Shown here in pieces: positions 1 through 64,000 of a DNA stretch of 64,000 nucleotides (the first letter of the stretch is position 1; every line of letters begins with the position of its first letter). The notes beneath the pieces were generated by a model. The model did no database searches. It saw only the letters and a list, made by a program, of their open reading frames with translations, and had not been told where the DNA came from. This stretch comes from a virus (lineage: Duplodnaviria; Caudoviricetes), in IMG/VR virus record IMGVR_UViG_3300031992_000019; one strand, written 5' to 3'. The translations under genes were made by a program, and so were the position numbers.

Positions 1-675
1 GGGTTATAAAGCAGCCGTACTTTCGTATGGTTGGATAGATATGGGAAGTGGTGTTCCCATCGGTGGTTGAATTGAGTACATTGGCGGCATCTGAATCGCC
101 CTACGAACATTTAACTCGGTTAGCCACTCTACAAGTTGGAGAAGTTCCTCCTTATATTGTGGGTTTTGGTCGGGAAAAGCCGCTTCTGCAACAAGTCTTT
201 CTATTTCGGCATCTATGGTTATCTTGTCTATCATAGCCGTAATTTTTTATTCGCGTTATTTAATACGGGTTATAGTTGTATTGTTAATTATACTATTTCT
301 CTAAAATATCGGTCACTTCTTCCGCTTGCGTCCTCACAGGGCATAGGGTCGTTAATTCCAACTTTTTCACAGATTTTCTGCAATGCGCAATAATCGCAAG
401 CGTCTGCACCATGCTTATCTGTGGCGAATTCAACCCTCTTCCCAAAGATTTCAATTTCGTTTGCCATAGTCGTATTGTTTATACTCGTTTTACATTGTTA
501 TCCTTAATCCATTTTTCAAGGGATTCATTTGTTCTCTTTCTGCTTTTGTAATCTGGACAATAACTATACGGCTCTGTGGATTTCATAAGCATATAGCAAT
601 ATCCGTCAAAATGCTGCCAAAAGCACCTTGTGCAATATCCGTGATTTGCCATAGCTTGCTGCTTTAGGGTGCTAA

Positions 676-867
676 TTATGTTACTATTTCAAAATGTCCA
701 TCACACAAGTCTTCATCAATGATTTCTGGAATTGCGCAAAGTCTCACAAATGCCAACCGTTCATTGGAACACACGTTCTTGAGGGAACAGTTATTACAAG
801 AAGATGCCGCAGTATCTGGCACTAACTTGTGTCTCGTTTCTTCAAATATTATTTCAAAGTTCTTCAT
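676..867 (-). CDS. small Cys-rich hypothetical protein (CxxC)
   Basis: 63-aa ORF in a run of co-directional short genes. Confidence 0.55.
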   Translation of the reverse strand: MKNFEIIFEETRHKLVPDTAASSCNNCSLKNVCSNERLAFVRLCAIPEIIDEDLCDGHFEIVT

Positions 868-892
868 AGGGGTCTAATTATTGGTAGAAATG

Positions 893-1183
893 TTACAGGT
901 TGTCGAAGTTCGACACAACGTAGTTCAAGAGGATTTTTGCTTCCTCTTTTGACTTGGCATCCCATTCTATCTTGACTTCACCTTTATATTCCTCAATTGA
1001 AATCTTTTGAGTGTGAGAACGTACATATTCGTTTGTCTCAAATTGTTTATCAATCTGGTCAATAGGAGATGTTGTGTGTGACCCATCGTGTCCTGTGAAG
1101 ATGTAGTCGGTATTTGTTATGCCAGTTATCCACATCGTCTGCTTGCCATCAGTGATAAGGTCGTTTACTTTGAATCTTGCCAT
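893..1183 (-). CDS. hypothetical protein, MARFKVNDLIT N-terminal family
   Basis: N-terminus shared with 24791..25144 and 14430..14792. Confidence 0.75.
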   Translation of the reverse strand: MARFKVNDLITDGKQTMWITGITNTDYIFTGHDGSHTTSPIDQIDKQFETNEYVRSHTQKISIEEYKGEVKIEWDAKSKEEAKILLNYVVSNFDNL

Positions 1184-1188
1184 AGTTG

Positions 1189-1569
1189 TTATTCTTCGAT
1201 TAAGTTCTTAAACTCGCCTTGATATGCACTTATCTGCGTGTTGAGAAGTCCTATCGCCTTGTCAAGCGTATCAAAACGCTTTCTATCGACTTGCACTACA
1301 TGGGTGTAGGCATCGTTGCGAAAGCTGTTAGGATTCATATAGAAGTCTGTGCGTGCAAAACCACGATTCCGAATAATCACCTTTTTAACGCCATACACTA
1401 TTTCGCCACCAATGCCTTTTTTCTGCCCAATAAAAAGCCACATAGAGGACAAGTTGTGGTCTCGGTCAAATGCTGCGTAGCACTCACCTGCCTGCATATC
1501 TAACTTTTTGAGCATCTTTTCGTAATAGTCCAGCGGCTCATATCTTTTAAGTTTTATTTGTTTTGCCAT
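1189..1569 (-). CDS. hypothetical protein
   Basis: 126-aa ORF with AT-rich leader, in operon. Confidence 0.65.
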   Translation of the reverse strand: MAKQIKLKRYEPLDYYEKMLKKLDMQAGECYAAFDRDHNLSSMWLFIGQKKGIGGEIVYGVKKVIIRNRGFARTDFYMNPNSFRNDAYTHVVQVDRKRFDTLDKAIGLLNTQISAYQGEFKNLIEE

Positions 1570-2027
1570 AGTTTTTCATGTTTTGCACCCTTACCTATTT
1601 AGGGTGCATAACCTTTATATATCCATATAATATCACCGATTTTCCCAAAAAAACCCAAGTCTTGGTCAACGCGGAACTTCTTTTTTGACAATTTATCTAA
1701 TGTTACTTTTGTTTTATTATCTTTTGCCATAATTGTAAGTTTTAGTATATCATCTTTAGGGTGCTTTGTTATACATTGTTAATCATCTCAAATATCTTCT
1801 CTAAAAGTCTTGTATCGACACGTCGAGAATCTTGTTCAAGTTTCCGAGTGATTTTTTCAATCAACACTTTGCGGTGGAAATCGCTTGGCATAGGTGTACT
1901 AAATGGTTTATACTTGTTTCTTTACTCTTCCGCGCTTTTGAGAATGTCGTCAATCGGTATCATTCTTCAAAAATAGCACCCAAGATATAGATGCCGAACA
2001 TAATACCAAATGGAATTGCCATATAAA

Positions 2028-2480
2028 TCATGCCGCGTAGTAGTTTTTGAGTTGTTTTCTCGCTTGATGGATATATGTCGGCACGTTAGCCATACTTATG
2101 CCCATATTTTCCGAAATCTCTTTGTAGGAGTACCCCTCGGCATACTTCAAGAGGGCAGTTCTATACTTGTCCTTCACCGAATCCAGAGCCTTCGGAAGGT
2201 CTTGTAGCCTTTCGTCCACGCAATACCCGTTCTCTTCGGGAATGTCATCGCTCGTCTTGGACTGGTAGCGCATCTCGTCAAGGAAGGCATTTTTAAGGAT
2301 AGTGAATATCCACGCCTGCCACTCACCGCCCCGATAGAGGGAGAACTTCTCGAGTGCCTTGAGGCAAGCCTCTTGCACCATATCCTTTGCCAAATCCTCG
2401 TTGCAAGCCAAGGAGAGAGCCTGCTTGAACATCCAGCCTTGATTCTTGACCAAAGCCAGACCCATCTCTTCGCGCGTCAT
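2028..2480 (-). CDS. ECF-type RNA polymerase sigma-70 factor
   Basis: AKDMVQEACLKA (region 2), WIFTILKNAFLD, GYSYKEISENMGIS...V..YIHQARKQL (region 4 HTH). Confidence 0.9.
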   Translation of the reverse strand: MTREEMGLALVKNQGWMFKQALSLACNEDLAKDMVQEACLKALEKFSLYRGGEWQAWIFTILKNAFLDEMRYQSKTSDDIPEENGYCVDERLQDLPKALDSVKDKYRTALLKYAEGYSYKEISENMGISMANVPTYIHQARKQLKNYYAA

Positions 2481-2839
2481 TTTCTTTCTGCGTTTTCAGC
2501 CTTGAAAGCCGTTACCACCAAGGCGACAGCCGCGTTAAGGCAGCACACCCAAATTACACACTCATAGTCACACGAAAGGCTAATCTTCGCCACAACCAGC
2601 GAGACTGCAAGCCAAATCCAAGTCTTCTTCATATTCAGCAAGGGATTTCAGATAGAGATTATAAGCTTCTTGTTCACTCACATTATACTTACGGCAGAAC
2701 TCTCTTCGCCCCAACCGCTCGTAATCGTCCGCAAAGTTACGATATCCATCCAACATAAGCAATAAAATTACGATTTTTAATACAATTTTTAACACTTTTT
2801 AAGCAAATATATATCGGGTAGTACAATTTCTGCCCGATA

Positions 2840-3103
2840 TTATGCCACGTTGGACACGATATCCACCTCGCCATCTTCGTCATAGGCGGTGAGGGTGACG
2901 TTCACCTCTCTGCGTGTCTCTACGTAAGCACCAGTGCCGTTGAAGTAATCGTCCTCGCGGTAGCCATCGGACTCAATATAGCCGCTAACAACCACAAATA
3001 GGTTGCCGAAGTCGAACTCTTTGTCGAACCCGCCATTGGGGGCATTGTCGATATATCTCTGAATCTCGGCATTCTGCTCTGGGGTGAGGGTGTACTCTTT
3101 CAT
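2840..3103 (-). CDS. hypothetical acidic protein with its own promoter and leader
   Basis: 87-aa ORF downstream of a TATCTTTG promoter. Confidence 0.65.
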   Translation of the reverse strand: MKEYTLTPEQNAEIQRYIDNAPNGGFDKEFDFGNLFVVVSGYIESDGYREDDYFNGTGAYVETRREVNVTLTAYDEDGEVDIVSNVA

Positions 3104-3165
3104 ATCAAGAGAGTTTACACGGGTGCGTTGCCCGCCCGACTAACGAACCATTTCGTTTTGCACTG

Positions 3166-3173
3166 CAAAGATA
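3166..3173 (-). promoter_or_regulatory. Bacteroidetes -7 promoter element TATCTTTG
   Basis: Matches TAnnTTTG. The same motif occurs on minus at 10069, 28988, 34676, 36798, 40646, 41725, 44957, 49399 and 57407, and on plus at 10174 and 49511, all upstream of gene runs. Confidence 0.75.
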
Positions 3174-3280
3174 CGACATTTATATCATATATGCAAGATT
3201 TTATCCAATAAATTCGTATTGTTTAACATTTATTAACGTAATATATCGTATTATATGATGTGGTAAACATATTTTAACAG

Positions 3281-3310
3281 AAATAGCATCCCACAATGTG
3301 AGATGCTACC
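3281..3310 (-). terminator. probable intrinsic terminator
   Basis: hairpin tagcatcccaca-a-tgtgagatgcta downstream of the 3376..3627 ORF. Confidence 0.5.
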
Positions 3311-3375
3311 TATTTAACCCATCCAGTTTTTCTCGGTCGGGCAATTCGACATTAACTACAATGTTAGTTATGAAC

Positions 3376-3627
3376 TCATAGAGACTCCATCTTGAGGAAC
3401 ACTTCGCGGCTGTCCATCTTGTAGAACACCCTCGAAACGACTTTATAGAGCCTATCGGGATGTAGCTCGCCAGTCACCACCATATAACCACTCTTGACTC
3501 TAAAATCAATGTCATCCTGCGAAGGTGACTCACAGCAATCGCCCACTGATGGCAATACCGCGTTATGAACGTCGAAATTCGGAATCTCAATAAATGTCTT
3601 CTTGTCAATACTAATTGCTACTCTCAT
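3376..3627 (-). CDS. hypothetical protein
   Basis: 83-aa ORF in operon. Confidence 0.6.
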   Translation of the reverse strand: MRVAISIDKKTFIEIPNFDVHNAVLPSVGDCCESPSQDDIDFRVKSGYMVVTGELHPDRLYKVVSRVFYKMDSREVFLKMESL

Positions 3628-3676
3628 AATGTCTTTTTTATTATAACGGATTAGTCGGCAAAATGTTTATAAAACC

Positions 3677-4000
3677 TCATAGTCCTAACATATATTCAAA
3701 GTTTAACCTCTCGTCTATATCTCCGTATTTCTTCTTGTAGTCCTCGAGCCTCAACCTATAAGCCTTGTAGAAGCCATACAATGCGTTGTAGTCGCTCCTC
3801 TGCGTTTCGGAGGTTGGATGTACCGCCAAGACACCTTTCGTGTGCTCACGGGCATATTCCTTCTGGCACTCCCGACAATATGACTGCCTCTTGAAGAGGG
3901 TGGTGTCGGTGTGGAGGTTGAACTCGCTTATCGGTTTCTCCCTCTTGCATCTTGCGCACCTCTTGGTGTAGGGAGGCGAACTATCAAGAACCAAGTCCAT
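3677..4000 (-). CDS. zinc-ribbon protein (CxxC...CxxC, endonuclease VII-like N-terminus)
   Basis: KRCARCKREKPISEF...YCRECQKEY. Confidence 0.65.
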   Translation of the reverse strand: MDLVLDSSPPYTKRCARCKREKPISEFNLHTDTTLFKRQSYCRECQKEYAREHTKGVLAVHPTSETQRSDYNALYGFYKAYRLRLEDYKKKYGDIDERLNFEYMLGL

Positions 4001-4001
4001 A

Positions 4002-4577
4002 CTAATACTTTTTAACGTGGTACTTCCAGTCAGTCCTTATTCGGTTGTAGCGCATCTTCCTCTTGCACGCCTTGTAGAGGTCGATATTCAGTTTCTCTGC
4101 CCACTTGTTCACATAGGCTATTCCGTCACACGCGGCTATCAGGGCGTTCTCTTGCGATAGAATCCTAACAAGTTTCATCGCGTTCTCCGTGAAGGTGTTC
4201 TCGTCTGGCACTGGCAGATACCGATAGCCTACATCATACGGGATTAGCTTGTCAATTTCCTTCATATAGTAGAATGATAGCAACCTCAACATCGTGTCTG
4301 CCAGCTCGTCTTGAACAGTGTCCTTGCAGTAGTATTCAAAGGACTCCTTGAAAAGTAGGTCGGAATCCATCTCGTCCACCTCCGTCCTCAATATATCCCA
4401 ACTCACGCTCTGGCTGACGGTCACGTTCCCTTTCCTGTCGGCTTGGATAGCCTCGCACACCTCACCGATGATGAGCATAAGATAATGCGAGTTGGAGAGT
4501 TCCTTGTCTATCCATCCCAACCTGACCATATCAGCGTAATGGTCTTTTCCGATTTCCGCGATTTGTTCTCTTGTCAT
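4002..4577 (-). CDS. MazG-like NTP pyrophosphohydrolase family protein
   Basis: LIIGEVCEAIQADRK, QDELADTMLRL, KMRYNRIR. Confidence 0.75.
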   Translation of the reverse strand: MTREQIAEIGKDHYADMVRLGWIDKELSNSHYLMLIIGEVCEAIQADRKGNVTVSQSVSWDILRTEVDEMDSDLLFKESFEYYCKDTVQDELADTMLRLLSFYYMKEIDKLIPYDVGYRYLPVPDENTFTENAMKLVRILSQENALIAACDGIAYVNKWAEKLNIDLYKACKRKMRYNRIRTDWKYHVKKY

Positions 4578-4628
4578 AATTTGCAGTCCATTGATAACCG
4601 AATATCTTCCTTAAAAACTCCAAGATTT

Positions 4629-5408
4629 TCATACCGACACCTCTCCTTTTATTGCAGGGTGACACTTGTACCCAGTCAGATGAAAGTCCTCATAGACGAA
4701 CTCGTCGATGTTGTCCCTCTTGTTGAGCGTCATCCTCGGAAGTTCAAACGGAGTCCTTTCGAGCTGCGTCTTGACTTGCTCGATGTGGTTGAGGTAGATA
4801 TGGGCATCCCCAATGCTTATAATCAAGTCCTTCGCCCTCTTGTCGGTGACGGAGGCTACCATCATCAGCAGGCACGCATACTGCGCGATGTTGAACGGAC
4901 ACCCCAGAAAGAGGTCATTCGACCTGATGTAGAGTGAAAGACTCAACTCATTCCCATCAACGTAGAACTGGTAGAAGCAATGGCAAGGAGGTAGTGCCAT
5001 ATTCTCCAAGTCCTCGACATTCCAAGAGGAGACGATTATCCTCCGTGAGAACGGGTTGTGCTTGATTTGGTCTATCGCGGTCTTTAACTGGTCATTCCCC
5101 CAATATCGCCACTGATAGCCGTATATTGGTCCCATCTCCCTCGTCTGCGGGTCGCCCCACTCCTTCCAGATGTTCACGTTCTTATCCTCGAGAACCCTCG
5201 CGTTGGTAGAGCCGCTCACAAACCAGAGCATCTCCTCTATGAATCCCCTTGTAAAGACTTTCTTCGTTGTCACGATAGGGAAGTTCTCGCTCACGTTCTC
5301 GAAGCGCATCTGCCGCCCGAAAACACTTAATGTTCCAGTCCCCGTGCGGTCTTCCCTTACTTTGCCGTGTTCGAGGACATCCCTTAATAGGTCAAGATAT
5401 TGCTTCAT
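4629..5408 (-). CDS. thyA: thymidylate synthase
   Basis: DRTGTGT, MALPPCH catalytic motif, RSNDLFLGCPFN, GDAHIYLNH. Confidence 0.98.
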   Translation of the reverse strand: MKQYLDLLRDVLEHGKVREDRTGTGTLSVFGRQMRFENVSENFPIVTTKKVFTRGFIEEMLWFVSGSTNARVLEDKNVNIWKEWGDPQTREMGPIYGYQWRYWGNDQLKTAIDQIKHNPFSRRIIVSSWNVEDLENMALPPCHCFYQFYVDGNELSLSLYIRSNDLFLGCPFNIAQYACLLMMVASVTDKRAKDLIISIGDAHIYLNHIEQVKTQLERTPFELPRMTLNKRDNIDEFVYEDFHLTGYKCHPAIKGEVSV

Positions 5409-5580
5409 CGCTTTTTTTCTAATTGTTCGAGTATTTCACTTCTCGTTCTCGCCTTGATGGTAGTGCGTGGAAGTGGTGCGCAGATGGATTCCCACCAGTT
5501 CTCATACATACGCTTGGGTCTTGCGTGGTAGTCCTTCTTTGCTCTATGTCCGCTAACCATCTTTACAAGTCCGTATTGTC

Positions 5581-5850
5581 TCATACACTTAAATGTTTGT
5601 CGCTTGGTATCTTGTGCCAGTGTGTCACTTTGCACATCTTGTTTATGAACTCCCTATCGTCCATCTCCTTTGTGTGCCAAGTGCCAGTTGTGTGACCATA
5701 TTCGGCAACTTCGGGGATATACCGATAAGTCATCCCCTCCTCGTAGAAGGAGATTAGCACCCAGTCCCAATACTTCGGGTTCGGAAGGTACTTGTCACAC
5801 GGAATCCAGAATCCCAAGCGTGCCAAGATTTCCCAAAATAATGTTTTCAT
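5581..5850 (-). CDS. hypothetical protein (DUF551-like ...VTHW ending)
   Basis: ORF in operon; the start is probably MKTLFW. Confidence 0.55.
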   Translation of the reverse strand: MKTLFWEILARLGFWIPCDKYLPNPKYWDWVLISFYEEGMTYRYIPEVAEYGHTTGTWHTKEMDDREFINKMCKVTHWHKIPSDKHLSV

Positions 5851-6260
5851 TGCTCGAAGAACGGACACCCAGTAGGGCATCCAGAAATGTTTTTGTTGCT
5901 TTCCTCCCCATCAAACGGGGTCTCCTTGTGTTTGCAGCTTCCGAAATGATTTGACTGCTCCTCGAATAACTTGCACTTGAAGCATTCCACGTTGGACGTG
6001 TCTATGCTCGGTCGGAAGAACCTCTTGTTCGCCAAGGTCAGTATTTTGTCCAGTGTCTCGTCATTGAGCATATCAAGGAGTTCCTCCAAGGAGTCGGTGG
6101 CGCAGAGATATGCCGCAAGCGGTTCGAGGAAATAAGGCGAACAGCCGTCTTGCAGCGCGGAAACGCTTTCATTATCTTCGATGATGGCGAAGATTGTCAC
6201 ATCCTTGCGCCCCTTCATCAAGTCAAGAATCTTCTTCTGTATCTCTTCGTACTGTTTCAT
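5847..6260 (-). CDS. hypothetical protein with C-terminal Cys cluster
   Basis: C-terminus paralogous to 6223..6669 (CxxC..F...HFG.C..H...FDGEE.N...GCPF). Confidence 0.7.
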   Translation of the reverse strand: MKQYEEIQKKILDLMKGRKDVTIFAIIEDNESVSALQDGCSPYFLEPLAAYLCATDSLEELLDMLNDETLDKILTLANKRFFRPSIDTSNVECFKCKLFEEQSNHFGSCKHKETPFDGEESNKNISGCPTGCPFFEQ

Positions 6261-6669
6261 AAAACGGACAACCTTCCTTGATTTTCGTTACCTTTGAGTT
6301 TGCCTCCTCGCCATCGAAATATGCCTTGTGGTGCTGGCAGATTCCGAAATGGCTCGCCTTTTCCTCAAACTTCCGACACATTATGCAAGGCTTGTCCCCG
6401 TGTGTCGGGTTGAGGTTCTTGAGCATCATCCTCTTCGTGTCCTCGGAGAGCATGGCATACACCGCCTTGAAGATGTCCTCGCCAGCATCGGAGTTGAAGA
6501 GCGCGGCTACTGGCCCCATCGTGTTCGTCAGTCCACCCGTCTGCACAATGCCAATCTGGTGCGATTCGATGTCGAAGATAAGGGAGAGGGTAGCCACGTC
6601 CTTATGGCTTACCCCTATTCCCTTTATCGCTTTCTCCAAGGCTGCGGCAATGTTCTCTATTCTGGCCAT
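6223..6669 (-). CDS. hypothetical protein with C-terminal Cys cluster
   Basis: paralogue of 5847..6260. Confidence 0.7.
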   Translation of the reverse strand: MARIENIAAALEKAIKGIGVSHKDVATLSLIFDIESHQIGIVQTGGLTNTMGPVAALFNSDAGEDIFKAVYAMLSEDTKRMMLKNLNPTHGDKPCIMCRKFEEKASHFGICQHHKAYFDGEEANSKVTKIKEGCPFYETVRRDTEEDS

Positions 6670-6939
6670 TCCAAGAGCGTCACAAAGTTGTTTGACTTGT
6701 TCCTAAACTCCCTCGGAGGAAGGACAAATGCCATCTTGACATTGTTCGGGATGAACATACCCCTGACCTCGTTAATCTGGTGCAGTCCCAGGGGTGTCTT
6801 GCTCTTCATTGAGAGCCGCCACCTTTCATTGTGCGTGACAATCACCGAAACACTCCCTTTCGCGAAAACACCCGTCATATAGCACCCGTACTCATCCTCC
6901 TCGGAGTATTCCTCGATGTGGTAGGGTTCTTGGGGCAGC

Positions 6940-7368
6940 TTAATCTTCAGCAGTTGTTCCCTCGTCATAGACTTCAAGGATGTTGGATTCACCGATGGAG
7001 AGAATCTTCCAGTCTGACATCGTATCGCGCATATTCTCCTTGAGGCTCTTCACCGCCCCGTCAAAGTCCTCTGCCTGTACCAGCATCGTGCTTGTGGAGG
7101 TCTTCTCCACGCCAGACTTCTCGTCCAAGGTGATGAAGCCGACCTTTGCGCAGTAGAAGATACCCTCACCTCGGAATATCTCCGCTACGGGGTTCTTCTT
7201 CACGGCATCGACCTCGAACTCTCCGCTGATGACTTCGGTCATCTCCTTCGTGATACGCGCCTCGGCTTCGGTGAAACTCTCTGCCTTGACAAGATAGGAC
7301 TCGCTAACTTTCTTTTGAGTGCCAGTTTCAAGCACTTTGTCATACTTGACCTTTGTTTCGATATACAT
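6940..7368 (-). CDS. DUF4494-like protein
   Basis: KKVSESYLVKAESFTEAEARI...GFITLDEKSGVEK, typical of this Bacteroidetes family. Confidence 0.85.
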   Translation of the reverse strand: MYIETKVKYDKVLETGTQKKVSESYLVKAESFTEAEARITKEMTEVISGEFEVDAVKKNPVAEIFRGEGIFYCAKVGFITLDEKSGVEKTSTSTMLVQAEDFDGAVKSLKENMRDTMSDWKILSIGESNILEVYDEGTTAED

Positions 7369-7369
7369 A

Positions 7370-8086
7370 CTAACAGAAACTTAAATATTGTTTGATGATT
7401 GGATATTTGATTTCCTTGATTCTCTCGAAGTCGCAGTTATAGGTCTTGTTCACGAAACCAACCACATCCTCGGAGGGTATTCGCGTATCATAGTTGACAC
7501 TTCTCGCGAACAACTCGTAGTGTGGGATGTTCCTATAATCCTTTGTCGTCAGGGTCTTGTTTCTTTCCCTATCCTCCGCAACCTCCTTCTCCCTCTTCTC
7601 CAGAAGGGCGAGGTCTATTGATTGTGTTGGGAAATACTCCTCCCGATTCTTCAACTTGGTAAGTGAGAGGTGATATTTCTCACCAAAGATGTTCGCGAAG
7701 TCCATCTCTATGCCGCCATACGTGATATGCTCGTCCTCGTCATTCTCATCCTTTCCTCCAAGGGTGCAGAACACTACAAGGTCGCCCCTCTCGAATGATG
7801 AAACCAGAGATTTAATCCTCTTGTCGAGGCAGTTTCTCGCATAGACGTATTGGTCGAAGGTAAGGCAGCTATCCTTGGCATCCAAGTGGTCTTTGTCCTT
7901 CTTCACGCTACCCGTAAGGTAGATGTCCCCAAGATACCTATCCTTGACCTTGAAGAGTTCGGACTTTTCGGGTATCGTCATATACCTTGTGAGGTTCTCC
8001 GACTTGTAGCATCGTCCGAAGACATATAGCCAGAAGTCATCCTTGCACATCCTTTCAAACTCCGTGTTGTCTAAATATACCTTCAT
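7370..8086 (-). CDS. hypothetical protein
   Basis: 238-aa ORF. Confidence 0.75.
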   Translation of the reverse strand: MKVYLDNTEFERMCKDDFWLYVFGRCYKSENLTRYMTIPEKSELFKVKDRYLGDIYLTGSVKKDKDHLDAKDSCLTFDQYVYARNCLDKRIKSLVSSFERGDLVVFCTLGGKDENDEDEHITYGGIEMDFANIFGEKYHLSLTKLKNREEYFPTQSIDLALLEKREKEVAEDRERNKTLTTKDYRNIPHYELFARSVNYDTRIPSEDVVGFVNKTYNCDFERIKEIKYPIIKQYLSFC

Positions 8087-8223
8087 AGCAGTGTTTTGTT
8101 TTTAATCCCTCTCGCGTGTACGCATGAAGTTTAATATAATATATTATTTTTATAACGGGTTATTCTCTTGCTCAACAACAACAACATTAGTTTTACGATG
8201 ACAGAAAAAACAAAGACAAAAAA

Positions 8224-9168
8224 TCAATGACCATACGCTCCCGTCAACTGGTTTAACCTCCGCTGCGCGCTCCAATTCGGGTTCATTGCCAATTCGTGTA
8301 TATAGGCATCGACCTTGCCCTGCTCAAATTCTTCTACAACCTTTTCCTCGGACTTGCCATTGCGACCTCTTGCGTTGTAGAGACAATAACGGAACAGACC
8401 CTTTTCGGAATCCGACAAAGAATACTCGTTGCAGTCGCGGGTAAAACCATTAACCCCAATGATGATGAGAGCCGACACCGCCATCTTGCCCACGTTACGC
8501 GCTTGCAAGACAAGTTTATGGGAAATGACCTTGACCCTTCCATCCTTCTTGAGCCTATTCAAGTACCTTATCAATGTCCTTTCGCTGATTCCCACCTTCT
8601 TTGCCAATACCTCTTGTGACAATGCTGGCTTGCACATCAAGCATGAGTTTTCTTTATAACCCCTTCGGGTATTCTCTTGCTCAACAACATTAGTTGACTT
8701 GTTACGTGCCTCGTTGTCGTATGAGTTGATGACATTCTCAATGAGGAGTTCGCGCAGAACGACCTCGACTGCCTTGAGGGATTTACCCTCTATGCTTTCT
8801 CTCTTTACCTCAATTCTAAATGCTCCGTAGATAGCCTCATTCTTCCTATTGTATTGCTTGACTCTGTAAAGCCTTTTAAGTGACGATATTCGGATGTATT
8901 TCCTGCCATTAACCTCATAGAGCTTGGCAAGCATCCTTCCGTTCGGAATCCTAATACCCTTTTCAAGTGCGGATATAAGCTCCTTGGACTTGTAGTGGTT
9001 CACTCCAAAGTCCTTTCTAAATTTAGCCTCATTCTCAAAGAAATACACACTGCTCTCGTGCATACCCTTTGTCATAATGGCAAAGGATGCAATAGACCAC
9101 TGGAGAGGGTCATTCTTCGCCCACTCCAGAAAGTCCTTCGGAACAAATATGGATTCTCTTTGGTACAT
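8224..9168 (-). CDS. HTH DNA-binding protein (possible replication or regulatory protein)
   Basis: LSQEVLAKKVGISERTLIRYLNRLKKDG HTH. Start moved to MYQRES because the track start lies inside the tRNA-like RNA. Confidence 0.75.
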   Translation of the reverse strand: MYQRESIFVPKDFLEWAKNDPLQWSIASFAIMTKGMHESSVYFFENEAKFRKDFGVNHYKSKELISALEKGIRIPNGRMLAKLYEVNGRKYIRISSLKRLYRVKQYNRKNEAIYGAFRIEVKRESIEGKSLKAVEVVLRELLIENVINSYDNEARNKSTNVVEQENTRRGYKENSCLMCKPALSQEVLAKKVGISERTLIRYLNRLKKDGRVKVISHKLVLQARNVGKMAVSALIIIGVNGFTRDCNEYSLSDSEKGLFRYCLYNARGRNGKSEEKVVEEFEQGKVDAYIHELAMNPNWSAQRRLNQLTGAYGH

Positions 9169-9180
9169 AATACTTGTTTT

Positions 9181-9309
9181 TGGTGAACGCAGGAGGACTC
9201 GAACCTCCAATCTTCGGAATTAGGGAAGGGGAATTTGGTCTAAAGAAAACTCATGCTTGATGAAGAGAAAATGCCTAACCCCGACACTCTACCATTGAGC
9301 TATACGTTC
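9181..9309 (-). ncRNA. tRNA-like RNA with greatly enlarged anticodon arm
   Basis: Acceptor stem GAACGTA/TGCGTTC+ACCA, D arm GCTC-AATGGTA-GAGT, T arm GGAGG-TTCGAGT-CCTCC. Anticodon stem extended (TCGGGGTTAGG/CCTAATTCCGA) around a ~47-nt loop. Confidence 0.8.
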
Positions 9310-9420
9310 TTGTTTGCGGTCTCGAAAAGGAGTCGAACCCCTACCTTCTGGATTTACACTCAAATGTTGCTTTCTTCTATAACGATTGAGTCGGAAAATT
9401 GTTTACAAAACTTGAAAATT

Positions 9421-9819
9421 TTATATCCTCACGTCAATGTCCTTGTATCTTGCGAGTTTTCGGCAGCACTCCTTGTAGCCTTTGATGAGAGCCTTGTATT
9501 CATCTTTGGAGGGTTCTTCGCCCATCTCGTAGTGCAGCCGTTCAAGTTCATCGAACTCCGCTTGACCGATTTTCCTGATGAGGTTCTTCTTGTAGCCTAT
9601 GAGGTGGTTGGGGTCATTGCAGTTGCATATCGCACATTCCGCGTTGCAGTTCCTCTCGTCCCATCGTGTCGATAGGTTGTACCGCGAGAAGTAGTGACCG
9701 CACTGCATCCTCTCAAAGGGGAGGAGTTTCCCGCAAGATATACATCTGGTCATACCACCGACCTCGGCATCCCTCAATCGTATGTATAGGGAGTACACCC
9801 TATCCAGTTCTTTTCTCAT
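9421..9819 (-). CDS. NinG/Rap-family recombination endonuclease
   Basis: YIRLRD...CISCG...CGHY.SR....RWDERNCNAEC..CN. Start at MRKELD just after tRNA-Gly. Confidence 0.9.
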   Translation of the reverse strand: MRKELDRVYSLYIRLRDAEVGGMTRCISCGKLLPFERMQCGHYFSRYNLSTRWDERNCNAECAICNCNDPNHLIGYKKNLIRKIGQAEFDELERLHYEMGEEPSKDEYKALIKGYKECCRKLARYKDIDVRI

Positions 9820-9820
9820 G

Positions 9821-9892
9821 AGCGAGATACGGGACTCGAACCCGCAACCCTCGGTATGGGAAACCAATGCGCTACCATTGCGCCAATCTCGC
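9821..9892 (-). tRNA. tRNA-Gly(CCC)
   Basis: cloverleaf GCGAGAT/ATCTCGC, anticodon loop TT-CCC-AT, T loop TTCGAGT, U discriminator. Confidence 0.9.
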
Positions 9893-9980
9893 GTAACACC
9901 CCGAAGGGCGACCCTGCCTCACGGAGGGATTTCTCACTAACCTGTGTGTATTATGACTCAAATTATGCGAAAAAACATTG

Positions 9981-10053
9981 TGACCGCATCGGGACTCGAA
10001 CCCGAATCTAATCCTTAGGAGGGATTTATTACTATCCTTTGAACTATGCAGCC
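9981..10053 (-). tRNA. tRNA-Arg(CCT)
   Basis: GGCTGCA/TGCGGTC acceptor, anticodon loop CT-CCT-AA, T loop TTCGAGT. Confidence 0.85.
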
Positions 10054-10230
10054 TTCAATTTCTGGGTGCAAAGATAGTAATAAAAATCGTATGTTCCAAC
10101 ACTTGTATCGTATTATTTTCGTGTCATTAAGATTATTTAACACTTTTTATTTGGTCAATCCAATAAAAGGTCGTATCTTTGCAGCGTCAATAAAGACAAG
10201 ACCCACGGCGGGGTAGCCGAGTTTCATTAA

Positions 10231-10476
10231 ATGGTTGCTATGACATACCAAATTGACACCTTTGGGGCTGTACATCTAAAAGAGCGTAGCTTATATAACC
10301 ACAACTACTATCTTATGAACGATGGCAACATCATTCTTGAGAAATGCGATGATGACAACTTGTTTGGTTATTGGCTTGTGAACGGCGAAACCACCGAACT
10401 ATTGGGTTACTACGAGTATGACTCCATCTTTAATTTGCCAGCAGGCATTTATGATGTTGATAACGAGATATGTTAA
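10231..10476 (+). CDS. hypothetical protein
   Basis: first ORF after the plus-strand promoter at 10174. Confidence 0.6.
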   Translation: MVAMTYQIDTFGAVHLKERSLYNHNYYLMNDGNIILEKCDDDNLFGYWLVNGETTELLGYYEYDSIFNLPAGIYDVDNEIC

Positions 10477-10498
10477 TGCAACAAAAAGACCTACGTGT

Positions 10499-11308
10499 AT
10501 GAAGATTAGTTATAAGCAGATGCCGTTTCTTGCGGCAATAGAGAGCGGGACACTACTTGCCCCCGAATATCCCATCAAGAACTATGCCGATGATGACTAC
10601 GACCCCTCGTTAATCAAGGCATGGCTGATGCTCAACAAGGCTATGGCTACGGCATACAAGGACATCGCCAAGAACGTGGTTCTGGTGAGTTCCACCTATA
10701 TGGATGCGCTATACCGAAGCAGCAAGGCTTTCGACAACCTCATAGAGAAGGACGCACGAACCATCACCGAAGAAACCCTTGAGGGTAGCGGGTGTTATAT
10801 TTTCCCCGATGCCCAGCAGAAGGATATTAGGTTGGCGGTAATCTACCACAACTCCCCCGAAGTGCGGTTCGTGTTCGGTATTATCGACAACGACACCATC
10901 GCCTACGCGAACATAGACACACCCGCTGGGCAGCACAAGTTCATCACAAGGCGGTTTATCGCCAATGACGGGCAAGAGTGGGTAGAGAGGATTTTCCTAC
11001 GCTATCTGGTGTACCTCCGTATGATGGAGAAGTATGCCAAGGTAGAGACCAAGGTGATAGCCTCTGGCGCGAAGGTTAGGCTCAACCCGAGGTATCTCGA
11101 AACCACTACCAACACGTCTAAACTGAACGTGAAGTACCGCGATTCGCGCTGGTTCACCGAAATCGTAAGAAACGAGGGATTTATGGTGTCGGGACATTTC
11201 CGACTCCAACCCAAGAAGGTGAATGGCGAGTGGACGCGAGAACTTATCTACATCAATGAGTTCCAGAAGCACGGCTATCACCGCCGTGCGCAGATAGAAG
11301 AAGTATGA
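10499..11308 (+). CDS. phage protein with C-terminal VSGHFRLQP motif
   Basis: long ORF; likely start MKISYKQ. Confidence 0.75.
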   Translation: MKISYKQMPFLAAIESGTLLAPEYPIKNYADDDYDPSLIKAWLMLNKAMATAYKDIAKNVVLVSSTYMDALYRSSKAFDNLIEKDARTITEETLEGSGCYIFPDAQQKDIRLAVIYHNSPEVRFVFGIIDNDTIAYANIDTPAGQHKFITRRFIANDGQEWVERIFLRYLVYLRMMEKYAKVETKVIASGAKVRLNPRYLETTTNTSKLNVKYRDSRWFTEIVRNEGFMVSGHFRLQPKKVNGEWTRELIYINEFQKHGYHRRAQIEEV

Positions 11309-11507
11309 GCGACAAAGAGAAGATACGAACCGAGATTCAGCGCAGGCTGGACGAGTACGTGAAAAATCACGGTGACCTTGAGTTTATCCACGAAGAGTTG
11401 TACGGCAACAACCACTATGACGATGATGGTTATGATGTCGGTCGTCTCTGGGTGGACGAGAACACGATAAACATCTACCAGTCACTCCTCAAATTCATCG
11501 ACAAGTT

Positions 11508-12158
11508 ATGAACATCTGGCACGATATAAACACTCCGATTATTCCTAACCATGCTCTGGTAGTGATGACAAAACGCGGCTTCTGCCTAAAGACGGAATAT
11601 GACGAGGACAAGAATGTATTCCGTGGCGAGGGCATAGAGATAGACCCGTCAAACGTAGCAAGCTGGTGCTATTTCTGCGAACTCGTCAAGTCATCGAAAC
11701 CCTCCGTTGTAAAGGACTTCAAGTTCAACGATATAGTTCTCTACGCGAAGCACTGGTACAAGCACGGGTACATCTTGGATGACCTCTCCTATCTCTTTGG
11801 AAAGATTTATACATATTCCCCGAAGGGCGAGGTTGAGATAGCGGGCATGATGCTCCGCGTGATAGACGAACTCTACATTGAAAAGGGCGAAAGGTTCTCC
11901 AAGGACACTTTCCTCGGGTTCAGAAGTATTTATGACAAAGCGCAAGAGTATATGTATTTCTTCGAGTGCTCGTTTGATATGGCTATTATCCGCGTGACAT
12001 TGACCATCCTGTGCAACCTCACCAGAGACGAAATCATCCTCAAGCGACCGCACTACGGCAAGAAAGAGCATTTTAGAATGGGTAATATGGTCAAGGACTA
12101 CCCTATCTCCATGACCTATGCAGAAATGAACAGAATAGCAAAAAAGACATTTGGTTAA
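11508..12158 (+). CDS. hypothetical protein
   Basis: 216 aa, ATGA-coupled. Confidence 0.7.
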   Translation: MNIWHDINTPIIPNHALVVMTKRGFCLKTEYDEDKNVFRGEGIEIDPSNVASWCYFCELVKSSKPSVVKDFKFNDIVLYAKHWYKHGYILDDLSYLFGKIYTYSPKGEVEIAGMMLRVIDELYIEKGERFSKDTFLGFRSIYDKAQEYMYFFECSFDMAIIRVTLTILCNLTRDEIILKRPHYGKKEHFRMGNMVKDYPISMTYAEMNRIAKKTFG

Positions 12159-12159
12159 T

Positions 12160-12588
12160 ATGGCAAAGTTAGTTAATTATGAGATAGCAAGTTTCTTCGA
12201 CAAGAGGGGACACATCTTCGACACCGAGTATTTCATCTACCCAGATGGGGTTATTACACAAATCCCTAACCGCGACAATGTGCGTTGTCCGTCTATCTAT
12301 GACATTATGGACTGGCTGCGTGACGAGAAGAACATCGACATCGACATTAAGGCTTGCTGCGGTATGCTCCACATCAAGGTCTATGTTCCGTGCATCCACA
12401 CCTACACAAGAGCCGATAAACTTCACGAGGATGATAATAAGGTTAGATGGATTCAGCACGACCACTACCTACACTATGAGGACGACTATGGCATTATTCC
12501 AGCACATCGGGATTTCGACACCTACGAAGAGGCTGCTAACGCGGCTATCGAGTATTGTCTAACCAAACTATTGAAACGCAATGTATAA
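12160..12588 (+). CDS. hypothetical protein, paralogue of 24355..24777
   Basis: shared V..E.A..L..KG / P.I....WLR.E..I.I / YEEA...AI.YCL pattern. Confidence 0.7.
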   Translation: MAKLVNYEIASFFDKRGHIFDTEYFIYPDGVITQIPNRDNVRCPSIYDIMDWLRDEKNIDIDIKACCGMLHIKVYVPCIHTYTRADKLHEDDNKVRWIQHDHYLHYEDDYGIIPAHRDFDTYEEAANAAIEYCLTKLLKRNV

Positions 12589-12840
12589 GAACGGCACTAA
12601 CAAGCTGGGGGTGAAACTCCCCCGAAAGGTCAAGAAGGTCTATACCTCTTGTTTCCCCGAAAGGTCATATAACAAAATCTACAAGAGGATGAGCATACGC
12701 TCCAACACCAACTATGTATCTACTCTTTTCAAGATTTTGGATTATGTCTATTACATCGACGATAAAGCCATTGGCGAGGGTCGGGGGTTTAGACCAAGCT
12801 GGTCTGAAATCGTGAATCACAAACTTTACAAGACAAGGAA

Positions 12841-13275
12841 ATGAAAATACTCCAAGGTATAACAATCTATCAATGCGAGTTCTGCGGCAAGGTCTCCCTT
12901 TCGAGGGGTGGACTATCCAACCACGAAAGGTTCTGCCGCGTGAAGCATGAGTACAAGGACGGCTCTCCGTGTTTCGGGTGCAAGCTGCTCACCACGCGCA
13001 ATGTCAAGCCAGAGGAAGATTCTCCGAGATGCTTTGGTTGCGACTACCACGATTACAATGTTGGGTGTTGCACCTCCGACATCTGCCCTACCCCCTATGT
13101 GGACTTTGTTTGCCGTCTTTCTGGCAAGGCGATGTACTACCCTCCGAGGATTGCCGCCCGTAGCAAAGAGATTCAAGAGAAGATAATCAAGCGGTGCAAC
13201 TGCGCCATGCCGAAAGAGTGCGAGGACTTCTCCCCAAAGCCAAATGAAATTACCAACCTTTCCGCGAAGCAATGA
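12841..13275 (+). CDS. Cys-rich zinc-binding protein
   Basis: YQCEFCGK...HERFC plus further CxxC pairs. Confidence 0.65.
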   Translation: MKILQGITIYQCEFCGKVSLSRGGLSNHERFCRVKHEYKDGSPCFGCKLLTTRNVKPEEDSPRCFGCDYHDYNVGCCTSDICPTPYVDFVCRLSGKAMYYPPRIAARSKEIQEKIIKRCNCAMPKECEDFSPKPNEITNLSAKQ

Positions 13276-13281
13276 AATAGT

Positions 13282-13731
13282 ATGGAATACAAGAAGACCC
13301 GTTTATCCACGAAACTCTATGACCTATATGGCGATAAGTACGCATCCCACATAGAGGTAGGAAAGGAATATTGGGAATATTTTACGGCAGACACGGAGAT
13401 ATATAAAAAGACAGGGCAGAACTACAACAAAATCAAAGTCACCTATGTCCGCAGCGGGTGTATGTTTTATACCTTTTGCGATGCTCCAGAAATAGACGAG
13501 GGATATTGTTCTATTAACTCCTTTAAGGCGATGAACCTAATTGTTGCCGAAATTGACCCGATAAAGGACTTGGAGAGCATCAAGGAAACCGATAAGGACT
13601 TTTATTATTTCGACAGCACCTTTACCATAGTAAAGAACTGGCCTAATGAACCAGTTAGCGAAATAAACGAAGAGACCTTTTACAAGCGTTATGTAGCAAT
13701 TACCATTTCATCAATGTTGGGAGAATTTTAA
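13282..13731 (+). CDS. hypothetical protein
   Basis: 149 aa in operon. Confidence 0.65.
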   Translation: MEYKKTRLSTKLYDLYGDKYASHIEVGKEYWEYFTADTEIYKKTGQNYNKIKVTYVRSGCMFYTFCDAPEIDEGYCSINSFKAMNLIVAEIDPIKDLESIKETDKDFYYFDSTFTIVKNWPNEPVSEINEETFYKRYVAITISSMLGEF

Positions 13732-13905
13732 CATATATGGTAGAACAAAGGGAAATATGTTGTCATTGCGTCCATTGGAAACCTGGCAGATATTGGTCGG
13801 CAACTGGCGCGGAATGGTATAGAAACCAACTGCGAAAAGACCTTGAGGACGGCATAAGGGAAATCAACGAGAAATCCTCAAAAATCATCCAAACGTACAC
13901 GTTAA

Positions 13906-14427
13906 ATGAATATGACAATCGAAATTTCAACCGAGGATTATAATTTCCTCAAAGACCTACAACACGAACTCAACACCCAAGGGACGGATGGCAATGCACA
14001 ACCCGTCTATTGGCAAGTGATTGAAACGAAGGAGGTGGGTGTACCTGACGGATGCGGTGAACCCAGAATCTATATGGGCGATGGTGTTTGCGGTACAAAA
14101 GAAGAGGCTATCGACCGAATCAACGAAAACATAGGCGAATATTCGGAAGAAACACAGAAGGATTGGCAAGGACTATACAAATCTATGCAGCTCGTTGTCT
14201 TGTTTGCCCGCACTCGTTTGTTTTGGGAAGATTGGCGAATTATCTATGTGGATAAGGTTGATAGTCTGACCGAGAACACTGGTGCATTCTTCACCAAACG
14301 CGCTTGTCAAGAGTATATAGACAACAACCGCCACAACCTCGAGAACCCTCACACCTACGCGATGACCGCATTAAGAAACAAGGAGTTTGAGAGAGTGATA
14401 AACTTTCTCCGAACAATGAAATTATAA
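13906..14427 (+). CDS. hypothetical phage protein
   Basis: 173 aa in operon. Confidence 0.7.
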   Translation: MNMTIEISTEDYNFLKDLQHELNTQGTDGNAQPVYWQVIETKEVGVPDGCGEPRIYMGDGVCGTKEEAIDRINENIGEYSEETQKDWQGLYKSMQLVVLFARTRLFWEDWRIIYVDKVDSLTENTGAFFTKRACQEYIDNNRHNLENPHTYAMTALRNKEFERVINFLRTMKL

Positions 14428-14429
14428 CT

Positions 14430-14792
14430 ATGGCAAAGTTCAAGAAAAACGATTTAGTCACCAATGGCAAGGAAATCTTGTGGATAACCGAAGTGGATGA
14501 CACCAACTACACCATCTGCTACAACGATGGCAGCGAGATGATGTTTAATATAGACTCCATCGACAAGGAGTATGAGGTATGGAAGCCGAAAAGAATCTGG
14601 CACGAATCCTCCGAAGAACCCCGAAACAACAAGAGGGTGGTTATCGTCAAGAAGAGTTATGACGGCATACATTCCGATGTGGGGCGATACTCCAAGGATG
14701 AGAGAATCATCATCTGCGAGATAGATAGGTGGAAGCTCAAGGATATCACCCACTGGGCAAATTTCGAGGACTTAATCAAGGCTACTCTTTGA
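14430..14792 (+). CDS. hypothetical protein, MAKFKKNDLVT family
   Basis: paralogue of 24791..25144 and 893..1183. Confidence 0.75.
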   Translation: MAKFKKNDLVTNGKEILWITEVDDTNYTICYNDGSEMMFNIDSIDKEYEVWKPKRIWHESSEEPRNNKRVVIVKKSYDGIHSDVGRYSKDERIIICEIDRWKLKDITHWANFEDLIKATL

Positions 14793-15016
14793 TAAATGGG
14801 ACTATATAAGTGTGAGAAGTGCGGGTGTACCGAGAACACCGCCCTTGGCTGGTATTGGATGGCGAAAGACCTCGCGGATGATGCAGACTGGTCGGACGTG
14901 GGTGAAGAGTACAAGGGCAAGAGGCTGTGTTCGGAGTGTGCTCCAAAGAGATATAAGGACGGCAAACCCACTGGCTTCGGTCGGTGGCATAATAAATTTC
15001 CAAAACAAAAATAGTT

Positions 15017-15349
15017 ATGTACGAAAGAGATGCAACGTGTGACATTAGGGTAGAACTTTCTATTCCGAATGAAAAAATCATCGGTCAAGCAAGAGAGGTG
15101 ATGAAACATTACACTCCCATTGTAGAAGAGGCTCTCAAGGATGCTCATTTACGGATTCTAAATGACAGGGACAACCAAGAGAGATTGAAACTGATTGTAG
15201 CGGATAGGGTCGAAACCGTATTGAGGGAAATGACCGAATCCTACATTAGAAGAGCCGTGGATTCCGTGTTCTATGCCGAGTCACACAAACTGGAGGATGC
15301 GGTGAGGGACGCGATAAACAAGAAGATAGATGACATTCGAGGAACTTGA
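15017..15349 (+). CDS. hypothetical protein
   Basis: 110 aa in operon. Confidence 0.6.
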   Translation: MYERDATCDIRVELSIPNEKIIGQAREVMKHYTPIVEEALKDAHLRILNDRDNQERLKLIVADRVETVLREMTESYIRRAVDSVFYAESHKLEDAVRDAINKKIDDIRGT

Positions 15350-16078
15350 AATAGGAAAATGCTACACGTCCCACTCTGATTCTCTCCGCAAGGTCATTGC
15401 AAAGGGATTGGACTGGGTGTGCGTTCTTCTCTACTCCTACAATCATTGCGTGTGCAACGTGGTGTTCATCATGTCCGATGACGAATGGTTGAAGAACTGG
15501 GAGGTTGACGATGACTGCGCCTACATCTTTGACGAGTTGAGGTATTCAGACGATTATACATTGAAAGACTTATGACAATCACGGCTAAATGCAAGAAGAG
15601 TGTCAATATCTTTGGGATGGAGTTTGTTCCAGAGAAAGAGTACACCTTTGACCAGACCATCAACTACGAAAAGGATTCCTTCGGGGAGGCATTCTGCCTA
15701 CGGAGAAGGAGCGAGGTTTATAGCATAAAGATTCCTCCCTGTTTCATCTACTCCTTCTACGATAGGAAAACCTGCGAGGACGAGGGATGGTGCTCCATTG
15801 ACTTGATGGGTAATATTGAACCGATGTTGTGTTTTGAAGATTATTTCTATGTGGTATAAATTTAATGACTATTGCAACGGAGACAAGGCATTTGTGTGTT
15901 GTTGCTATGTAACGCCGTTCAAGTCGCCAAACACAATGCACGTATTGCAAAGTAACGTGTATATACTTCCGTCTATCAGCTTCCGTTTTAATAACTGGGG
16001 TGTGTGCATATTCTTCTCGTGGATAACATTCAATGCGTGGCTTGAGTATAGAAACATAACCAAGCAAAAGAAATATCT

Positions 16079-16423
16079 ATGACATGGAAGGTGTACGACC
16101 TCTATCCAGACTACGAAGTCAGCGATGAGGGGCAGGTGAGAAGAATTAGGGATGGAAAGATATTGAAACAATACCCCCAGAAGAGCGGCTATGTTGTAGT
16201 GTTCCTTGATAGGGGATGCGGAAACACCCCGATACCTGTCCATAGGATTGTCGCGGACGTGTTCCTTGAGAGATTACCTCACCACGATAGGATAGACCAC
16301 ATCAACACGATAAGAAGCGACAATAGGGCGGTTAATTTGAGGTGGACGGACGCGAAAGGCAACGCGAACAACCCGATTACAAAAATCAATATGAGCAAAG
16401 CAAGGCACAAAAAAATTGGATAA
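16079..16423 (+). CDS. NUMOD4/HNH endonuclease
   Basis: YEVSDEGQVRR, VHRIVA..F, IDHINTIRSDNRAVNLRW. Confidence 0.9.
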   Translation: MTWKVYDLYPDYEVSDEGQVRRIRDGKILKQYPQKSGYVVVFLDRGCGNTPIPVHRIVADVFLERLPHHDRIDHINTIRSDNRAVNLRWTDAKGNANNPITKINMSKARHKKIG

Positions 16424-16658
16424 TTTAACCCAAACTCAATAGAAAATGAGAGCTACATCTTATATAATGATGGCGATTGGATGTATTGTATGGTATGTGT
16501 CTCTATTCATAATGTGGCCTACTTTCTCCATATTACCCAAATCAATGTTCAGCAAGGAAGAATTGAAGGCGGCTAAAATCGCGGAAATAATAGGCTATGC
16601 GGGTCTCTTGTGTGCAAGCATTGGCTTCGTTATATTGATTCTAATAGAATAACAAACA

Positions 16659-17060
16659 ATGATAGAAGTAAAAGATACAGCAACTGGTGAGGTCAAGCAA
16701 TTTGACAGCATCGACAAGGTGAGTGACGGCTATCACACCTTCGAGGAGTTATATGAGTTCCGCAAACTATTCAATGCGGCATTCTTCAACCTCCTCGCCC
16801 AAGACCATCGTGTAATCAAGTCCAAACGTCATTACACTGGAGAGGAGTGCTTCGGTGGCGGCTGGTTCATCGTTATGGCTTATCTACCTACGGGGCAGAT
16901 TTCCAACCATTACGAAATGAAGGATTGGGGTTTGTTCAAATGCCCAGAATATCCTTATGCTGACGAATGGGATGGGCATACTCCACAAGATGTGGTAGAT
17001 AGACTTACGCAATACTTGACGGGCAAGCGCACTCTGAATGTACCAGTACACTATAAATAA
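16659..17060 (+). CDS. phage protein with SDGYHTF / WDGHT motifs
   Basis: SDGYHTFEELY, GQISNHY, WDGHT. Confidence 0.8.
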   Translation: MIEVKDTATGEVKQFDSIDKVSDGYHTFEELYEFRKLFNAAFFNLLAQDHRVIKSKRHYTGEECFGGGWFIVMAYLPTGQISNHYEMKDWGLFKCPEYPYADEWDGHTPQDVVDRLTQYLTGKRTLNVPVHYK

Positions 17061-17478
17061 AGTTATGAATATACGAATCGAATATGACGGCACTATGGCG
17101 AAGTGCTATATCCAAGACACCTTCGGGAAAGACCCGTTCAAGGAAGTGCCATTTAACGAGGCTGACAATATGAGCCAAGTATTCGCGCTTGGTGCTTTCT
17201 CCTGCATCAAGGAATGCTGGAAACGAGAGCAAATGAATAAGTTGGCTACCGAGATTAAGTTAGCAGAAGAGAAGAGAAGAAATGAAAAGAGCAATTAGAC
17301 ATCCCCTTGGGGCGATTCCGAGGTTTATCGTAAAAGAAAGGCGTATCAATGACCTCAAAGCGGCTTTTTCCCGCTATATGGATGCCAACTACCCCATTCC
17401 GCAAAAGTTCATAGACGAGTACAACGAACTTGTCAAAAGACTCCCCGAAGAGGATTCCGACGAAATAAAATTACCAAG

Positions 17479-17823
17479 ATGCGAATCATAAAATTCCGAG
17501 GCAAAGACCTCAACGGAGAATGGGTATATGGCGACTTGCACACCCTTTGCGACAAGCCGCACATCCACACCTCCCCATTGGGTAGGAGTTATATCAACAC
17601 CGACACCATCGGTCAATACACGGGTGTCAATGACAAACACGGCAGGGAGATATACGAGGGCGATATTGTCCAATTCTTCAAGATGAGATTAAAGGTTTCT
17701 TGGAGCGATACCACTTGTTCCTTTATCTTGGAAAATGACGAAATGCTACTTGACCTCACCGAACACAATAGTCGCGTGTGTGAAATAATCGGGAACATCC
17801 ACGACAACCCAAAACTATTATGA
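17479..17823 (+). CDS. YopX-family protein
   Basis: IKFRGK...WVYG, GQYTGVNDKHGREIYEGDIV, IIGNIHDNPKLL. Confidence 0.9.
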   Translation: MRIIKFRGKDLNGEWVYGDLHTLCDKPHIHTSPLGRSYINTDTIGQYTGVNDKHGREIYEGDIVQFFKMRLKVSWSDTTCSFILENDEMLLDLTEHNSRVCEIIGNIHDNPKLL

Positions 17824-18275
17824 AGACGATAGGACTTAACGAGATTCGGAATATCTCCCGAAAGACGGGGATGAAACCCTCCCAGTGCAAATGCAAGTTA
17901 TGCCAGCAGCAATGCCACACCCCTTGCTTGGGCACTCCCAATGACATTTTAAGGCTCATTGAGGCGGGATATAAGGACAGGTTAGAGCCAACAATCTGGA
18001 ATGCAGGAATGGTTATGGGAACTACCGACCATCCGATACCGATGGTACAAGCGAGGATAGAAGCGAGGATAGAGGGAGCATGGTGTACGTTCTTCCACGA
18101 CGGCTTGTGCGAGCTGCACAATCTTGGACTGAAACCCACCGAGGGAAAACTCTCCCATCACTCAATGACACTCGAGAGATGGACACCAAAAAAGTCACTA
18201 TCTTGGAACGTGGCAAAGACGTGGGAGGATAATGACGAAAAAGTAGAAAAGATATTATCAGCATTTAATATATGA
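17820..18275 (+). CDS. Cys-cluster protein (YkgJ-like metal-binding)
   Basis: CKCKLCQQQC..PC, CTFF..GLC.LH..GLKP. Confidence 0.6.
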   Translation: MKTIGLNEIRNISRKTGMKPSQCKCKLCQQQCHTPCLGTPNDILRLIEAGYKDRLEPTIWNAGMVMGTTDHPIPMVQARIEARIEGAWCTFFHDGLCELHNLGLKPTEGKLSHHSMTLERWTPKKSLSWNVAKTWEDNDEKVEKILSAFNI

Positions 18276-18847
18276 GCGCAACATTAACATTAGACCGATT
18301 CCAGTTGATGTGGCTATGCGAAGGAGCAATGGGCAAGTCACATTTGAGATGGGATATCTACCCAATGATGGTAAATGATGTTTACCCCCAGCTTTCCGAT
18401 GGCGAGAGAGAGGCAATCTTCACCTATGTAAAGAGAGATGAGTCTTGGAAGTTCAAGGACGACTTTGACAAGACCGCAAAGGAGTATTATCTCAAGATGC
18501 TCGCAAGGTACAACCCAGCCAACCAGTATGAGGTGACGCTCAAGGATGGTCGCAAGAGAATCAAGGTGGATGCCTACAAATGGGAGAATAAATACTTTGT
18601 CGGGTGGCAGAGGTACTGCGCCCCAGAGAACATAGTTGAGACAAGGCAAAAGCCGTTCAAGAAATGCGCCAACGAACTGTGCAAGGCGCGGGATATATGT
18701 CTGCGTTCCTTCTATCAAGAAGGGGATATGATGTTCGGTAACGGCTCTCAATTTGCTTGTGACAAGTGCGACTTCATAATCGTAGGAGAGAGTATTGTTG
18801 ACCCCGTGGCAGAGATTTGTATAACCCCGAAATTCAAGAACAGATGA
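18272..18847 (+). CDS. hypothetical protein
   Basis: 191 aa, coupled. Confidence 0.7.
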   Translation: MSATLTLDRFQLMWLCEGAMGKSHLRWDIYPMMVNDVYPQLSDGEREAIFTYVKRDESWKFKDDFDKTAKEYYLKMLARYNPANQYEVTLKDGRKRIKVDAYKWENKYFVGWQRYCAPENIVETRQKPFKKCANELCKARDICLRSFYQEGDMMFGNGSQFACDKCDFIIVGESIVDPVAEICITPKFKNR

Positions 18848-18964
18848 ATAAGAAAAATAGTTTAGATGAACGATACATTGTCGGCATAGACCTCGCATAC
18901 AACAAACCCGCATTCGAGGAACTCCTCAAACACGGGAGAAGATTGGGCGACACCACCCTTCTTG

Positions 18965-19303
18965 TCAAGGAACTGCTTGCTTTTTCGGGGGATTCGGATT
19001 CGGAACAACCTTCTCTTGAAAGAGTTTCCCCTTCCTAACGCAAAACTTGGCTATCCAAGGTCTATCCGTGTCATATCTTATTATCACCGCGCAGTCCGCT
19101 CTCAATATGGCATCCCTTGTTTCCTCACACACGAAATAGGGGATGCCATTCCTTTCTGCCATGCTCTCAACCAGACTCCACCCGTCCGAATACACGAAGG
19201 TTATAGGATGCGGATAGGTCACGTTGATGGCGAACTTGTATAACTTGTCTATGTCACTTTCCAAGAAGTCAATGTCCTTGTTCCCTACTATCGCGACCCT
19301 CAT
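18965..19303 (-). CDS. possible SLOG/YspA-like protein
   Basis: MRVAIVG start and alpha/beta pattern; weak. Confidence 0.45.
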   Translation of the reverse strand: MRVAIVGNKDIDFLESDIDKLYKFAINVTYPHPITFVYSDGWSLVESMAERNGIPYFVCEETRDAILRADCAVIIRYDTDRPWIAKFCVRKGKLFQEKVVPNPNPPKKQAVP

Positions 19304-19489
19304 GATGTGGCTTTAATGATAAACTCTTCGACAATCCTTCTTATCTCTTCGGCATCATCGTGCCCCAGACCCACGCAGACGTGTTCTGCTGACCTTGGAG
19401 CGCAGAAGTTCACTTGGATGTAGAAATCCTCACTATGACCCTCAAAGAACGAATGTAGGGCATTTCTCTGCGCTATGCGCTTGTCCAGA

Positions 19490-20356
19490 CTATTTTTCAT
19501 TTTGTACCTGTTCGTATGCGGTAATATAATCTTGCGGTGTGCAGTTGTATTTCTCCAAGAAGAGTTTCTCCATCGCCCCTACTCCTAAAATAGACTTGGC
19601 GGTATCGTAAATCTTCTTGTCCTCGCTCTCCTCCTCTATCTTGACATCCCAGTTGTTTGCCTTGGCGATGGTTCTCAACAATGGCGAGTTGTTGCCTTTT
19701 AGAAGTTTCTCGACAAACTCCTTCGGCGCGGCATCCCTCATCATCTCTTCGTGCCTTCTAATGGCATCGTTCTTGTCCTCCTCCTTCTCGAGATTCTCTA
19801 TCTCGCCCCTGCGCCACGCAAGGAACTGGGTAGCAGCCTCGCCTATCTTCATCGGGTCAACTGCCCCATAGAACGTGCCATAGTCACCCGACATGAACTT
19901 GAAGAGAAATAATAGTATCTCACGGACATTCAACCGATACTCCGTGAACTTGCTGTATAGTGTGAGAGCCGTGGCGGTAACTTGCAAGGTGTTCATCTTG
20001 GTCTTTGTGCCAGCGATGGCATCAAGTATCTCTATGTTCTTCTCAAGCCACTTCAACGAGGTGTTCTCACCGAAGGCAATATCCATCACGTTAAGCGACG
20101 GAGCCTCTGGCTTGTAGTTCTTCGTGGGAAAGCACTGCTTGCCGACGAACCTCTTCATGTTATACAATGAGTAGTGGTTGATGAAGTTGTCCAATGCCCT
20201 TTCGGGGGTGAATCGTATCACGTTTCCGTTCTGGTCAGTAATCACCGAAAAACGCTCCACTATCGGGTGTGTTGTCCCTTGCGGCTTGGAAAGCGCGTAA
20301 TTGTTCATCTCGCTTGTTTCTTGCGCTCTCCTCTTTGGCGAGTTGTTGAGTTCCAT
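19490..20356 (-). CDS. replication-associated protein (loader-like partner of initiator)
   Basis: EILLFLFKFMSGDYGTFYGAVDP motif; follows the initiator gene. Confidence 0.65.
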   Translation of the reverse strand: MELNNSPKRRAQETSEMNNYALSKPQGTTHPIVERFSVITDQNGNVIRFTPERALDNFINHYSLYNMKRFVGKQCFPTKNYKPEAPSLNVMDIAFGENTSLKWLEKNIEILDAIAGTKTKMNTLQVTATALTLYSKFTEYRLNVREILLFLFKFMSGDYGTFYGAVDPMKIGEAATQFLAWRRGEIENLEKEEDKNDAIRRHEEMMRDAAPKEFVEKLLKGNNSPLLRTIAKANNWDVKIEEESEDKKIYDTAKSILGVGAMEKLFLEKYNCTPQDYITAYEQVQNEK

Positions 20357-21305
20357 AATCTATTGTCCTTTTGGTAAGTTGTATCGCGTTTACGAATGCA
20401 CCCCAAAACGTCTTCTTGGACAGGTTGGGGTCGGCATCCATGTTCTTCACCGCTTGAATGAAGAAGTCCTTGTAGTTCTGGCTTATCTCCGCTACCTCCG
20501 CTTCGGTCGGAAGGGGTACACACTTGACTATGTTCTCGGAGTGGTCGGCAATGTAGTGTATCACCGCGCCATACGACCCCTTGCCCATCGGCTGGTTGTC
20601 CTCGAGAATCTTCTTGTTGGCTTCCTCATAGTCCTTCCGTCCATTCTTCCACGTTGTCTCCCACGTCACGCAGCATTGCTTCCAATTCGTTATCTTGGTC
20701 TTGCCGCGATACCAGTTGGAACTCTCATAGAAGGCATAGAACTCATCGGCATTGAAATGATAGCCTTTCTCTTGAACATAGTCCCGAACCTCTTGCACGT
20801 CATTGGGTTTGTCGCGCCTCGGCTTCTTGATTAAGCAGTCCGTTAAGCAGTCCGTATTTGAATCCGTCAAGCAGTCCGTTAAGCAGTCCGTTTGCGATTG
20901 TTTGGCTTGCTTGGAAGTGCCACGTTTACAATTAGTTGAGCCTTGTTTTAAGGAGTCCGCTTTTCGAGCCGTTAAGCAGTCCGTTTGGGAGTCCGTTTTA
21001 TAATCACTTATTGTAATTATTACAGTAAACCTATTAAACGTCCTCCTCGTTATCATTCCATCGGTTTCGAGCATTTGCAGAAAATGAAAGATGGTCTTTC
21101 TTTCCCTTTTCCATCTTTTCGCAAGGAAGGGCGCGGACGCAATCAACTCACCGCGTTTCAATGTGACGCGGTGTGAATCGTGTATCGTGTCCGTGTCCTC
21201 ATCAGCAGCCATAATAAGCAGGTCGAGCCACCATTTCAGTTTCTCGGGGTCTTCCCATAGCCAATGGCTGACGATACTACGACTTACGCATATCGTGTCA
21301 TTCAT
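20235..21305 (-). CDS. phage replication initiator (lambda O/DnaD-like)
   Basis: HWLWED...WLDLLIMA...LKRGEL wHTH, F.AFYESSNW....KITNWK, internal iterons. Confidence 0.8.
   Translation of the reverse strand: MNDTICVSRSIVSHWLWEDPEKLKWWLDLLIMAADEDTDTIHDSHRVTLKRGELIASAPFLAKRWKRERKTIFHFLQMLETDGMITRRTFNRFTVIITISDYKTDSQTDCLTARKADSLKQGSTNCKRGTSKQAKQSQTDCLTDCLTDSNTDCLTDCLIKKPRRDKPNDVQEVRDYVQEKGYHFNADEFYAFYESSNWYRGKTKITNWKQCCVTWETTWKNGRKDYEEANKKILEDNQPMGKGSYGAVIHYIADHSENIVKCVPLPTEAEVAEISQNYKDFFIQAVKNMDADPNLSKKTFWGAFVNAIQLTKRTIDYGTQQLAKEESARNKRDEQLRAFQAARDNTPDSGAFFGDY
20831..20999. repeat. iteron-like AAGCAGTCCGT repeats (putative origin)
   Basis: at least five near-perfect copies encoding TDCL repeats inside the initiator gene. 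Confidence 0.75.
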
Positions 21306-21317
21306 CGCAAGTGGTTT

Positions 21318-21623
21318 TTACTTCGGAAAGAACGTGTCGGAGTTGTTGGTGATTTTCTTCGCCAGAATCTCGGTGATGAACCTCTCTACTCCGCTCCTGT
21401 CAATGTAGGCACGCGAATCAATCTCGAACTCCACTACGACATCATCGCCAACGAGGGGTATCTGCGTGTTGTCATTCGGGTTAAAGACAGTGATGCAGAC
21501 CTTCTTCGGGTACTGCTCCTTTGTCTCACCGATGAACTCTCTCTTGACCCACTTCTTGCCTGTTGCCCTACTCACTCCGCTCAACTCTGGGAGCACTTGG
21601 ATGACTTTAAGATTTATTTCCAT
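21318..21623 (-). CDS. DUF3127-like OB-fold (SSB-like) protein
   Basis: GVSRATGKKWVKREFI.ET.EQYPKKVC. Confidence 0.85.
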   Translation of the reverse strand: MEINLKVIQVLPELSGVSRATGKKWVKREFIGETKEQYPKKVCITVFNPNDNTQIPLVGDDVVVEFEIDSRAYIDRSGVERFITEILAKKITNNSDTFFPK

Positions 21624-21867
21624 AAATTAGAAGAAAAATGCCCAAGCATAGGTGGATGAACTACACTTGGGCGGGTGAAAGGAACGCGGATGTGCGCCCT
21701 AATATAGTTGTTATTGCCGATACAAAGATACGGGATTCTCAAGCAAGTCACAACCAATATATCCTTGGAAACGGGACATCCACTTCTCGTTTCGTGGCGC
21801 AAAGATAGGTAATATAATTGGATTATGCAATACCCATACTATATTTTAACACAAATATTAACATTTT

Positions 21868-23508
21868 TTAGTTGAGAAAGACCCCCGTGAGCTGCTTCCA
21901 ATGGAATTGCTTCGTCCTCCAGTCCTGCACCCATCCGAAGGTTTCGGTAGTGCCCTCCGTGCTTTCCCCGATGTATATATTCCCAACCTCACCGAACCTC
22001 TGGGTGTTGCCCACGCAGTCAATTATCCACGCATCCTTGCCAGCAAAGGGTCTTAATGCCCTACCTACAATCTGGTAGTGCATAGCCAAGGAGAGTGTCG
22101 GTCGCCCGATAACTATCGTGTCCAACTCTGGGAAATCAAATCCGCAAACCAAAACACCGCAATTTGCCAGCACCTTTATTTTCCCCTCTTGGAAGTCTTG
22201 GAGAATCCTCTCCCTATTCTTCTTTGTGGTCATACCGCTAATGAATGCAGCCGAATGGACGGCATTGGCTATCTTCTCCGCGTCCTCTACGAACTGGGTG
22301 AAGACCAATATCCCCTTTCTCGGCACACCCGTCTTGGGTTGAAGGAGTCTGCGGCAGACCGAAATGAGGTGGGTGGTCATATCCGAAACCTCCATCATAA
22401 ACTTAACCGACTTCTCAGAATAGTCCGACCCCGTGGTGTTCTTGTAAATCTTCTCCTCGTTCCATCTCGGCGGCTTGACGGAGTAGTATTTGAGGTTAGC
22501 CAGATACCCTTGATTAAGCAAGTCCTTTACTTGGACGGTATAGAGAATCCTCTTGAAGAAGGGGGTATCTTCGTTGACGAGCATCGTCAGTTTCGCGTTC
22601 TTCGTCCTCATCGCCTTGGCTTCGTAGTCGAAATACCGCTCGGAGGTCAGCCTGAACGGGGTGGCGGTGAGTCCCAGCACCTTGCAGTCAAGCATAGACA
22701 GGAAATTGAGGTACATACTATCCGCGTTGTCCGAACCGATTCCGTGGCACTCGTCCACAATGACGTACTTGAACTTCTTGAACTCCTCGACGTGTTTCCT
22801 CACCGAGCCAATCATCGCAAAGGTTATCTTCGACACCCTCTTCTCGCCCACACTCGCAGAATACGCAGAACAATCGTCCGTGTACTTCTTCATCTTGGAG
22901 AGGTTTTGCTCCAAAATTTCTTTCGATGGCTGGAATACCAATACGTTTGCTTTCAACTCATCGGCAATAGACGTGATGATTAAACTCTTTCCGCTATTAT
23001 GGTGGACAAATCCCTGACCATCGCAATATAGGTGGTTGCCATCAAGCGTAAAGCCGAAATACTCGCCCTCGCCTATCTCCTCTATCGTAAAGTCGGTAAA
23101 TTCAGTCTTGTCCCGCTTGTATAGCTTGCAAGAAAAATCATTGTTTTGGAATGTATATCCATAAACGGATATTTCCACAACGATTTTGTCCGTAGGGTCG
23201 CAAAGGGAGAGGATATGCCCGCTATTCACGATAAAGCTCTCTCCTTTCTTCGGGGTGATACGGAACATCATATCTATCCCATTGTGAAGGCAGAGAACTA
23301 TTCTTGGTGTGGAATCATCGCCCATTACAATATCACCCACGCGGATATCCTCCACGTTCTTCATCGTGCCGTCATACATCAGTATAGGCGTACCCTTGGC
23401 GTGACACCCCGTAGGCAGCACCATAATCCCGTTCTCCCTTTCGGGGGAGCGGAAGAAATCAACGCCTATCCTAACGGCTTCTTTCTGGTATGGTCTTAAA
23501 TTAAACAT
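21868..23508 (-). CDS. SF2 DEAD/DEAH helicase with mini-intein
   Basis: LRPYQ, PTG|SGKS split by intein, VDECH, GLTATP, GFDFP, QIVGRALR. Confidence 0.93.
   Translation of the reverse strand: MFNLRPYQKEAVRIGVDFFRSPERENGIMVLPTGCHAKGTPILMYDGTMKNVEDIRVGDIVMGDDSTPRIVLCLHNGIDMMFRITPKKGESFIVNSGHILSLCDPTDKIVVEISVYGYTFQNNDFSCKLYKRDKTEFTDFTIEEIGEGEYFGFTLDGNHLYCDGQGFVHHNSGKSLIITSIADELKANVLVFQPSKEILEQNLSKMKKYTDDCSAYSASVGEKRVSKITFAMIGSVRKHVEEFKKFKYVIVDECHGIGSDNADSMYLNFLSMLDCKVLGLTATPFRLTSERYFDYEAKAMRTKNAKLTMLVNEDTPFFKRILYTVQVKDLLNQGYLANLKYYSVKPPRWNEEKIYKNTTGSDYSEKSVKFMMEVSDMTTHLISVCRRLLQPKTGVPRKGILVFTQFVEDAEKIANAVHSAAFISGMTTKKNRERILQDFQEGKIKVLANCGVLVCGFDFPELDTIVIGRPTLSLAMHYQIVGRALRPFAGKDAWIIDCVGNTQRFGEVGNIYIGESTEGTTETFGWVQDWRTKQFHWKQLTGVFLN
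22996..23406 (-). mobile_element. mini-intein (137 aa) in helicase Walker A
   Basis: starts CHAKGT, ends VHHN, followed by Ser; no endonuclease domain. Confidence 0.92.
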
Positions 23509-23771
23509 CCGAATATCTCTTTTATGTCAAAGTCAACGAACCCCTCAAGGAACTTGTCGAAATTGTGCATCGAATAAAAGCCGCCGTCCTCCGTGTATTC
23601 GAGCGGATGCAACGGTGAGATAATCGGGGAAAGTATCTCTATTAGGGAATCAATATCGGAGGTAAAGACACTTAATCCCTTATATCCCCAGAACCAAGCC
23701 ACGAGCTGCGGTTCTATCGTTAACAGTTGTATATCCTCTTTCTTCATATTTCGGGTTAGAAATCGTATAGG

Positions 23772-24089
23772 TTAATCATTTTCCATCTCATAAAGCCATC
23801 TCTCAAGAAACTCAACTCGCTCTTTAGATAAGCCTTCTTTATCACCCATTGATTTGAGTAATAGGTTGAAATCTTCGATGTCTTCCTTTTTGTCTGGACG
23901 GAAGTCATTTTTGACTCTATCAAATGGCTGCAAATAATGGTCAAGAACGTCGATAGCCTCTTCCCTTGCTTTTTCAGCGCAATACTCGATGTATTCCTCT
24001 CTCGTCATATCGCTGTGTGTGATAGAGTCCACAACGGTCGAAAATCGGCAAAATTTGCCATTTGGTTGTTTGCAAATATATGCTCCCAT
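23772..24089 (-). CDS. hypothetical phage protein
   Basis: KQPNGKFCRFSTVVD, 105 aa. Confidence 0.7.
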   Translation of the reverse strand: MGAYICKQPNGKFCRFSTVVDSITHSDMTREEYIEYCAEKAREEAIDVLDHYLQPFDRVKNDFRPDKKEDIEDFNLLLKSMGDKEGLSKERVEFLERWLYEMEND

Positions 24090-24354
24090 AGTTGTGTTTT
24101 GTTTTTAAGTTGCACCCTACCTGTTTAGGGTGCATTGTTATTTACTGCGGTTTATTCTTCTCGATTTTCGCCTCTGCTTGTTCTTGGCAAGTTTAGGCGA
24201 TTTCTCTTTCTTTGGCGCACCTTTGAGTTTTCGGTCAATATAACCTTTGCCAGCCTCAAGAGCTGCTGCCAATGTTATTGCGTTTAATTTATCCATGCTC
24301 ATAATATCTTCTATTTAGGGTGCGGTTTGTATTACTAATTGGGTTATAAAGCGG

Positions 24355-24777
24355 TTATATATCGAAATTTTCAAGACAATACCTTATTACTGTCTCCAAC
24401 GCCTCTTCTGGACTTTTGTATCTTCCTGTAATCACGTCTTGCTGTGTTTTGAGATTGTCGCCATAACAGAAGGCTTCGGCGAAGTAAACCATTGGATGCA
24501 AAAAACCCGTATCATCTGGTCTTATAAATAGTCTTATAAATATCTGGTGTTCTAACCTTAGCCACTTGACGGCCATTTGTATAGTTGGTATTGCCACCGC
24601 TCCTTCCATGCCCAACTTCTTCATATACTCCACATCATTCCAGTCCATCATAAATATATCTGACACTGTTCTGATTTCGTCATATTGGGCATTGTAGTAC
24701 CTATTGGTGACACACCTGAATCCTTTGTCCTTTAATAGCCTTGCCGTTTCAAGACTTACATAATCTTCGGTAATCAT
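24355..24777 (-). CDS. hypothetical protein (EDYVSLETA.LLK.KGF family)
   Basis: paralogue of 12160..12588. Confidence 0.75.
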   Translation of the reverse strand: MITEDYVSLETARLLKDKGFRCVTNRYYNAQYDEIRTVSDIFMMDWNDVEYMKKLGMEGAVAIPTIQMAVKWLRLEHQIFIRLFIRPDDTGFLHPMVYFAEAFCYGDNLKTQQDVITGRYKSPEEALETVIRYCLENFDI

Positions 24778-24790
24778 ATCTTAATTGGGG

Positions 24791-25144
24791 TTATAAATCG
24801 ACAAGGTCTTCGAGGTATGCCCATCGTTCGACATTATCCATTTTAACGTATTGCTCAATGCTGATTAGAAAGGATTTTGTTCCTTCGTCATAGAAGCCGA
24901 CATCGTGGTAGTCGTTCCCATACTCGACCAGAGCCTCTTTGCCCTTGATTGGTGGTTCTTCGCCTACCTTGTGCCAAATAGACTTTGGTTCATATAAGTA
25001 ATAGTTTCTATCTATGCCTTCAATTGGAAGGAAAAATTTATTCATATCGTGGTCGGTGAACTCATATTCTCTTTCAGTTACACCAGTTATCCACAGTGTC
25101 ACATTGCCGTTTGTAATAAGGTCGTTTACTTTGAATCTTGCCAT
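24791..25144 (-). CDS. hypothetical protein, MARFKVNDLIT family
   Basis: first 11 aa identical to 893..1183. Confidence 0.75.
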   Translation of the reverse strand: MARFKVNDLITNGNVTLWITGVTEREYEFTDHDMNKFFLPIEGIDRNYYLYEPKSIWHKVGEEPPIKGKEALVEYGNDYHDVGFYDEGTKSFLISIEQYVKMDNVERWAYLEDLVDL

Positions 25145-25151
25145 AGTTGTA

Positions 25152-25565
25152 TCAAAATGTTATATTGTGTTTGTTTGCCACCCATCTCACGCCAGCCTCA
25201 AACGCTTCTGCAATGTCTGACCAGTCATAAAGTGTCTGCTTTCGCATAGTATGTTTGGAGTATGGGGATTCTGGCAGTTTGCTATCGGCATAGTCGGTTG
25301 ATGCCTTCTCAATGTTCTGCAATGCCTCTTGAGCGATTCTTTCGAGTTCTTCTAAGGCTTCCTTCAAACTTGGTGCTTTTTGTAACGACACCTCAACTGG
25401 CGAATTTTCGTATGTTACTTCGGGGAACATATCTGCATCCAAAGGCATAGAGTTGTATTCAAGAGTGCCATCATTCGCCCAAAAGAAGTTATTTACCCTA
25501 TGCGGTTTGTGGTTGTATAGGTGAAGCGAGTTATTTCGCCACCTTGCTATCCATAGTTTTGCCAT
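25152..25565 (-). CDS. hypothetical protein
   Basis: KLWIAR...FPEVTYENSPVEV. Confidence 0.7.
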   Translation of the reverse strand: MAKLWIARWRNNSLHLYNHKPHRVNNFFWANDGTLEYNSMPLDADMFPEVTYENSPVEVSLQKAPSLKEALEELERIAQEALQNIEKASTDYADSKLPESPYSKHTMRKQTLYDWSDIAEAFEAGVRWVANKHNITF

Positions 25566-26101
25566 AGTTTTCTTGTGTTATGCACCCTTACATATTTAGG
25601 GTGCGTTATTCGATGTAAACAAGTTTCTCAATCTCTTTTTGACAATACTCGCCTATTGATTGCAATAACCCTGCATCGTTAATGAGGTCTTCGGCAAGAC
25701 GCTTCACCACGGCAAGTTTTGCTGCACGTCCACAATAATTGTCGCTATCGTCAAACTCTATCTTTGTATTTTTGACAAATAGTGTTTCGTCTATCTTGAT
25801 TATAAGTGTCATAGTTGTAATTGTTTTTAATAGTTGTAATTGTTTTTAGTTGCACCCTTGCTTATTTAGTTGTTAGATTCTTTGCATATTCGATTCACTT
25901 CCTCTCGCAATAACTTCGCGTGATAATTCACGCCTGCTGCAAAAGCGGCTGCAAGGTCATATCCATTATACCAGCAGATGCTCAACATTGCCTGTTGCGT
26001 ATGCTTGACATCTGACCTTGCTTGGAATTGTGCGATTGCATAGTCGTATGCAGCATCTTTGTAATCTACATCCATAATTATCATTGTTGCTTTAGGGTTA
26101 A

Positions 26102-26458
26102 TTAGTTTCTATTTTTTATGTCTATATTACACAAGTTAAGGAGACACTGTAATTCGTGGACATACAAAATATAATAAACTGTATCGTTGGATGTCTCATT
26201 TGGTTTTACCCGCCAATAGTCCCCACATTGGACAAGGCATATATCCTCACCACTTAAACATATTGCATAAGCCTTCCATTCAAAACCAAACTTTTCAAGT
26301 ATATTGGAAGTAAGCGGAATAGGTTCTGTCCTTTCATAGTCATGCCTAACGCCTTTGGTGTCTATCCAATGGTTGGAAAGGATTTCCTTTACCTCGCATA
26401 TACCGCTTGGTGATTCGGCACAAACCAATGCGCCTACAAATAATTCTTTTGGGTTCAT
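26102..26458 (-). CDS. hypothetical protein, paralogue of 41783..42160
   Basis: PIPLT..IL..GF...YVHELQ. Confidence 0.7.
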   Translation of the reverse strand: MNPKELFVGALVCAESPSGICEVKEILSNHWIDTKGVRHDYERTEPIPLTSNILEKFGFEWKAYAICLSGEDICLVQCGDYWRVKPNETSNDTVYYILYVHELQCLLNLCNIDIKNRN

Positions 26459-26736
26459 ATTCTTATGGGTTATAAATGTTTTCAAAAAAATTCATTAGGA
26501 ATAATAGTAAAATATCACCGATTACTCTCATAACTCATCTATCTCTTTGAGTTTGTCTATCTTGTAGGTCTTGATTCTCTCTGCGGCATACGTCACCAGT
26601 TCATTATAGAGGTCTTTCGGACATCGTGCGGTGAAGGCGGTGGTGAAGTAGTTCTGCGGATTGACAAGGAGAAGGTCATTCGTCTTGTCGATTTGGGCGA
26701 ATAACTTTTGCGCCCTTGTAAAGGTATTTCTATCCA

Positions 26737-27015
26737 TTATTTTACCATCTCCTTGTTACATAGTACCACATCGCCTACGATTAAGCCGAAATAAGGCTGG
26801 AAACGCATACAATAGGCTTCGGTGGCTATCTGGTTAACGGGTAGTCCCTTCAACTTGCCCTCTTCATTCACAACCAAAATTTGACCATTGTGGAGGTCGA
26901 GAATCTCGATATATCCCCCGACAACATTCTGGAGTTCTTCGAGGGAGAAGTCCGTGTCGTTCTTCGGCTTGAACGGGGTAACGCGCCCGTCCGCGTAGAT
27001 GATTTGTGCCTTCAT
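26737..27015 (-). CDS. DUF3846-like protein
   Basis: FSLEELQNVVGGYIE...NEEGKL..LPVN..AT. Confidence 0.85.
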   Translation of the reverse strand: MKAQIIYADGRVTPFKPKNDTDFSLEELQNVVGGYIEILDLHNGQILVVNEEGKLKGLPVNQIATEAYCMRFQPYFGLIVGDVVLCNKEMVK

Positions 27016-27219
27016 TGTCCTATTCGTGTCTGGTAACTGAATTTCTCGTCATACTTGCGGTTCGGATGGGATTTGGCTATATTGTCCATATAGGCTCGCG
27101 ATATCTCAAATGCCTTCTTGAGCCACTTTGTAGGAGGTTTCGTGTTATCGAAGGTGTGATACGTGTCGCGGCATCTCTCTTGCTGCCGCCAGATGTCCTT
27201 GATGGATTTTGCTCTCATA

Positions 27220-27516
27220 TCAGTACAAGTCGTTTGCGGAGAATCCGTTGATGTGAATCTCTTTCTTGTTATAGTCTATCTCTACGTCGATGGCTGCTGC
27301 CCAGTCGAACCGTCTTTGCATTCTCTCGTCAAAGGAGAGGACGCGCTTTCTTCGCTCTTGCCAGACATATTCTTCGCGGGGTTGCCTATCGTCCTCTACC
27401 TCGCCCGCGCCCTTCCAGCCGTACCCTGCTCGCCAGAATACCTTGTAGTCGGAGGGTGTCCGCGACAACAACTCTTTGCATTGCTTGCCGCTAATGAGGT
27501 TGAATTTCTGCGTCAT
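27220..27516 (-). CDS. hypothetical protein
   Basis: 98 aa in operon. Confidence 0.65.
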   Translation of the reverse strand: MTQKFNLISGKQCKELLSRTPSDYKVFWRAGYGWKGAGEVEDDRQPREEYVWQERRKRVLSFDERMQRRFDWAAAIDVEIDYNKKEIHINGFSANDLY

Positions 27517-28253
27517 AGTGTTATTGAGTCTTTGTACGGGTCTTCACCCGTGAAGTTATAACTGCCGTGCGTACACTCTTTCGTTAGTCCGTTGACTCGG
27601 AAGGTGAACCGATGGTCGGAGAAGTCCAGCACACCCCTGTCCAGCCACCGCTTGAAGAGGTTGCGCCATATCTTCTTTATCTTGCTCTCGTCATCGGAGG
27701 TGACAAAAGCCTTATCGTCACTACCCAAGGTGACTATCTTGATGTAGTACCGCGTCTTCATATATATAACGTGTGAAAAGGTAAATTATTTACGGGACTC
27801 GGGTTAATACCCAAGTCCCTTGAGGGTGTGACGGATAATCGGTTTGAGAGCATCCAGTGCCTCTTTCTCACGCCCTTTGACGGCGGGGATAGACATATAA
27901 GCCAGCAGCTTGTGGGACATGTCATAAAGGTTGCAATTGCAATGGTATGGTATATCTTCAAACTCGCCGAAAGTGATGTCAACATCCATCTTCTTGCCGT
28001 TGACACATGGATGATACCAAGTTGTTAATTTAGGATAATGGGGAATGAAAGTGATTCTCATATCTTTTAGTTTTATGAGGGGTTGGTTAGACCCCTCTCG
28101 TTATACAGACTCTACCGAAAGTGCTTCGGGGTATTTCTTGAACACGTCGGCGAAACACTTCGCCTTTACAACCTTCGTGCCGTTGGGCAGCACAACCTTG
28201 AACTTTCTCATATTCTTTATTGTTGTGAGGGGTTGGTTAGACCCCTCGTTGCC

Positions 28254-28571
28254 TTACTTAATCTCGTACACCACGAAGCCGTTGCCGTTGAGTACCTTCA
28301 CCTTGCCATCTAAGCAGTCGGCTCGGTAGCAGGCATCTTCAAAAGACAGATGCTCGGTTGTCTCATAGGACTCGGCTACAATCGTCCACGGGCCGATATT
28401 CGGGTCTGAAAGCTCGTCCACGGCTTTCTTGACCATATCCAGAACCTCTTTCTTGTCACCCTCTATCTTCGCGTGTGCCACAAAGAAATCGAGGTCGAAA
28501 TCGCCCATAAAGTCCTCTACTGTGCCAAGGGTCGAATACCCGAGGATGATGCTCTTAATCTTTTCGTACAT
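28254..28571 (-). CDS. hypothetical protein
   Basis: 105 aa, flanked by repeated hairpins. Confidence 0.65.
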   Translation of the reverse strand: MYEKIKSIILGYSTLGTVEDFMGDFDLDFFVAHAKIEGDKKEVLDMVKKAVDELSDPNIGPWTIVAESYETTEHLSFEDACYRADCLDGKVKVLNGNGFVVYEIK

Positions 28572-28617
28572 AGCCTTATATTATTGTGGGCAGATGGTTG
28601 GTCTGCCCGTGACCTTT

Positions 28618-28926
28618 TTATGCCCAGTCCTTGAGTTCTGGCTCGCTATTCTCGGTTTCGATGTCCCAGCCGCTGATGGTGTCCAGCAAGTTCATTAGAT
28701 AAGACCTGCGAACCGCATTGATGCTATCGCTCTCTTGCTCTTTCTTGATGTATGCCTTCAGCTCTTCGAGACAATCCTTGATGCTGATGGACGAATGCTC
28801 GTAGGCATCGTCTTCGGCTTTAACATCGTCAGCATAGTCGATGTGCCATTCGTTAGTCATAAACTTATCTCTCTTGGTCATCGTTACCGTTACATCGGTC
28901 TCGAACTCTGCATAATGTCTTGCCAT
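28618..28926 (-). CDS. hypothetical protein
   Basis: first gene after promoter 28988 and conserved leader. Confidence 0.65.
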   Translation of the reverse strand: MARHYAEFETDVTVTMTKRDKFMTNEWHIDYADDVKAEDDAYEHSSISIKDCLEELKAYIKKEQESDSINAVRRSYLMNLLDTISGWDIETENSEPELKDWA

Positions 28927-29091
28927 ATTCTTTAGTTTTGGCGGGGTCGTTGCCCGTGCGGTCGCAAGAACTTTTCTTTTGACACTGCAAAGATACGATA
29001 TTTATTTTATATATCCAACATTTTAACGATAAAATTAAATAGTTTTAATAAAATATCCTAAATTTTAAGAGTTGTTAACACTATTTTAACG

Positions 29092-29124
29092 AAAAAACAC
29101 CCGTAAGATTGCTCTCGCGGGTGT
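29092..29124 (-). terminator. intrinsic terminator after the portal/ASCH run
   Basis: acacccg...cgggtgt hairpin followed by T-run on minus. Confidence 0.65.
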
Positions 29125-29146
29125 CCATTTGATTAGTTAAATACTT

Positions 29147-29383
29147 TTAGTTGGTCTGCTCAAGAAATGCCTTGAACTTCTCGACAAGTTTGTCCTTGTC
29201 AAGTCCCTTGTGGCTCATCTCCTCAACGAACTGGTCAAGTGCCTCGTTCTCCTCATTGGTGATGTAGAACTCGCGCCCGTTGGCCATGCTGATGAGATAC
29301 TGCTCGCCCACCTTGCTCCGCGATGCGATGAGCCGTGGGTTGATGTCCGCTTGGATGCGGTCGATGTGAAAGAAATTCTTCAT
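29147..29383 (-). CDS. hypothetical protein
   Basis: likely start MKNFFH, ATGA-coupled to the ASCH gene. Confidence 0.6.
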   Translation of the reverse strand: MKNFFHIDRIQADINPRLIASRSKVGEQYLISMANGREFYITNEENEALDQFVEEMSHKGLDKDKLVEKFKAFLEQTN

Positions 29384-29721
29384 TCTGGTACGTTTGAAAC
29401 TGCCTTCCCCGACAATACCTTGCCGAGGTCGATACATAATAACTTGTTCTTCTTGTCAATCCGAAAACCCTTTATCTCCACCAGACACGTCCTACCCGTG
29501 TTGTGGAATCGCAGGTGGGTATATCCAGAGGGTCGGAAGGTAAGACTCCCGTTGAGGAGTCCGTCCCTCACCTCCTCAAGGCTCTTGCCCGTGTAGGAGT
29601 CCACGTTGCAGAACGTGCTGATGTAATAGAGGTTCTTCAAGTCGCGATACTCCGTCTTCTTCTTGCCCGAGGCAATCTGGTTGTATGGGCTTGAATGCAA
29701 TGCTAAATCTTTGGTTTTCAA
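29380..29721 (-). CDS. ASCH-domain protein
   Basis: YNQIASGKKKTEYRD (GxKxxExR). Confidence 0.8.
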   Translation of the reverse strand: MKTKDLALHSSPYNQIASGKKKTEYRDLKNLYYISTFCNVDSYTGKSLEEVRDGLLNGSLTFRPSGYTHLRFHNTGRTCLVEIKGFRIDKKNKLLCIDLGKVLSGKAVSNVPE

Positions 29722-29727
29722 TGTATT

Positions 29728-30045
29728 TTAATATTGTGGTTCAACTTTGCCTATGCCGATGCAGAAGCAATGATGTCCTTTGAAGACTTTGATATATCTC
29801 ACTTCGGCCTTCAATCTCACCCCCGTCTTTGATTCGTGGAACATGATGTGGGTGATGTCCTTGGTCTTGAGTTCGAGCGTGCCGTCGTGGAGTCCGTCCA
29901 TTATCTCCCTTATCGGTTTATTATAAGACGCGACATCGACCAATTTATTTACGTAGTATTCCGTCAAGTCGCGGTATTCGATGGTCTTCACCCCTCTCCG
30001 CATGGGTTCGAGGTAAACCGCCTTTAATGCCATGTCCGTTGTCAT
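29728..30045 (-). CDS. ASCH-domain protein
   Basis: MRRGVKTIEYRD (GxKxxExR); paralogue of neighbour. Confidence 0.75.
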   Translation of the reverse strand: MTTDMALKAVYLEPMRRGVKTIEYRDLTEYYVNKLVDVASYNKPIREIMDGLHDGTLELKTKDITHIMFHESKTGVRLKAEVRYIKVFKGHHCFCIGIGKVEPQY

Positions 30046-31523
30046 TGCTCTGGATTTTGTGCCACGGGACGGATGCCAGTCTTGGCTTCCTCCTCTTGCT
30101 CTGCCATAGACGGAGTAGGCTCCCCCTTGGCCTCATTGGCGGTGAATATCTCGTCCATTGCTGCGGAGTGCAACCTCGCAACCTCGTCCTCGGGTGCATC
30201 GGTAAGCGCAAGCATTGATACTGCGGTCTCGAGGGAAACGAGTCCAGAACCATACAATGAGGATATCTGCCCCCATCTCTGCTCCTTGTCCGAAGAGAAC
30301 GGGTCTGCGAACTCGTGCTTGATTTTGGTCGCGTCTATCTTGCTCCCCATATTCTCGTGCTGAAGCTTCAAGATAGCCATAATCACTGACCTCAACCTGT
30401 CCACGTTCTCGTCATAGTCCTCCTTTCGGTTGTCCCTCTTGATGTAGCCTATCGCGAAGGTGTTCTTTATCGCTGCGCCCGTGAGAGTGCCGAACCCCCT
30501 CATCTTCTCAACGTCAAAGTTTGGTGTCATCGTGTCGAAGAGGACGGATGTCTTGAGGTCTTCCTTCTCCTCAACCCTTGTCTGCGAGTTGCTGGGAGGT
30601 TGTATGTATTCGAACTTCGAGCTTGACCCCGTTAGCTGGATGAGTCGCCCAGGCTTGTCGGGAGTAGCCATATTGTTGATGACATCGGCGGTGGCTGCGG
30701 CTATCGGGTCGGAGAAATAGTTGTTCGTGTCGGCGGTCTTCGAGTCGAGCATCTCTATCCTGTCCAGCCTCTCCTCTGAACCTGCCCAAGCCTTCGGCTG
30801 CGTGAAATAGATGGCGGGAATCTTCCCTATAGAGTTCTTGTACGGCTTGACATCCCAACCCAACTTGCCCTTCTTGCAGTAATATAGTGTGTCCTTGGTG
30901 AAGATGTCCCAGTGTGAGACGTTGACCATACCATCCCCTGCGATGTTCTCCTTGAGGGTGTAGCCTATCGCAAAGGCGGTCATCTGCCCATACTGGTCGA
31001 AGAGTGGTCTTAACTTGTAACCCGTGCTTCTTGCCGCCACGAAGGGGATGACCTTGACATCATCGTTCTCTTGGTAGATGTGGAAGACGAGAGCGGCTTC
31101 GGTTTCCGCGCCAGCAAGTCTCTTCACCTTCCTCATCTTTGAATCAAGCCTATGCTCTTTCCAGAAGTCCGTGAACAACGTGAACGCCTCATCCTCACCA
31201 TCGGTCTTCGACCATATTATCGGCTGACCAAGGAGGAAGAAGAGTTCTATCTCGTTTATATATGACTGAAGATTCCTCGGGAGCTTCTCGGTGATATACG
31301 GGTCATCGTTGTCCCTCTCCTTGTTGGGGCGGTGCATCACCTTGTGCTGCTTCGGGTCATACTCCGAAAGAGCCTCGTCAACCTTGTCGTCCCTGTTCTG
31401 TAGGAGGTCGATGACCCTGTCAACGTCCTTGTCATTCAAGAGGGTGTGTATGTCCCTCTCTATGCCAAGGATATTGAGTACCTTGTTGCGGAAATGGGTC
31501 TTTATATCGTCTAATACTACCAT
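30042..31523 (-). CDS. phage portal protein (SPP1-like)
   Basis: 493 aa directly after TerL; TGAAIK and LETAV motifs typical of SPP1-type portals. Confidence 0.85.
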   Translation of the reverse strand: MVVLDDIKTHFRNKVLNILGIERDIHTLLNDKDVDRVIDLLQNRDDKVDEALSEYDPKQHKVMHRPNKERDNDDPYITEKLPRNLQSYINEIELFFLLGQPIIWSKTDGEDEAFTLFTDFWKEHRLDSKMRKVKRLAGAETEAALVFHIYQENDDVKVIPFVAARSTGYKLRPLFDQYGQMTAFAIGYTLKENIAGDGMVNVSHWDIFTKDTLYYCKKGKLGWDVKPYKNSIGKIPAIYFTQPKAWAGSEERLDRIEMLDSKTADTNNYFSDPIAAATADVINNMATPDKPGRLIQLTGSSSKFEYIQPPSNSQTRVEEKEDLKTSVLFDTMTPNFDVEKMRGFGTLTGAAIKNTFAIGYIKRDNRKEDYDENVDRLRSVIMAILKLQHENMGSKIDATKIKHEFADPFSSDKEQRWGQISSLYGSGLVSLETAVSMLALTDAPEDEVARLHSAAMDEIFTANEAKGEPTPSMAEQEEEAKTGIRPVAQNPEQ

Positions 31524-31525
31524 AA

Positions 31526-33220
31526 CTAAAATATTCCAAGTCTTTCCTTTGTGACGTTCTTCGGCTTCATCACCTTGCCCAAGACTATCGCCAGCACTAC
31601 ATACCTCACCGCGTCAATGAGGTGGTTATATGCGTCAATAGGTGAGTTTATGTAGTTGCCGTTCTTGTCGGTGTCCCAAGTGTAGTTCCTCAACTCCTCT
31701 TGTAGGTTGAGGGACTTCTCGGTCACGTACAATTCCATCGTCTGCATCTTGTCGATGCCAGCCATTATCGACCCTGGCCCCTTCTGAACGGGATATATTA
31801 TTATCCCTCCCAAGGCTATCTCGTCTATCAATCTCGGGTCTGCACTCTCCGAAATGACGTGATAGGGGTACTTCCTCAACTCCTTTATTATGTCGGAAGA
31901 AAGCATCGCGGTCTTGTAGCACAACTCCTCCATATAGATTCGGTTGTCCACGAAACCGACCTTGACGATAGCCGTAACGTCTTGACTGTAACCTAAATCC
32001 ATTCCGAGGTACACCTTCTTGCAGTAGTCGGGGAACTCCTTCACTACGCCCCACTTCTTGAAGATAGCACCCTCTGCGACATCTGCCCATCGTCCCATAA
32101 AGATGTGTGCATACCTCTCTGGGTCGCGCTCCTTCATCGCCTTCGCCTCCTCTATGAACTGCGGCGCGAGGTGTTCGAGGTTGTCCAAGTAGGAGGTGTG
32201 GATGTGAAGCACATTAGGGTGGGTGGATATCTGCACGTCAAAGCCGTCATACTTGACCAACTTGTGCGTGTCCTTGATATATCTCTGGTAGATGAAGTGG
32301 TTGGAGTCCGTGGGGTTCATGATGATTATCACGAGATTCTTTAGACCCGACTGACGGATGGAATACACTATCGTCTCGAAGTCCTTCTCGTTGACGAACT
32401 CCTCTGCCTCATCACACACGAACACACTCAATCCCTTGATGGATTTCAGTTTCGCGGTCTGGTTGCCCGAAGATGTCTTGATGCCTCGGAACATTATCTT
32501 TGAACCCGTCTTGACATTGATGATGTCCGACTTCGACCTCGCGAAATACTTCTGCGTGCCGTCAGCCTCTATCTTGTCATAGACCTCGGGGATGATACTT
32601 ATGTTCGCGGAGACCATCGTATATCTTGAGTAGAGTATCTGGTGCGCTATCTTGTGCCCCGTGGTGTCCCTGCCCAACTCGAAGGTCAATCTCTCGATGA
32701 AGGTGGACAAAGCAAACGACTTGCCCGAATTGTGCGTTATCGTCCCATCGGAGTGTACGTACCTCTGGTTTCCGTCAAGGCTGATGCCGCACCACTCTTC
32801 CTTGTCTATCGGGGTGATGGTCATCTCGGTCTTGATAAGGGAAAAGTCCCCATTGAGAGGGTCGGAGAGTCTTGCACCGAAACACTTGTTTGGCGCGTAG
32901 CCTACCCGAACGTCCTTTAATCCACCATTGTCATATAGCGTGAGGATGTGGTTGTCATTCACATAGTACGTTTCCCCGTTGCTCTGGGTGACTTCGTACA
33001 TCTGCCCATACCCCTTATGAGTCTGGAGTACCTTTCGCGGTGTGCCGTCATCGCCTAAAACCATATCTCCAACCCTAACGTCCTTGAGCTGCTTGACGGA
33101 AAGGTCAGCCATAATGATTTCTTGCGTTGGTCTTTCACACCCACGGCCTCCCGTGACAAGAATGATGAACTTGTCCTTGTTCAGATATAGTGGCGTGTAT
33201 ATGTCGTGGTTGAGTATCAT
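31526..33220 (-). CDS. terminase large subunit (PBSX-like) with mini-intein
   Basis: GGRG|SGKS, VCDEAEE Walker B, MNP, GMDLGY, NHLIDAVRY. Confidence 0.95.
   Translation of the reverse strand: MILNHDIYTPLYLNKDKFIILVTGGRGCERPTQEIIMADLSVKQLKDVRVGDMVLGDDGTPRKVLQTHKGYGQMYEVTQSNGETYYVNDNHILTLYDNGGLKDVRVGYAPNKCFGARLSDPLNGDFSLIKTEMTITPIDKEEWCGISLDGNQRYVHSDGTITHNSGKSFALSTFIERLTFELGRDTTGHKIAHQILYSRYTMVSANISIIPEVYDKIEADGTQKYFARSKSDIINVKTGSKIMFRGIKTSSGNQTAKLKSIKGLSVFVCDEAEEFVNEKDFETIVYSIRQSGLKNLVIIIMNPTDSNHFIYQRYIKDTHKLVKYDGFDVQISTHPNVLHIHTSYLDNLEHLAPQFIEEAKAMKERDPERYAHIFMGRWADVAEGAIFKKWGVVKEFPDYCKKVYLGMDLGYSQDVTAIVKVGFVDNRIYMEELCYKTAMLSSDIIKELRKYPYHVISESADPRLIDEIALGGIIIYPVQKGPGSIMAGIDKMQTMELYVTEKSLNLQEELRNYTWDTDKNGNYINSPIDAYNHLIDAVRYVVLAIVLGKVMKPKNVTKERLGIF
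32729..33139 (-). mobile_element. mini-intein (137 aa) in terminase Walker A
   Basis: starts CERPTQ, ends ITHN, followed by Ser. Confidence 0.92.
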
Positions 33221-33957
33221 ACGGACGAGTCTCCTTCGTCATGGGTTTCCTCCGATTCGGCGGCTTCATTCCTCTTCTCCTTGGCTTTGGTTTCCTGGTC
33301 TATCCACTTCGAGATGTCGATGCCCTCCTCTGCCTCGGTGACTACATTCGGGTCTTCGTTGTCCTCTGGGACTACTCCCTCCCTCTTGCGCCATTCGGGG
33401 TCGTGGTGGTGCAGCCATACGCTCATCGCCTGTAGTGATGGTGCGTACTCTATCTCCGAGGTAGAGGTCTGGATGTCCTCGTCATCGGTCAATACCCCGT
33501 TGATTCTCATCCTCCTTGACACCGTTGTGACGTTCTTCGTCTTGTGCAATCCAAGTGCCATCTTGAGGTATTTGTTTCTCACCGCGGCATTGATTTTGCG
33601 CCTCGCACGTTCCAAGACTCGTTGCATTCGCTGGGAGCGGTAGGCATTCTCCTCGTCCGTCCACGACTGGTATCGTCCCGCCTTCATCGCGTTAAAGGTG
33701 TCGGGGGAAATATACACATGGAGGTCGGAGTCGAGGAGTCCGTCGGCTATCTCCGCGTCAGTCATACCTTGGTAGGCGAGTGTCCAGATTATCTCGTAGA
33801 ACTCGTCATCGTCGTAGTCTATCTTGGGTTTCAGACCGCCCTTCTTGACCACATCCTCCTGCCGTTCTTGGTATGACCTTGGTGGCTTGGGGTTTGACTT
33901 GGGAGGCTTGTAGTTCCTTTTCTTTGCAGCCTCTTTCTTCTTGTCATCTTTCTTCAT
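33217..33957 (-). CDS. terminase small subunit
   Basis: G.TDAEIAD HTH, APSLQAMSVWL..HDPEWR; coupled upstream of TerL. Confidence 0.8.
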   Translation of the reverse strand: MKKDDKKKEAAKKRNYKPPKSNPKPPRSYQERQEDVVKKGGLKPKIDYDDDEFYEIIWTLAYQGMTDAEIADGLLDSDLHVYISPDTFNAMKAGRYQSWTDEENAYRSQRMQRVLERARRKINAAVRNKYLKMALGLHKTKNVTTVSRRMRINGVLTDDEDIQTSTSEIEYAPSLQAMSVWLHHHDPEWRKREGVVPEDNEDPNVVTEAEEGIDISKWIDQETKAKEKRNEAAESEETHDEGDSSV

Positions 33958-34069
33958 AGTGGGGTTATTGTATATTTTTCGTGTGATGTGATTTTTGCGT
34001 TTTGTCGGTAAATCTTGTTATGAGGATAGGTTTTTTATTTGTGGGTTATTGTACTTTTTAACACTTATT

Positions 34070-34387
34070 TTAGCCGTTAGAGGCTGCTTTTGCCTTGTCG
34101 GTGTTGTAATTCTCATACTGGCGATTCCAAGCACCCTTGTTGAGTTTTGAGAGATAGTTCCCGTAATCTCCTTGGACACCTCCAGTCTTTTCCACATCGT
34201 TCTTGAATGCCTTCGTGCCTATTATATTCTCGATATACTGGTCACGAATCCTCTGCGCCTTTTCAAACCTACCAATCCCCCGATTGTCATTTTCGTTGGC
34301 TATAAGCGAATTGGCGGCATTCATCCATATCCTCCCAAGCTGCGCATCTATGTCATTGATGGACTTTGTTCTTTTCCTTGTTGCCAT
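34070..34387 (-). CDS. MATR-family basic protein (ends AASNG)
   Basis: MATRKRTKSINDIDAQLGRI. Confidence 0.85.
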   Translation of the reverse strand: MATRKRTKSINDIDAQLGRIWMNAANSLIANENDNRGIGRFEKAQRIRDQYIENIIGTKAFKNDVEKTGGVQGDYGNYLSKLNKGAWNRQYENYNTDKAKAASNG

Positions 34388-34391
34388 AGCC

Positions 34392-34658
34392 TTATCCGTT
34401 AGAACCCGTCATATACGCCCTACGGGAGTATTTCGTTGCAGATGCAGTTCGCCAGTTCTGCGCGTTCTCGTTCTTGAAACGCGACTGCTTCTTGATGTTA
34501 GCGGAGTATTTCCTCTCCGCACCGATTGCCCTGTCGAGCATCTTGTTGTACCTCTCCTTCGAGATAGTGCCGTCCGAATATCGGTCGAGAACCAGCTTGT
34601 AGATTCTATCCGTCTGCTTGCGGATGTCATCCAGTGATTTCCTTCGTCTTGTTGCCAT
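34392..34658 (-). CDS. MATR-family basic protein (ends TGSNG)
   Basis: MATRRRKSLDDIRKQTDRI. Confidence 0.85.
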   Translation of the reverse strand: MATRRRKSLDDIRKQTDRIYKLVLDRYSDGTISKERYNKMLDRAIGAERKYSANIKKQSRFKNENAQNWRTASATKYSRRAYMTGSNG

Positions 34659-34815
34659 AACTGTTTGTTTTTGCGCAAAGATAGTTAAAATTATCCTAAT
34701 TTTAGATTTGCTATTTGAAAACTATCGCACTTTGTGGTTTTGTGCTATAAAAGGCGGGAGTTCATCGCCCCCGCCCCCACAAACACACACTAATCACACT
34801 ATGAAGATTATATTT

Positions 34816-34845
34816 TTATCCTTTTCCTCCCTTGGCTTTCGCCAT
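34816..34845 (-). CDS. micro-ORF MAKAKGGKG
   Basis: read from sequence; lies between MATR genes. Confidence 0.4.
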   Translation of the reverse strand: MAKAKGGKG

Positions 34846-34856
34846 ATAGGTCTTTT

Positions 34857-35222
34857 TTATCCGTTTGACGCGGCTCTCGCCTTGTCAGTTGTATAATCTA
34901 CGTACTTTCGGTTAGACACCCTTTTGACAGCCTTATCCAGTCTTTCTTCTGCCGCGTCATATTTGTCCACTGGGCCTCTACCTCTATAATAGTTTCGCTC
35001 GCGTAATGCTCTGCTATGCTCTTCCATATCTTTTTGATGGATTGCGGTTTTCCTTATGTTGTTGAAATACCTTTGCGTAGCATTTTCGACCGCTTTGAGC
35101 CTCCTTGTTAATATTTGCTCATCTCCACCTTCTCGCCTCCTTTTATCTAAAAGTTCCGCGATTCTGGACTCTTGATTTCGCAAGTCTTCTAATGACTTTG
35201 CCCTTTTCTTTCTTGTTGCCAT
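34857..35222 (-). CDS. MATR-family basic protein (ends AASNG)
   Basis: MATRKKRAKSLEDLRNQESRI. Confidence 0.85.
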   Translation of the reverse strand: MATRKKRAKSLEDLRNQESRIAELLDKRRREGGDEQILTRRLKAVENATQRYFNNIRKTAIHQKDMEEHSRALRERNYYRGRGPVDKYDAAEERLDKAVKRVSNRKYVDYTTDKARAASNG

Positions 35223-35247
35223 ATTGTTATCCTTTATTAAGTCCCAT

Positions 35248-35793
35248 TTAACCTACTATTAGAGATGATTTGCCTACAAGCGAGGAGATTCTTCTTTCAG
35301 TCACGTCACGCAGCATATTCTTTGTAGCGATAGTAACATTTGAAAGGGACTCCTTTAGGCTTGATATCCTCTTGTAGAACCCAGCAGTGTGCATTGTTTC
35401 TATCTTGAGGTATCTGGTGTCATAGTGATGCACAAACTCGTGTAGGAGTGTGTCGGCAAAACTCTTTATGGACACCTTCTTCCCAGTCTTGGCAGTGGTG
35501 TTATAGATGACAATGGAATCCTTTACCCCACCTCCGTGACGATAATACCCGTATGTCTGCCCACCTCCGCTACTTCTCCTCGGTCTTTCAGTCACATAGA
35601 CTTTTGGGGAATTTATCTTGTATTGCTTACACAAGTCATCGACCAGAGCTTGAGCAGCCTTTTGCCTACTGCCCTCGTCCTCCTTGGCTTCAAGCAGCTT
35701 TGAGAATAGCGATTTCTTGAATCGTTTCTTCTCAATGGTCTCTATGCTATTGCTCCTCTCATAGTCGGTCGATGTTGTCCTTCGCGTTGCCAT
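35248..35793 (-). CDS. MATR-headed zincin metallopeptidase (SprT/WLM-like)
   Basis: TLLHEFVHH...HTAGFY; ends LIVG. Confidence 0.75.
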   Translation of the reverse strand: MATRRTTSTDYERSNSIETIEKKRFKKSLFSKLLEAKEDEGSRQKAAQALVDDLCKQYKINSPKVYVTERPRRSSGGGQTYGYYRHGGGVKDSIVIYNTTAKTGKKVSIKSFADTLLHEFVHHYDTRYLKIETMHTAGFYKRISSLKESLSNVTIATKNMLRDVTERRISSLVGKSSLIVG

Positions 35794-35794
35794 A

Positions 35795-36175
35795 TTAAGT
35801 TGTTCCTTGCGACTTGGATGCGGTGACGTACTTTGTCACATTGTCACGGAGTGCATTACTGCCCCTATCTACCGTGTCATACTTGGTATAGAGAAGACGC
35901 TTTGCGGTATTATTTCCGAGCCTACTCATATTGTAGAGCCTCTGCGCGGTATTCCCAGGCGAGAACTCTGGCTTGAGTCCTCCATCGGAGGCTTTGCTTA
36001 CATCAATCATAAGCCTACCTGCAGATGTCTTGTTCAGCCTCCTCTGCATCTCGTTGCCCAGTGCGCGGTTGATGCGGTTATAGTTGCGACTTCCGTACCT
36101 TGCCCCGTATGTTCTCTCCATACGATTAGACTGCTCTACCAAGTCGTTGATTGATTTCTTTCTTCGTGTTGCCAT
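35795..36175 (-). CDS. MATR-family basic protein (ends SQGTT)
   Basis: MATRRKKSINDLVEQSNRM. Confidence 0.85.
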   Translation of the reverse strand: MATRRKKSINDLVEQSNRMERTYGARYGSRNYNRINRALGNEMQRRLNKTSAGRLMIDVSKASDGGLKPEFSPGNTAQRLYNMSRLGNNTAKRLLYTKYDTVDRGSNALRDNVTKYVTASKSQGTT

Positions 36176-36177
36176 AA

Positions 36178-36477
36178 TTAACCTTTGTTTAACCCCCGAT
36201 AGGTGTTCGGGGAGTATTTCCTATTCAACTGCTTGCTGACGATTTCGTCCCTCTTGACACCCTCCGCGCCCGCGAACTTGTCATCAAGCCTACGGAAGGA
36301 CTTCGAGTTGGATATATTCCTCTGGTAGTTCCTCGCGGCGGTCAATGCCCTCCTATATCGCCTGTATATTGGAATGGCAATCTCATCGGGTTGGTTCGCT
36401 CCCCTACTCAATGCCATCGTCCTAATTCTTTCAAGCTGCGCCTCTATGTCGTTTACGGATTTCTTTCGTGTAGCCAT
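36178..36477 (-). CDS. MATR-family basic protein (ends GLNKG)
   Basis: MATRKKSVNDIEAQLERI...RKYSPNTYRGLNKG. Confidence 0.85.
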   Translation of the reverse strand: MATRKKSVNDIEAQLERIRTMALSRGANQPDEIAIPIYRRYRRALTAARNYQRNISNSKSFRRLDDKFAGAEGVKRDEIVSKQLNRKYSPNTYRGLNKG

Positions 36478-36478
36478 A

Positions 36479-36775
36479 TTATCCTTTGTTTAGTCCAACC
36501 GCCTTGGTGGTGTCGGGATTGTTGTAGCCAGTATATTTCTGATTCAAGTTCCTCCACGCCCTCTTTCCGTATTCGGTCGGGGTGGCATCACCATTTCGAG
36601 CCTCCCTCACGCGGTTCAACAACCTTTTCCCAGTCTTGCTATTGTCTATGTTGTTCACATAGTTGGAATATATGCGGTTTATCCGCTCCGCTCTTTCGGG
36701 GGAGGGGCTGTAGTCATACAATAACCTACCGCGCTGAATGGATAGGTCGTTCTTGGATTTCGCTCGTGTCGGCAT
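36479..36775 (-). CDS. MATR-family basic protein (MPTR variant, ends GLNKG)
   Basis: MPTRAKSKNDLSIQRGRL; start downstream of promoter 36798. Confidence 0.8.
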   Translation of the reverse strand: MPTRAKSKNDLSIQRGRLLYDYSPSPERAERINRIYSNYVNNIDNSKTGKRLLNRVREARNGDATPTEYGKRAWRNLNQKYTGYNNPDTTKAVGLNKG

Positions 36776-36916
36776 AACTTTTATTTTTTTTCTGCTGCAA
36801 AGATACACACTTATCATATTGTGCAATCAAATACCCATCCGATAGTTTGCACGATAAAAATTTGTGCATAATGTAAACAATTTTCGGACTTGTGCGTTAT
36901 AGAAGAAAAGAGAGTT

Positions 36917-37126
36917 ATGACAGTTTTAGAACAAGAACTTTTAACAATGGCAAAGAGTTTCTTTGCGCACTACAACAAAGAGGGACTGCGTGAGAGAGTA
37001 GCGACACAGGTCTTCTCCAATGTTTACGCGACTTATGACCACATCCCGAGTGAAGAACAGACAAAGAGGCTGGCATCCGAGGCGGTAAAGGCTGCGGACA
37101 TCCTCATTAAAGAGTTGGACAAATGA
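36917..37126 (+). CDS. hypothetical protein
   Basis: LA.EAV.AAD.LI.EL motif; start MTVLEQ. Confidence 0.65.
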   Translation: MTVLEQELLTMAKSFFAHYNKEGLRERVATQVFSNVYATYDHIPSEEQTKRLASEAVKAADILIKELDK

Positions 37127-37518
37127 AAGAGATTATCGCTAACGACATCCTCAATTACATCGAGGATTCACTTAAAGGACTTTCCTTCAACGACTACACC
37201 GAGGTCGCCCTTATGGTGGGTGACAAGTTGGGCAACGCAATGATTAAGGACTTCAAGGCTTATGACAACATCCGCTCCAAGAGGATGGAACGGCTCGAAG
37301 CCGAAATCGCGAGACTCAAAGAAGAACTCGAAGAAGAGAAGGCAAAGAACGACCATCAGGAGAACTTCTACCTCTCCCAGATAGCCATCCACAACATCAA
37401 CACCGAGAACGCGCACCTCGTCAAAAGACAGAAGGACGCGATAACCAACATGAGAAGGTCTTACCGAGCCACCATCAAGGGACTCCAAGACCAGATTGAC
37501 AATTACAAGAATATATGA
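37123..37518 (+). CDS. coiled-coil hypothetical protein
   Basis: 131 aa, coupled. Confidence 0.65.
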   Translation: MKEIIANDILNYIEDSLKGLSFNDYTEVALMVGDKLGNAMIKDFKAYDNIRSKRMERLEAEIARLKEELEEEKAKNDHQENFYLSQIAIHNINTENAHLVKRQKDAITNMRRSYRATIKGLQDQIDNYKNI

Positions 37519-38724
37519 TTTTCTTCGCAATTACTGGCATCGTCTTCGGGTTATACATCTACTTGAAGGATGCGAGAAACTTTAATGAGTTTGATTGATT
37601 ATGAGAGTTTGGAAACCGAAAGTCGGGGAAACATTCTACCTCCCCCACTTCATCTATTCTGGATTCACCACGATTAAGGCTACCTACAAAGAGGGGTACA
37701 ACTTCATTACCGACAACAGACTTGCATTCCCCACCGAGGACGAATGCCAAAAGTTCTGCGAGTATCTTAACAAGAAATTCAAGGCAGCAATAAATGAGTA
37801 TTAACGAGCATTGGACGCAAAAGCACGGCAGACACGTTCCCAAGAAACAATTCACCTCTCTTGAAGAATGTATCGAGTTTCTCCGCGAGAACAAGATTCG
37901 GGGATATCACCCCTATGTTTGCAGCGTCTGCGGTCAATGGCATATAGGTCACGACAAATGATAGAACTCCTTCTAATCGGTATGTTGAGGTTTTCCGCAG
38001 ACTCCCTCATAGTCAACTCTACCGAAAGGGTAGAGATAGGCTGCGAGAAAATCTCCCTTGTGTTCCGTCCGTCTGGGTATGTTTTGAAATCATATTTCCC
38101 GAAGAAACTCAAGGAAGGTCTCAAAGAGTCCGCATACATCAAGGTCGGGGACAAGAAATACGTCCTCAACGAGAAAGAGAAATGTGTCTTGCTTAACTGG
38201 TTAAAGTGATGGAAGAGAAAGAAAACGGATGTGCAGACATCTTTATCATACCCCTATGTATCTTCGGTGGTGCGTGGGTTATCATGTGGTCTTGGAATGA
38301 CCTTGCCCCTTTTTTCCTTGGTGAGGTGAACACCATGTCATACAAGTTCGCACTCAAGTGCATGTTGTACTTGTTCGTGATGCGTGTATTGCTGAAATAG
38401 TTGCTTTCTACGGCACTTTCTCTTTTCTGACGATAAGGTTATCGTTTGGATTGAGAAAGTCCGTTAGAAACAAAAAAAATCGGGATATCCGCGATACCCC
38501 GATTATGTTAAATTTTGTTAACACTTGCAACAAATACGTTTTTTCTGCGTCTTATATATAGAAACACCTAAAAACATACGATTATGAAAGAAAAAAAATT
38601 CCCAGAGTGCATCTTATCTTCCGAAGAACTCGAGAAGATGGACAAAGAAGAAATGAAGAAGGGTCGCTACCGCGTAGGATTTGAGGACGGACTTCCCATC
38701 TATCTTGCTGTTGGTGGCGAATGA

Positions 38725-39501
38725 CTATCGCTTTGTTGGATGGTTCTGGCGAGATGTATAGTTCCAACCGAATCTCTTGGCTACCCTCTTGTTAAGTTCG
38801 TTGGCCATATATACATCAGTTCTATCAGTGACTTGGGCATCCCAACCCCTTCCTTTACGAATTAACTTCAATCGACCCCTTTGGTGCTCGTGTAATGCTA
38901 TCTCCTTTCCAAGTTTTGCCGCCTCTATTTCATAGGCTCTTTTTACTTGTGCAGGAGTTGCTCCCCATCCGTTTTTCGGTCGTTTGAAGGAGAAAGTAAA
39001 GGTAGGAGTTGCGGCACGCATTTCTGCCGCATTCCAAGCCACCGCAGAAATCATATCGTCTTTGCTGAATGAGTGCCCAATTCCACCGAATCCTTTTTTG
39101 CCTATTGACAAAGGATGGTTGTGAGTCAAAACGATATTCTTCTTGGCTCCGAGCATCATAAGGGCAAGTTGTTCATACTGGTTAGGCTCAACCTTATTGC
39201 CCTTTCCTTGTTTGCTAAAAAGTTTGTTGCCATTCTCATCAAAGACGTGAAGCTGCTCATCGTGAAGATTGCGAGTGTTTTCCTCTACATCTGATAATGC
39301 CTTCTTGAGACCCTCGCTATGACCTACCTCGGTGTCATGCTTGGAAAGTTCCCTTTTAGCCTTCATCTGGACACTTACCGATGGCTTCTCGTACTTTTTC
39401 TTCTTGTCGGAGGCATAGGACAGACTACCGAAGCCTATCTGCGGTTTCGTATAGACCTTCTTCGGTTTCTCCTTGCGATACTTGTAGATTCCTTCTGCCA
39501 T
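38725..39501 (-). CDS. JAB/MPN-like metalloprotein
   Basis: E (DEQLHVFD) ... THNHP ... SFSKDD matches the JAMM E..HxH..S..D pattern. Confidence 0.65.
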   Translation of the reverse strand: MAEGIYKYRKEKPKKVYTKPQIGFGSLSYASDKKKKYEKPSVSVQMKAKRELSKHDTEVGHSEGLKKALSDVEENTRNLHDEQLHVFDENGNKLFSKQGKGNKVEPNQYEQLALMMLGAKKNIVLTHNHPLSIGKKGFGGIGHSFSKDDMISAVAWNAAEMRAATPTFTFSFKRPKNGWGATPAQVKRAYEIEAAKLGKEIALHEHQRGRLKLIRKGRGWDAQVTDRTDVYMANELNKRVAKRFGWNYTSRQNHPTKR

Positions 39502-39502
39502 A

Positions 39503-39862
39503 TTATCCTTGGTTTCTACCCATATAGGTGTTACGTGAATACTTGCGGTTCATCCTCTGCCAATAGTATTTTCCCGCCTTTTTCATTATTTTCCTATGCT
39601 TCTCCAACTCTTTGCGCTCCCAAGGTGTAGGTTCGTGGAAGATAAGGTCAATCTTACTGGCTCGGTTAAGTTCGCGATTTTCCTTCTCCCTCGCATTGCT
39701 CGCACTTTTCGTTCTTCGGATATTACCCGAATACCTAAACGTGATGCCCTCGGCACGCCTTGCCCTCTCTCTGCTACTTTCAGTGCCAAGTTCCTCGGCA
39801 AGCCTTTCTATTCGTGCCTGCTGTTCTATCAAGTCTTCTATTGACTTTTTACGTGTAGCCAT
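39503..39862 (-). CDS. MATR-family basic protein (ends GRNQG)
   Basis: MATRKKSIEDLIEQQARI...RKYSRNTYMGRNQG. Confidence 0.85.
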   Translation of the reverse strand: MATRKKSIEDLIEQQARIERLAEELGTESSRERARRAEGITFRYSGNIRRTKSASNAREKENRELNRASKIDLIFHEPTPWERKELEKHRKIMKKAGKYYWQRMNRKYSRNTYMGRNQG

Positions 39863-39866
39863 AGTT

Positions 39867-40304
39867 TTAACCCGCTGAAAGTCCTTTTGATTTCCTTTTT
39901 GCCCTATACTCTGCGCGACTTGACGATGGAAGGGAGTTTATCACCGACCTTGCTTTCTCTGCGGAGTCAATCCCCCATTTGTTTGCATCAATGTCAAGCC
40001 GCTTTCCGTTGCGGAAAATCTCATAGGCATATTTATCTACCCTTTTGACCTCATATCCGTTATGGGAGAAATTGTTGGTGTTATAATCCCTATCAATGGC
40101 AGCTTTCGTCTTGGTTATATCAAACTGGTCACCGATATTCAGGTCGAGGCCTTCTCCATAAGGTGTTTCCACACTATACTGCCTACCGCCATCGGCTGAT
40201 ATGTTGCGTATAGTGTACCCCTTGTAATTCTCACTATAAGATGATGGGGAGATATAAGCCACATCCCCATCGTCACCGCTTGTAAGTCTAATTCGTCTTG
40301 CCAT
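39867..40304 (-). CDS. cargo-bearing member with SSRAEYRA...GLSAG tail
   Basis: C-terminus shared with 40713..41579. Confidence 0.75.
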   Translation of the reverse strand: MARRIRLTSGDDGDVAYISPSSYSENYKGYTIRNISADGGRQYSVETPYGEGLDLNIGDQFDITKTKAAIDRDYNTNNFSHNGYEVKRVDKYAYEIFRNGKRLDIDANKWGIDSAEKARSVINSLPSSSRAEYRAKRKSKGLSAG

Positions 40305-40617
40305 AGTCTAATATGTTATAACCCTCTTCAACGGAAATACCCAAGTCCTCACACCCACACTCAAAACCATAGTTGGTGAATGAGTCGGCATTGAACAAAC
40401 CATTGTCGCCATTGTGGACTTTCGGAAATCCGTTCTGCGTAAGAAATATGAGAACCGATGCACAAGTTGCTTCGTCTATGCTGACAAAAGGATTGAAAAC
40501 GAATCCCTCGCCATTCTTGAACTCAAATGCTTTCTCGCCATAGATGTTGTAGATTGCTCTACCCTTGATGATGTACTCATCATTGAAACACTTGTTGTAA
40601 ATAGTCTTGATGTTCAT
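40288..40617 (-). CDS. hypothetical protein
   Basis: 109 aa after promoter 40646. Confidence 0.6.
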   Translation of the reverse strand: MNIKTIYNKCFNDEYIIKGRAIYNIYGEKAFEFKNGEGFVFNPFVSIDEATCASVLIFLTQNGFPKVHNGDNGLFNADSFTNYGFECGCEDLGISVEEGYNILDYGKTN

Positions 40618-40712
40618 AATCCAATATATTTATCGTTTGACGCTGCAAAGATATTGGATATTCGTTGGATGTTCAACGAACTATTGTGCAAGTGCCCCGA
40701 ATTTAACATCTT

Positions 40713-41579
40713 TTAACCTGCTGATAATCCTTGCGCTCTTCTGCGTGCGCGATATTCCGCTCTTGAACTTGCCTTTGGTTTGGGTGCTCTCGGTGTGTCG
40801 ATGAGTTTCTGGGCATACCGCCTATCCTCGGCTTCGCGTTCCTTGTCGGCAATGGCACTCATAACGTCCTTGAGTTCGCTTGGTCGGATTCTCAAGTCGC
40901 TATGCCGTGTCCTTGTGCGCTCCCCATCAAAATAATGCTCCGCTGGGATGGTTTTACCCCTTTCAAGTTCATCAAGCGAGATAGCTTCGTCTCCGTCAGT
41001 AGAATCACCTTGCCAATAGACATTCGCCCAGTATCTTCCCTTGTTGTCTTGATAGACACTATCTATGCGATGATTCCAGTTGAACTTCGTGTCTATACGT
41101 CCCGTGCGCTTGTCAGGTTGAGAGGACACATACCGCTTCAAGGCATCCATTCCTCCGTTTCTTAATCTCTCGGAGTTGGTGTGTTCGCTTTCGGGGACTC
41201 TGTTAGACCTACGGAGTTCCCTCGCATAGGCATCCACATCACTCACGCCAGTTCGCGTGGCTCTATCCACCTTGAAATCGTCGTTGTAGGCAAGGGGAAT
41301 GCGGTCGTACCTTCTTTCGTAGCGATTCCACTCCTCGCGCACACTCGTTACTGGCGACTTCTTTCTTGTGGTGTTGAGATAGGAATTTGCAGTTCGTCCA
41401 GCATTCCTCACCCTTCGCTCCATATCGTAGGTGTGCGGATTGTAGTCATTGGTGTCCCGATAACCGCTCTCCCTCCACTTGCGTATCTGGGAATCGGTCA
41501 TACCGCCAAGCCTACCGATGCGCTCTATCTGCCTAACGATGTCGTTGTAGGACTTTCCCCTTTGTCTTGTCTTTGCCAT
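40713..41579 (-). CDS. large MATR-family protein (ends GLSAG)
   Basis: MAKTRQRGKSYNDIVRQIERI...SSRAEYRARRRAQGLSAG. Confidence 0.85.
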   Translation of the reverse strand: MAKTRQRGKSYNDIVRQIERIGRLGGMTDSQIRKWRESGYRDTNDYNPHTYDMERRVRNAGRTANSYLNTTRKKSPVTSVREEWNRYERRYDRIPLAYNDDFKVDRATRTGVSDVDAYARELRRSNRVPESEHTNSERLRNGGMDALKRYVSSQPDKRTGRIDTKFNWNHRIDSVYQDNKGRYWANVYWQGDSTDGDEAISLDELERGKTIPAEHYFDGERTRTRHSDLRIRPSELKDVMSAIADKEREAEDRRYAQKLIDTPRAPKPKASSRAEYRARRRAQGLSAG

Positions 41580-41782
41580 AGCTTAAAATTGTCTTACCTT
41601 GCCGCTCCCACCGATGGGATAGGTCGGGGAAGGAGTATTCTTTCCCCAACTGATGCTCCTTGTGGTGGAGTCGCGCTGAATGTCCTTTAGGACGCTATTG
41701 TTGTGAGTTGATGGTTTCATGCCGCAAAGATACGCGATATTACATTCCCACAATCAATTTTCTTTCGTCAAGATGCACAATA

Positions 41783-42160
41783 TCATTTTGTGCGGAAATT
41801 CCTCACCATTTCGGCCAATCCGACACGCTTGAGGACATAAAGGAACTCATGGACATAGCGGACATGGATGCGCCAATCGTCATTGTTCTTCTCATAGACC
41901 TTGGAGTAGTACAACACCCCGCTCTCAAACCACCTGATACACGACCCACCAAATATCATCTCAACGAACGCGCCCTTGTCCGTAAACCCGTTCAACAAAA
42001 GCATTTCCCTCGTCAAAGGAATAGGCTCAAGCACCGACGCGTCATAGTTGTTCATGTTCTCGTCCGTGACCTCGTTGAAAGTGCCGTTGATACCGCACAC
42101 CACGATAGGTTTCCCCTTATAGGAGACCCTATCAAGATAACACAATTCAGTGATATTCAT
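41783..42160 (-). CDS. hypothetical protein, paralogue of 26102..26458
   Basis: LEPIPLT..LLLNGF...RYVHEF. Confidence 0.7.
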   Translation of the reverse strand: MNITELCYLDRVSYKGKPIVVCGINGTFNEVTDENMNNYDASVLEPIPLTREMLLLNGFTDKGAFVEMIFGGSCIRWFESGVLYYSKVYEKNNDDWRIHVRYVHEFLYVLKRVGLAEMVRNFRTK

Positions 42161-42779
42161 CTTCTACAAAATATTTGCAAATTATACCATTCTGCTCAAC
42201 AAAGAACTGGAAGGAGGCATTGAAATAGTTTGGTTTCGGATAGTTCTTATCCCAAGTGTTTCTGCCCATCTTTCCGTCTTGTTGGTTCTTTATATCCCTC
42301 ATCTCGGTCTTGTTGGACGCATAATGCAACCCCAATCTGTATCTGGCATAGAAAAGACACTTATTGCGGAGGTGACAATACCCGTTCACGCAGCTTATCC
42401 GCTTATCCTTAATCTTGTAGTCTTGCGGAAGGTCTATTGCCCTCACAAGTCCTTCATATTGCTGCCAGAAATACTCTAATGTTTCTTCATCATTCATTTC
42501 TCTATCATTTTTAATGCAAGAGGCTTTTGGGAGACATCGGTCATCTTCTGTATCGCCCACCACCTCAAGAAATCTCGTGAAATATCTCTCTTCACCCACC
42601 GATTCGATGAGGAATACTCAAAAATCACGTCATAGCCGTGGTTCATGCCCAGACCTTCGTTGCTTATCTCGGCATAATCCACGACCCATAGTTTACCATC
42701 GGGACAGACCTTCTTGATATACATCACCTCGAAGGAGTATCTGTTTCTCTTGAAGATACAATCCCCGACACCTATCCTT

Positions 42780-43091
42780 TTAGCCTCTTCGCGGTTCATG
42801 CTCTTCGAGATATTCTATGAGGAGTTCACCCCGTTCCTTTATGTCTTGGATGGTTTCAAGTATATCCACCGCCAAGTCCTTGTCATCCTCATCGGAGGAA
42901 CACAATAGTTCGTCAGCAAGGCTCTTGACCATCTCGGATGTCTTTATGTACGCATCCAGCAACAGGACAAGGGCATTGTGGCTTTTCAGTTTGCCGCCCT
43001 TGACCTTATCCAAGCATTGCGTCTCCATCTCGTTGTAGCCATTGAGCATAGCCTCGGAGGTGTGACGCAGTTTATATCCGCTATCCGTCAT
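42780..43091 (-). CDS. hypothetical protein
   Basis: 103 aa. Confidence 0.6.
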   Translation of the reverse strand: MTDSGYKLRHTSEAMLNGYNEMETQCLDKVKGGKLKSHNALVLLLDAYIKTSEMVKSLADELLCSSDEDDKDLAVDILETIQDIKERGELLIEYLEEHEPRRG

Positions 43092-43436
43092 ACTTTTCTT
43101 TTATAACGGACAAAAGGGCATTTTCTTTACGTGTATTGCAAGATAATCGTTTGATTTAATGTTTACGATGCAAGGATGTTCTTTCGCTCTTCGGGGGAGA
43201 GTTCTATCTTCAGCCGTTGCCCGAAGATGTCCCAGAGTTCTACCTCTTTGCCCCCGATGATGTCCATCATCCCGAAGGGAGTGTCGGCTTCTGCCTCGAA
43301 ATAGTCCTTCTCGACTATCGTCAGCAGAATCCTCTCGTTTTCGAGCCGTACCGCGTCTATTTCAGCCAAGGGTACATTTCTACCGCCCACAAGGTAAAAC
43401 CCCTCAAAAACGGCATCTATCGGCTTGTACGAGCCT

Positions 43437-43739
43437 TTAACCTTCGCGTTCATACAACTCGAAGTGGATATCGTCCACAAGGGACTTGATTCGGGACTCG
43501 TACTCTTCGTCATTCTCTTCTCGCTCGTGGGTGAGCCACACCTCGCGCAGATGGGTCATGAACTCGACTTTCCAGCCTACAAACGCACCGAAGAACGCGG
43601 AAAGGTTTCCAGCATCTTCGGGCAAATCGGACACCTCAAATTTCTTGATGTCCTCGACTCTTTCTCTCTTCACCTCTTCGGGTGTGAGACGGGCAAGGCA
43701 CTCTTGTACCTCGCCCTCTGGGTAGTTGTACTCTATCAT
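43437..43739 (-). CDS. hypothetical acidic protein
   Basis: likely start MIEYNY after hairpin 43762. Confidence 0.6.
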   Translation of the reverse strand: MIEYNYPEGEVQECLARLTPEEVKRERVEDIKKFEVSDLPEDAGNLSAFFGAFVGWKVEFMTHLREVWLTHEREENDEEYESRIKSLVDDIHFELYEREG

Positions 43740-43770
43740 ATTAAAAAGCGATATAGTTAAAGGCGGTTGG

Positions 43771-44124
43771 TTAGACCGCCATACCCTTGATTTTCTTGTT
43801 AGCTTTCTCACACTCACCGAACTCGACCTCGAAGGTGTTGCCGAAGTTGTCGGTAGCCTCGCCCGAAACAAGGTTGAACCCGATGATGTGGTTGTCGGCT
43901 ATGTCAGCACCGCCATTTGCCACAATCTCGAACTCGCCAGACTCGCCAATTACGTCTAAAATGTATTCGGGGTACTCGCCATCTATTGTGAAGCCATCTA
44001 CCTCGAAGTCATCTACCCATACCTTCTTGATGTTCTCTATGGGGACAATCTTGCCCTCGATGATGTAACTTTCTTCGCCAGTGACCTCGATGTTGCGCCA
44101 CTCATTGTTTACTAATGCCTTCAT
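43771..44124 (-). CDS. hypothetical acidic protein
   Basis: likely start MKALVN after the conserved leader. Confidence 0.65.
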   Translation of the reverse strand: MKALVNNEWRNIEVTGEESYIIEGKIVPIENIKKVWVDDFEVDGFTIDGEYPEYILDVIGESGEFEIVANGGADIADNHIIGFNLVSGEATDNFGNTFEVEFGECEKANKKIKGMAV

Positions 44125-44291
44125 ATTAAGAGGTATTACTCGGGTACGTTGCCCGCTCGGTCGCAAGACTGATTCTTTTGACACCGCAAATGTACGATAT
44201 TATATTGGATTAAGCAAGATTATTTTATAGTTTTATCCAATATATGTATAGTTTTAACCAATATTAACGCGATTTGTAATGTCCAATAGAC

Positions 44292-44328
44292 AAAAAAATA
44301 GAGATGACACCGAAATGCCACCTCTATT
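44292..44328 (-). terminator. intrinsic terminator
   Basis: aatagag...ctctatt hairpin plus T-run on minus. Confidence 0.6.
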
Positions 44329-44348
44329 GTCAAAATAAGCAATGAAAG

Positions 44349-44927
44349 TTAACCAGTTGATACTGCGCGGTAGGGTGCTGGACGACCGTTGCCGCGTCCT
44401 GTGAGTGCGGTGATTTCGTCCTCGGATGCTCCGTTTGCCCTCAATGTGGCTTCGAGCCTTGCGAGTGCTTCGGGTGAACGCTTGTCGTTGTTCAAGCCTA
44501 CCCTTACGTAATAGTCGCGCTGGCGGCGGTTGGCTTCGCTTGTCATCCTTCCGTTTTCGCCCTTGCGTGTGCCGCTCTGCCTCTTGTTGCCCTTGGAGTC
44601 GAGAACTGCCGTTCCGTCATCGTTCTTCGGGGTGAAGAGGTTGGTCTTGGCGTTCTTGGTGTCCGTTCCAATGAGCCTTCCGTTCTCATCGCGCTTGGCT
44701 ACCGCCAGTTTGCCGCCCTTTGAGGTGGTGGAGTCTGCGGTGTACCTTCCGTCCTGATAGTTCTGGTTCATTGCGCCCATAGAGGAACGTCCATCGGTAC
44801 GGGTGTGGTAAGGAGTGTTGCCGACCTTCGTCACGTTATAGTGCTTGACCTTGACACCCTTGCCCCTCAACTTCTCGTCGAGTTTCTGCCCGAGTTCTGC
44901 TGTCCTTTTCGGTTTTCGTGTTGCCAT
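44349..44927 (-). CDS. MATR-family Gly/Arg-rich protein (ends AVSTG)
   Basis: MATRKPKR..., NRRQRDYYVRVGL; adjacent to the PP-loop enzyme. Confidence 0.8.
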   Translation of the reverse strand: MATRKPKRTAELGQKLDEKLRGKGVKVKHYNVTKVGNTPYHTRTDGRSSMGAMNQNYQDGRYTADSTTSKGGKLAVAKRDENGRLIGTDTKNAKTNLFTPKNDDGTAVLDSKGNKRQSGTRKGENGRMTSEANRRQRDYYVRVGLNNDKRSPEALARLEATLRANGASEDEITALTGRGNGRPAPYRAVSTG

Positions 44928-44969
44928 ATTATTTAGTTAATTTAAGTTTCACGCTGCAAAGATAGGGGT

Positions 44970-45707
44970 TTATTCCTCTTCGCAATCATTTTCATCCGTT
45001 TCACTTTGCACTATTCTTTGTTGTGCAAGTTTCCTTCTCTCCGCTTCGTCATACTCAAAGAGAATAGTCCTCGCAAACGGAAAGACTTCGTAGATTTTCA
45101 GCAGGTCTTGGGGGTAGTTCTCCCTCAACCAGAGAAAGCAGTCCTTCGAGAATCCCACACCCGATGATGCCTTTAACGAGTACCTCACGGGTTCGGGGAT
45201 GCCCCTATTCTTCATATACAAAAGAATCTCCTTCTGCGTCCAGCTCGCCAACGGATAGACCAGACCCTTGTTGATGTAGTCGCTCTCCTTGTAGGTGTTG
45301 AGCATAAGCCTTCGGTTCATCGAGTCGGCTTTCTTCATACCCAAGAAGACATACTCCACATTATAGGTCAGCCTTATCGTCTTTATCACGTCGTCCAACT
45401 TAATCAACTTGACATTCGGGTCGGGTGCGCAGTAGAGTCCGCTCCTCAATACATAACTTAACGTCCAATGGGGGATTTCCACGAACTCTATATTCGGATA
45501 TCTCGCCTTCGTCCAGTTTATCCATCTTTGGATGTGGTCTAACCCCTTGACGAAATACATGAAGAAACACACTATCCTATTGAATTTCGGATAGCACAAG
45601 TCCAAGGTCACGAGGGAGTCCTTTCCTAACGACAGTCCTATCGCTATCGTGTCGGTCTGCTCCCTCACCTTGTCAATGACCAGATTGGCTTCTTGCAGCT
45701 TGTTCAT
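44970..45707 (-). CDS. PAPS-reductase-like / PP-loop adenine-nucleotide alpha-hydrolase
   Basis: IGLSLGKDSLV (SxGKDS), LGMKKADSMNRR, YPLASWT. Confidence 0.88.
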   Translation of the reverse strand: MNKLQEANLVIDKVREQTDTIAIGLSLGKDSLVTLDLCYPKFNRIVCFFMYFVKGLDHIQRWINWTKARYPNIEFVEIPHWTLSYVLRSGLYCAPDPNVKLIKLDDVIKTIRLTYNVEYVFLGMKKADSMNRRLMLNTYKESDYINKGLVYPLASWTQKEILLYMKNRGIPEPVRYSLKASSGVGFSKDCFLWLRENYPQDLLKIYEVFPFARTILFEYDEAERRKLAQQRIVQSETDENDCEEE

Positions 45708-45910
45708 CCCACACCCATATAAGTGGTTCGCGAATACTTCTTGTCATACGCATCCCTCCCCTTGAATGAAGGGTGCTTGATGATGTTGTCCGTGTATCGG
45801 TCTGCCGCAATGTTCGCCCTGTCCACACGTTCCTTGGTGGCGCGTGGGTGGTTCTCAATCCTCTCTGCTTGCGCGAGGATGTCGGAAAAACTTTTCTTTC
45901 GTGTTGCCAT
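45704..45910 (-). CDS. MATR-family basic protein (ends YMGVG)
   Basis: MATRKKSFSDILAQAERI; coupled between the ParB-like and PP-loop genes. Confidence 0.85.
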   Translation of the reverse strand: MATRKKSFSDILAQAERIENHPRATKERVDRANIAADRYTDNIIKHPSFKGRDAYDKKYSRTTYMGVG

Positions 45911-46731
45911 TACTCTTCGTCTTCAAATGAATCGTCAACCAGTGGTTCGCATCGCATCTCGAAGTCCTCCCCCTTGATTGTACGGCTATAAGGGTCGTAG
46001 TTGAATTTCTGGCAGAAGGCGGCTTTCGCGTTGAAGGTGGAGAAACTCAACACGAGGAAGGCATCCATATTCTGCGCGTTCTCGACGGCTTGCTCACGGA
46101 CTTGCTGCTTGACATCCTTCATGTGCTGCACCCTCTGCTCCCTCGTCATCTCCTCCTGTGCAAGTCTTTCGGCTTCCTTTGAGGCTTCGCGGATGGCGGC
46201 TCTCTCGGCTTTCTCCTGCTCATGCTGCTCGTTTACTGGAGCCATAAGGTCATCCAAGGCATTTCGCGTGTCTGACTGCCCAGCCGTCTTGTAGAGGTCT
46301 TCCAAGCCAATCATTGAAAGGTCGGCTTCGGTGAGTCCAGCATCCTTGTAGTCGATGTCGGGAACGATGGCGGCTAACTTGTCGAAGTCCCACTGCCCTT
46401 GCGCGTTGGGGTTGTTCAAGAGGATAAGGAGCGCATCCGCATCCTTCTTGTCCAAGTCCACCACATCGCAGCGAATCTTGTAGTCGGTTTCGGGTGTGCC
46501 GTCGTACTTCTGAATCTCGTCCATGATGGTGAGTCGCTGGTGTCCAGAGAGGAGCGTGTAGCCGTACCTCTTGTTTACAACGATACCTCCCACCAGACCG
46601 AACTTCTTGATGCCCCTCTTGAGCTTCTTCTTGGATTCGGGGTCGATACGTCTTGGGTTGTTCTCGCTGAATTGGATTTCGGAGCGCATCAGTTCGATGT
46701 TCTCCGAGGTGAAAAGTTCTGATAGTTGCAT
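45910..46731 (-). CDS. ParB/Srx N-terminal domain protein
   Basis: NNPRRI...LKRGIKKFGLVGGIVVN...LLSGHQRL. Confidence 0.88.
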   Translation of the reverse strand: MQLSELFTSENIELMRSEIQFSENNPRRIDPESKKKLKRGIKKFGLVGGIVVNKRYGYTLLSGHQRLTIMDEIQKYDGTPETDYKIRCDVVDLDKKDADALLILLNNPNAQGQWDFDKLAAIVPDIDYKDAGLTEADLSMIGLEDLYKTAGQSDTRNALDDLMAPVNEQHEQEKAERAAIREASKEAERLAQEEMTREQRVQHMKDVKQQVREQAVENAQNMDAFLVLSFSTFNAKAAFCQKFNYDPYSRTIKGEDFEMRCEPLVDDSFEDEE

Positions 46732-46751
46732 TGTGTTTGTGTATTTAGTGA

Positions 46752-47024
46752 TTAACCTTCGTTTCCAGCACGCGCGGAGTAAGACCGCTTGGTCTCATAA
46801 GCCTTGTTCACGGCTTGCCCAGGCATCATACCGCTCTCCACGTTACGTTTGTACTCCCTCTTGACCCTTTCCGAGTTGTTGATGTTTGAAACGTACCTTT
46901 GGGCGATGGCTTTTGCCCTCTTGAGCCACGGGTTGTTGGAGTCATAGTTCTCCACCGCGTTCTCCGCAATCCTGTTGTACTGGTCTATGATGTCCTTTGC
47001 GGACTTTCTCCTACGTGTTGCCAT
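46752..47024 (-). CDS. MATR-family basic protein (ends AGNEG)
   Basis: MATRRRKSAKDIIDQYNRI. Confidence 0.85.
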   Translation of the reverse strand: MATRRRKSAKDIIDQYNRIAENAVENYDSNNPWLKRAKAIAQRYVSNINNSERVKREYKRNVESGMMPGQAVNKAYETKRSYSARAGNEG

Positions 47025-47025
47025 A

Positions 47026-47304
47026 TTATCCTACTCCCATATAAGTTGAACGGGAATACTTCTTCGTGTTGATTTTCGCGATGTCCTCAAAGCTCGCGTT
47101 CTCGCCTTGGCTGGCTACATTCCTATAACCGCTCTGCTTGGCGATGTTTGCCGCATACCTCTTATATGCGTCCTTGATGCGCTTATCCCTCGCGTCAAGC
47201 ACCGCAGCTTGTGACGGGTCTTGCACCCACCTCCTATTTATCGCATTGCGAATCCTCAATGTCTGGTTGATGAGGTCATCCAAAGATTTCTTTCTTGTTG
47301 CCAT
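47026..47304 (-). CDS. MATR-family basic protein (ends YMGVG)
   Basis: MATRKKSLDDLINQTLRI. Confidence 0.85.
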   Translation of the reverse strand: MATRKKSLDDLINQTLRIRNAINRRWVQDPSQAAVLDARDKRIKDAYKRYAANIAKQSGYRNVASQGENASFEDIAKINTKKYSRSTYMGVG

Positions 47305-47305
47305 A

Positions 47306-47602
47306 TTATCCGTTGCTCAATGCCCTCGTTGTCGATGCGTTCTGATAACCCGTGTACTTCTTGCGATAGCCTTCTGCTGCGATAGTCCCGTAGGTCTGAC
47401 TCATAGGTAATATCGTTTTTTTGAGCAGATTCTTCTGGCTTCTCGTACCCACGATGTTCTCGCGATACTTGTCACTGATGTCGTATGCGCGGAGTGCCCT
47501 ATTATAGGCGCGTGGTGTACCAAGTTTTATTGCGAGTGCTCCAATACGCAGCCTCTGTCTGGTAATATCTTCCAGTGACTTTGCTCTTTTTCTTGTTGCC
47601 AT
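47306..47602 (-). CDS. MATR-family basic protein (ends ALSNG)
   Basis: MATRKRAKSLEDITRQRLRI. Confidence 0.85.
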   Translation of the reverse strand: MATRKRAKSLEDITRQRLRIGALAIKLGTPRAYNRALRAYDISDKYRENIVGTRSQKNLLKKTILPMSQTYGTIAAEGYRKKYTGYQNASTTRALSNG

Positions 47603-47604
47603 AA

Positions 47605-47928
47605 TTAGCCTCCGTTTTTACCCATGTAGGTGGATTGTGAATACTTGCGGTTGCGATAAGCATCATAAAACCTATCTGCATCCTCGTAGTTCTTGTTCTT
47701 ACGGGCTTCCTCATACTTAGCCATCATCTTACGGACATAAGGAGACCGCTTGATGATGTTTCGAGTATAATGAGGTTGTGTGAGTGCATTGTATTCCCTA
47801 TTACGGGTGCGATTCAATGCCTCCTCGTCATTGTTCCTCTCGTAACGACCTTGTAATTCCGCCGAAAGGTCTTCTATACGATGCCGTTGGTCAATAATGT
47901 CCTGAATGGATTTCTTTCTCGTTGCCAT
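47605..47928 (-). CDS. MATR-family basic protein (ends GKNGG)
   Basis: internal start MATRKKSIQDIIDQRHRI. Confidence 0.85.
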   Translation of the reverse strand: MATRKKSIQDIIDQRHRIEDLSAELQGRYERNNDEEALNRTRNREYNALTQPHYTRNIIKRSPYVRKMMAKYEEARKNKNYEDADRFYDAYRNRKYSQSTYMGKNGG

Positions 47929-47929
47929 A

Positions 47930-48346
47930 TTATCCTTGTGATAAACCTTGTGACTTGCGGCTTTCTCGGTATAGTTTCCGTTGTGCCGCACGATACGTGT
48001 TGTTAAGTTCACTCTCCGATGCCTCAGACTTGAACCGCCAAGTCCCGTTTGCGCCGTACTCCGTCTTGAGGTTGGTATTCAACCCTTGTCGGGTGGCTGC
48101 GTTGTTAAGCATCCTCCATAGGCGTTGACGTTCAATGTCCGCTTTCCTCTCGTTTCTCAAGGTCCGGTTGTACTCGGCTCTCGCCCCTCGCGCCCTACCC
48201 TTCTTGTTGGTGAACGCATCCCTCAAGTCCCGATGAAAAGTGTTGTTGATTCTGCGGTTTCCCGTCAAATCGCCTGCATAAAGCATATTTACAAGCCTTT
48301 CATATTGCGCTTGTTTCTCGGCTCTCGTCTTTTTTCTCGTTGCCAT
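47930..48346 (-). CDS. MATR-family basic protein (ends GLSQG)
   Basis: MATRKKTRAEKQAQYERL. Confidence 0.85.
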   Translation of the reverse strand: MATRKKTRAEKQAQYERLVNMLYAGDLTGNRRINNTFHRDLRDAFTNKKGRARGARAEYNRTLRNERKADIERQRLWRMLNNAATRQGLNTNLKTEYGANGTWRFKSEASESELNNTYRAAQRKLYRESRKSQGLSQG

Positions 48347-48352
48347 AATAGT

Positions 48353-48400
48353 TTACTTTCCGCAACCCTTGCCTTTGCCCTTACCTTTCTTCTTGCACAT
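48353..48400 (-). CDS. micro-ORF MCKKKGKGKGKGCGK
   Basis: read from sequence; fills the gap between two MATR genes. Confidence 0.5.
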   Translation of the reverse strand: MCKKKGKGKGKGCGK

Positions 48401-48404
48401 AGTT

Positions 48405-48761
48405 TTAAGTGTTTGAGTTAGACTTCGATGCTATGCCCATTCGCTGCTCACGGGTAGCCGATGCTCCCTTGTAGGCTGCGAAAGCCACGTTATCTCCATA
48501 CCCCGCTGCTCGCGCGGTGTTCCTTTCGTAGTTGTCACGCGCATTGCGCACACGCGCCATCCTTTCACCCAACTGGTTGGTTCGGGCGACTGAACGCCCA
48601 TATCCCCTCGCCTCCCAAGGGCTGCGGTAGTTTCTCCGATACTCGGCTTCTACACCCCTCTGGAAGTCCTTCCTTGCTCCCCACTCCCTATCAAGGCTGG
48701 TGAGAATCCTATTGGCTTGCTCGGTGATTTGCTGAATAGTTTTCCTTCGTCTTGTTGCCAT
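48405..48761 (-). CDS. MATR-family basic protein (ends SNSNT)
   Basis: MATRRRKTIQQITEQANRI. Confidence 0.85.
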   Translation of the reverse strand: MATRRRKTIQQITEQANRILTSLDREWGARKDFQRGVEAEYRRNYRSPWEARGYGRSVARTNQLGERMARVRNARDNYERNTARAAGYGDNVAFAAYKGASATREQRMGIASKSNSNT

Positions 48762-48762
48762 A

Positions 48763-49119
48763 TTACCCGTTACTTGCGGCTTTCGCTGCGTTAGTGTTAT
48801 AGTTCACATACTTGCGGTTGTCCATCTTGTCGTAGTACCGATAGGCTTTTTCATCCTCATCCCAATATTTTTCTTCGTTGTCATCCATAAACGCCTCGTA
48901 TTTCGCCGCTTGTGCCTTATTAACCCTTTGCAGGTCGCGCTGGAAAGTGGATGAACCAGTAATGTTGTTGTTATACTCCCTTGCTATGTTACGCGCCCTT
49001 TCCAATCTTCCTTGGTTGCGCTCCCTTTCCCTTGCATAGGGTGAAGTTGCGAGTAACTTGATTCTTGCAACTTGTCGCCTTATGTCAGCGAGGGATTTCT
49101 GCCTTTTCCGTGTTGCCAT
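48763..49119 (-). CDS. MATR-family basic protein (ends AASNG)
   Basis: MATRKRQKSLADIRRQVARI. Confidence 0.85.
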   Translation of the reverse strand: MATRKRQKSLADIRRQVARIKLLATSPYARERERNQGRLERARNIAREYNNNITGSSTFQRDLQRVNKAQAAKYEAFMDDNEEKYWDEDEKAYRYYDKMDNRKYVNYNTNAAKAASNG

Positions 49120-49123
49120 AACT

Positions 49124-49384
49124 TTATGTGTTAGAACCCGCTGCGGTGGCTCTCGTGTAGATTTCCTTGTCGAACTTCCTATCGAGCCTATCCTCTACGG
49201 GGGTGTTCTTGTTTTCCCTATCTATCGCGTTGTTTATGTTGTTGCGATACCTGTTCGCGATTCTCTCAACCCTCCTGTTCCACCTTTCTATGCGGTGTCT
49301 GTCCGCACTCTTCGGGTCAACTGGTCGGATGAGCCTCTGCATCTGCTCGAACAAGTCCCTTATGGATTTTCGTCTTGTTGCCAT
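49124..49384 (-). CDS. MATR-family basic protein (ends AGSNT)
   Basis: internal start MATRRKSIRDLFEQMQRL, downstream of promoter 49399. Confidence 0.85.
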   Translation of the reverse strand: MATRRKSIRDLFEQMQRLIRPVDPKSADRHRIERWNRRVERIANRYRNNINNAIDRENKNTPVEDRLDRKFDKEIYTRATAAGSNT

Positions 49385-49532
49385 ATTATTTTTTGCCGCA
49401 AAGATAGCCGTAAATATTCCTCTCCAATCAAAATTCTTGTCTCTCTTTGCACTTGTTTTTATTGTGCAATAATACGGGGGATTTAATTCCTCTCCTTTAT
49501 GAAATGTGCCTATCTTTGCACCAAAAAAAGAC

Positions 49533-49811
49533 ATGGTGACAGAACTAACTTTCACGAAAATAGAGAACGGGTACGAATCCCAAGTGGTAACGGTGACCAG
49601 CGACTTCAACCTCCACCTTGAAAGGGAGAATAGGGGCGCGGTGTATATCTTCCAGAAGACGGACGGAAACAAGTTCGGGTACGGCACATCGTTTGACGCG
49701 GGGAATCTATGGAAAGACCTCGACGTTGACCTTGACGCAAGACTCTATCCCAAGGACATAAAGATTGTATCTTCAAGCGCGGTATTTTACGGCAGCATTT
49801 CGCAAGAATGA
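49533..49811 (+). CDS. hypothetical beta-rich protein (tail-associated?)
   Basis: first gene after promoter 49511. Confidence 0.6.
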   Translation: MVTELTFTKIENGYESQVVTVTSDFNLHLERENRGAVYIFQKTDGNKFGYGTSFDAGNLWKDLDVDLDARLYPKDIKIVSSSAVFYGSISQE

Positions 49812-49967
49812 GACATCTATCGGGATATAACAAATTAGGAAGAAACCTTTCGCGGGTACTGACAAGACCAGACATCCTTCTCTCCGAACAAAAGAGGGAA
49901 AGGTTCTATCTTCTCGACTCCGAGGGGTATAGATTGAAGGATAGTGACGGAAATTATTTAATGGTAA

Positions 49968-50288
49968 ATGGATAAGACTCTAACACGCAAGGCTGCGGAC
50001 ATAGATAGGATTCTTTCAAAAGCCGACTCCATACAAGCCACGTATGACGGAAGTGTCTGCTCGATAACCTACAACGCGGCTAAAACCGCGATAGACAACG
50101 GAAGGGATGTGACCATAACCTACAATGGACGTAACTACATCTACTCCAAGTTCTCAAACAACACCCTTTTCTTCGTCTGCGCGGACAACAACCTACATTA
50201 TCTTACCGCCACCCAAGACGGATGGCAATCCTCGACAAGGAAACTCCTTTTTGCGGAGGACGGGGAAAACACCTATAACGACTTCTAA
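49968..50288 (+). CDS. hypothetical tail-associated protein
   Basis: 106 aa coupled to the next gene. Confidence 0.6.
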   Translation: MDKTLTRKAADIDRILSKADSIQATYDGSVCSITYNAAKTAIDNGRDVTITYNGRNYIYSKFSNNTLFFVCADNNLHYLTATQDGWQSSTRKLLFAEDGENTYNDF

Positions 50289-50289
50289 T

Positions 50290-52482
50290 ATGGCAAAGGA
50301 ATTAAGAATACGCGATGAGCAAGGCAATCTGCTCTACCCAGTAACCGTTACCGACCTCGTTTTTGACGATTCTACGGGTAAAACCGCAAAGGAACAACTT
50401 GCAGAGAAGCAAGATACCATCAGTGACCTCTCCACCATTCGCAGTGGAGCATCTGCTGGTGCAACGGCATATCAAAAGCCGAGCGGAGGAATACCCAAGA
50501 CCGACCTCGCAAGTGCGGTGCAGACATCATTGGGGAAGGCAGACACGGCATTGCAAACTCATCAAGACATCAGCGGAAAGCAAGATGTCCTCGTGTCTGG
50601 AACTAACATAAAAACTGTAAACAACACTTCTCTGTTGGGAAGTGGCAATATTTCTATCCCAAAGGGAGACCCAGGAGAGGATGGTACAGATGGCGAAGAT
50701 GCCTACCAACCTTTCAAAGGTTGGTTCGATTCTTCCTCTGCCCTATCTGCGGCCTATCCTTCCCCACAGGTGGGAGATTTCGCCTATGTGAAGGGTGCTA
50801 CTTCCACTGACCCCGTTGCTATCTACGCTTGCGCTACGGCTGGCACTTGGGCAGATAGCGGAAGCGAGTTCAACCCTGCCAACAATCAAGAGTTCGGTAG
50901 CGGTGAAGCGTTGAACGTGACCAACATTGTCGATAGTCTTACTTCGACAAATGCCCACGATATTCTGTCAGCCAAGCAAGGTAATGTGCTTGACCAAAAG
51001 GTAGCCGCTTTAGGCCTGGATTTAGGTGAGGTCACTGATGTAATCAAGCCGCAGGATACGAATAATGTTTTCTACATAATTGATGGAAACGGCAATGTCA
51101 TAGCACAGATTGACTATGAAGGACTAAAGACGATAGCTTTGTTTGTCAAGAATGGAGAGGGGGAGTTGCAAAATATATTAGACCTCATCCCAGAGCCTTC
51201 ATCTTCCGACATTGCTGACATACTTTCGGATTACTATACTGCAAGCCTCAAGGTATCTGACAAGTTTGGTAATGTGATATTCAACATTGACCAAGATGGC
51301 GTTGAATACATCAGCAAGATGGGAAGTTCACACTTCCTTTACAAGAAGAAACTTGTAACTATATGTGACAGCCTTGGAGCTGCAAGTCAATGGCAGACAC
51401 GCTTGGCAAAGATAACGGGTGCAATATATGACAAGACCAAGAATGATAACAGGCACTCATTCGGAGGAACTACCACAATAAGTTCAAGCCAAGTGTGTGG
51501 TCAGGATAGGGCAAAGTTGATTGTATCTGATGAGATTGACCCCGATGTAATCATCATAGAGAATGTCAATGACAGTGCGTATATGTCAAATGTGGGGAGC
51601 GACGAAGATGTAGCCTTCTTCAAGGCATCGCAATCACTTTTGGACGTTACAAGCCAAGCATCGTCTTCTGACGCAGAAACCTATTGGACAAACAATTTCT
51701 CTACAATCGTAGGTGGCCTTACACCAACCATAGGGAAGGTAGTCGGAATCCCATTTACTCAAAGCAATGCCGTAAAGCTGACCATAACTGGAGCAGCAAC
51801 AGCAAGTGGAGAGTTCGGCATAACATTGAGTGGGACAGGCGTAGGAAAGCAGAGCATAAGCGTATCTGCTGGCGAGAGCGTTTCTTCCATCATATCGAAG
51901 ATATACGAATATGCTTGGAACAACTTTGTATGCACATATTCGAACAATGTGGTCACATTTACTCCCACATCTTCATCTGCCACTCCTACGATAACCATTG
52001 ATGCTGGAGGAACGGGAATCACCTCGACAACTGCAACAGGGCAGACTGGCAGCAATGCCGTTTGGAAGTATTTTAACAGCCACGACGCAAGTGATTGGGA
52101 TGACCCGACAAAATGGGTGGACAATATCTCTTTGTGGGCAGCATGGAAAGGTCTTGTCGAGTATCTGCAAGGCCAGTTTCCAAATGCGTATATCTATTGG
52201 TTTATCCCAAAGACCTACAATTTTGACTATACAAGCAGCTCATACAAGAGGGCTGATGGCACGATAGACTATGATAAAGTCCTTTCAGAGAAGGATTATG
52301 CAAAGTCATTGTTCACAGCGCAACTTGCATTTTGCGAATACTACCAGATACCTGTGATTGACATTCGCAACGAGAGTTGTATTACTCCTGCCAATATAGC
52401 GGAATACTGCAACGTGAACAACGTGCATCCCAAACAGGCGGCCTATGACCGATGGGCAGATGTGATTGCAAAGATTATGTAG
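50290..52482 (+). CDS. tail fibre/adhesin with SGNH-hydrolase-like C-terminal domain
   Basis: GATAYQKPSGGIPKTDLASAVQTSLGKAD and LVSGTNIKTVN fibre motifs, short collagen stretch, TICDSL...NND-like...NNVHP SGNH blocks; start MAKELR. Confidence 0.75.
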   Translation: MAKELRIRDEQGNLLYPVTVTDLVFDDSTGKTAKEQLAEKQDTISDLSTIRSGASAGATAYQKPSGGIPKTDLASAVQTSLGKADTALQTHQDISGKQDVLVSGTNIKTVNNTSLLGSGNISIPKGDPGEDGTDGEDAYQPFKGWFDSSSALSAAYPSPQVGDFAYVKGATSTDPVAIYACATAGTWADSGSEFNPANNQEFGSGEALNVTNIVDSLTSTNAHDILSAKQGNVLDQKVAALGLDLGEVTDVIKPQDTNNVFYIIDGNGNVIAQIDYEGLKTIALFVKNGEGELQNILDLIPEPSSSDIADILSDYYTASLKVSDKFGNVIFNIDQDGVEYISKMGSSHFLYKKKLVTICDSLGAASQWQTRLAKITGAIYDKTKNDNRHSFGGTTTISSSQVCGQDRAKLIVSDEIDPDVIIIENVNDSAYMSNVGSDEDVAFFKASQSLLDVTSQASSSDAETYWTNNFSTIVGGLTPTIGKVVGIPFTQSNAVKLTITGAATASGEFGITLSGTGVGKQSISVSAGESVSSIISKIYEYAWNNFVCTYSNNVVTFTPTSSSATPTITIDAGGTGITSTTATGQTGSNAVWKYFNSHDASDWDDPTKWVDNISLWAAWKGLVEYLQGQFPNAYIYWFIPKTYNFDYTSSSYKRADGTIDYDKVLSEKDYAKSLFTAQLAFCEYYQIPVIDIRNESCITPANIAEYCNVNNVHPKQAAYDRWADVIAKIM

Positions 52483-52503
52483 AATTATAAATATCAGAAT
52501 ACT

Positions 52504-53349
52504 ATGGTTTTTATACTTAAAGACGCTGATTTTTCGGCAAACAATGTGGGAACGATAGAAATTCCCGTAGAGCTTAATGAAGAGACGCTGGCTATTCTTG
52601 CCAAGACAACAAAGTATAGCGAGAGTTCTTCGCAGACTTTAGCACTTGATGCGTTCATTACAGCCTTGAAGCGCAATGGCTTGTGGTCAAAGATTGCCCT
52701 ATTTGTGCCTACATTTATGGCAGCATCTACAACTGAAATGGCTTACGATGTCATCAGTGACGCATATCTTGTATGGACTAACGCTGGCACATACAATTCT
52801 GCCAATGATACCTATGCCTCTGCATCGAAGTATGGTTCTTATGTGACTATTCCGCAGTTGAAGGCCATTGACAACTTCCATTTGCATTTCAAGAAATCTA
52901 CTTGTGCATTGTCGATAGATTCCAACAAGATTAACATTGCAATAGGCCGTTACTATAACACGAACTATCCAGGTGTGAACGTGGGTACATTCAACGTGAA
53001 CAAGAACTATTACGATGCAGAATTGTCATACTACAATTATGGTAGAGGTTTGTTTAATTTGAAGTCTGCCAGTCTTGATTCTGATGGGAGTAAGTTCTAT
53101 GGCCATGACCATCAAGGCGAACTTGAGTCTTGCACATTGACACAGAGTTCGACCTATGATGCTGGAGTGGTATCTAATTACAGCCTCTCAACCAAGATGA
53201 TAATCGGTTATCATGATACAAGTGCTAAAACTATCAAGCAGGAGTTTCACATTATCGGTAACACAGCATTAACGGATTCAGAGGCTACGGCATTGATTGA
53301 GGCAGCCCACACACTGTTTATCTCGCTTGGCGGTGAAGATGACAACTAA
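52504..53349 (+). CDS. tail-fibre partner protein
   Basis: MVFILKDADFSANNVG start; follows the fibre gene. Confidence 0.65.
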   Translation: MVFILKDADFSANNVGTIEIPVELNEETLAILAKTTKYSESSSQTLALDAFITALKRNGLWSKIALFVPTFMAASTTEMAYDVISDAYLVWTNAGTYNSANDTYASASKYGSYVTIPQLKAIDNFHLHFKKSTCALSIDSNKINIAIGRYYNTNYPGVNVGTFNVNKNYYDAELSYYNYGRGLFNLKSASLDSDGSKFYGHDHQGELESCTLTQSSTYDAGVVSNYSLSTKMIIGYHDTSAKTIKQEFHIIGNTALTDSEATALIEAAHTLFISLGGEDDN

Positions 53350-53741
53350 TCCAATTAGAGAAGACTATGGAAGAAGATTACAAAAACAACCCCATCTATC
53401 AGCAAGGTTTGAAGGATGGCTACAAGAAGGCTCTTGCCGATTTTCGTGAAATGCTAACAAAAGTGGAGGTGAATCACGAGATTGAAATCGGTGTGGTAGC
53501 ACGAACACTTTAGATTTAAATATGGAAGAATTAACTGACTATCAAAAGGGAATGATAGATGCTGTTTGTGGCATTATCGAACTCATCTTTGAGGAGTGTG
53601 ACGAACCTGCAAGGAAAATCATCTTTGAGAAGATTGAAAAGTTCAGACCCTCACCTAATTAGAGCCCTAAAGCGGTTAGGCATCCTGCCAACTTCTTGGT
53701 AGGGGAAGCGGGGTTATAATAAACAAAAAAACTAAAAAATT

Positions 53742-54083
53742 ATGAAAGATTTAGAAAAATTAAAAATTGAACAAGTAGAGCTGAAAGAAAAGCTAATACG
53801 ACTGATTGACTTCATGAACGGCGAGGAGTTCGCTGGTCTTGATGGCACTGAAAAGGGACTTCTTGCAAGCCAGAGGGCAGGCATGGAGGTATATCTCAAT
53901 GCTCTTACACAGCGGATTTATGGGACTAATGAAGCTCGCGTGGAAACGATGCTACCCATCATGATGATGAGTCTGTTGGGTTCTCCATTTGGCGCATCAT
54001 CACAGAAGATTCCGCCTTTGCCTGAAAGCCTTGTGAGCCAACAGGCAAAAGATAGCGGCTCGCAACCATTACAGACATCGTAA
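53742..54083 (+). CDS. small phage helical protein
   Basis: E..EL.EK..RL..F...LL..Q..GM..Y...L..RI pattern. Confidence 0.7.
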   Translation: MKDLEKLKIEQVELKEKLIRLIDFMNGEEFAGLDGTEKGLLASQRAGMEVYLNALTQRIYGTNEARVETMLPIMMMSLLGSPFGASSQKIPPLPESLVSQQAKDSGSQPLQTS

Positions 54084-54177
54084 GCCCTAAAGCAGCAATG
54101 TTCAGTTGTTCACTTTTTCCGAACAAGTGGTTGGTCGGGATTCCCGACTGACCACCATAAAAGAAAACTTAAAACTT

Positions 54178-54456
54178 ATGGAAGAAAAAGAACAAAAAGA
54201 TAACCTCGAGGAATTGATTGAATCGTTAAGACCAGATGACAAAGCTCACGAGGAATGGATGCGGTCAATGCTGGAGAAACTCGCACCTCTTGACCCCAAG
54301 GAATTGGCCGACCACAATGCGAAGATTGAAGAGGTCAAGTATTGGAGGGAGTTTGAGGGTAATGTATTTCTTGAACTGCTTCGACAATATCCGCAAAATG
54401 ACATTGATGACCTGCTTAACCTGACGAAATATGTCATTGAGGTATTAAAGCGATAA
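54178..54456 (+). CDS. hypothetical protein
   Basis: start MEEKEQ. Confidence 0.6.
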   Translation: MEEKEQKDNLEELIESLRPDDKAHEEWMRSMLEKLAPLDPKELADHNAKIEEVKYWREFEGNVFLELLRQYPQNDIDDLLNLTKYVIEVLKR

Positions 54457-54549
54457 AATGGCACAAGACGTTGTGCAAGTCCAAGGCGCAAGCCTTTGCG
54501 CTCAAATCGCGCCTTGGGCGATTTATAGACCCTTTTAATTAACTGATAT

Positions 54550-55257
54550 ATGATTAGCGAGCAACTGAAAAAAGATGCCGAGGGTTTCATCAAGAACGTG
54601 GAGTCCGAGGCTTACGCGAAAGCGAAAGAGGCTTTCGACAAGCAGGTAAGTGACATCATCGCCCAGCACGACAAGGAAATCGTGTTAGAGAGGGATAGGT
54701 CTTACAACGAGGGGTTCGAGGACGGCAAGAACTCCCAAGTCGAGACTCCCGAGATTTTCCCACCCGTTACCTTTGCGGACGGCACGGAGTATCTCGCGGA
54801 CGAGACGAGGCTTGTCACATCATTCACCTACTCGCGTGTGTTCAAAGCAACCACGTGGGGGACAATCATCCTCCCCGTTTCCCTTCATTATTCCGACTGG
54901 TCAAGCAAGTTCGAGATTGCGGAGATTGTGGGAGTGGAAGTAAATAATGGGAAAATCTACGCGAAGAGAAATGTCCTTGGAGTGGGGTCGCAGACTCTTC
55001 CCAACACCCCCTATCTCATCAGGGCGAAACTCACCAGCAATACCCCTCAAGCCATCACCAAGAAAAACTGCCTTATGTTCCCCGCCGAGGAAGGAAAGGT
55101 GGTGATTCAGTACAAAGGAAAGACCTACACCTTCAAGGGTTCGTATCTCACAATGACATCCGAAGACCTCGCAGGGAAATACTATTCGAGCGGAGGGTAC
55201 TTCAAGGAGGCTACCTCTATCCTTAAACCAATGCGTGTTTATCTTGAAATCGAATGA
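54550..55257 (+). CDS. hypothetical protein with Prevotella surface-protein-like domain
   Basis: TYSR.F...WGTIILP...PNTPYLIRAK. Confidence 0.7.
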   Translation: MISEQLKKDAEGFIKNVESEAYAKAKEAFDKQVSDIIAQHDKEIVLERDRSYNEGFEDGKNSQVETPEIFPPVTFADGTEYLADETRLVTSFTYSRVFKATTWGTIILPVSLHYSDWSSKFEIAEIVGVEVNNGKIYAKRNVLGVGSQTLPNTPYLIRAKLTSNTPQAITKKNCLMFPAEEGKVVIQYKGKTYTFKGSYLTMTSEDLAGKYYSSGGYFKEATSILKPMRVYLEIE

Positions 55258-56429
55258 TTATGAATGAGCAGATGCTTGCCCTTCTGAATAGGGCGTATGT
55301 AGAGGGCGCAACCGAATCAAAAGCCGTCTACGAAGAGAGAATCGGCAAAATCACCGCCGACCACAAGGCAGAGATGGAAACCGCCAAGGAGACCGCTTAC
55401 AGACAAGGCGTGTCGGACACATTATCGTCAGTCAACCTCAAGCCGACCACCGAGGACGAGGAGATGCCAGAGCATGACATCACCAATCCCCTTGTGAAGG
55501 CATTCTTCCTCTCTATCCCAAAGGGAGGGTATGCGCAAGACGATATTTCGAGGACGTGGTATTTCTCGAAGTTTGTCAGCGGTTCTTCAAAAAAGAACAT
55601 GGCAGACCGAGGGAATCCCTATCTCGTCTTCTGCAAGGGCGACTACCTCCTCTTGGAGAGTGCGGGCGAGAAACCCCAGACCATCCTACCCGAGAACAAC
55701 GTCTTCGCGTGCTATCTCTTGATGCCCGAGAAGGTCTATCACTGGAAGGTGTATAAGAGCAAGAAAGTCATCAAGGAGGGGTCGTTCAAGACGGTCGGGG
55801 ACATTAGGCTGATTCAAATCCCCACATGGCCTAACGTGAGGGACATCGCCTACACTCCATTGATGAAGGCTGGACTCGTCTATTCTGGTGCAAACCCTGA
55901 CAACGTGGTTGTAGGGAGCGATGACTACAATACCATAAAATACTTGGGGATTGACACGCAGATTAACCTCCGCAACCCTTCGGAGGACTCCAACACAGAA
56001 AAGCCTTGGCGACCAGACCTCTTCACCTACGGCTATGACATCATGATTGCCGACTACATCTCCGCTTTCTCGAATGCCTCGGGTATCAAGACGGCTTTCG
56101 AGACCCTTGTTTCCGAACTCGAAAATGGAAGGAAGGTTGCCTTCAACTGTTTCGCTGGCGCGGACAGGACGGGAACTTTCCGCTATCTCCTCCAAGGTCT
56201 TTGCGGTGTGCCAAGGCATATCGCCCAAGGCTATTACGAACTGACCTCGTTTATGTTCTGGGAGAACTTCAAGCGTTGGGACAAGGAGGACAAGTTCAGA
56301 GCCTTGGACAAGGAGCTTATAACGAGGTATGGCAAGGATTTCCAGTACCAGTGCCTTATGTTCTTCACGGAGGTCGCAAAAGTCCCCATCGAAAAGGTCA
56401 AGAAGTTCCAAGACATCATGAAGAAGTGA
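55254..56429 (+). CDS. protein-tyrosine/dual-specificity phosphatase-like protein
   Basis: PNVRDI, INLR, FNCFAGADRTG (CX5R), YELTSF. Confidence 0.85.
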   Translation: MIMNEQMLALLNRAYVEGATESKAVYEERIGKITADHKAEMETAKETAYRQGVSDTLSSVNLKPTTEDEEMPEHDITNPLVKAFFLSIPKGGYAQDDISRTWYFSKFVSGSSKKNMADRGNPYLVFCKGDYLLLESAGEKPQTILPENNVFACYLLMPEKVYHWKVYKSKKVIKEGSFKTVGDIRLIQIPTWPNVRDIAYTPLMKAGLVYSGANPDNVVVGSDDYNTIKYLGIDTQINLRNPSEDSNTEKPWRPDLFTYGYDIMIADYISAFSNASGIKTAFETLVSELENGRKVAFNCFAGADRTGTFRYLLQGLCGVPRHIAQGYYELTSFMFWENFKRWDKEDKFRALDKELITRYGKDFQYQCLMFFTEVAKVPIEKVKKFQDIMKK

Positions 56430-56830
56430 GGTATCTTTTCATTCTCCTGTTTCTTCTTTCCTCCTCCCTCTATGCGCAGAGAATCTATTTGGGTACGGCT
56501 CTTCCGTTGAGAAGGACTTTCATCGGAGCGGAGGTAGGAAAGAGGATTGAAAACATCTCCATCGGTCTATCTGGGGAGATAAGTCCCACGGAGTCGAATT
56601 TGTCCCCGAAACTGAATCTTCATTTCAAAAATGTCAGTTTGGAGGGCGGTATGGGTTGGGGACATAGGTTCGGAGAGAATAACGACCACAACTACCATAC
56701 TTATACCTTGGGCGTGGTCTATGAGAGAAAGAGGTTGTTCTTCGGCACTAATATGTTCTGGCGTTCATATCAAGCGCACATCGGTTTTCATAGAGGGACT
56801 TTAAGGTTCATAATCGGAATACGGCTATAA
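56426..56830 (+). CDS. putative small outer-membrane beta-barrel protein
   Basis: GTG start, signal peptide MRYLFILLFLLSSSLYA-Q, amphipathic strands, ends FIIGIRL. Confidence 0.6.
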   Translation: MRYLFILLFLLSSSLYAQRIYLGTALPLRRTFIGAEVGKRIENISIGLSGEISPTESNLSPKLNLHFKNVSLEGGMGWGHRFGENNDHNYHTYTLGVVYERKRLFFGTNMFWRSYQAHIGFHRGTLRFIIGIRL

Positions 56831-56863
56831 AAAAATACCCGTCCTCTTTTTAGGGGGCGGGTA
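56829..56863. terminator. terminator between convergent operons
   Basis: tacccgtcctct...agggggcgggta hairpin with A-run. Confidence 0.7.
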
Positions 56864-56883
56864 AATTGATTTATGGCAGCGAA

Positions 56884-57378
56884 TCAGTTGTTGAGCTTTG
56901 TGAGAACCACCTTGCCAAGGTCGAAGGTAATCTGCTCGCGGAAATAGGCTTCGTAGTCCTCGATGACGTTGTTGTTCTCGTCCAGAGCCTCGTAGGTGTC
57001 GGCATCGTAGTAGTGCGGAAAGACCTCTTTGCGGGTGTTCTTGTCGATGAAGTAGAAGATGGGTTCGTTCTCTTCGTCAACGAGAATCTGGGTGGACGCG
57101 CCCGTGCATTCGATAAGTGCAGCCTCGCGGTCGGGGGCATAGCCGACGTAGAGCAGCAGAAAGTCATAGTGAAGGGGCACGGTGTTGCCGTTCTCGTCTT
57201 CGATGGGGTAGCCGTCATTGTCGAACTTGATGTACTTGCGCTCGGTGCTCGGCTTGATTTCGCGGAACTCTTGAACCTTCGTCCCTGCGATAATCTGGTC
57301 GAAATACTTCTTCTTGATGATGAGGGTGAGGACAGCCTTGCCCTTCGTCACCTCTTTAACTTGGTCTTTGAAACTCAT
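56884..57378 (-). CDS. ASCH-domain protein
   Basis: LTLIIKKKYFDQIIAGTKVQEFREIKP. Confidence 0.88.
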   Translation of the reverse strand: MSFKDQVKEVTKGKAVLTLIIKKKYFDQIIAGTKVQEFREIKPSTERKYIKFDNDGYPIEDENGNTVPLHYDFLLLYVGYAPDREAALIECTGASTQILVDEENEPIFYFIDKNTRKEVFPHYYDADTYEALDENNNVIEDYEAYFREQITFDLGKVVLTKLNN

Positions 57379-58087
57379 AATATAAAAAGTGTTTGGTTTG
57401 ACGCCGCAAAGATATGTAATTTTATTGACATATCCAACATTTTCGCGATAATTTTAACGAATTTTAATCGAATAAGCCAATATTTAACAATCATTAAAGG
57501 TCGGTGGGGTTGTTTGCCGCCAAAAAGTTGACCGCTCTCGAATAATCGGGTGCGATGTCCATCAGGTCGGGGTTGTTGTAGAATTGTTTTGATACCTTCT
57601 TGCAAGCGTGGTGCGCCAGCATCTCGGCAAAGTCACTTGAGGATTTGCTCACGATATACTCTGCCGCCTTTTCCTCGCCCAAGTTGGAAACAAGTTCCTT
57701 TAGGCATTGCGCGAAGTCAACCGATGCCTCTGCCTTAACTTTCATAGCATCTGAACTTTCTCACCTTGAAGATTTCCTTGACCTTCCCCTCCCTATGAAG
57801 TTCTTTCAACAGTTTTAGGAAGCACTTGATTTTAGACCTGTCCTTCACGTAGGCAATCATATCAATGTCCCCGATGTCGGTGGTGTCATTTTTTGAGTCC
57901 CAGATGCCCATATACCACATCCCGACAATCTTTTCCGAATAGAAGATGTTCATATCAAAATATAGTTAGTTGTTGTTTTTCTTGCTCTACGCGCGAGGTC
58001 AGTTTGTATGGAGGGTCGGTGACTACCAAATCCACACTTCCGTCTTGGAGAGTGGACATAAATTCAACGCAGTCCACGTTAAAGATT

Positions 58088-58726
58088 TCATTCATCGAAT
58101 AATGTTCCTTGTTTTACTATTTGTCCGTTTACCTTGAACTCCCCGTGGCACTCCTTTTGGAATCGTTCGTTGCCCTTGTCGAAGAAGTCCTTGTTTATCT
58201 CACACCCCCAGAAGTCAAAGCCTAACTTGTAGGCAGCGATTCTACTACTTTCACTGCCCATCATCGGGTCGAAGATTTTACCCCCCCCATTGAGATAAGT
58301 ATTCAACAACCAGCCGTATACTTCTACTGGCTTGGATGTCGGGTGAATCTTCCCCTTGAAATAGCACGAAATCTGCACATATCTTGACACCGTTCCGAGG
58401 TTTTCCGAAAGCGAGGCTATCTCAACTTGTGAGTACCTATCTGCTCCCCTCACCATCTTGTCCCACGCGACAAATCCCTTGAACGGATAGCCAAAGTTGT
58501 TTGCACCGAAGATTATCTGCGCCTCGCTCACCCTCCTTAACTCCTTGAAGAACTCCTCATTAGGCTTGTTTCCGAAGTTGTCCATACCAATGTCGCGCAT
58601 CTCCTTTTGCGGTGCGTTCTCGCTCTCATCCCTATACGGAGGGTCTGCGATAGCCAAGTCAAAGAACTTGTTGGGGATAGTCCTCATATATTCCATGCAA
58701 TCGCAATTAAATACATCGCTTATCAT
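58088..58726 (-). CDS. N4/N6 DNA methyltransferase (beta class)
   Basis: ADPPY, IHPTSKP, FDPMMGS, GCEI. Confidence 0.9.
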   Translation of the reverse strand: MISDVFNCDCMEYMRTIPNKFFDLAIADPPYRDESENAPQKEMRDIGMDNFGNKPNEEFFKELRRVSEAQIIFGANNFGYPFKGFVAWDKMVRGADRYSQVEIASLSENLGTVSRYVQISCYFKGKIHPTSKPVEVYGWLLNTYLNGGGKIFDPMMGSESSRIAAYKLGFDFWGCEINKDFFDKGNERFQKECHGEFKVNGQIVKQGTLFDE

Positions 58727-58856
58727 ATTTTCTTTATTTAAGTGAAACTTTATCGTTTGTAAATAGAAAGTGGCTCATACACCCATTAAAATGGCTCTAC
58801 GCGGCTAAAAGAGTGTCGGTTGTGCCATTTCAGCTATTATGCGCTTATTGGCAATG

Positions 58857-59762
58857 TCATATAAACAGTTCCGATACATATCTACTTGCAAAAGGCTTTT
58901 GTGTATATATCTTTTCTGCCATTATAGATTGTTTCCCATTTGCCGACATTATACTTCTTAATCCGCACATAGCAATAGGAGCGAAACCTTCTGGCATATC
59001 ATACTCGCTAACAAATATAGGAAAATCCAATGACAATGCCCATTTATAGAAGGCATCGTGGTCAAATGGGCAATTATACTCATTTGTCCCCTTATATGGA
59101 ATATCACAATAGACAACATCGCCTTCTTTTATTTCAATATCACGATAATCGCTTTGCAGACTTTCCAACCTTTGCAGACTTTCCAACCTTTGCAGACTTT
59201 CCAACCTTTGCAGACTTTCCAACATCTCTATTGATTGTAGTCTTTCAACACTACACAATTCCGAATCTCTTCCGACAAGTCCGTTTGCCAAGGTTTTCCA
59301 AGAGGTATATCTTTGTGATATGTCTTTTCCTTTCACTTTACCACTTATGCCTAATTCTTCTGCGGCTTTCATATCGTCATAGAAAATGGCGAAATGTGCG
59401 GCTCTTTTTAAGGCTTCAACATCTCTTCCGTAGGCATACGTCCGTAGGTCGTTGCCGAACGAGAAACAAATTGCCGCATACGCATCGGTGTCTTTCAGTT
59501 TGAAGAAGTCCTCTCGGCTTATCCATCTATCTTCACCCTTGAAGCCTCCGTGAGCCGCGCGAAGAAACGCATCGGGCATCATCCCGTTTATGTCGTTGAT
59601 GAGGAAATCGTGCCACCTTCCGCTTAACATAGCGCAATGTGTGACCGAACATCCACCGCAGAACATATCAACCAGTCTGCGCCCCGTGGGTAGCACACTT
59701 ACCACCCATTCGGCTATCCTTGCCTTACTGCCCTTGTAGGGCATTCCGTATTTTCTTGCCAT
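58857..59762 (-). CDS. Dam-like N6-adenine DNA methyltransferase
   Basis: PYKGSK, DMFCGG, INDI, VYCDIPY. Confidence 0.88.
   Translation of the reverse strand: MARKYGMPYKGSKARIAEWVVSVLPTGRRLVDMFCGGCSVTHCAMLSGRWHDFLINDINGMMPDAFLRAAHGGFKGEDRWISREDFFKLKDTDAYAAICFSFGNDLRTYAYGRDVEALKRAAHFAIFYDDMKAAEELGISGKVKGKDISQRYTSWKTLANGLVGRDSELCSVERLQSIEMLESLQRLESLQRLESLQRLESLQSDYRDIEIKEGDVVYCDIPYKGTNEYNCPFDHDAFYKWALSLDFPIFVSEYDMPEGFAPIAMCGLRSIMSANGKQSIMAEKIYTQKPFASRYVSELFI
59152..59223. repeat. 18-bp tandem repeat x4 (LESLQR)
   Basis: four exact copies of ctttgcagactttccaac. Confidence 0.95.
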
Positions 59763-59919
59763 AGACTATCCCAAGCATATCCAGAGAATCGTAGATACAA
59801 TGATAACCAAGACAACAAAACACCCGATGAGGAACTTCGCGCACCCCCAGAAGAACTGCTTGTCCTCCTCCTCTTGTCTTTTTCGGTCGAGTTCGTACAA
59901 CTCGTCCCAATCGTAATAG

Positions 59920-60468
59920 TTACTTCCCATACCTCGGAACATTACAACCAATGAAATTTCCAAAGACAATCACACACCAATAGGGCAGATAATCCCTCAC
60001 CAACTCCCAGTCCTCCAAGGAGGAGAACATATAGAAGCAGTCGGCTATTGAGTGATAGAATCCGCACGAAATGAACAAGGTTATGCCCCAGATGAGGGGT
60101 AACTTGTTCCCCTCCCTCGCAGCACCCACCACGAAGGTCATTATCATACCGCAGAGAATGGAACGTGTGAAACAAGTAAGATACCCAGCCTCTATCCGCG
60201 TGAAGATGATGTCCGCTCCGTCAAACCCTATCAACAAAGCACCGACAAGACACCCCACGCAGTTCAAGACGAGGGTGAGAACCAATTTTTCCCACTCTTT
60301 TATTGAGGAGTAGTCGAAAAACCCAGCCATACCCGTATATAAGGGGTACTTGTAGTGGATGATGGTCAGTAACCCGAAGGCGAAGAGTACCGCGCCCTCC
60401 AGACCTCCTAATTTCAGATATGCCGCACCTCCCAAGGAGATGCAGATGCCAGCCAATATACCTTTCAT
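59920..60468 (-). CDS. formate/nitrite transporter (FNT)-like membrane protein
   Basis: GILAGICISLG, LFAFGL, LYTG, SILCG, FISCGFYHSIAD, GNFIG. Confidence 0.8.
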   Translation of the reverse strand: MKGILAGICISLGGAAYLKLGGLEGAVLFAFGLLTIIHYKYPLYTGMAGFFDYSSIKEWEKLVLTLVLNCVGCLVGALLIGFDGADIIFTRIEAGYLTCFTRSILCGMIMTFVVGAAREGNKLPLIWGITLFISCGFYHSIADCFYMFSSLEDWELVRDYLPYWCVIVFGNFIGCNVPRYGK

Positions 60469-60534
60469 TTTCCCAAAATGTAAACCTCGAAAAGTAACTT
60501 GATGTATTCGATAAATGATTTCAGTAGTTTCATA

Positions 60535-61083
60535 TTAGAATAGTGTTAGTTGTCCCTCTGGCTCTGGAGGGTAGAATAAAGATTCAAAGATACAAGTGAG
60601 TACATTAACCGTAATAGAGTTGCCGTACAATTTATACATAGCAGAATTACTCAACCCCGAACTCTCCAAGATGTCTATTTGTTCATCATCCACATCTTGC
60701 AAACGTCCGCATTCCCTTGGGGTTAGCTTGCGTATTCTCAACCTTACGGGTGTGATGTCGGTGAGGAACTGGTCTGCCGCATTTCCTTCGGAGATTGTGG
60801 TCAGGAGTTCTGCCCCTTGGAGAATGTGTGTTGCAACCCATTCGTTCTCCTGCTCGGTAAACTTGTTTCTCCACTTTGCGAAAAGTTTGGAGAGAGCATC
60901 CACGAAAGCGGTTGATAGGTTTCTGTCACCCTCTTCGGACAACCTCTGCTGCTCTTCGGAGGTGAGTTTCCAAATCTCCGCAGCCTCCTCTTGGACTTCA
61001 TCGTCACCATACTGTTTCTTCAGTTTCAGATAGCCGATTCTCAAAGCCTTGTTGAGTTCGGAACGATTTTGATGCTTGAACAT
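60535..61083 (-). CDS. C5-cytosine methyltransferase C-terminal subunit (motifs IX-X)
   Basis: IRKLTPRECGRLQ, YKLYGNSITVNVL. Confidence 0.88.
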   Translation of the reverse strand: MFKHQNRSELNKALRIGYLKLKKQYGDDEVQEEAAEIWKLTSEEQQRLSEEGDRNLSTAFVDALSKLFAKWRNKFTEQENEWVATHILQGAELLTTISEGNAADQFLTDITPVRLRIRKLTPRECGRLQDVDDEQIDILESSGLSNSAMYKLYGNSITVNVLTCIFESLFYPPEPEGQLTLF

Positions 61084-61084
61084 A

Positions 61085-61261
61085 TTATATCTCGATTAAA
61101 ATGAATACTTTCGGTTCGTGTGCCGTTGTTACGGTCATTGATTCGTTGTAGGGACTATTTATCTGCAATTCGCTTACCCCTCGCTTGTCTGGAGTGTCCT
61201 GATAGAAACGGATATTCCCATTCGGCATAAACTTCCAGCGGATAGACTCCTTACGTTTCAT
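61085..61261 (-). CDS. TRD-like mini-gene 16 (58 aa)
   Basis: MKRKESIRWKF...SMTVTTAHEPKVFILIEI. Confidence 0.7.
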   Translation of the reverse strand: MKRKESIRWKFMPNGNIRFYQDTPDKRGVSELQINSPYNESMTVTTAHEPKVFILIEI

Positions 61262-61397
61262 AAAGTTCTATTAGTTTCCACCCCGCTCTCAAGGCATTTC
61301 TGCTCCAAGTCTGCGTGAGTGTGCCTATGTAATGTCGCTTTTCTGGGGGAGGTATTACCCCATTGTAGTCATCATAAGGAATATATCTACGTTTCAT
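61251..61397 (-). CDS. TRD-like mini-gene 15 (48 aa)
   Basis: MKRRYIPYDDYN...IGTLTQTWSRNALRAGWKLIELYET. Confidence 0.75.
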   Translation of the reverse strand: MKRRYIPYDDYNGVIPPPEKRHYIGTLTQTWSRNALRAGWKLIELYET

Positions 61398-61533
61398 ATA
61401 TCTCTACAAGTTTCCATCCGTGGCGGGGAGCGGGATTGCCAAACTGCGTGGTTATTGCCCCGATGAGCTTCTGCTCCCAGTTTGGCGGTGATGAATTATA
61501 ATCGTCAAAGGCGGTTATCTTACGTTTCCTCAT
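61387..61533 (-). CDS. TRD-like mini-gene 14 (48 aa)
   Basis: MRKRKITAFDDYN...IGAITTQFGNPAPRHGWKLVEIYET. Confidence 0.75.
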   Translation of the reverse strand: MRKRKITAFDDYNSSPPNWEQKLIGAITTQFGNPAPRHGWKLVEIYET

Positions 61534-61711
61534 ATTCTACAATCAAAGAATCCTTGGTGAAGAAGGTTGTCACGCACGAGCAGACACCATCGTTGCCAGG
61601 ATATGCGTACTTCGCGTTGAATTTCGCCCCGTTCTCTCCGTGGAGATGTCTGCGCTCTCGCTCCTCGTCCGTGCGTTGCCTACGCAAGCCTTGCGCGTCA
61701 AACCTCGTCAT
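61520..61711 (-). CDS. TRD-like mini-gene 13 (63 aa)
   Basis: RTDEERERRH...DGVCSCVTTFFTKDSLIVEYEET. Confidence 0.75.
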   Translation of the reverse strand: MTRFDAQGLRRQRTDEERERRHLHGENGAKFNAKYAYPGNDGVCSCVTTFFTKDSLIVEYEET

Positions 61712-61856
61712 ATCCGATAACCATATAGTCTTTTTGCAGACTTGTTATTGCATTACTTGTCCCACCTCCGCGAATCTCCAACCTTTGTCGGTGTTCGGAG
61801 TTGTGCCAGTCGCCATCGGAGCGACCACGGAACGCGCAGGCTTTAACATTCGTCAT
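61698..61856 (-). CDS. TRD-like mini-gene 12 (52 aa)
   Basis: ACAFRGR...QRLEIRGGGTSNAITSLQKDYMVIGYDEV. Confidence 0.78.
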   Translation of the reverse strand: MTNVKACAFRGRSDGDWHNSEHRQRLEIRGGGTSNAITSLQKDYMVIGYDEV

Positions 61857-62061
61857 AGTATGCTATGTTATATCTGCCAAGCACTTCTCCAGAGCAGATG
61901 GACGGAGCGATGCCGTATATACCGTGGATGCGGTGGGGTTGAGAGTGCATCCGACTATTGAGTATCGAGCCTTCGTTGAAACGGAGTTTGCCGTGTATGA
62001 ATCCGCAGAAGATGTCGTCATTGCTGATGCTACGGATTTCATCGTAGAACATTGTTATCAT
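61843..62061 (-). CDS. TRD-like mini-gene 11 (72 aa)
   Basis: SQPHRIHGIYGIAPSICSG...IAYYDEC. Confidence 0.7.
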   Translation of the reverse strand: MITMFYDEIRSISNDDIFCGFIHGKLRFNEGSILNSRMHSQPHRIHGIYGIAPSICSGEVLGRYNIAYYDEC

Positions 62062-62207
62062 ACCTCATTGTACTCTACCACTCTCATACAAGTTTGGAAT
62101 CCAGTACCCTCCAACGTGTGAACAACGTTCGCCACAACCAAAGGATGAAGATATAGGAGCGACCCCTCCCTATCTCGGACGTGTCCCAAAAGATGTTTAT
62201 GTTTCAT
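62058..62207 (-). CDS. TRD-like mini-gene 10 (49 aa)
   Basis: LGHVRDREG...VANVVHTLEGTG...VVEYNEV. Confidence 0.7.
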   Translation of the reverse strand: MKHKHLLGHVRDREGSLLYLHPLVVANVVHTLEGTGFQTCMRVVEYNEV

Positions 62208-62337
62208 AATACTCTAACACTCCCATCTCTCTTCGCCCACCTTTCGAACAGACAATATTGAGGGAATAGTGGTTGGACGTAAGAAGTGCTGCTGCACATC
62301 CGTCTGCCGTTTCGTTGAATATTCTACGTTTCCTCAT
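62197..62337 (-). CDS. TRD-like mini-gene 9 (46 aa)
   Basis: MRKRRIFNETADGCAAALLTS...MGVLEYYET. Confidence 0.72.
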   Translation of the reverse strand: MRKRRIFNETADGCAAALLTSNHYSLNIVCSKGGRREMGVLEYYET

Positions 62338-62461
62338 ACTCAATAACAAGTTGTCCCCTATCGGACATAGGATTTGCAGGGACGCAGAACGCGATGTCCT
62401 TGTAGGAGTAGTACCCAGCACCCCTATCACCGACCATCTGGCATATCTTATATTTCCTCAT
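62324..62461 (-). CDS. TRD-like mini-gene 8 (45 aa)
   Basis: MRKYKICQMVGDRG...IAFCVPANPMSDRGQLVIEYEET. Confidence 0.72.
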   Translation of the reverse strand: MRKYKICQMVGDRGAGYYSYKDIAFCVPANPMSDRGQLVIEYEET

Positions 62462-62588
62462 ACCTTACGCAAAGCAAAGGAGATTTATAATCGGTCTGCA
62501 ATATCGTTGGCGCGATGTTGAAAGACTCCCTTATCTCGCCGAACTTCTTGAGAGGATTAGGACAAATGGAAGCCTTACTCATTCTCAT
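62448..62588 (-). CDS. TRD-like mini-gene 7 (46 aa)
   Basis: IAPTILQTDYKSPLLCVRYEEI. Confidence 0.72.
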   Translation of the reverse strand: MRMSKASICPNPLKKFGEIRESFNIAPTILQTDYKSPLLCVRYEEI

Positions 62589-62724
62589 AGACTATGATTT
62601 TCGGTTCTACGCCAGAATGACAACCTACTCCGATGGTAGGGCACAAACCCCTCGGATGACACACCACCCCATTTTGTCGGGAATGATAGCAATATCCCAC
62701 AATGATAATCCTACTGCTCGCCAT
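62575..62724 (-). CDS. TRD-like mini-gene 6 (49 aa)
   Basis: RQNGVVCHPRGLCPTIGVGCHSGVEPKIIVYENE. Confidence 0.75.
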   Translation of the reverse strand: MASSRIIIVGYCYHSRQNGVVCHPRGLCPTIGVGCHSGVEPKIIVYENE

Positions 62725-62887
62725 AGACGCTCACGAAGAAATGATTTCTGAACGATATACCCACGCAGATTGTTCCCGCGATGTCATTCGTTATCTGGTT
62801 GTAGTCATCTATCCAAATGTTCGGTCGGTCTATCCTGCCCTCTCTTATCATCTTGTGGAGAGTCTTGCAGCCGTTAATCTTCCGCAT
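62711..62887 (-). CDS. TRD-like mini-gene 5 (58 aa)
   Basis: WIDDYNQ...IAGTICVGISFRNHFFVSVYGEQ. Confidence 0.72.
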   Translation of the reverse strand: MRKINGCKTLHKMIREGRIDRPNIWIDDYNQITNDIAGTICVGISFRNHFFVSVYGEQ

Positions 62888-63044
62888 AGTCGCTCACGAA
62901 AAATATTCCTGCGTCATACCTCGCCCTTATCGTACCAGCATATCCATCAAAGACGATTTGGTTGTAGGTGTCCAGATACTGACCGCCACGAAAGACCTTA
63001 CCGCTCGACAATAGCGATTTCAACCTTGTCCTATCGTTCTTCAT
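62874..63044 (-). CDS. TRD-like mini-gene 4 (56 aa)
   Basis: YLDTYNQ...YAGTIRARYDAGIFFVSDYAED. Confidence 0.72.
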   Translation of the reverse strand: MKNDRTRLKSLLSSGKVFRGGQYLDTYNQIVFDGYAGTIRARYDAGIFFVSDYAED

Positions 63045-63174
63045 ATTCCATTACTGCCGTTGCCCCAAGTCCGTCACTCCTGATGAAGTTCGCGACTCCA
63101 TTCTTGAAATACTGCGCCTTGATGGTTCGTGCCGTACATCCTTCGGCAGGGTTGATGATTCTCTTATTGCTCAT
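63031..63174 (-). CDS. TRD-like mini-gene 3 (47 aa)
   Basis: INPAEGCTARTIKAQYFKNGVANFIRSDGLGATAVMEYEER. Confidence 0.78.
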   Translation of the reverse strand: MSNKRIINPAEGCTARTIKAQYFKNGVANFIRSDGLGATAVMEYEER

Positions 63175-63304
63175 AATACTCCATTGCACCCGTTGCCGCG
63201 AAAGTACCCTCTCTAACGAGGTTGGCGGTGGAGGTCTGCTGATATTGCGCCTTTATAGTTCGACATAAACCTTTCTGGTCATTCAAGGGTTTAACTCTCT
63301 TCAT
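63164..63304 (-). CDS. TRD-like mini-gene 2 (46 aa)
   Basis: PLNDQKGLCRTIKAQYQQTSTANLVREGTFAATGAMEYYEQ. Confidence 0.78.
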   Translation of the reverse strand: MKRVKPLNDQKGLCRTIKAQYQQTSTANLVREGTFAATGAMEYYEQ

Positions 63305-63464
63305 AGGCTATCACCGCAGTCATAGGGAAATGTCCGAGGGAGAGGACATTGGTGTCACCCATACCAGCACCGTATCTTGTCGTGATGGTCGCGGTACATC
63401 CGTCCCTTGTGCAGGGACAGGCCCCGTAATACCCCCCCCTAAATCGGAACAGGTCAATCTTCAT
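63291..63464 (-). CDS. TRD-like mini-gene 1 (57 aa)
   Basis: TRDGCTATITTRYGAG...HFPMTAVIAYEES. Confidence 0.75.
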   Translation of the reverse strand: MKIDLFRFRGGYYGACPCTRDGCTATITTRYGAGMGDTNVLSLGHFPMTAVIAYEES

Positions 63465-64000
63465 GCTGTCTGCGGAAATAGCTCAACATCTTGTCGGAGA
63501 TGAAGTATTTCTCGTCAACCTCGTCCTCAAGGACATCAATCAGGTGTTTCTCCAGAGGGAAAGGCTTGGGGAACGTGTAACGTGGCAGCGGGTCTTCATC
63601 GTCAATACGGATGGAAACCAAGAAGATTCTCTCTCTATTCTGCGGCACGCCGTAACTCTTGGAGTTGAGGATTTCACCGCTTGAATAATAACCCTGCTTT
63701 TCGAGGTAGAGTTGCCAGTCGAGAAAGTAACCACGGAATCGGTTGCTTACAAGGTTCTTCACGTTCTCCATAAGCAGATACTTTGGTTTCTTCTCCTCGA
63801 TTGCTTTTGCGCATACCCAAAGGAGAGAGGAACGTGTGCCGCTATCCTTTTCAAGACCTAACATTTTACCCGCTTGGCTGACATCGGTGCAGGGGAAAGA
63901 GTAAGTGAAAAGGTCGAAATCGGGAACCTTGCTCCAATCAATCTTGCAGATGTCACCGTAATTCTTGTCGGCAGAATCAGGGAACAATGCCTTATGAGCA
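63454..64000 (-). CDS. C5-cytosine methyltransferase N-terminal catalytic subunit (5' end outside window)
   Basis: GDI, YSFPCTDVSQAG (motif IV), MENVK (VI), GVPQNRERIF (VIII), VDEKYF then stop. Confidence 0.92.
   Translation of the reverse strand, partial: AHKALFPDSADKNYGDICKIDWSKVPDFDLFTYSFPCTDVSQAGKMLGLEKDSGTRSSLLWVCAKAIEEKKPKYLLMENVKNLVSNRFRGYFLDWQLYLEKQGYYSSGEILNSKSYGVPQNRERIFLVSIRIDDEDPLPRYTFPKPFPLEKHLIDVLEDEVDEKYFISDKMLSYFRRQHED

Follow-up and report, generated by a model that had tools for sequence, protein, structure and literature searches.

The 165-kb genome of a gut or rumen phage encodes a DNA cytosine C5-methyltransferase (C5-MTase) in 18 pieces on its minus strand, which raises the question of whether these pieces are subunits of one enzyme, parts of a chain joined during translation, or the remnants of a broken gene. 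The original prediction, made from a window of 64,000 nt (the whole stretch of DNA analysed), proposed a modular enzyme with interchangeable target-recognition domain (TRD) peptides. Related loci, dN/dS ratios, cassette turnover and a model of the complex support this proposal, and we place a probability of roughly 0.65 on a multi-subunit, multispecific C5-MTase whose separately translated TRD subunits plug into one catalytic core. The prediction knew of no described example, and our literature search likewise found no published array of separately encoded single TRDs.

The N-half (motifs I-VIII, 241 aa) is followed by 16 mini-ORFs and then by the C-half (motifs IX-X). Every feature stated in the original prediction is present. 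As predicted, the catalytic half ends at 63454 and motifs IX-X lie in a separate gene. The predicted 16 gapless ORFs of 45-72 aa, which tile 61085..63464, are present once their starts are refined. The features of the locus are as follows:

63454..64000, minus strand, N-half C5 methyltransferase with motifs I, IV, VI and VIII (full ORF to ~64179, outside the window; L001:4420-5145)
63291..63464, minus strand, mini-gene T01, 57 aa, core CTATITTRYG, with the array's only poly-G tract
63432..63439, minus strand, G8 tract in T01, on the coding strand at codons 9-11, in frame (ON)
63164..63304, minus strand, mini-gene T02, 46 aa, core CRTIKAQY, paralogue of T03
63031..63174, minus strand, mini-gene T03, 47 aa, core ARTIKAQY
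62874..63044, minus strand, mini-gene T04, 56 aa, core GTIRARYDAG
62711..62887, minus strand, mini-gene T05, 58 aa, core AGTICVGIS
62575..62724, minus strand, mini-gene T06, 49 aa, core LCPTIGVGCHSGVEPK
62448..62588, minus strand, mini-gene T07, 46 aa, core IAPTILQTDYKSP
62324..62461, minus strand, mini-gene T08, 45 aa
62197..62337, minus strand, mini-gene T09, 46 aa
62058..62207, minus strand, mini-gene T10, 49 aa, core ANVVHTLEGTG, with GGGAGGGG at the position of a G8 tract in L244
61843..62061, minus strand, mini-gene T11, 72 aa, core RIHGIYGIAPSICSG, start overlapping the T10 stop (ATGA)
61698..61856, minus strand, mini-gene T12, 52 aa, of the family A-x-RGR...Q-x-LE...N-x-IT-S-x-QKD
61520..61711, minus strand, mini-gene T13, 63 aa, core CSCVTTFFTKDS
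61387..61533, minus strand, mini-gene T14, 48 aa, core IGAITTQFG
61251..61397, minus strand, mini-gene T15, 48 aa, paralogue of T14
61085..61261, minus strand, mini-gene T16, 58 aa, core MTVTTAHEPK, ending ...ILIEI without a Tyr-Glu tail
60535..61083, minus strand, C-half, 182 aa, motif IX RIRKLTPRECGRLQ, motif X GNSITV

The two halves match positions 44-214 (N-half, E 5e-42) and 197-322 (C-half, E 9e-10) of the profile PF00145. The C-half was examined in alignments A1, A3 and A5, and its residues 1-110 correspond to a helical N-terminal domain, with five helices in the AF2 model, that precedes motif IX. The paralogous pairs noticed earlier hold at 39-45% identity: T02/T03 (40%, E 4e-9), T04/T05 (39%, E 5e-6) and T14/T15 (45%, E 1e-12). 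The members of each pair may share targets.

On homology grounds, six of the modules (T04, T05, T10, T12, T14 and T15) are TRDs, as their homologues occur in frame as TRDs within single-chain methyltransferases. The uncultivated relatives L008-L011 encode four-TRD single-chain MTases of 509-512 aa with adjacent in-frame homologues of T04, T05 and T12; their fused TRDs have the tails YLISDP and SMIAEP and no Tyr-Glu, and T05 shares 44% identity with a TRD within the 512-aa enzyme of L009. Homologues of T12 are found in frame within many single-chain MTases, and its family (invariant residues A8, R10, G11, R12, E27, N35, K42 and D43 in alignment A4) comprises 2,859 representatives in a 1.84-billion library, some of them free proteins of 62-91 aa. 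Locus L100 contains a fused homologue of T10 together with fused homologues of T14 and T15, that of T14 in a 460-codon ORF, while P0004/L245 has T14 fused in frame with its C-half and a T16 homologue is joined to motifs IX-X in L092. The split is retained in close relatives, and single chains with T05-like and T12-like TRDs occur only in distant enzymes, whose N-half is ~50% identical; the presence of such TRDs in these chains identifies the mini-ORFs as TRDs.

The junctions between the mini-ORFs follow a strict rule. In 15 of 16 cases, the ATG is formed with the final Tyr, His or Asn codon of the ORF before it and lies 11 or 14 nt upstream of that ORF's stop. It is supplied by TAT-G at 13 junctions, by CAT-G at the N-half (C-terminus ...RRQHED-TGA), where it forms the T01 start, by ATT-ATG at the T03 start, and by ATGA at the T11 start. 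From T01 to T16, the overlaps with the upstream stop measure 11, 14, 11, 14, 14, 14, 14, 14, 14, 11, 4, 14, 14, 14, 11 and 11 nt, and each mini-ORF therefore lies in the +1 frame of its predecessor, except T11, which steps by -1 through its ATGA overlap. The C-half ATG lies 1 nt past the T16 stop, and all three stop codons occur in the array. The junction Tyr is TAT at all 13 junctions where it supplies the ATG, compared with a TAT share of 55% of Tyr codons in the 38 long ORFs of the window; the sole TAC junction Tyr is in T10, where the ATG derives from elsewhere. The base 3′ of the junction Tyr codon is G in every case, while the encoded residue varies (E, D, A, G). This pattern is not due to chance, and selection on the junction ATG acts on the nucleotide sequence itself. 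Against separate translation, the mini-gene starts have weak Shine-Dalgarno sites or none. Such sites are just as scarce across the genome, with 6 among 38 long ORFs and a background of 13%. Each peptide would start at an ATG that lies within the 3′ end of the cistron before it, so its translation is probably either coupled or Shine-Dalgarno-independent.

Comparison with related loci shows that the modules are conserved. Against the close relative L244, the pooled dN/dS over six mini-ORFs is 0.076 (48 synonymous and 16 nonsynonymous changes), with every compared length and junction retained; against L082, it is 0.118 with the out-of-frame L082 modules included (singly, T01 0.057, T04 0.12 and T05 0.075). 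The modules are thus not neutral and evolve under purifying selection. Pairwise pN/pS against L244 is 0.10 for both T11 and T13, T10 differs by 1 nonsynonymous change, and the T16 protein is identical with 5 synonymous changes. Frames, stops and starts in L244, L245 and L082, which are independent contigs from other samples, are the same as here. Orthologues include those of T01 (89% identical in L082 and L245), T02 (89% in L082), T03 (77% in L082, 83% in L245), T08 (93% in L245), T13 (92% in L245) and T15 (64% in L084). Further homologues were found for T06 (L083, L085, L086, L092 and L245), T07 (L002, and L087, with its copy upstream of the N-half) and T08 (L002 and L090).

Whole modules come and go as cassettes at the junctions. 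T15 is missing from L244 through a clean cassette indel at the junction, L245 has 10 of the 16 modules in conserved order, and a 99-nt indel distinguishes L094 from L095. Individual modules are also dispensable, since relatives include an in-frame TAG in T12 and, in L244, a T09 interrupted by a TnpB insertion, with its tail alone remaining. An N-half followed by at least three consecutive mini-ORFs was found in 18 of 240 related loci.

The G8 tract of T01 is one of just two G/C runs of at least 6 nt in the 64 kb. Its counterparts are an out-of-frame G7 in L082 and a G9 in L245, and T02 of L082 is out of frame owing to a G8 tract. Split arrays contain 97 tracts of at least G7 in 65 kb, a density of 1.48 per kb; sequence outside the arrays has 0.012 per kb, and the variable regions of 89 continuous MTases have 0.02 per kb. 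This is a more than 100-fold enrichment in the relatives' arrays, where tract lengths vary from G7 to G12; L042 and L046 are identical across 1,296 nt save for G8 versus G9. The distribution suggests a reason for splitting the TRDs, namely that each could be switched independently via poly-G. Single modules in relatives would be switched through these hypermutable tracts, and T01 alone would still be switchable here.

The regularity of the junctions could potentially be explained by recoding, a side option of the original prediction, in which a ribosomal +1 shift or four-base codon at each junction would yield a single-chain MTase of ~1,100 aa with 16-17 TRDs, a longer analogue of M.SPRI. A uniform rule would give the +1 step seen at 15 of 16 junctions, the new frame stays open past each stop, and single-chain multi-TRD relatives are known. 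Nevertheless, there is no common slippery codon (pre-stop codons are AGT, CAA, CGA, GAT, CAG, GAG, ATA, ACG, ACA, GTA, TGT and GTT), the T11 junction steps by -1, the C-half begins past the T16 stop, and every junction has an ATG, formed from differing codons, that a frameshift would not need. A general TATG rule would destroy the enzyme, as motif I of the N-half, the T04 core and the C-half all contain in-frame TAT-G. In relatives, the upstream stop lies 8-44 nt past the ATG, or the two overlap as ATGA or TGATG, and in L096 two unrelated ORFs separate the array from an 81-aa C-half. We consider such joining improbable. Decay or artefact, by which a continuous multispecific MTase was broken by frameshifts or assembly errors into remnant mini-ORFs, would fit the existence of single-chain homologues and the nonsense codon, IS insertion and out-of-frame modules of some relatives. 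It is hard to reconcile with dN/dS values of 0.076-0.118 in the mini-ORFs' own frames and with the same frames in contigs of other samples. The 17 breaks all coincide with module boundaries and each has a start codon, with none inside a module. Deriving the present layout from a fused gene would need 16 compensating frame changes, which point mutations do not provide. We regard decay or artefact as very improbable.

The proposed assembly of N-half, C-half and a TRD peptide was modelled with T12 and passes its controls, with an ipSAE of 0.70 (runs 0.71, 0.65 and 0.70) against 0.00 for the best control. In a calibration that used other alignments than the T12 run, 58 of 80 solved complexes attained the ipSAE mark, compared with 2 of 110 mismatched pairs. 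The partner has a pLDDT of 64, and the runs share at least 76% of their contacts. In the model, T12 residues 44-52 are predicted to contact C-half residues 113-120, and residues 31-39 to contact N-half residues 179-183, i.e., motif VIII. This result may partly reflect memory of solved single-chain C5-MTases (M.HhaI, M.MpeI). The mini-proteins could instead be real yet have a regulatory role, act as decoys that bind DNA or inhibit host enzymes, or only a few of them could be functional. Before motif IX, the C-half may contain a TRD-like segment (...AELLTTISEGNAADQFLTD...), so N- and C-half alone could already be an enzyme; relatives lose or break single modules while the locus persists, and TRD binding is a prediction of the model. 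Against this, the modules always lie between or beside both MTase halves, they share homology with segments at working TRD positions in single-chain enzymes, and the modelled recognition loop of T12 sits at motif VIII, the proper site of a TRD loop. The minimal 81-aa C-half of L096 is without a TRD, which must there come from another chain. We therefore find a role outside the enzyme's specificity unlikely.

Under the preferred reading of separately translated TRD subunits, one operon would provide the N-half for AdoMet binding and catalysis, the C-half with motifs IX-X behind its helical domain, and 16 TRD peptides that dock singly on the N+C core. Each TRD would pair its hydrophobic tail strand with the strand leading into motif IX and place its Thr-Ile/Leu loop against motif VIII, beside the target cytosine. 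The resulting pool of holoenzymes would cover up to about 13-16 sequence specificities, by which phage DNA could be pre-methylated against host restriction enzymes. One core marking many DNA sequences would probably allow host restriction to be escaped. As cistrons, TRDs could be added, lost or switched one by one with the enzyme intact.

Multispecific C5-MTases are known from temperate Bacillus phages (M.SPRI, M.Phi3TI, M.Rho11sI, M.SPBetaI and M.H2I), reportedly through Trautner and colleagues, and consist of one polypeptide with 3-5 TRDs. The present enzyme is likewise a phage-borne orphan C5-MTase, presumed to protect against several host restriction enzymes, with tandem TRDs of ~40-50 aa and a Thr-Leu/Ile core between motifs VIII and IX. 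It differs in having 16 TRDs, each encoded by a cistron with a start and a stop codon of its own, and a catalytic domain cut in two. M.AquI and M.EcoHK31I are two-subunit (alpha/beta) C5-MTases with two fixed subunits and one specificity; M.AquI is split within the variable region that separates motifs VIII and IX, and the genes of M.EcoHK31I overlap. They too are C5-MTases made from separately encoded polypeptides, whereas the present locus, in which activity in trans would be expected, comprises three types of subunit, of which the TRD type is a library of 16 alternatives. In Type I restriction-modification systems, specificity resides in a separate, exchangeable HsdS subunit through which a single catalytic core can be redirected, and poly-G tracts (e.g., NgoAV) or recombination (e.g., hsdS inversions in Mycoplasma and Streptococcus) switch specificity. 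The logic is the same, but those systems combine an N6-adenine MTase with a two-TRD coiled-coil HsdS, are unrelated proteins that serve host defence rather than phage counter-defence, and are without an array of single-TRD mini-genes.

Poly-G contingency loci have been reported in phages, including Campylobacter Fletchervirus, in its receptor-binding genes, and T-even phages (bioRxiv 10.1101/2025.10.21.683753). The same preprint cites a polyG in a methylase gene of phage BBP-1, its single use of "methylase", and makes no mention of "methyltransferase". The T01 G8 and the relatives' G7-G12 tracts are similarly hypermutable coding homopolymers that would give reversible ON/OFF frameshifts. Whereas the tracts described there lie in receptor-binding or single genes, the ones considered here would gate, module by module, a library of specificity subunits of an MTase.

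The window corresponds to bases 45836–109835 of a 165,288-bp IMG/VR virus record, which is complete as assessed by CheckV. On the minus strand, it encodes a C5 DNA methyltransferase (MTase) in two separate parts, N-half (motifs I–VIII) and C-half (motifs IX–X):

Catalytic halves of the C5 methyltransferase

Stop at 63454 and running off the window end (full form of 241 aa at L001:4420-5145, in the same record past the window edge), minus strand: N-half, PF00145 at positions 44-214 (E 5e-42)
60535..61083, minus strand: C-half, 182 aa, motif IX RIRKLTPRECGRLQ and motif X GNSITV, PF00145 (E 9e-10)

The N-terminal catalytic motifs of PF00145 (I F-x-G-x-G, IV PC, VI ENV, VIII Q-x-R-x-R) are present in N-half and read FAGYDS, FPCTDVS, ENV and QNRERIF in the sequence. 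Residues C97, E138-N139-V140, R182 and R184 are invariant in the N-half alignment A2 (71 sequences). C-half carries motifs IX (R-x-L-T-P-R-E) and X (G-N-S/A-V/I) as RIRKLTPRE and GNSITV, with R118, E124, R127, G154, N155 and I157 invariant in its alignment (A3). The 2.4 kb between the halves is filled by 16 mini-ORFs (T01–T16, numbered from N-half to C-half), which are 45–72 aa long after start refinement. Instead of a single polypeptide holding all motifs and the target-recognition domain (TRD), the locus therefore comprises 18 separate ORFs, with inter-ORF stops in all frames. The original description of a split C5-MTase with 16 stand-alone TRD mini-genes was correct on every point that could be checked, and its paralogue pairs T02/T03, T04/T05 and T14/T15 were borne out. 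No mutual likeness was detectable among the other ten modules except in their tails. The array is the largest among the loci compared, the runner-up being L091 with 13 modules.

The feature is real, conserved and recurrent, and the split TRD array seems to be a form of a known enzyme kind that has not been described before. We give a probability of roughly 60% to the reading that it represents an undescribed multi-subunit form of C5-MTase, in which a library of free ~50-aa TRD peptides docks singly on a split core. Such an enzyme would be the cytosine counterpart of Type I HsdS and an expandable anti-restriction repertoire of gut and rumen phages, with per-module poly-G switching in many lineages. 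For the mechanism, this reading draws on comparative and modelling evidence. The array would work like the multispecific C5-MTases of Bacillus phages, but lacks the single chain that defines them. It shares the split-subunit principle with M.AquI and M.EcoHK31I, to which it would add a third, exchangeable class of subunit, and it resembles Type I HsdS in logic. In literature searches, free-standing C5 TRD genes were nowhere described. A 2025 preprint on phage contingency loci (bioRxiv 10.1101/2025.10.21.683753) mentions a methylase once, for the polyG tract in such a gene of phage BBP-1, and does not contain the word "methyltransferase".

In multispecific phage C5-MTases of the SPR/phi3T type, tandem TRDs of ~40–50 aa lie between motifs VIII and IX, which is where the 16 modules are found on the gene map. 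The TRDs of that type are covalently joined; here each has its own ATG and stop, with a frame change at each junction. Six modules (T04, T05, T10, T12, T14 and T15) have homologues among the TRDs that lie in frame in single-chain enzymes. In the single-chain four-TRD MTases L008–L011 (509–512 aa), T05-like and T12-like segments adjoin in frame between motifs VIII and IX, and the match of T04 is to the same TRD position as that of T05. A 460-codon ORF of L100 includes fused T10-like and T14/T15-like segments, T14 is fused to C-half in P0004/L245, and a T16 homologue is fused to motifs IX–X in L092. The T12 family has the signature A-x-RGR...Q-x-LE...N-x-I/L-T-S/T-V-QKD, with eight invariant residues (19 sequences). 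Its profile recovered 2,859 cluster representatives from a library of 1.84 billion proteins, mostly within MTases of 200–650 aa, and some as free proteins of 62–91 aa. By eye, the usual core (Thr-Ile/Leu/Val) is recognisable in the remaining modules. On these sequence comparisons, the mini-ORFs that could be traced are TRDs, and the array is homologous to single-chain multi-TRD enzymes. Pfam searches with single mini-ORFs returned no matches; the Pfam model leaves TRDs uncovered. A PDB sequence search with the single-chain L009 matched M.MpeI and M.HhaI in their catalytic parts and last TRD only. A database protein of 1,480 aa with 18 "TRD" stretches (P0065) was rejected as a TRD array and is an unrelated repeat protein. 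TRD mini-genes were also observed outside the inter-half space, directly upstream of N-half: a T07-like one at L087:1707-1838 and a T13-like one at L085:489-653.

The tails of all modules but T16 consist of a hydrophobic stretch, a Tyr, an acidic or small residue and one or two further residues before the stop, and the next ATG lies inside the tail. Neighbouring cistrons overlap by 14 nt (9–10 cases), 11 nt (5–6 cases) or, at T11, 4 nt (ATGA), and the frame steps by +1 from cistron to cistron, with T11 as the sole exception. The junction ATG arises from TAT-G at 13 junctions and from CAT-G at the end of N-half. At the start of T03 it spans the second Tyr codon of TAT-TAT-GAG and is hence preceded by ATT. 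The end of T10 (TAC-AAT-GAG) also contains an ATG, yet that frame closes after nine codons, and T11 starts at the ATGA overlap instead. The codon after the junction Tyr is always G-initial, though the residue varies (Glu, Asp, Ala or Gly). Because TAT makes up only 55% of Tyr codons genome-wide, this regularity points to selection on the start codon itself, beyond a Tyr-Glu peptide motif, which also fits the same TRDs in single-chain relatives ending in YLISDP or SMIAEP, without Tyr-Glu. Shine-Dalgarno-like motifs were found for 6 of 38 long phage ORFs as compared to 13% of random positions, i.e., without excess. Since the nearest genomic MTase relatives are from Bacteroidales and Prevotella, the host probably initiates without Shine-Dalgarno sites. 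Coupled or internal initiation at the junction ATGs is plausible.

The uniform +1 step invites the idea that programmed frameshifting or four-base decoding joins the ORFs into one chain of ~1,100 aa. We regard this as unlikely. The +1 rule is a simple consequence of using the ATG inside TAT-GAR, the pre-stop codon differs at nearly every junction, one junction in the window steps the opposite way, and C-half begins after a stop. The distance from the ATG to the stop of the upstream cistron ranges from 8 to 44 nt in relatives, where ATGA overlaps also occur, and two unrelated genes in L096 separate the array from an 81-aa C-half. The two intervening ORFs (126 and 121 aa; L096:2707-3699) precede a C-half that is minimal, with motifs IX–X only. 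Quadruplet decoding of TATG was rejected, as in-frame TAT-G is present in essential motifs (N-half motif I, the conserved T04 core, and C-half). Stop-codon reassignment was likewise rejected, since each of the three stop codons is in use and the reading frame shifts.

Breakage of a once continuous, fused gene could not have given rise to sixteen compensating frame changes. The same layout was found in three independent contigs from other samples (L244, L082 and L245). L244 (Logan SRR12177538) covers T10–T16 and C-half, with module lengths, stops and starts identical to those of the window. Across T10–T14 and T16, 48 synonymous and 16 nonsynonymous differences were counted (dS 0.264, dN 0.020, dN/dS 0.076), and constraint on the modules at least matches that on C-half (pN/pS 0.17). 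In the more distant L082 (N-half 69% identical), the pooled dN/dS of T01–T05 is 0.118, and the modules, at dN 0.136, have diverged less than the catalytic N-half, at dN 0.274. L245 (Logan SRR29188407) contains a complete operon in which 10 of the 16 modules are kept in unchanged order (T01, T03, T04, T05, T06, T08, T10, T12, T13 and T14). T15 is absent from L244 by a deletion that runs exactly from junction to junction, both of which share TATGAAACGTA, and the related loci L094 and L095 differ by a 99-nt indel. The modules thus behave as cassettes, each being kept, acquired or lost as an intact unit, which makes both neutral decay and assembly error very unlikely.

Two other features were observed in L244. 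The 3′-end of a TnpB/Cas12f1-like gene (L244:1-240; PF07282, E 3e-7) lies inside T09, of which the last few codons remain, an IS element having landed in the array. The T12 orthologue (L244:640-798) is interrupted in frame by TAG at codon 17, where the window has TGG, and its remainder is conserved, with 5 synonymous and 2 nonsynonymous differences. A DNA search of deposited phages gave a single match of 111 nt, in Streptococcus prophage MTases. Two cultured phages with N-half homologues were inspected, and in both of them (Bacillus phages BMBphi and JBP901) the MTase is of the ordinary full-length kind, without an array.

The 64-kb window has only two G/C runs of at least 6. One is a G8 tract at 63432–63439, in frame in codons 9–11 of T01. 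A coding homopolymer of about 7 or more near the 5′-end, as in contingency loci, is present in T01 only, and the other 15 modules are without a tract. Tract length also differs between near-identical sequences in a way that alters the frame; apart from G8 versus G9, L042 and L046 show 100% identity over 1,296 nt. For T01, the window has G8, L245 has G9, and L082 has G7, which leaves the module out of frame. The L082 orthologues of four modules (T01, T02, T03 and T06) have a G7–G9 tract approximately ten codons past the ATG, and all four are out of frame, with dN/dS still at 0.06–0.30; the window has non-slippery sequence at these sites in T02, T03 and T06. T10 reads GGGAGGGG here versus G8 in L244, and L094 and L095 differ at four poly-G tracts. 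Among 160 related viral and metagenomic loci, split arrays contain 97 coding-strand tracts of at least G7 in 65 kb (1.48 per kb), compared to 0.012 per kb outside the arrays and 0.02 per kb in the variable regions of 89 continuous MTases. An automatic frame call gave 42 ON and 44 OFF tracts in relatives, a crude count (translation need not start at the ATG closest to the tract) from which it follows only that ON and OFF are both common. Bacterial genomes contain related tract-bearing split arrays too, presumably within prophages. An example is that of the cultured gut isolate Diplocloster hominis CSJ-3 (L213; NZ_JAWDIY010000002.1:86897-97712), with five tracts (G9, G11, G7, G7 and G10) between the N-half and C-half matches, and this isolate could be used as an experimental system.

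If the TRDs were part of one chain, slippage in any of them would lead to loss of motifs IX–X. With one cistron per TRD, each module could be switched, lost or added alone, which we infer to be the likeliest selective reason for the split layout. The phage studied here carries a mostly locked-on version, with 15 modules without a tract and one switchable.

The gene is split into N- and C-terminal ORFs as in M.AquI, and the assembly of the parts was addressed by modelling. N-half (71-row alignment), C-half (61 rows) and T12 (19 rows; the scored partner) were folded as three chains. The ipSAE was 0.71, 0.65 and 0.70 in three runs, and 0.00 in the best of three controls. In the calibration of the score, 58 of 80 solved complexes attained this mark, as did 2 of 110 mismatched pairs; the calibration is only roughly valid for a model of three chains built from custom alignments. 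At least 76% of contacts were common to the runs, with a partner pLDDT of 64. The T12 tail (residues 44–52, YMVIGYDEV) is predicted to contact C-half 113–120, the strand leading into motif IX, and the T12 loop 31–39 (GTSNAITSL) to contact N-half at 179–183 (motif VIII) and 209–214. In solved single-chain C5-MTases, the TRD occupies the spot modelled for T12, and the score may therefore partly reflect the model's memory of such folds. The prediction suggests that the three pieces are compatible with normal C5-MTase architecture, which is compatibility only and not binding, and that the conserved hydrophobic tail may have a second, structural role as a docking strand. Residues 1–110 of C-half form a five-helix domain (AF2, pLDDT ~80), for which Foldseek gave nothing in the PDB at E 0.001 or better. 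It is 49–91% identical across nine database proteins, all of them C-halves and two with a TRD fused in front, and may be an adaptor. The stretch before motif IX of C-half (...AELLTTISEGNAADQFLTD...) looks TRD-like, and N-half and C-half alone may have one specificity.

Should TRD peptides function in trans, the enzyme would be the first C5-MTase in nature to have its specificity on a separate, exchangeable subunit. We know of no structure of a multispecific MTase and of no account of how several TRDs share one catalytic site; such sharing would become directly testable. The small specificity modules of the array would also form a natural toolkit with which 5mC could be written programmably. 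It would represent a widespread counter-defence in gut and rumen phages and prophages, with modular methylation repertoires that are stochastically switched in relatives, and bear on phage host range and the interpretation of methylation motifs in metagenomes. ORFs of 45–60 aa are largely missed by gene callers and annotation pipelines, and such loci are therefore usually labelled as truncated or pseudogenised methylases.

Other genes, all on the minus strand, were observed around the array:

L001:5132-6165, minus strand, just past the window end and upstream of N-half: a 78-aa winged-helix protein (PF14090) and a 134-aa Cro/C1-type HTH protein
59920-60468, minus strand, between C-half and the Dam-like methylase: formate/nitrite-transporter-family membrane protein, 182 aa (PF01226, E 7e-13)
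58857-59762, minus strand: D12-class (Dam-like) adenine methyltransferase (PF02086)
58088-58726, minus strand: small beta-class N6/N4 DNA methyltransferase, 212 aa (PF01555 E 6e-11; DPPY near the N-terminus)
57955-58095, minus strand, right after the 212-aa methylase: 46-aa ORF resembling an N-terminal fragment (…VVTDPPYK…) of another beta-class methyltransferase

The winged-helix and HTH proteins may be regulators of the methylase operon. The transporter, an odd cargo for a methylation island, has a counterpart of 184 aa at the same position in L244. The 46-aa ORF, with a sole and weak Pfam match (PF01170, E 0.006), may be broken or split. The other G/C run of the window, a G8 at 58281–58288, lies in frame in the 212-aa methyltransferase, where it encodes NGGGK just before motif I; this enzyme is a candidate for a second phase-variable methylase of the same island. 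The Dam-like methylase contains a perfect tandem repeat (18 nt x 4.0, 59152–59223) that encodes LQRLES four times and could vary in copy number.
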